Source of the DNA: Deltaproteobacteria bacterium TL4
Lineage (GTDB): Bacteria > SAR324 > NAC60-12
Reading direction: 5' to 3'
DNA length: 23,226 nt
Assembly: GCA_051382335.1 (NCBI GenBank)
Contig: JBBCAX010000222.1
Coordinates: 1-23,226, forward strand
Position numbers and translations under genes: made by a program. Below the pieces are notes generated by a model. That model did no database searches. It was not told the origin of the DNA and saw only the letters and a program-made list of their open reading frames with translations. Of this stretch, positions 1 through 23,226 are shown in pieces. Numbering within the stretch: position 1 is the stretch's first letter; every line of letters starts with the position of its first letter.

Positions 1-164
1 GTCTTCCTTCAGATTCCTCATTGGCTTGCGACACTCGTTGGTTCCCTCTGTTGCGGCACCTGTCCCAAGTTTCTTTAGACACCCTTGACTCTGACTACAT
101 TTTCCCTCCTGTCGGGGTAATGAGTGGACTTTCACCACCAAGTTAAACGCCATGCCAGGCGCAC
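1..164 (-). ncRNA. Group II intron (subgroup IIC-like), 5' end / domain I, truncated by the window edge
   Basis: Minus strand from 164 reads GTGCGCCTGGCATGGCG...GGTGAAAGTCC...CAAGGGTGTC...GGAATCTGAAGGAAG. This is the GUGYG 5' boundary plus domain I blocks in the same order as the Oceanobacillus iheyensis IIC intron (recalled: GUGUGCCCGGCAUGGG...GGUGAGAGUCC...CAAGGGUGUC...GGAAUCUGAAGGAAG). Confidence 0.93.
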
Positions 165-237
165 AGCGAGGGCATCTTGCCCTCCGGTGAGGGCAAGATG
201 CCCTCGCTCCCAGGGAAAAAACTTTCCTGGACAGCTA
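165..237. repeat. Right part of a REP-hairpin miniature element (family A, copy 1); 5' exon of the intron
   Basis: Perfect 20-bp inverted repeat 165-184/189-208 (AGCGAGGGCATCTTGCCCTC-cggt-GAGGGCAAGATGCCCTCGCT). Each arm contains its own 7-bp palindrome. It is followed by CCCAG and ends in CTGGACAGCTA (227-237), the inverted counterpart (10/11) of TAGTTGTCCAG at 271 and 23033. Confidence 0.8.
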
Positions 238-270
238 TACAAGGACACCCATCTAATTATCTTACGAGTA

Positions 271-324
271 TAGTTGTCCAGATAAATTCCTGCTGGGAGC
301 GCAGACGTCCCGTCCGTTTTTGCG
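271..324. repeat. Left part of family-A miniature element (copy 2), intron-free, cut off by the IS1-like remnant
   Basis: TAGTTGTCCAGATAAATTCCTGCTGGGA (271-298) is identical to 23033-23060. It continues into the REP arm CTGGGAGCGCAGACGTCCCGTCCG; the matching second arm is missing after 324. Confidence 0.75.
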
Positions 325-575
325 GGTGGTGTCCCAGAAGGAGCAAAAGAAAAAAGCAGAAGAAAAGGAAGAAAAAAAGATGCCGTCGGATTTAGTCTAT
401 GCAACGGTCAAAAAAGAAAGAGAACAGGGTAGTCCATGTTGTTCAGACCCTGGTCTTCGGAACTATGAGGATACTGTGACTTTGGCTTGGCCGTTCCAAA
501 GTCAGCAAAACGATCAATACCTCTTTTGTGGAGAGGCACAATGGCACCGATAGTAAGTCATTCTGGGACACTACC
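325..575 (+). mobile_element. Internally deleted IS1-family element (251 bp) retaining both terminal inverted repeats
   Basis: GGTGGTGTCCCAGAA (325-339) matches the reverse complement of 561-575 (GGTAGTGTCCCAGAA) at 14/15. GGT-starting ends fit the IS1 family, and a transposase fragment lies inside. No target-site duplication is visible. Confidence 0.7.
380..551 (+). pseudogene. IS1-family DDE transposase fragment
   Basis: Frame from 380 gives MPSDLVYATVKKERE; after a frameshift at about 425, the frame from 426 gives RVVHVVQTLVFGTMRIL*LWLGRSKVSKTINTSFVERHNGTD (TGA at 477-479). The NTSFVERxN segment matches the region around the catalytic Glu of IS1-family transposases. Confidence 0.75.
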
Positions 576-597
576 GGGAAAACGGTGCCTGGAGATT

Positions 598-1332
598 TCA
601 GGGCATTTTTCTGATACGGATCTCAATTTCCCTGTCATTCTTCAATAAGGCCACAAGAACAGAGGTGTCTGTATCTCCGTAATGATAGGGGTATAGCACC
701 TTGGGTTTGAAGGCTCTTGCCGCATCGGCCACCATCTGAGGGGTCATCGTATAAGGCAGGTTCATGGGAACGAACGCGTAGTCAATGTTACGGAGTGCTT
801 TCATTTCCGGTGTATTTTCTGTATCGCCCGCAATATAGAGTTGTTTGCCTCCAATGCTGAGGACATAACCGTTGCCTTCCCCTTTAGGATGATAAGGCTC
901 GCCCACACTTCGCTGATGCACCAGGTTGTAGGCAGGGATCGCTTTCACCTGAATTCCCATAACGGTCCGCTCGTCTCCATTCTTCATGACGAGTCCCTGT
1001 GTCACCTGCTTTGCGCATAATTCAGTGAGAAGAACCTGCGTCTTCTTTGTCCGAACAGCCTGTATGGCCGCTAAATCGAGATGGTCTGGATGATGGTGAG
1101 TGAGAAGAATCAGATCCGCTGGAGGAAGCTTGGTGTAGTCTGCCAGTTTGCTGTAGGGATCCACATGAATGATCTTTTCATTAAAGATCAGCATGAGGCT
1201 TCCATGACCAATGAAGGTAATCTCAAGATTACCTGCCGACGTTTGAATCACGTCTTTTTCAAAAGAATTTTCCGCACTCAAGGGCAGCGCAGAAAATATC
1301 ATGGATATCAGAGTAAGTAAGAGCTTTTTCAT
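598..1332 (-). CDS. Exported metallo-beta-lactamase-fold hydrolase (UlaG-like), 244 aa
   Basis: GHGS, VDPY, THHHPDH (HxHxDH), YIAGDT and YPYHY motifs. Start moved to ATG 1332 (MKKLLL...LSA signal peptide), which is preceded by AAGGAGAAACC. Confidence 0.88.
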   Translation of the reverse strand: MKKLLLTLISMIFSALPLSAENSFEKDVIQTSAGNLEITFIGHGSLMLIFNEKIIHVDPYSKLADYTKLPPADLILLTHHHPDHLDLAAIQAVRTKKTQVLLTELCAKQVTQGLVMKNGDERTVMGIQVKAIPAYNLVHQRSVGEPYHPKGEGNGYVLSIGGKQLYIAGDTENTPEMKALRNIDYAFVPMNLPYTMTPQMVADAARAFKPKVLYPYHYGDTDTSVLVALLKNDREIEIRIRKMP

Positions 1333-1430
1333 GGTTTCTCCTTTTCGTTGAAGAAAGCTATAATGAGTCTCTTTCAAATTCAAGTTGAAAGAGACCTTTC
1401 CTTTGAATTACGTAAATTTTCTAAAATCGG

Positions 1431-4400
1431 TTAGCGAATTTTCCCCACAATCAAGGTGACGTCATCTTCTCCTGGCTGGTTTCCGTAGTGGCGCATGGCG
1501 GCTTCAACAATCCGGTTTCTGATTTCCCTGGCTTCAAGTCCATGACATGTTTGAATGACATGCTTGAGGCGATTATTTCCAAATTCCACTCGTTGATCAT
1601 TATAATTTTCAGTCAACCCATCCGTGTACCAAATAATGACATCATCTTTCTGTAATTCAACAAATTCAAGTTTATAGACACTCCGTTTGTCATATCCCAG
1701 CGGGTTTGAACGGGTAAACAGGGGTTTGATATACTGTGTCGTTTTTTTATTTTCAACAGGTTGAATAAAGCCTTCGGGGCGCCATAAATAACAGGGGTTA
1801 TGTCCCGCGCCGGAATAGACCATGACCTTCTTATCCAAATTGATGGCTGAATACAGAAAAGTCATGGCAAAGGACTTTTCTGTGGTTGAACACAGTAAGG
1901 CGTTTAAGATCTGTAAGATATAAGAGGGATGAAGGAACTGATAACGCAAGGTTTCTTTAGTGACAATGCGACGGCGATGTTCTTCCATGGAATGAAACAC
2001 GCTGTGAGCCATGGCAGTAATCAAGGCGGCAGAAACACCATGTCCTGTGACATCGCCGATCAGGACATCCAGTCGATTATCTTCCTGGTAGTAATGGTAG
2101 TCGTACCAATCCCCGCCTGTTTCTGAGGCGGATTGATAAAAACTGGCGATATCGATTTCTTCAAGTTGAGGCTCAGCTTGAGGAAGTAATAACTCCTGGA
2201 CTGTATGCGCTGTTTGTAATTCATGAGTTAAACGTTCGCTTTTTGTTAAGGCTTCAACCGCTTTTTTAAATTTCAGATGAGTCTGTACACGAGCCAGGAG
2301 TTCATCTTTATGGAAAGGTTTCGCTAAATAATCATTGGCTCCACTTTGAAGGCCTTCCACCAAATCCCGAACCTGGTTTTTCGCGGTTAAAATCACAATC
2401 GGCAAGGTGACTTGGTTATGGGTTTGGCGGACTTTTTTACAGACTTCATAGCCATTCATCCGGGGCATCATGAGATCAACTAACATCAAGTCGGGAAGTT
2501 GTCCTTGCTCTTGTGTTTGTTCCAGGATTTCTAAAGCTTGAAAGCCATCATAGGCGGTCAAGACATGGTAATGTTGCAAACTCAGATGGTTTTTTAATAC
2601 CTGAATATTGACAGGCTCATCATCAACAACCAGGATCGTGGGTTGATTCTCATGTTCCGTCAGGGTGTCGCTGAGATGTTCGGGCACCGTTGCCAAGGTT
2701 GGTGTCGATTCTTGCTCCGGAGAGGAAGTCCTTACGGTTAAGGTTGAATAACCGCTTTCTCGACGGTTTATCGCTTCGCGTTCTTGTTTTTTGGAGATAG
2801 GGAGCGTGAAAGAAAAAGTCGAGCCTTGTCCCTCTTGACTTTCCACAGTCAACGAACATCCGTGTAAGTCCACTAACTGTTTTGTGACCGTCAAGCCCAG
2901 ACCTGTTCCTCCATATTTACGGGAACTGGAGCCATCAACCTGTTCAAAAGAGCGGAAAATCCGCTCTTGTTGGTCTGGAGGAATACCAATCCCTGTATCA
3001 GAAACCAGAACTTCAATAAATGCGTCATCCCGTTTTTTAGCGTGTACTGAGACTTCTCCCTCATGCGTAAACTTGATCGCGTTTCCAATCAAATTAAATA
3101 AAATCTGCTCCAACCGATCCTCATCAGCCCAGGCCAGAGGAAGCTGGTCGGTAAGGTAGTTGACTAAGATTACAGCTTTTGTGATGACCAGGGGTTGGAT
3201 CAACTCAAAAACGACCTCAACCACGCCTTTAACATCCACCGGTTTGAATTGGAGTTTTAATTCGTGGTGCTGTATTTTTGAAAAATCAAGGATATCATTT
3301 ACCAATTTAGAAAGCCTTTTTCCGCTTTGGATGATCATTCTGAGGTTTTCCGCCTGTATTGGGCTCAAGGCGCCTCCAATTCCATCCAGCAGTGATTCCC
3401 CCAAGCCAATGATTCCATTTAAGGGGGTTCTTAATTCATGTGACGTATTGGCCAAGAATTCATCTTTGAGCTTATCGGCCTGTCGCAGTTGCTCCAGCGC
3501 CAGTTGGAGTTCTTGCGTCTTTTCATCCACTTTTTGCTCAAGCCCTGTATTGATTTTTTGGATTTCTTCATTGGCAAGTTCCAGTTTTTGATGAGCGGCC
3601 TGGATTTGTTTTTGTTGAAGCTGACCCTCTTCGTAAAGTTTTGCGTTTTGGATAGCCGTCGCGATTTGATTCACATACCACTGGATTTTTTGAACCGCTG
3701 AGTCATCCATTTCAAAAGGGGTCCGGCTGTTTGCCAAAATAATCACGCCAATGTTTTTTTGCTGGACTTGAAGAGGCAATAATAAACAGGCCTGAACAGG
3801 GGTGAGTTGAAAGAGTTTCGCGTCAACAGGAAGAAAGTGTTTGAGAACCTCAGGGGTTATCGGAGACACATAATAGGGCTCATTGCTGAGGAAGGTTTCG
3901 CACAGAAAACTGGTAAAGCCTTGGAGGGGAATGCGTGTCCCGTAAAAAACTTTAAATTCCTCCTCATTCCCTTCGTGCCCATAATACTTGGTGGCGACCA
4001 GATCATTCGTTTTTGAATCCCAAAGAAAAAGTCCTGATTGATCAAAGGAAATAATGGGTTGTAAGGCTTCGGTCACTGAAGACAGGACGGTGTCCAGATC
4101 CAAGGTTGAATTAACGGTTTGTACGACTTGATTGGCGTAGGTGATTTCCTGTTCTTTAAGCTGAGTCTTCTGCAACGCCCGCTCCAGCTCCCTTGTGCGT
4201 TCCGCGACTTTTCTTTCAGTGACCGTATAAACCCGTGCGTTTTCAATGGAAATCGCAATTTGGGAAGAGAGTAAGTTTAACAGTTCCAGCCGATTTTTGT
4301 TAAAAACGCCTTGGGAGAGATTGTTTTCAAGATAAAGGATGCCATTGATTTGCTTGTGATGCAGAATGGGCATACAAAGGATCGATTTAGGATGATAGGC

Positions 4401-7400
4401 GAGAATATAGTCATCATTGGTAAATTGCCCCTGTTGAGACGCACTCTCCAAAACAACGTTTTCATGTGTTCTTGAAACATAATGGATGATGGAGACAGGA
4501 AGCAGGTTGGAGCCTTTTTCCTGAGAAGCGTTTAGGGGGATTGACTGTAAGACCGCGACTTCTTTTTTGTCAATACTGCCTTCCGCTTCAATAGTCCACT
4601 GACCCTCTTTGTTCAGGAGTAAGTAGCCTTTTTGTGCCCCCGCGTTTTCAATCACAATGGTCATCAAGTTTTTGAGGAGTTTATCAAAGACGATCTCACT
4701 GGAAATACTTTGGGATGCCTTCATCACGGTGTTTAAGTCCAGCAAATTAGAAATGGACTCATCCGATGTCGCTGTTACGGAGAGGGACTCTCCGGGAGCG
4801 GAGATATCAAAACTTTCAAGCTTTCGGGTAAAGCGTAATTCGGGGTAAGCGGCTTCCAGTTGCTGTACTTTTGCGTGGGCTCCCCAGTTTTGATAGAGCA
4901 TCAACGCATTTTCGAAAAAAAGCTGAGCGATCGTGTTTTGTCCTACTTCCAAGTAGAAACGCGCGGCAAAGTTATTAGCCAAGGCTTCATCTTGAATAAA
5001 GTGATGCCTCTTTGCCCCCTGAATCGCCTGAGTATAAAAGTGCATGGCCTGTTCCTGTTTTCCCAGCACCTTAGCCCGTTCAGCCTCAATTAAATCCAGG
5101 CGATGTTGGTGATTTCCCGGCACATACGACGTCCAGTTTTTAAGTTTTTTATAATTTTTAGCGACGTTTCTGAGCTGCTGCCTTTGCTCTCCTTTGGGTA
5201 AATGAGGATATTTTGCCAAACGTGCGAGAGCGTCATAAAAATAAAACAGGGGGATATGAAAGGTTCCTTGCAGGGCGTCAATTTGTGTTTGCGCTTCCTC
5301 CGCATATTGAATCGCATGTTCCTGATTTTCAAAGAGGATACTCAAGAATAATTTGTGAAAAGGAATCAAAAAAAGCGCTGTTCTGTCATTGGCTTCAAGG
5401 TGTTCCTGGTAGTGTTCCTGCTCATCATAAATGTCTCCTTGTAAAGCGAGGCAGGGATCTCCCTCATGCCTCAAGTTTTGTACCACCTGACGGAAGATTT
5501 CATTATAATTGGTGTTGATCACTTGTTTATAATGCCGAATATCCTGGGTGTAGTTTTCCATTTCAAGCGCAAGTTCCTGTAAGGGTTCCCCCGCAAAAAA
5601 GGCATAAGCGCAATAGACGTGGGCGGAAAGAGTCGCATACTCAATATCTCCTAATTCCAGACCGAGTTGGTAGTTTTGCAGAAGCAAAGGCAATGACTCC
5701 CTTAAAGGATGTTTCCAATGGTGAATCAGTCCACTGATCACAAAACCTGTCCGGGCTTTTAATTTTTTGGCAGAGGGTCTGTCACTAAAGGCCTGGGCTA
5801 ACTCTCCAAAACGGTAACCTTCCTCTACCTTGCCAAAGGCGCTGCATAAGATCATTCCGTATCCTGCAAAGGTCAAAGGCGTTTCAGAAGAACAGCCGTA
5901 TTTGATCGTAAATTCAATGGATTTAAACGCCATAATGGGTAAAAGATTGGGAGACGCTTTATGCGCTGATTGCCCAAAACTTCCCATTATTTGTGTGACG
6001 GCCGTCATTACAGGGTCAGCATGATCCTGTAACAATTTCAATTTATGAATAGGGTTGCGACGGAGCAAATACCGCGTTTTGATAAACCCTGTTATTACCT
6101 GGAAAAGATTAGGTTGTAGGGGGTAATACACGCCTAGCGGTTTTAAATAGTCAAGGCCTTCCTTGATGGCATCTAAAGGACGGTTTTTCGCTAAATAACT
6201 TTGGATCAAAACCTCCACCGCTTTGACTTTGTCGAGATGTTGTTGGGCGTGACTGAAAAGAATCGCACATAAGGATTCCATGGCTTCGAAATCAGTTTTT
6301 AAATAGGCGGCTTCTATGGCTTCTTCATAAAGTTGAAGCGTTAGTTCATAGTTTGTTTCCCATCGCGTTTCAGGTAAAAGCTGAATTCCAACGGTGAAAT
6401 GATGAGCTGCGGATTCGTAAGCAACCGCCTCCTTGGCTTTTTTTCCTGCCCTTAAATTCAATTCAGCCAGTTGGCGTTTTTCAGCCTCTTCCTCAATTAA
6501 AGCTTTTCCCTCATTGAGCTGAATCACCACATTGAACAGATTTTCTTCCAGTTCTTTGCTGGAATAACTTTTTAAAAGGGCCCGTCCAATTTTAAGATGA
6601 ATAGGCGTTCGTTTCGCGGGTTCAATTAACTCATAAGCCGCTTGTTGAATACGGTCATGAGCAAAGTGGTCCGAAGGATCGAGGTAGCCATGTTTCGGGG
6701 TTAATTCTGAAGGCCGTATTGTCCGAAAAATAGCGTGAAGCTCATTATCCGGAATTAGTAATCCTTCTTCCACCGCAACCCACAGGTCTTTTGCGATGGG
6801 ACTGAGGTCTTTTTCTATCACGGTTCCCAAAACACGAAGGTCAAAGGAGTGTCCCACGCAAGCACCAATACTCAAGGTTGTTTGAGTCACTTCAGGCAGT
6901 AATTTAAGTTTGCTGACCATTAACGAGACAACATTACTTGAAGTTTCTTTTGCCCGGATTTGCTCCAAATTCCAACGCCATTCCTGACGCTCCAAATCAA
7001 ACCACACCCCTTGTTGTTGATAAAGCGATTTAAATAGTTCCTGGACGAAAAATGGATTTCCATGGGTTTTTTCAAAAATCAGCGCGCTTAATTCAACAAT
7101 AGACGCGACAGGACAATGCAGCGTTTCCGCAACCAGTTGATTCAGATCTTTTTTTTCCAAGGGTGATAACGTTATGGTTTGAAGCGCAGAACTGATTTTT
7201 CCGATCTGAGCCAAGGTGATGAGGAGCGGATGGGGTGCGGTCACTTCATTATGTCGGTAGGCACCGATAACGAAAAGATACCGATTGTGTTTATCTTCAA
7301 TCAGGTCATAGATTAAGCCCAGTGTTGAGGTATCGGCCCACTGTAAATCGTCCAGAAAAATAACCAGCGGATGTGTTTTTCCGGCAATGGCACTAATGAA

Positions 7401-8729
7401 TCTCAGAACCGTTCTTCTGAATCGGTTTTCATTTTCATGAAGCCCCACTTGAACCACCTCAGGTTGGGGGCCGAGAACCAGTTCCAAGTCGGGGAGAACG
7501 TCGATCAAGATTTGACCATTTTCTTCAACCGCCGCCAAGATTTTCGTTTTCCACCCCTCTAACTCTTCTGGAGTCCCCGTCAAAAGTTGTTTTATAAAAT
7601 CATCAAAGGCTTGAATAAAGGCGGCATAAGGTTCATTACGCTGGAATTGACCAAATTTTCCGGCAATAAAATTACCGCTGAATTGGATGATCGGTTTGTA
7701 AAGCTCATTAATGAGTGAGGATTTCCCAATCCCCGAATAGCCTGCAACCATTACCAGTTCGGTATTTCCTGTGCTGACACGGTCAAAGGTTTCAAGTAAT
7801 AACTGTATTTCCGCGGAGCGTCCATATAACTTCTGGGGAATTTGAAAGTGATTGACGGTATCTTTTTGTCCCAATTGAAAATGGGGAATGAGTTGAGAGG
7901 CCTTGTAATGCGATAAGCATATTTCCAGATCAGCCTTTAACCCTATCGCGCTTTGATAACGATCTTCCGCGTTCTTCGCGAGCAGTTTCATGATCACCTC
8001 AGAAAGAGGCCTCGGAAGATCGGAGCGCAATTCGTGAGGCGGAATGGGTTTTTTCGCAATGTGAAAATGGACTAATTCCATCAAATCTTGAGACTTGAAA
8101 GGAAGGTCTCCTGTGAGCATTTCATAGAAAGTGATGCCTAAGGAATAAAAATCGGTTCGATAGTCCACATCTCGATTCATGCGTCCGGTTTGTTCTGGCG
8201 CAATGTAAGCGAGTGTTCCTTCCAACGTATTCAGGTTGCTGATGATCGGCGTTTCTCTGGAGAGTTGAGACGCAATCCCAAAATCAATCAGTTGAATCTG
8301 CTCCGTTTGAGAATTATAGACAATATTTTCAGGGTTAATATCCCGATGTATGATTTGTTGATGATGCAGCGTTGCCAGACTGTCCGCGATTTTAAGGCTA
8401 AGCCTGAGAAACGTAATGAGGTCTAGCGGGTGCTCCCTGTTGGCCAGAAAATGTTTGAGTGAATTACCGCCAATATCCTCCAAAATCAGGATTTGTTGAT
8501 TTTGATAATGAATTAAATCGTAGGCTTGGATGATTCCATCCCCATGTTTGACACGGGTCAGTTCATATTCATGTTTTAAACGAGCCGTCTGCTTCGGAAA
8601 AAAATGTCCTGGATGCATGGCTTTGAGAATCACAGGATTTCGATCTTTATCTCTAAAGGCACGATAGATGGTACTGCGGGAACTTTCATAGAGAGCTTCA
8701 ATAATTTGGTATCCAGGAACCTGTCCCAT
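1431..8729 (-). CDS. Multidomain Ser/Thr kinase - AAA/STAND ATPase - helical region - GAF - GAF - HisKA/HATPase - receiver - SpoIIE/PP2C phosphatase, 2432 aa
   Basis: Kinase: VILK, HRDINPEN, DFG, YIAPEQ. ATPase: Walker A GYSGIGKS, Walker B FLDDLQW. Two GAF-like segments. Histidine kinase: SHELRTP, NLIGNAIKFT, DTGIGI, GGTGLGL. Receiver: VVDDE, VDLMMP, KPF. PP2C: GGDWYD, GDVTGHG, YTDG, DDVT. RBS GGAGA. Confidence 0.95.
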   Translation of the reverse strand: MGQVPGYQIIEALYESSRSTIYRAFRDKDRNPVILKAMHPGHFFPKQTARLKHEYELTRVKHGDGIIQAYDLIHYQNQQILILEDIGGNSLKHFLANREHPLDLITFLRLSLKIADSLATLHHQQIIHRDINPENIVYNSQTEQIQLIDFGIASQLSRETPIISNLNTLEGTLAYIAPEQTGRMNRDVDYRTDFYSLGITFYEMLTGDLPFKSQDLMELVHFHIAKKPIPPHELRSDLPRPLSEVIMKLLAKNAEDRYQSAIGLKADLEICLSHYKASQLIPHFQLGQKDTVNHFQIPQKLYGRSAEIQLLLETFDRVSTGNTELVMVAGYSGIGKSSLINELYKPIIQFSGNFIAGKFGQFQRNEPYAAFIQAFDDFIKQLLTGTPEELEGWKTKILAAVEENGQILIDVLPDLELVLGPQPEVVQVGLHENENRFRRTVLRFISAIAGKTHPLVIFLDDLQWADTSTLGLIYDLIEDKHNRYLFVIGAYRHNEVTAPHPLLITLAQIGKISSALQTITLSPLEKKDLNQLVAETLHCPVASIVELSALIFEKTHGNPFFVQELFKSLYQQQGVWFDLERQEWRWNLEQIRAKETSSNVVSLMVSKLKLLPEVTQTTLSIGACVGHSFDLRVLGTVIEKDLSPIAKDLWVAVEEGLLIPDNELHAIFRTIRPSELTPKHGYLDPSDHFAHDRIQQAAYELIEPAKRTPIHLKIGRALLKSYSSKELEENLFNVVIQLNEGKALIEEEAEKRQLAELNLRAGKKAKEAVAYESAAHHFTVGIQLLPETRWETNYELTLQLYEEAIEAAYLKTDFEAMESLCAILFSHAQQHLDKVKAVEVLIQSYLAKNRPLDAIKEGLDYLKPLGVYYPLQPNLFQVITGFIKTRYLLRRNPIHKLKLLQDHADPVMTAVTQIMGSFGQSAHKASPNLLPIMAFKSIEFTIKYGCSSETPLTFAGYGMILCSAFGKVEEGYRFGELAQAFSDRPSAKKLKARTGFVISGLIHHWKHPLRESLPLLLQNYQLGLELGDIEYATLSAHVYCAYAFFAGEPLQELALEMENYTQDIRHYKQVINTNYNEIFRQVVQNLRHEGDPCLALQGDIYDEQEHYQEHLEANDRTALFLIPFHKLFLSILFENQEHAIQYAEEAQTQIDALQGTFHIPLFYFYDALARLAKYPHLPKGEQRQQLRNVAKNYKKLKNWTSYVPGNHQHRLDLIEAERAKVLGKQEQAMHFYTQAIQGAKRHHFIQDEALANNFAARFYLEVGQNTIAQLFFENALMLYQNWGAHAKVQQLEAAYPELRFTRKLESFDISAPGESLSVTATSDESISNLLDLNTVMKASQSISSEIVFDKLLKNLMTIVIENAGAQKGYLLLNKEGQWTIEAEGSIDKKEVAVLQSIPLNASQEKGSNLLPVSIIHYVSRTHENVVLESASQQGQFTNDDYILAYHPKSILCMPILHHKQINGILYLENNLSQGVFNKNRLELLNLLSSQIAISIENARVYTVTERKVAERTRELERALQKTQLKEQEITYANQVVQTVNSTLDLDTVLSSVTEALQPIISFDQSGLFLWDSKTNDLVATKYYGHEGNEEEFKVFYGTRIPLQGFTSFLCETFLSNEPYYVSPITPEVLKHFLPVDAKLFQLTPVQACLLLPLQVQQKNIGVIILANSRTPFEMDDSAVQKIQWYVNQIATAIQNAKLYEEGQLQQKQIQAAHQKLELANEEIQKINTGLEQKVDEKTQELQLALEQLRQADKLKDEFLANTSHELRTPLNGIIGLGESLLDGIGGALSPIQAENLRMIIQSGKRLSKLVNDILDFSKIQHHELKLQFKPVDVKGVVEVVFELIQPLVITKAVILVNYLTDQLPLAWADEDRLEQILFNLIGNAIKFTHEGEVSVHAKKRDDAFIEVLVSDTGIGIPPDQQERIFRSFEQVDGSSSRKYGGTGLGLTVTKQLVDLHGCSLTVESQEGQGSTFSFTLPISKKQEREAINRRESGYSTLTVRTSSPEQESTPTLATVPEHLSDTLTEHENQPTILVVDDEPVNIQVLKNHLSLQHYHVLTAYDGFQALEILEQTQEQGQLPDLMLVDLMMPRMNGYEVCKKVRQTHNQVTLPIVILTAKNQVRDLVEGLQSGANDYLAKPFHKDELLARVQTHLKFKKAVEALTKSERLTHELQTAHTVQELLLPQAEPQLEEIDIASFYQSASETGGDWYDYHYYQEDNRLDVLIGDVTGHGVSAALITAMAHSVFHSMEEHRRRIVTKETLRYQFLHPSYILQILNALLCSTTEKSFAMTFLYSAINLDKKVMVYSGAGHNPCYLWRPEGFIQPVENKKTTQYIKPLFTRSNPLGYDKRSVYKLEFVELQKDDVIIWYTDGLTENYNDQRVEFGNNRLKHVIQTCHGLEAREIRNRIVEAAMRHYGNQPGEDDVTLIVGKIR

Positions 8730-8825
8730 TACTTTTCTCCAAATCTTCAGTACGTGTATTTGATCACTTGAGCCGATTAGACCATGCCCGTCAAGGTGAG
8801 GTTTGAAACATGCCGGTTGTTTGAA

Positions 8826-9038
8826 CTAGATGTGATACCGCTTGGGGTCTTCTTTCATAACCAGGAGCCCCCCTTCCGCATCTTCTGTTCGATGTAAGCG
8901 ATACCAATCACATTTGTTACAAGAAGAAGAGATCGTATGAGTACAGTTCGGAAGTTCCGTAAACGTTAATTCTGCCTTGCATTTAGGACAACGGCTTGAT
9001 GAAAAACTGACTCGTAATTTATTATTCATGGTGATCAT
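8826..9038 (-). CDS. Small putative zinc-ribbon protein, 70 aa
   Basis: CPKC and CNKC pairs about 20 residues apart. AAAGGT upstream of the ATG. Co-oriented with, and 96 bp upstream of, the kinase gene. Confidence 0.55.
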   Translation of the reverse strand: MITMNNKLRVSFSSSRCPKCKAELTFTELPNCTHTISSSCNKCDWYRLHRTEDAEGGLLVMKEDPKRYHI

Positions 9039-9059
9039 TTTTACCTTTTAAGGACAAAC

Positions 9060-9086
9060 TTTGCTGGCTTCATGTCAGCCAGCAAA
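9060..9086. promoter_or_regulatory. 10-bp hairpin in the leader of the zinc-ribbon gene
   Basis: TTTGCTGGCT-tcatgtc-AGCCAGCAAA, ending 21 nt upstream of ATG 9038 on the minus strand. The following U tract is weak (GTTTG). Confidence 0.35.
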
Positions 9087-9363
9087 CTCATTTTAGCGAT
9101 TGGACTCCGAGGCCAAGGAACCAGGCAAAAGCCCCCAATGACGATTCGCGCTCCTCATCCGTATTCCTGCTTAATGTAACGTATAATTTTAAAAAGCGAA
9201 ATAGTGGAATGCGATAAATTGAGTTGTGACGATGTTCATGCTTTCATATTGCGTCAAAGCGTGGTTTTTGATAGAGTATGAATCAAGATTTTCCGATAAT
9301 GGCAGGATGACGGGTTTACCGAAGGCTGAACGTCTCCTGATGAGAAGGACTCAATGGAAAAAA

Positions 9364-10164
9364 ATGACAACCACCTACTTATTGATTAAAGACTTATTTA
9401 CCGTTGGCTGCTGTCTGATTATTTTCATATTTGGCACCCCGAATCTCTTTGCGGAAGAGTCACACAGTCGAGAGGAATATCGGCTTTCATTGGAACTTGG
9501 GGATCAATTCTTTTTTTCCAGAGAAGTTCCTGGCAACGCGAAAAAAGCAATGGAATATTATTCCAACGCCTTGGCCATACAGCCCAAATCCGGGGAAGCC
9601 GCATGGAAAATGGCCAGAACTTTATGCAGTGAAAATCGCTATGAAGCTGATTTGGAAAATCGTAAGCAACGACTCCTGAGAGCGATTCCTTGGGCAGAAA
9701 ACGCGGTTCAATGGATGCCTGATCAGGGGATCTCTCATTTTTGGCTGGGAAGTTGTTATCTTGAGTATAGTCTCGCTTCAAGAGACTGGAAAGCTTTACG
9801 CTATGCCTATGCCATCAAAAGAGAAATGGACATTGTTTTGAATATCAATCCTCAGTACGCTGAGGCCTATCATGTGCTGGGAACCTTCTATTATTACTTG
9901 CCTTGGCTGCTGGGAGGATCCAAAGAAAAAGGCGTGGAACTCCTCTCTCAAGCGATTGAATACCAACCCAACCACACCGTTCATTATATCAGGCTGGCTC
10001 AGATGTTACTGGAACAAGGGAATCTAAAGGAGGCAACTCCGTTATTAAAAAAAATGTTTCTGATTCAGGACCCTTATGATCCAAGTCTCTCTTTTGAAGA
10101 TCGCATTTTTTCAAAAACCTTAGTTCACCAATATCAGTTAGAATTGGAGGATCCTCAGGAGTGA
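9364..10164 (+). CDS. Exported tetratricopeptide-repeat protein
   Basis: Helical repeats (YYSNALAIQP, GISHFWLG, AEAYHVLGTFY, SQAIEYQP, HYIRLAQML). The signal-like stretch CLIIFIFGTPNLFA favours ATG 9364 over the GTG at 9226; the start remains uncertain. Confidence 0.8.
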   Translation: MTTTYLLIKDLFTVGCCLIIFIFGTPNLFAEESHSREEYRLSLELGDQFFFSREVPGNAKKAMEYYSNALAIQPKSGEAAWKMARTLCSENRYEADLENRKQRLLRAIPWAENAVQWMPDQGISHFWLGSCYLEYSLASRDWKALRYAYAIKREMDIVLNINPQYAEAYHVLGTFYYYLPWLLGGSKEKGVELLSQAIEYQPNHTVHYIRLAQMLLEQGNLKEATPLLKKMFLIQDPYDPSLSFEDRIFSKTLVHQYQLELEDPQE

Positions 10165-10207
10165 GGGGTTTTTATCATTAAACCATTTAGTATTGGTATA
10201 GTAAACT

Positions 10208-10708
10208 ATGGGACTATCAATCATTGAAGATCAATTATTAGAAACGATCATTCAGGAACATCATCAATGGCTCGAATCCAAAGGTCTTCAGGGAAAACAA
10301 GCCAACCTTGCCGGTGCAAACTTAACAGGTAAGAACCTGGGCGCAAAACGTACAATGGATTCTCGTCAAACGGAGGTGAGTGATACGCGGTTGATGGAAA
10401 TCACCCTGATGGAAGCTGAGAAAGAAAGCATGGACCTGCGAAAAGCTATTCTAGTGGGTGCCAATTTAAAGAATGTCGTCTTGGTTGGCGTCAATTTGGG
10501 TGAAGCCAAATTAACCGGAATCAACCTGGAAGGCGCAAACTTGAGTCAGGCCAACCTTAAAGGCGCGACCTTGATTGGCGCGAACCTCAGCAGGACTAAT
10601 TTTCAGAACGCGAACCTGGAGGGTGTTGATTTTACCGGTGCGGTGATTCAGAGCACCAATTTTTCAAATGTAACGATTGATCAACCCGTACCCATTCCCT
10701 CCGCTTGA
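10208..10708 (+). CDS. Pentapeptide-repeat protein, 166 aa
   Basis: A(N/D)Lxx repeats (ANLAG ANLTG; ANLSQ ANLKG ATLIG ANLSR TNFQN ANLEG) after an N-terminal HxxWLxxxG cap. Confidence 0.9.
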   Translation: MGLSIIEDQLLETIIQEHHQWLESKGLQGKQANLAGANLTGKNLGAKRTMDSRQTEVSDTRLMEITLMEAEKESMDLRKAILVGANLKNVVLVGVNLGEAKLTGINLEGANLSQANLKGATLIGANLSRTNFQNANLEGVDFTGAVIQSTNFSNVTIDQPVPIPSA

Positions 10709-11592
10709 GTTAAAGATATCCGTGAGAATTGTGTGCTCGTCTGACAAGCCGCATATTTATGGGTTTCTTCAGAATAATGTACTTTGGAAATGCTCACTTC
10801 AGGATCATGCGTGTAAAAGACCCAGGCTCCTTCTTTCACCAGTTCCTTGAGGAGTTGATGCTTTTCATCAATTAACTTCTCAGGATATCGGTCGTATCCC
10901 ATGGTAATCGGCAAATGAACCCAGGGTGTTCCAGGGATGAGATCGGCAACAAAAACCATTCTCCCGCCAACCCCTCTCAAATCCGAACAAAGCATCCCAG
11001 GGGTGTGACCGTTACTGTAAAAAAAATCTACCGTTAACTCAGTGAATTTTAACGTGTTTCCAGGTTTCAGAAGAACGAGACGCTTGCTGTCGGTCAACTG
11101 TTTGTTTAATTGCGGCACAAAAGACGCCCTGTCTCTTGAATGGGGATTCATCGCGCGTTTCCAGCCTTTTTTACTGACATAGAATGTTGCCTTGGGAAAC
11201 AGTAACGAGGGGGAGCTCTGTCCCTCCTCCCAACAGCTCAATAACCCTCCAGCATGATCAAAATGCAGATGTGAAATGAACACGGCCGTGATGTCTTCGT
11301 GAGTCAAGTTGAGTTGAGCTAACGAATCCAGCAGGACGTGTCGAGACTCTTCAACGCCAAACCGTTGTCGATATTTGGGTTCCATATAAGCCCCCACTCC
11401 GGTTTCAAAAAGGAGTTTATCCTTTCCCGATTCGACTAACAGGGCACGGGTTGCCAAGGTGATACGATTTAACGCATCAGGAACTATCCATTGTTTCCAG
11501 AGTGCTTGAGGAGCATTGCCAAACATCGCGCCGCCATCTAATTTTTGACTATTTCCGAGAAGACTGCTGAACAGGGGAAGCTTGGTATTCAT
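10681..11592 (-). CDS. MBL-fold metallo-hydrolase, YtnP-like, 303 aa
   Basis: LDGGAMFG, SHLHFDHAGG, GHTPG, ADL, MGYD and THDP motifs. Confidence 0.9.
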   Translation of the reverse strand: MNTKLPLFSSLLGNSQKLDGGAMFGNAPQALWKQWIVPDALNRITLATRALLVESGKDKLLFETGVGAYMEPKYRQRFGVEESRHVLLDSLAQLNLTHEDITAVFISHLHFDHAGGLLSCWEEGQSSPSLLFPKATFYVSKKGWKRAMNPHSRDRASFVPQLNKQLTDSKRLVLLKPGNTLKFTELTVDFFYSNGHTPGMLCSDLRGVGGRMVFVADLIPGTPWVHLPITMGYDRYPEKLIDEKHQLLKELVKEGAWVFYTHDPEVSISKVHYSEETHKYAACQTSTQFSRISLTQAEGMGTG

Positions 11593-11675
11593 GATCGACC
11601 TATCAATTAAATAGTGAAAACGCTACCTGCTTAAGATACGGGCCTTTGATGGGAGTTTAAATACAAAAACACAAA

Positions 11676-13154
11676 TTAAGCGGTCCTTCTTTTCGCTTTC
11701 ATAATGGTTTCCATGAATTCTGAGATTTGCTTTTTCATATCTGCGGGTGAAGCAATCCGGGGATCACATAAATCATATTGAAGAAAAAACAAGGGAATTT
11801 TCCGTTTTCGGCATTGTTCTCGAAACATCCCGTTCAACGCCTTTGTGTTTTTACAGCCCACGTGTTCTGCCATAAAAATCAGATCCAGGTCAAAATGTTC
11901 ATAGGTGTAAAAGAGATCACTGAAAAAATTTTCACAGGGCCCCCTTGTATGACGCGCCATGGGGCCTTCCATGGTAATTTGCGCTAAGCCCCGAAGCATC
12001 GATTCTTCACTGCTGGTGTCAATGAATCCATGCTGTTGAAAAGACAACATGTCCATTAAAAAAGCCACACCATAATTTTGTTCACACCAATTATAAACGT
12101 CAGGAAAACAGGGGGTGGTTGGATTCCACATTAACGCCCGATATCGTTCTTCAGGTAGGGCTCCTTTTCCGCTTTGATGAATCTTGTCGGTCAACTGATA
12201 CAGTTTTTGGAAATAATCCAAACCTGCGGGATGTCCGGGATAAACCTGTGTTCCAATAAGATGACCATAAATGATCGGTTCTCCCGCCATGGGAGCCGGA
12301 CGCTCACGAAGCATTTCCCATATTTCCAATTCTAATTCTTTAATTTGATTTCTCGTCTCACAAATCGCCTTTAAACGATCCCAATCCATGCTCCCTGGTG
12401 TGTATTTTTCAAGCCAGGCGATCATTTGTCGGAGTTCTCCCACAAAATAGTCCACGGCTCGTTTACTTTTGAAATGATGAGGAATATCCAGTCGAAACGT
12501 AGGGACCGCAAGTGTTTTTTCAATTAAAGTATAGGACGACATGCCGCCATCACAAGGCAAGTTGGAGGCGATAATGGCGACAGGAGCCGGGATATGTTCC
12601 CTCAGTGCCATACCCATGGTTGCCTTGGGCAAACTGCAAGTATCCGGGGTAATGCCCTGACTTTCGGCGGCATCAATATATTCTTCAACTATCGCGGGAA
12701 AGACCAAGGGCATCACAATGCCTCCAAATTCAGCCATCCAAGGTTTCAGCCCCATGGCAATGAGAATTTCCGGAGGAACCATATCTTCATGCAAGACCAG
12801 TCTTTCCGGCGTGTTAAAAATGCCATCTAACAATTCACTAAACAGTTTAAACAGCAAATCGGTAATTAAAAAAGCATTGGCTTCCCGATAAGCCCCTGTT
12901 CGTCGATGAACCAATTTTGCATAAAGAATTTCGAGATTAAGGAAAAAATCTTTCAGCCAAGGATACCGTTGGAAGCCTTGGATCATTTGAGGAAATCTTT
13001 GCGTTTTGACAAAGGATCCCATGTTCCGGGCAAGTCCCGCTCTGTATTTGAGGTTAATTCCCAAATCAATAATGTTGGTTTTCAGAGACTTGTGCTGAAT
13101 GTTCGCAATTCCCTCTTTCCATTCCGATTTCAACGCTTCAGCTAAATCATCCAT
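11676..13154 (-). CDS. 2-hydroxyacyl-CoA dehydratase family subunit (HgdA/B, FldB/C-type D-component), 492 aa
   Basis: Three spaced Cys motifs (DTCS, LPCD, VGCK) typical of [4Fe-4S] ligation, plus FRLDIP and YDLCDPR. Strong RBS GAGGAGG. Confidence 0.85.
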   Translation of the reverse strand: MDDLAEALKSEWKEGIANIQHKSLKTNIIDLGINLKYRAGLARNMGSFVKTQRFPQMIQGFQRYPWLKDFFLNLEILYAKLVHRRTGAYREANAFLITDLLFKLFSELLDGIFNTPERLVLHEDMVPPEILIAMGLKPWMAEFGGIVMPLVFPAIVEEYIDAAESQGITPDTCSLPKATMGMALREHIPAPVAIIASNLPCDGGMSSYTLIEKTLAVPTFRLDIPHHFKSKRAVDYFVGELRQMIAWLEKYTPGSMDWDRLKAICETRNQIKELELEIWEMLRERPAPMAGEPIIYGHLIGTQVYPGHPAGLDYFQKLYQLTDKIHQSGKGALPEERYRALMWNPTTPCFPDVYNWCEQNYGVAFLMDMLSFQQHGFIDTSSEESMLRGLAQITMEGPMARHTRGPCENFFSDLFYTYEHFDLDLIFMAEHVGCKNTKALNGMFREQCRKRKIPLFFLQYDLCDPRIASPADMKKQISEFMETIMKAKRRTA

Positions 13155-13198
13155 CGTGCCTCCTCATTAAAGGTGAGCTCAGGGTTACGCTCCAGCTT

Positions 13199-15064
13199 TT
13201 AGATATAAACTGAAAAACCTTTTTTTAATCCTGAAATCAAAGGACTGGGAGTGCCTGATCTCAAGATTTTGATTTTGCCTTCTTTTTGCCCCACTTTATC
13301 TAATAATAAGTTGGTTGCCCATTTCGCGGTAACATTGGTTTTTTCCATAAAAACAGCGGGGTGCGGAACAAAAGCCATATCTCCAATAAACAAAAAATTG
13401 TCGATGGGAGACTGCACTGGAGGACGTTTCTTTTCATCTCCAGGCAGGTAAGTCGTATAATGACGCCACTTATTGATAAAATAGGATTGATATGGAGGAA
13501 TGTCCTGCATGAGCCCTTTGAGTTCCTGATGGCATCGGTCCACAATTTCCTGATTGGAAAGCTGTGCGACTTTGTCCACTTTCGCAATTTGAGTTTCCAA
13601 AATGGTGACATCATACCCCGCATATTGTGGATTCATCCCTGCACTTCCCTCTTCCAACAGAGGAGCTGTCCAGTTAATGGTAATCCCCAGGTGCTCAAAA
13701 CCGGTTGCGAAAAATACGTTATTATCCGGTCGTTCTTTAAAAAGTTTTCTCCAAAATTGGGACCCTTCATACCAAAGATTCACAACATAAACTTCAGTTG
13801 CATGGAGTTGGAGTATATTTTGAAAGTAAGCCTGATTTCCCAAGACTTCCAGATTGGTGGCCATGAATTTTTGACTCGCGGGGATATCCATCGCACTGAT
13901 AAAATAATCGGCACTGAAGGTTTTTACACGGGTTTCCTGCTCCGATAATAATTTTAATTTTGCGCCTTCCGCGCCACAAAAAGGACAAACCTCATATTCG
14001 CCATCACCATAAATCAGCTCTCCGCAAATTTGACAACGTCTGGCTTTGATGGGCAGAATTTGACTCGAAATGACACTCTCAATGCGTCCATCTCTCAGAA
14101 CCAACTGTTCCACTTCGGTGTTGTAATGAACCGTTCCTCCTTTGCGAGTGATGTAATCCACCATCGGCTGCAAAAACGTTTCGCCAGGAGGGCACATGTA
14201 GAGATTAACATCCCAATCTTTCGGAGACCCTGAAACCAATTGAAAAATATTCGCAATCGTTGCCGCGGAAAGTTTGTCAACATTGTTGAAATAGGCCATT
14301 TCTACAACACTGTCGATAATCTTATAAGTTAAGGCCTCCGAGAGGCCCAGCTTTTTACAATACTCCTCAATGGTCATACTATCCATGTACTCTCTTTGCT
14401 TCGTATCCGCATAATCAAAAATCATAAAACGCAAGAAGACGGAAATTGCCTCTGTCTGCTTGCCCCGGAGGTGATCCAACTGCAGAAGGTTCGCGACTTG
14501 CTCCAAACGATCGTAGGGAGAAGGCCAAGTCGTTGTTGGAATGTAGCTCTGGGTTCCATCTTTATCAAGAAAGGTATAAATCGAACGTTCCTCACTGATA
14601 TCCTGAAGTTTGAAGCCATAACGTCCCATAAATTCTCTTAAATTATTATAAAAACCCCAAACCGCATGGACGCCATGCTCCCGTACAAAGCCTTGAAAGT
14701 TGGGATCCCGCTTCAAGGGGTGATCCGCAGGACCAAAGGACTTGTCCCGCCATGACTTTAATTTTCCTCCGGGGAGACCTGATTTTTCCAAGACGGTAAC
14801 TTTAAATCCTCTTGACGCCAATTCCACTCCGGCTTGAATCCCTGATAATCCTCCTCCAAGAATGCAGACACTTTTACCGTTAGAAGCCAATTCCACCCGG
14901 TTTTCAGCGACTTCGGGATATTTGGCCCTGTAAAAAGAATCGTTGTTTAAGGGAACCACTGCCATGCCCGCCGCTCCGACGGCTGCTGCGGAGAACCCGA
15001 AAAATTGTCTCCTCGTTGTTTTCGCTGTACTCTTTTCCGGTTTTATTTTTTCTGACTGTTTCAT
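13199..15064 (-). CDS. FAD-dependent oxidoreductase (phytoene desaturase/CrtU/amine oxidase superfamily) with twin-arginine N-terminus and rubredoxin-like insert, 621 aa
   Basis: TRRQFF followed by a hydrophobic stretch; ILGGGLSG...VTVLEK...GGK dinucleotide fold; EHGVHAVWGFY; CQICG-x11-CPFCG; C-terminal FLFIGD and FMEK. Start placed at ATG 15064 after AAGGAGAG. Confidence 0.85.
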   Translation of the reverse strand: MKQSEKIKPEKSTAKTTRRQFFGFSAAAVGAAGMAVVPLNNDSFYRAKYPEVAENRVELASNGKSVCILGGGLSGIQAGVELASRGFKVTVLEKSGLPGGKLKSWRDKSFGPADHPLKRDPNFQGFVREHGVHAVWGFYNNLREFMGRYGFKLQDISEERSIYTFLDKDGTQSYIPTTTWPSPYDRLEQVANLLQLDHLRGKQTEAISVFLRFMIFDYADTKQREYMDSMTIEEYCKKLGLSEALTYKIIDSVVEMAYFNNVDKLSAATIANIFQLVSGSPKDWDVNLYMCPPGETFLQPMVDYITRKGGTVHYNTEVEQLVLRDGRIESVISSQILPIKARRCQICGELIYGDGEYEVCPFCGAEGAKLKLLSEQETRVKTFSADYFISAMDIPASQKFMATNLEVLGNQAYFQNILQLHATEVYVVNLWYEGSQFWRKLFKERPDNNVFFATGFEHLGITINWTAPLLEEGSAGMNPQYAGYDVTILETQIAKVDKVAQLSNQEIVDRCHQELKGLMQDIPPYQSYFINKWRHYTTYLPGDEKKRPPVQSPIDNFLFIGDMAFVPHPAVFMEKTNVTAKWATNLLLDKVGQKEGKIKILRSGTPSPLISGLKKGFSVYI

Positions 15065-15116
15065 GGGACTCTCCTTCTGATGCTTTGAAAGAATGGAAGT
15101 AAAGAACGGGTGATCC

Positions 15117-15461
15117 TTATTGTTCGTCGGACTGTAACAACATTTCCTGTTCAAGCAGGACCAAACGTTCCAACTGCGATTCTGTCAGATTATGTAATAG
15201 TTTGTTGATGATCATATGCATGGCGCCCTTCATCGTTTTAATCCCCAGGTTGACAACCTTCATTCCAATTCTCCCAACCTCTAGTTCAGAGGGAATTCTC
15301 AAAAAATAATAGTCCACGCCTATGTCTACTTGCTCCAGTAAAAGAGCAACGAACGCCGGGGTATGTTGCATTTTATTCGTTGAATTATTGATCTGTTCTG
15401 ATATTTCCTGAACTTTGACGTACAACTCCATCGGAATCGGAAAGGTGCAATACTCAGCCAT
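15117..15461 (-). CDS. Hypothetical helical protein, 114 aa
   Basis: GAGG RBS, protein-like composition, ends 52 bp upstream of the oxidoreductase start. No motif recognised. Confidence 0.7.
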   Translation of the reverse strand: MAEYCTFPIPMELYVKVQEISEQINNSTNKMQHTPAFVALLLEQVDIGVDYYFLRIPSELEVGRIGMKVVNLGIKTMKGAMHMIINKLLHNLTESQLERLVLLEQEMLLQSDEQ

Positions 15462-15477
15462 AATTACCTCAAAAATT

Positions 15478-15709
15478 GGCTACCCCCTTAACCCCCATGA
15501 GACAAGTCTCACAACGAAGCATGAAAGTAATTGGTAGGCCGGGATTACATGTCCGGCAAAATGAGGGGCACGTAGTCCCCTTCTACCACTTTCTTACAAA
15601 GCGGGACATTGGTAGGCGGGGATTACATGCCCCGCTTTTCTGATCGTTGAGGTTGCCGGACACGTAGTTCCGGTTTACCATCGAGGTGTCCCGGCTTAAG
15701 TGGGTAGCC
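15478..15709. repeat. Cluster of four GTAG-type REP palindromes (two inverted doublets) bracketed by a 14-bp inverted repeat
   Basis: GGTAGGCCGGGATTACATGTCCGGC 15533-15557 (+); GGTAGAAGGGGACTACGTGCCCCT 15587-15564 (-); GGTAGGCGGGGATTACATGCCCCGC 15611-15635 (+); GGTAAACCGGAACTACGTGTCCGGC 15679-15655 (-). Flanks are GGCTACCCCCTTAA (15478-15491) and TTAAGTGGGTAGCC (15696-15709), 13/14 inverted. Confidence 0.8.
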
Positions 15710-15775
15710 CAAAAGTTAATTGAGAAGAGGGGAAACTTACTGATTAAAAAAGAGTTTTATACAATAAGTTTTCAT

Positions 15776-15815
15776 GGTATACAGAATGTCTACGTAAGGT
15801 ATACAGAATGTCTAC
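15776..15815. promoter_or_regulatory. Tandem near-palindromic operator-like sites
   Basis: GGTATACAGAATGTCTAC occurs exactly twice (15776-15793, 15798-15815; 22-bp period). Each core is GTATACA-N3-TGTCTAC, a dyad with one mismatch. Confidence 0.6.
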
Positions 15816-15897
15816 CAGAAATTCAACATCTTTTTTAGAAAAGAGGATCGGAGAAGGGGATAGGTCTTGACGTCAGGTGTTACAATCCGTGTGGGAG

Positions 15898-15924
15898 AAG
15901 CCCATGAAACACTTGCATGGGCTT
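15898..15924 (-). terminator. Hairpin downstream of the Big_2 lipoprotein gene (possible terminator or RNA-stability element)
   Basis: AAGCCCATG-N9-CATGGGCTT, 45 nt past the stop at 15970. No clear U tract. Confidence 0.35.
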
Positions 15925-15969
15925 GAGGCTCTGTTGAAATCCTAGAATTGGAAACTCTATTCTTGCATC

Positions 15970-18900
15970 TCACGGCAAGGCTGAATCAGAACTGGGGTCG
16001 GAATCATTTTGACTGATCTCAGTAACCGTCAGGTTGATTGATCCTTTGGCAAATTCTTGCAGCGTGACTCTCGTTGCGGTAATGAGGACCTGGCCTTTAG
16101 CGAGCCCTGTGACTTTCCCCGCGGTGTCTTTACTGGCGCTGACTTTTGCGATGATGGCGTCAGCGGTTTTCCATGTCACCACTTTGGTCAGATCGATTTC
16201 CTGATCTGTATAGACACCAAGAGCTTTCAATTGTACGGTGGCCTCTTCCTCAGAACCACCAACAGCGACGCCTGGATTTGCCGGTTCAATACGTATGCTC
16301 GTTAATACGGCACCTGATACGGTCAGTTCGGCGCTGCCTTTAATGTCATTTTCCCCCTCTTTTTTGGTTGCTGTAATCGTGGTCTTCCCAACCTCTACGG
16401 TTAACGCGACGCCTTGGTTTTCCGCTGAATTCTCAATGGTGGCAATACTTTGATCTGTGGAACTCCAGGTGACATAGGGGGTGATCTCATATTTGTTGCC
16501 ATCTTCATAAGTTCCACTGGCTTTAAATGCTTGATTCAAGCCTTTCGCGATATTTGGACTTGGGGGCGTCACGGTAATTGAAAGCAATTTTGAGGTAATT
16601 ACAGTTAATTGCATGTTCAGCGCGGTTCCCTCTTTGGTCAACACAGAGAGGGTTGCCGTTCCCGGGCCCATCGCCTTGATTTCTCCTTTTTCTGATTCTC
16701 CATTGGACACTGTCGCAACACTGATATCAGAGGAACTCCAAGAGGCGGTATGGGTCAAATCAACGGTGGAGTCATCGGAATAGATCCCCTTCAGGGTCAA
16801 CTGGGATTTTAAGCCCACAGGCAGAGTTAAGGTGGCAGGAAAAATAGCGACTGAAGAAAGTTCCGCGTCAGTAACGGTAAGCGTTGTTGTTTCGCTGATT
16901 TGAGTTTTTACATCCGTTGCGATGATCATGACTTCACCCGTTTGATCGGTCGTTTCAACAAGACCTGGGCTATCTGTGCTTAACGTCGCAATGGTTTTTT
17001 CGGCAGAACTCCATTCCACAAAAGGCGTCATATCCTGATTACTTTCGTCGGAGAAGACGCCCGTTGCTGTCAATGGCACACTGTTTCCTTTTGCGATTTT
17101 GGGATTCGTAGGGGTTACCGATAAAGATTCCAAGGTTGCGTCGCTCACCATAATGGTTCTGCTTGTACTGTGTTTCCCGGGCCACACACAAAACTGGAAC
17201 AAATAGGCGGAACATTCTTTTGCGCTAAGGGTGACTTCTCCTGCTTTGAGCGCTTTAACCAAGCCTTTTTCTTCTTTTGTATCCACTGACGCGATTTTTT
17301 TATCCGAACTGCTCCAGGTTACGGATTCGCTCAGATCACGGGTGGAGTGATCCGAATAGAGGCCTGTGGCCTTAAACCATTGTTGGGTTCCTTTGGCTAA
17401 AGTCGCGTTCTGTGACCTCACCTCCATTGACGTGAGCTCTATATCGTTCACCGTCAGTGTTGTCGATTGAATTAAAGCTCCCAGAGTTGCTGTAATCGTT
17501 GTCGTCCCTTTTTCGAGACTGGTCACCCAGCCTTTGGTTCCTTGTGCGGTTTCAACGGTTGCGACCGCAGGGGCTGTTGAGGCCCAATGAACCAAGGTGG
17601 TGATATCCTGTGTGGATTTATCTTCAAAAGTTCCAACGGCTTGAAACTGTTTGGTGGCCCCTTTGGGAACGGACGAATTTCCCGGAAGGATCGCAATCGA
17701 GCTGAGCGGAGAAGCATCAGTTACTTTGAGTTGAGCAGTTTGACTCATATCTCCAAGGCTTGCGGTTATGGACACATCGCCCGCTTTAAGGCCTTTAACA
17801 ATTCCTTTGCCTTCATCCTCGTTGTTGATTGTCGCAAGGCTGGTATCTAAAGAAGTCCAGGAAACCTGTTTCGTGATGTTTTGTTTGGTATCATCCGTGT
17901 AAGTTCCTGTCGCCGTCAATTGTAAGGAAGTTTCCTGAACCAGATTGCTTTTTTCAGGCGTGATTGCGATAGAAACGAGGGTCGCCCCTGTGACCGTTAA
18001 TTCAGCGGTACTTTCAACCTCGCCTTTACTTGCTGTAATCACACAGGAGCCCTCCAAGGTTCCTGTCACTTGCCCCACCTTGTTACCGCTGCTGATGATG
18101 GAGGCTATCTTGGGATCGGAACAACTCCAGGTTACCGATTTTGTAATATCCTGAGTAGTTCCATCGCTATAGATTCCCGTTGCGGTTAAGTTCTTATTGG
18201 TATTTTTTGCCAGAGCAAGACTGGGAGGATCAATGGAAATCGAAGCCAGTGTCGCATTGGTAACGGTAACGGTTGCTGTCACTTTAATCGTACTTTTTCC
18301 TCCAAACACACAGCCCAGAAAACTACATTTGGTTGCGGTAATGATGGTTGCACCGGCTTTGTGAAGGGTTGCGGTTCCCTTGTCTCCTTTCGTATCGCTG
18401 ATTGTGAGAACCGCTTTGTCGGAGGAGCTCCAATTTACCGATTCGGTAACATCTTCCTCACTATTGTCGTTATAAAGACCTGTCGCAATAAAGGAGTGAA
18501 TCGTATCTTTGGGTAAGGAAGCACTGGAGGGCGTAATAGTGATTGAGGTTAAAACAACATCCACGACGGTAAGTAGTGTGGACGCGCTTATTTTATCCAT
18601 TTTCGCGCTGATGGTCAATACTCCCGTTTTGGTGGTTGAGACCAGCCCTTTTTCCTGAGCCTGGCCACTAAATTGAGCCACGTTGGTATTTGAGGATTCC
18701 CAAGTCACCGATTGCGTAAGATCCTGTTGACTCCCATCCGAGTAAGTTCCCGTAGCTTTAAACTGTTGCGTTAATTTTTGTGCGATAGTGGGCTCCGAAG
18801 GTTCTATTTCAATACTTTGCAACGTCGCGGCCGTAACCGTAAGGGTCACACTGCCACTGATCTTTGCCTTCGTCGCGGTAATGATCGATGTCCCCGTGTG

Positions 18901-19335
18901 GACACTTGTTGCCAAGCCTTTGACTCCTGTTCCTCCCTCCGGAATTTCAATAGTCGCGATATTGGTATCCGAAGAGGTCCAGGTAACTGACGCCGTGAGG
19001 TCTTCTTGAGTTCCATCATCAAAAATACCTGCCGCTTTGAATTGAAGTGTTGTCCCTTGGGCTATGTTCGGATCCACAGGCGTTACTTTGATAGACACAA
19101 GCACATTGGCCGCAGGCTTGCTGTCATTGGTTGTATTGTTTTGAGTGGGTGTTTGGGTGTCACTTGTATTTTGTGAATTCTCATTCGCGGCTTTCGTTCC
19201 TGAGGAACTGGATGAAGAGTCCTCACTTCCTGAGGTCAGACCGAGCTCTTCACAGCCCAGGGCAAAAAGCATCATGATTCCGAATAATAAAGAAAGGCTT
19301 TGCATGATTGTTTGTTTTAATAGGGTTTTTTCCAT
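15970..19335 (-). CDS. Surface lipoprotein with 11 bacterial Ig-like group 2 (Big_2, LigA-like) domains, 1121 aa
   Basis: Lipobox ALG|C28, a Ser/Thr/Asn-rich tether, then 11 copies of about 90 aa with A.G.Y.D...D(L/I/V)T..V.W.S. RBS AGAGGAG. Confidence 0.92.
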   Translation of the reverse strand: MEKTLLKQTIMQSLSLLFGIMMLFALGCEELGLTSGSEDSSSSSSGTKAANENSQNTSDTQTPTQNNTTNDSKPAANVLVSIKVTPVDPNIAQGTTLQFKAAGIFDDGTQEDLTASVTWTSSDTNIATIEIPEGGTGVKGLATSVHTGTSIITATKAKISGSVTLTVTAATLQSIEIEPSEPTIAQKLTQQFKATGTYSDGSQQDLTQSVTWESSNTNVAQFSGQAQEKGLVSTTKTGVLTISAKMDKISASTLLTVVDVVLTSITITPSSASLPKDTIHSFIATGLYNDNSEEDVTESVNWSSSDKAVLTISDTKGDKGTATLHKAGATIITATKCSFLGCVFGGKSTIKVTATVTVTNATLASISIDPPSLALAKNTNKNLTATGIYSDGTTQDITKSVTWSCSDPKIASIISSGNKVGQVTGTLEGSCVITASKGEVESTAELTVTGATLVSIAITPEKSNLVQETSLQLTATGTYTDDTKQNITKQVSWTSLDTSLATINNEDEGKGIVKGLKAGDVSITASLGDMSQTAQLKVTDASPLSSIAILPGNSSVPKGATKQFQAVGTFEDKSTQDITTLVHWASTAPAVATVETAQGTKGWVTSLEKGTTTITATLGALIQSTTLTVNDIELTSMEVRSQNATLAKGTQQWFKATGLYSDHSTRDLSESVTWSSSDKKIASVDTKEEKGLVKALKAGEVTLSAKECSAYLFQFCVWPGKHSTSRTIMVSDATLESLSVTPTNPKIAKGNSVPLTATGVFSDESNQDMTPFVEWSSAEKTIATLSTDSPGLVETTDQTGEVMIIATDVKTQISETTTLTVTDAELSSVAIFPATLTLPVGLKSQLTLKGIYSDDSTVDLTHTASWSSSDISVATVSNGESEKGEIKAMGPGTATLSVLTKEGTALNMQLTVITSKLLSITVTPPSPNIAKGLNQAFKASGTYEDGNKYEITPYVTWSSTDQSIATIENSAENQGVALTVEVGKTTITATKKEGENDIKGSAELTVSGAVLTSIRIEPANPGVAVGGSEEEATVQLKALGVYTDQEIDLTKVVTWKTADAIIAKVSASKDTAGKVTGLAKGQVLITATRVTLQEFAKGSINLTVTEISQNDSDPSSDSALP

Positions 19336-19393
19336 TTTTTCTCCTCTGGTTTACGTATCATTTTTAGCGGACTTTTATTTTTAGGCTGAATCG

Positions 19394-22300
19394 TTACGAA
19401 TCGTTATCCTGATTGCTTAAACTGACATCATCGGCATCAATCACGCTATACTTGGAATCGACAGAGATGGCCCGACCCAACTGAATAGTATAATTTACAG
19501 TGCCATCAACTTGAGCATCATCCTTCCCTGTGATGGTAACGGTTTGAACCGTGCTCCAATTGGCAGAAGTAAACACCAGACTTGAAACGGATACCGTTCC
19601 TTCAGCGGGATTGCTGCTGCTGATACCGATGGTCACATTTGCCGTTGGCTCACTATCAAGGACAACGGTAAAGGTTGCCGTTCCCCCACCTTCAGTCGTC
19701 GTCATATTACCAGCAGCATTGACGGTAATTCCCGCGGTATCGTTGTCCGTGTTACTCAAACTGATATCAGCCGGGTTGATAGCGCTATAGTTGGCATCGG
19801 TACTGGTTGTTGGTCCTAAAATGATGGTATAACTTTGATCTCCATCATCCACCAGATCATCCACACCGATAATGGTTACATTTTGAGCAGTGTTCCAATT
19901 GCTGGTAGTGAAAGTCAAGGCCACAGACACAGCGCCTTCTGTTGCGTCTGAAGTGGCTAGAGCTATCGTCACATTCGCGGTGGGCTGACTGTCAAGGACA
20001 ACGGTAAAGGTAGCCGTTCCCCCACCTTCAGTCGTCGTCATATTGCCAGCGGCACTGACGGTAATCCCCGCAGTATCGTCGTCCGTGTTGCTGACACTGA
20101 CCACACTTGGGGTGAGGACATAACGGGGATCCCCACTAGTTGTTGGTCCCAAGGTGATGGTATAGCTTTGATCTCCATCATCCAGCAGATCATCCACACC
20201 GGTAATAGTTACATTTTGAGTTGTATTCCAATTGCTGCTGGTGAAGGTCAACGACGCGGGAGACACGGTTCCCTCCGTTGTGTCTGAAGTTGCGATGGGT
20301 ACTGTAACATCTGCGGTTGGTTGAGTATTCAATCTGGCCGTAAAGGTTGCTGTTCCGCCTGTCTCGGTGGTATTATTACTGAGTGCGCCAACCACCACTC
20401 CAGGGGTTTCATCGACATTGGAAAGCGTCAGATCCGCGGGATCCAGGATATTGAAGATCGCACTTTGGCTGCTGGAGCCCAATTCAATATTATAGCTTTG
20501 ATCCCCATCCATCAAGATATCGTCGACGCCTGTAACGGTGACGGTTTGAAGGACATTCCAGGTTGCGGCTGTAAACGTGAGACTGGACGCACTCACCGAT
20601 CCTTCTCCGGGATCACTGCTGACCACAGAAATAATGACATCCGCTTCAGATTTCGCCGTAAGTCTGATGGTGAATGTCGCGGTTCCTCCAGATTCGGTGG
20701 TATTGCCGCTAAGGCTGCTAATGGTAAATCCCGCCACCTCGTCATCAACATTGTTCACACTGACATCACTCGGATCAATCCTATTGTAATTCAAATCATC
20801 GGACGTGATCACACCCAATTGAATTTGATAGGTTTTGGTGCCATCCCCATAGTCATCATCTTGCCCCGTTACTGTGACGGTTTGGGGGGTATCCCAGTTA
20901 TTCGTAGTGAAGGTTAAACTTGCGGGGCTAACGGTTCCTTCGTTCGTATTACTGCTGGTGAGGGGAAAGGAGACATTGGCTGAGGGTTTACTTTGGAGTT
21001 GCACGGTGAAGGTGGCTTGTATCCCGATTTCCGAGGTGCTTCCCATTCCATAAGTGACTTGTCCGCCGGATGTTGAAACACCAACACCGCTAACGACAAC
21101 TCCGGCCGTTTCGTCATCCAGATTAGTCAAGGTGACATCGCGGGGATCCACGCCATTAAAATTCGGATCCGCTGAGATTGCCGCACCTAAAACAATGGTG
21201 TAAGGTTGATTTCCGTCAAGCACATCATCATCAACCCCGGTGATGGTTAGCGTTTGATCCACATTCCAATTGTCTGTTGTGAACATTAAACTTGAGGGGG
21301 AAACCGTGCCTTCCGTGGTCAGATTACTGGAAACCGCAATACTCACATCACTTTCAGGCTTGCTGGTGAGTCTAATTGTCAGGGTGGTGCTGGTTCCTGT
21401 TTCCATCGTACTCGCGACACTACCCAGCGTAAATCCTGCGGTATCGTTGTCAAGATTGGTTAAAAGCACGGCTCCCACAACCACGCCCTGATAATCAGGG
21501 TCTGAGGAAGTGGCCGAGCCCAGCAGAATTTTATAACTTTGATTTCCATCTTTGCTGACATCATCAAGGCCTGTCACTGTAACGGTTTGAGGGATGTTCC
21601 AATTTGCTGAAGTGAAGGTAAGACTGGAGACACTGACCTCACCTTCTGTGGTATCATTGCTGGCAATTGTCGGTATGGTTACATCAAAGAGGGGTTTACT
21701 GCTCAGGACCACGGTAAATGTCGCTGTGGCTCCAGACTCTGTGGTACTCAAAACACCATAAGTAATGTTTCCCCCACTTTGCGTGCTTTGCCCGCTGATG
21801 ATGAAGCCTGCCGTTTCATCATCAATATTGATAAAATCCACATCAGCGGGATTGAGACCGTTATAACCGGAGTCACTGGATTCCGCGGCAGCCAGGATGA
21901 TGGTGTAACTTTGATTTCCATTCGCCTCACTGTCATCAACTCCTGTGACACTCACACTTTGAGGTGCGCTCCAATTGGCTGGAGTGAAGGTGAGGCTTGA
22001 GGGGGTTACCGTACCTTTCTGAGTGTTATTACTTGAAACCGCAATGGTCACATTCGCCGCGGGTTTGGTTGTCAATTGAACGGTAAAGATTGCGGTTCCT
22101 GCGGACTCCAGGGTATTTCCCGAGAGGCTGACTATGATAAAACCTGGAACCTCATCGTCCATATTGACAGCTTGTACATCCTTAGGATCCAGACCTTGAT
22201 AATTGGGGTCATCAGAAAGTGCGGCAGACAGTTGGATCGTATATTTGACGTGATCATCAGCAATTTTATCGTCTACTCCTGTAACGGTCACTAATTGTTC

Positions 22301-22909
22301 AATATCCCAATTGCCCCCGCTAAAATCCAACTTGCCAGGATCAACAGTACCTTCGTTCGTATTGCTGCTTGAGACCAAAATCCGCACATTGGAAATAGGT
22401 TCGCTGGATAATTTGACTGAAAAAGTTGCGGTTAAGCCTTTTTCTGAGGTACTTCGACTCAATTCACTAATCACAACCCCCGCCGTATCGTCATCCAAGT
22501 TCTTTAAAGTCATATCATCGGGGTCCACGTTATTATACTCACCATCTTCTGATTCCGAATTTCCCAGGATTATCTTGTATTCCTGGTCTCCATCCTTAAT
22601 GTCATCATCTCTTCCGCTCACCAGGACGACTTGTTTCGAATTCCAGTTATTGGGAGTAAAAGTCAATTCTGAGGGGGAAACCATTCCCTCATCCGTGTTA
22701 CTGCTGAAAACGGGAATTTTCACATTGGAGGAAGGCGATGTTTTTAATTTCACAGTAAAGGTCGCAACGCCTCCTCCTTCTGTGGTGTCACCACTGATAG
22801 TTCCCACACGAATCGCCCCTTTTTTAGTGCCTGTAGGATCAGGATCATTACATCCAAGCATAAAGAAGCTAAGCAAAATAAGTAAAAACTTAAATTGTTT
22901 GATTTTCAT
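19394..22909 (-). CDS. Surface lipoprotein with 10 acidic Calx-beta-like beta-sandwich repeats, 1171 aa
   Basis: Lipobox MLG|C20, then 10 repeats of about 112 aa: T.E.GGTATFTV.L...P...V......EG.VS..SLTFT..NW...Q.V...G.DD...DG...Y.I.L......D..Y....P.D....N.D.(D/E). Confidence 0.9.
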   Translation of the reverse strand: MKIKQFKFLLILLSFFMLGCNDPDPTGTKKGAIRVGTISGDTTEGGGVATFTVKLKTSPSSNVKIPVFSSNTDEGMVSPSELTFTPNNWNSKQVVLVSGRDDDIKDGDQEYKIILGNSESEDGEYNNVDPDDMTLKNLDDDTAGVVISELSRSTSEKGLTATFSVKLSSEPISNVRILVSSSNTNEGTVDPGKLDFSGGNWDIEQLVTVTGVDDKIADDHVKYTIQLSAALSDDPNYQGLDPKDVQAVNMDDEVPGFIIVSLSGNTLESAGTAIFTVQLTTKPAANVTIAVSSNNTQKGTVTPSSLTFTPANWSAPQSVSVTGVDDSEANGNQSYTIILAAAESSDSGYNGLNPADVDFINIDDETAGFIISGQSTQSGGNITYGVLSTTESGATATFTVVLSSKPLFDVTIPTIASNDTTEGEVSVSSLTFTSANWNIPQTVTVTGLDDVSKDGNQSYKILLGSATSSDPDYQGVVVGAVLLTNLDNDTAGFTLGSVASTMETGTSTTLTIRLTSKPESDVSIAVSSNLTTEGTVSPSSLMFTTDNWNVDQTLTITGVDDDVLDGNQPYTIVLGAAISADPNFNGVDPRDVTLTNLDDETAGVVVSGVGVSTSGGQVTYGMGSTSEIGIQATFTVQLQSKPSANVSFPLTSSNTNEGTVSPASLTFTTNNWDTPQTVTVTGQDDDYGDGTKTYQIQLGVITSDDLNYNRIDPSDVSVNNVDDEVAGFTISSLSGNTTESGGTATFTIRLTAKSEADVIISVVSSDPGEGSVSASSLTFTAATWNVLQTVTVTGVDDILMDGDQSYNIELGSSSQSAIFNILDPADLTLSNVDETPGVVVGALSNNTTETGGTATFTARLNTQPTADVTVPIATSDTTEGTVSPASLTFTSSNWNTTQNVTITGVDDLLDDGDQSYTITLGPTTSGDPRYVLTPSVVSVSNTDDDTAGITVSAAGNMTTTEGGGTATFTVVLDSQPTANVTIALATSDATEGAVSVALTFTTSNWNTAQNVTIIGVDDLVDDGDQSYTIILGPTTSTDANYSAINPADISLSNTDNDTAGITVNAAGNMTTTEGGGTATFTVVLDSEPTANVTIGISSSNPAEGTVSVSSLVFTSANWSTVQTVTITGKDDAQVDGTVNYTIQLGRAISVDSKYSVIDADDVSLSNQDNDS

Positions 22910-22961
22910 GGGTTGATCTCAATTGTAAGTGTTTTTGTAGGGAAATAGGGCATTTAGTGTA

Positions 22962-22991
22962 AATCTAACACATAGCTCCCCTAAACTTCAA
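22962..22991 (-). promoter_or_regulatory. Candidate sigma70-type promoter for the two lipoprotein genes
   Basis: TTGAAG (22991-22986), an 18-nt spacer ending in TGT (extended -10), then TAGATT (22967-22962), 52 nt upstream of ATG 22909. Confidence 0.3.
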
Positions 22992-23032
22992 GAAGTTCTC
23001 TTTCCTTTTGATTCTCTTTTTTGGAAGAGGTC

Positions 23033-23059
23033 TAGTTGTCCAGATAAATTCCTGCTGGG
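23033..23059. repeat. Left part of family-A miniature element (copy 3); 3' exon of the intron
   Basis: TAGTTGTCCAGATAAATTCCTGCTGGG is identical to 271-297 and abuts the intron 3' boundary. Confidence 0.8.
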
Positions 23060-23226
23060 ATCGAGTCGGAGGCTCCTCTCGGAGCCGTCCGCTCACAGAA
23101 CCGTGCTTACGGGTCCGTACACGGCTCCTCACAATACGGTCTTCCCTACGGATAAAGGAAGCCAGTGGGGTAAAGCAAAGTCGGAGATACACTTCAGTCC
23201 CTGGAGTCGGAACCATTCATTGTTCC
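23060..23226 (-). ncRNA. Group II intron 3' end (domains V and VI), truncated by the window edge
   Basis: Minus strand domain V: GAGCCGTGT-ACG-GACC-CGT-AA-GCACGGTTC (30 nt, short IIC-type length). Domain VI: GAG-CGGA-C-GGCTCC-GAGA-GGAGCC-TCCG-A-CTC with the bulged A seventh from the end. Terminal ...CTCGAT fits the AY boundary. Confidence 0.93.
23129..23224 (-). CDS. ltrA: C-terminal 31 aa of the intron-encoded reverse transcriptase/maturase (partial; absent from the ORF track)
   Basis: NNEWFRLQGLKCISDFALPHWLPLSVGKTVL*, with the stop immediately before domain V. NxWFxxxGL resembles the end of IIC maturases. No HNH/Cys endonuclease domain follows it. Confidence 0.7.
   Translation of the reverse strand, partial: NNEWFRLQGLKCISDFALPHWLPLSVGKTVL

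Follow-up and report, generated by a model that had tools for sequence, protein, structure and literature searches.

A class C-like group II intron in REP hairpins of a SAR324 bacterium, with guide loops that fit its target

The window, by which is meant the whole 23,226-nucleotide stretch that was analysed, is the entire contig C222 of the 6.59-Mb, 445-contig assembly of Deltaproteobacteria bacterium TL4 (the host genome, G000). Its genes include one at 1431–8729 (−) for a 2432-aa multi-domain sensor, which combines protein kinase, AAA, GAF, histidine kinase, receiver and SpoIIE phosphatase domains, and two for adjacent large surface proteins at 15970–19335 and 19394–22909 (−), which contain eleven Big_2 Ig-like repeats and Calx-beta-like repeats. 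Between genes, at 15532–15680, there is a 28-nt inverted repeat that is possibly another REP family. Each extremity of the contig is occupied by one end of a group II intron on the minus strand, and the second surface-protein gene begins 150 nt downstream of the 3' end of the right-hand intron.

At the left, positions 1–164 (−) are the 5' part of domain I of an IIC-type intron (copy 1), which begins GTGCG and runs past the contig end. It is preceded by IBS1, the sequence CGCT at 165–168 (−), which is the full complement of EBS1 AGCG. The splice site is adjoined by the distal REP hairpin at 168–184 (−), GAGGGCA-AGA-TGCCCTC, with a 7-bp stem and an AGA loop, the last pair of which takes the C of CGCT. 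This hairpin is part of an interrupted, REPIN-like REP doublet at 165–240 (−), comprising a perfect 20-bp inverted repeat (165–184/189–208), a CTGGG foot (209–213) and an outer flank that reaches about 240. The opposite strand of the same doublet retains an uninterrupted target junction, CGCT/CCCAG, at 205–213 (+), where the slash marks the insertion point. A second REP copy at 268–337 (−) is partly decayed and its junction is intact at 301–293. Genes on the same strand lie upstream of copy 1, and their transcription could extend into it.

At the right, domains V and VI of copy 2 span 23060–23129 (−) and display a short domain V, an AGC triad and a bulged A in domain VI; they match Rfam RF00029 at 23129–23060 (−) with 48.4 bits (cut-off 40 bits). 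The 3' exon at 23030–23059 (−) is the rest of a REP arm plus its flank, with IBS3, a C, at 23059. The final 31 codons and stop of the intron reverse transcriptase (RT) frame fall at 23129–23224 (−); the frame is open in the window, whereas the copy on contig C396 has a stop within this stretch. The original prediction had drawn a 5' boundary at 164 (−) behind a hairpin ending in CGCT and a 3' boundary at 23060 (−). Both are borne out: the first is seen in the sequence, and at the second the RF00029 match ends and is followed by CCCAGCAGG. In addition, CGCTCCCAG, which had been obtained by joining the two exons, is found at both 205–213 (+) and 301–293 (−). The joined exons thus reproduce the intact junction as a nine-mer but do not represent a true empty site, because the two ends most likely come from different intron copies, as judged from flanks that fall in different REP sub-families. 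A single circular molecule with one intron was considered and is unlikely, given the chromosomal-type genes and the mismatched flank sub-families.

BLAST of the host genome finds four near-identical 5' ends (C222, C396, C103 and C42) and three near-identical 3' ends. A REP arm ending in CGCT precedes 4/4 of the former, and CCCA comes next in 3/3 of the latter. Both exons are kept on C396 (1246 nt) and C103 (660 nt), where the junction is identical to that of the window. These two complete copies carry internal deletions: the RT of the C396 copy is mostly deleted and contains a stop, and the C103 copy has no ORF. No intact RT of the window family was found among the assembled contigs, which hold RT fragments on C200 and C74. 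Insertion occurs at a single nucleotide across at least two REP sub-families and both arm types, and the flanks outside the REP element differ between copies. Occupancy is low, with an intron at 4–5 of about 180 loci. It had been supposed that other copies would avoid U-tailed terminators and this proved correct, as every assembled copy is in a REP and none follows such a terminator. A terminator reading of the hairpin itself was rejected when a terminator scan did not call it.

The REP family has 176 loci, spread over 105 contigs, and 294 intact arms in total, of which 176 read CGCT/C at the junction and 61 read CGTT/C. The element is an inverted doublet with extra flanks, about 105 bp overall; it is intergenic in the places examined, namely the window, C396, C103 and C42. 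On C336, doublets at 2635–2692 and 3649–3706 flank a RAYT-like Y1_Tnp domain at 3128–3358. Here, the Y1 domain and the doublets are in frame inside a gene for a 1206-aa DUF1156 (DNA methylase-type) protein (L027, C336:1352–4972), so that the REPs are translated, and a second Y1 gene, flanked by a long tandem repeat, is found nearby on the same contig. The REP foot is GGAG where RAYT REPs carry GT[AG]G, and the intron enters the complementary strand between the GG and the AG of this foot. No mention of a GGAG foot was found in the accessible parts of PMC6006769 or PMC8266576. Among 88 genomes of the host's phylum, both the REP pattern and a close intron relative occur beyond the host in G009 only.

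REP arms make up 176 of the 8884 CGCT/C sites in the genome. If only these five bases were recognized, finding 4/4 junctions in REPs would have p about 1.5e-7, and therefore the association is not due to chance. A generic hairpin site was then defined leniently, as CGCT/C with a perfect stem of at least 6 bp just upstream. The genome holds 226 of these, 124 in REP arms and 102 elsewhere, and under a model of any hairpin plus CGCT/C the same 4/4 has a probability of 0.55^4 (p about 0.09).

Guide loops were located by comparison. Genome contigs were searched with the RT of a sister family from the host, and the best 80 of 537 confirmed stretches were taken. Their upper tier consists of 43 loci with 49–65% identity, most at 55–65%. 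The 29 upper-tier loci with a placeable 5' end were aligned with five G000 and G009 sequences, giving 34 introns, and every alignment column was scanned for complementarity to exon positions. In this set, drawn from the best 80 of 537, pairing to exon positions −1 to −4 falls on four adjacent columns (33/34, 25/34, 31/34 and 17/33 introns), and pairing to +1, the EBS3–IBS3 contact, falls on one column (21/27). The scan reached −7 and gave no pairing signal at −5 to −7, nor is there a separate EBS2 hairpin in the consensus fold. In this fold the guide columns lie in the loop of a hairpin whose stem covaries, and delta–delta' is paired in 34/34 of these best-80 introns; the fold was used instead of a single-sequence fold of domain I, which was no better than shuffles (z −0.01). 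When two near-duplicates and one intron with too short an exon are left out, the remaining 31 introns form 96 of the 124 pairs that are possible; 10,000 shuffles give a mean of 38.5 and a maximum of 60, the introns being kin and hence non-independent. The 31 introns, within the best 80 of 537, carry 25 different EBS1 loops.

In copy 1 of the window EBS1 and EBS3 lie beyond the contig end and were taken from C396 and C103, whose copies are 98% identical to it. The window family reads EBS1 = AGCG and EBS3 = G, a perfect match to the CGCT/C of the REP. These are the bases that had been anticipated for the two loops, and both were read from columns located by covariation. Folding the distal arm alone leaves GCT and the next base mostly unpaired. 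At equilibrium the whole doublet pairs IBS1 and IBS3 fully. For the clade at large, IBS1 falls within the stem at 9/21 sites vs 7/20 other sites of the best-80 set, a weak difference.

The original prediction assigned the intron to group IIC. As set out in the accessible part of PMC1702495, this group is defined by a short domain V, a CGC triad, an AGGAA motif, a short EBS1 and an EBS3 with no EBS2. Domain V is indeed short, its distal stem being 2 bp below that of IIA/IIB, which appears as a four-base gap against the Rfam model. The AGGAA motif is present as GAAGGAAG in the epsilon' bulge of the consensus fold, and EBS1–IBS1 (3–4 bp) and EBS3–IBS3 occur with no EBS2. The triad, however, is AGC in the window and in 31/34 clade loci (3 unparsed), whereas 27/27 other loci of the best-80 set have CGC. 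The target likewise departs from the terminators and attC sites of the group, since a hairpin is present but is a REP arm without a U-tract. The intron is thus IIC-like as a working assignment in its domain V, AGGAA motif and EBS features, and not in its triad or its target. Within the best 80 of 537, clade introns are about 2030–2050 nt, vs about 1880–1950 for terminator class C.

A quick maximum-likelihood tree of 79 RTs was built after 6 frameless loci, 2 short rows and 5 duplicates were left out. Of the upper-tier rows, which stem from the best 80 of 537, 39/40 form one branch (SH-aLRT 100, length 0.66); L074 is outside it, on a long branch. This clade spans multiple phyla and joins the terminator-type and attC-type RTs in an internally unresolved group (SH-aLRT 95) in a tree with two long outgroups; it might instead belong with g6, U1 or U2. 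In this tree it stands beside the terminator and attC class C, on a separate branch. The window family is placed by fragments: its C-terminal RT fragment scores 57–114 bits with members of the clade and no more than 47 with the other RTs, and the C200 fragment of the thumb/DNA-binding region is 39–60% identical within the clade vs 21–38% to other class C. Clade RTs have Pfam RVT_1 and GIIM and no endonuclease domain, and the nearest structure is GsI-IIC. In the E. rectale structure an RT loop touches the tip of the stem. Between its anchors this loop measures 26 residues in 32/33 clade RTs, six fewer than in that structure, and the short form is shared by the attC-type RTs of the host genome. 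Divergent class C ORFs (D.p.I1, Al.or.I2 and Pe.th.I1) are named in the accessible part of PMC3552965, and a table in PMC8919778, also available in part, labels 2023-nt Methylomonas methanica introns as class C. The clade may already be lumped under class C, to judge from the length that these share with its Methylomonas members.

Targets across the clade differ from those of other class C introns. In the best-80-of-537 set, at least three Ts among the last six exon bases occur at 2/32 clade sites vs 25/30 others, and a GT[AG]G-footed hairpin occurs at 8/26 clade sites (0.47 expected) vs 2/28 others (0.32 expected); the remaining 18/26 clade sites of this set fail the GTAG-hairpin rule. The GTAG repeats at five clade sites are multicopy in 5/5 genomes, with 4, 23, 5, 70 and 14 matches against 0–2 for controls. 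A pattern for another REP type, the target of L043, had no match in the 5 genomes tested. In the chromosome-scale assembly G091, 6/10 copies are at one REP position, three of them with an identical upstream flank, and G098 has REP-like sites for 2/5 copies. The 13 copies of G097 end in GCG or GTG and few are REP-like; L067 and several G097 sites are in sequence that looks like attC by eye.

The sister family of the host genome (EBS1 GCTT) has 5/5 of its 5' junctions in REPs, at other positions. Two are in the spacer of the window REP and three are in another REP family, of the GTAG type, which has 68 matches. The latter three, truncated 5' ends on C69, C183 and C365, have near-identical upstream flanks of up to 200 nt and are one duplicated event. 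On C405, near 5675 (−), tandemly arrayed units of 41–51 nt follow an intron of the sister family and represent a third type of repeated target. About 30 small host contigs also carry a large family of IIC-attC introns (TTGT/T, CGC triad), some of them in tandem, which suggests extensive integron cassette arrays in the host. Overall, three class C target types and 51 domain V matches were observed in this one genome.

Closer relatives of the window intron are found at other hairpins. In metagenome runs X1 and X2, the matches listed include introns about 96% identical in domain I that have two other hairpin-like sequences ending in GGCT upstream; EBS1 and EBS3 are unchanged among the 40 matches listed. 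The G009 intron, with 86% identity, has AACG as its EBS1 and lies behind an unrelated hairpin that ends in GGTT. G009 carries 4 copies of the window REP, yet its intron sits elsewhere. On G009 contig C40, an ORF-less relative with EBS1 AACG (L033) is located between hairpins that may resemble IS200/IS605-family ends. A domain I pattern, too strict to cover the clade, had no match in viral or metagenome contigs, and neither did the junction patterns.

Taken together, these data argue that the intron has probably spread by recognizing a hairpin followed by CGCT/C in single-stranded DNA, a rule that the REP happens to fit. Homing to a REP palindrome, as first proposed, is upheld as regards the location in REPs and the match of the guides. 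Specificity for the REP family is inseparable from recognition of any hairpin with CGCT/C, because REP arms account for 124/226 such sites and relatives of about 96% identity occupy GGCT hairpins.

From known IIC biology, a complex of intron RNA and endonuclease-less RT would bind the DNA hairpin by shape, and EBS1 and EBS3 would pair with the CGCT/C directly after it. Reverse-splicing into single-stranded DNA would take place at the replication fork, and the inserted RNA would be copied from a nascent DNA primer. Since the equilibrium fold of the whole doublet buries IBS1 and IBS3, the RNP would have to catch the distal arm alone, through transient folding at the fork, or else invade or open the stem base. 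The REP would be used since it is the commonest and strongest hairpin with CGCT/C and offers harmless intergenic DNA. Within the clade, EBS1 would drift freely and repeatedly come to fit the REP family of the host. By analogy with GTAG, splitting of the GGAG foot would likely spoil the arm for the transposase. In the solved IIC complex, as described in the accessible part of PMC10190682, the RNP binds the DNA stem by shape and pairs EBS1/EBS3 at a target with about 12 bp plus a spacer. The target stem in the window is 6–7 bp and abuts IBS1 without a spacer, which counts against the proposed explanation.

An unlikely, more demanding version is that homing is dedicated to REPs, with the RT thumb/DNA-binding domain or the RNA reading REP features beyond the hairpin and five bases. 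All 4–5 sites are REPs despite the 102 non-REP sites that the lenient rule offers, the thumb/DNA-binding region of the clade (C200 fragment) is strongly diverged and its stem-tip loop is shortened, all of which would suit such a reader. However, the generic model already yields 4/4 at the p given above, the short loop is shared with attC-type RTs of the host, and both the X1/X2 introns and the G009 intron use other hairpins, the latter in a genome that has the REP on offer.

Passive copying, in which one or two entries were followed by duplication of the REP and its cargo through the Y1 transposase or recombination, is quite improbable. It draws its strength from odd exons. A perfect-palindrome 5' exon is shared by 3/4 copies (window 165–208, C103 and C396) vs 0/206 strand-wise readings of free doublets, and the outer flank, present in 265/293 free arms, is missing from 2/3 of the 3' exons. 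Furthermore, the sister family displays just such copying, with three copies behind one upstream flank. The odd exons could also reflect template switching or exon co-conversion at insertion, or a preference for rare perfect doublets, as well as shared ancestry; the insertion sites may be non-independent, or altered on insertion. Against passive copying, the C42 copy and the right-hand copy of the window are in other sub-families and arms at the same nucleotide, and therefore at least three independent events took place. Flanks beyond the element differ, and EBS1 and EBS3 fit the site at every base, in a pairing that covaries throughout the clade. Finally, joining of intron ends to a repeated palindrome by short-read assembly, which both window junctions invite by lying within 170 nt of contig ends, is hardly credible, as the C396 and C103 copies are contig-internal with both exons and have changes of their own no more than 15 nt from the junction, a falsely joined end would not fit EBS1 and EBS3, and the chromosome-scale G091 has the same pattern.

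Recognition of a hairpin plus CGCT/C leaves room for a bolder idea, which we hold tentatively, as possible rather than probable. The clade may be an undescribed group II subclass that is the sister of class C and is marked by an AGC triad and a remodelled domain for hairpin binding. It would have abandoned terminators and specialised on the single-strand hairpins of HUH systems (REPs and REPINs), with a four-base guide retuned in each host to the local REP. This would make REPs a third target class beside terminators and attC, and the intron an RNA-guided parasite that disables REP arms. The 25 natural guide variants with matching targets among 31 introns of the best-80-of-537 set suggest that hairpin-plus-guide recognition is more programmable than thought. 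Natural covariation in the clade can also be used to test the reading of DNA shape by IIC RNPs, and the clade is a starting point for compact retro-integrators that could be retargeted to intergenic repeats, where they would do no harm. The finding links two mobile systems that use single-stranded DNA, namely group II introns and REP/RAYT.

The success of class C introns is explained by their hiding behind terminators. Their targets are given as terminators and attC in the accessible parts of the reviews PMC4424553, PMC7306698 and PMC12584367, to which PMC3898094, available in part, adds phage attachment sites. A full-text literature search, with several key IIC papers outside its scope, found no description of a group II intron that targets REPs. 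A table in PMC1525189 records REPs close to only 2/9 copies of a P. putida group II intron, which that paper does not list with its associated elements.

Terminator class C (B.h.I1, GsI-IIC and the E. rectale intron) resembles the window clade in its short domain V, AGGAA motif, 4-nt EBS1, EBS3, lack of EBS2, hairpin upstream of IBS1 and endonuclease-less RT with GIIM, and the closest solved structures are GsI-IIC and the E. rectale maturase. It differs in that the clade has an AGC triad, a GC-rich and highly variable EBS1, no U-tract, a short stem without a spacer, and RTs that form a clade of their own, in which the thumb/DNA-binding region has diverged. IIC-attC introns are alike in targeting a repeated, non-terminator hairpin built by another mobile system, but have their own RT branch, a CGC triad and a fixed TTGT target, where the window family uses a REP doublet. 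On the REP side, the host doublets, which are intergenic, number more than 100 and flank a Y1 domain, resemble REP/REPIN-RAYT systems, and the REPs within a coding frame resemble what the accessible part of PMC6006769 describes for TnpA-REP subclass 2.4; the host REPs are set apart by the GGAG rather than GT[AG]G foot and by extra flanks that bring them to about 105 bp. A parallel in behaviour is to ISPpu9, ISPpu10, ISPa11, ISPsy8, IS621 and IS1397, all copies of which are at one REP position (‘type 1 association’, PMC1525189). These insertion sequences employ DNA transposases, whereas here an RNA-guided retroelement occupies the REP.
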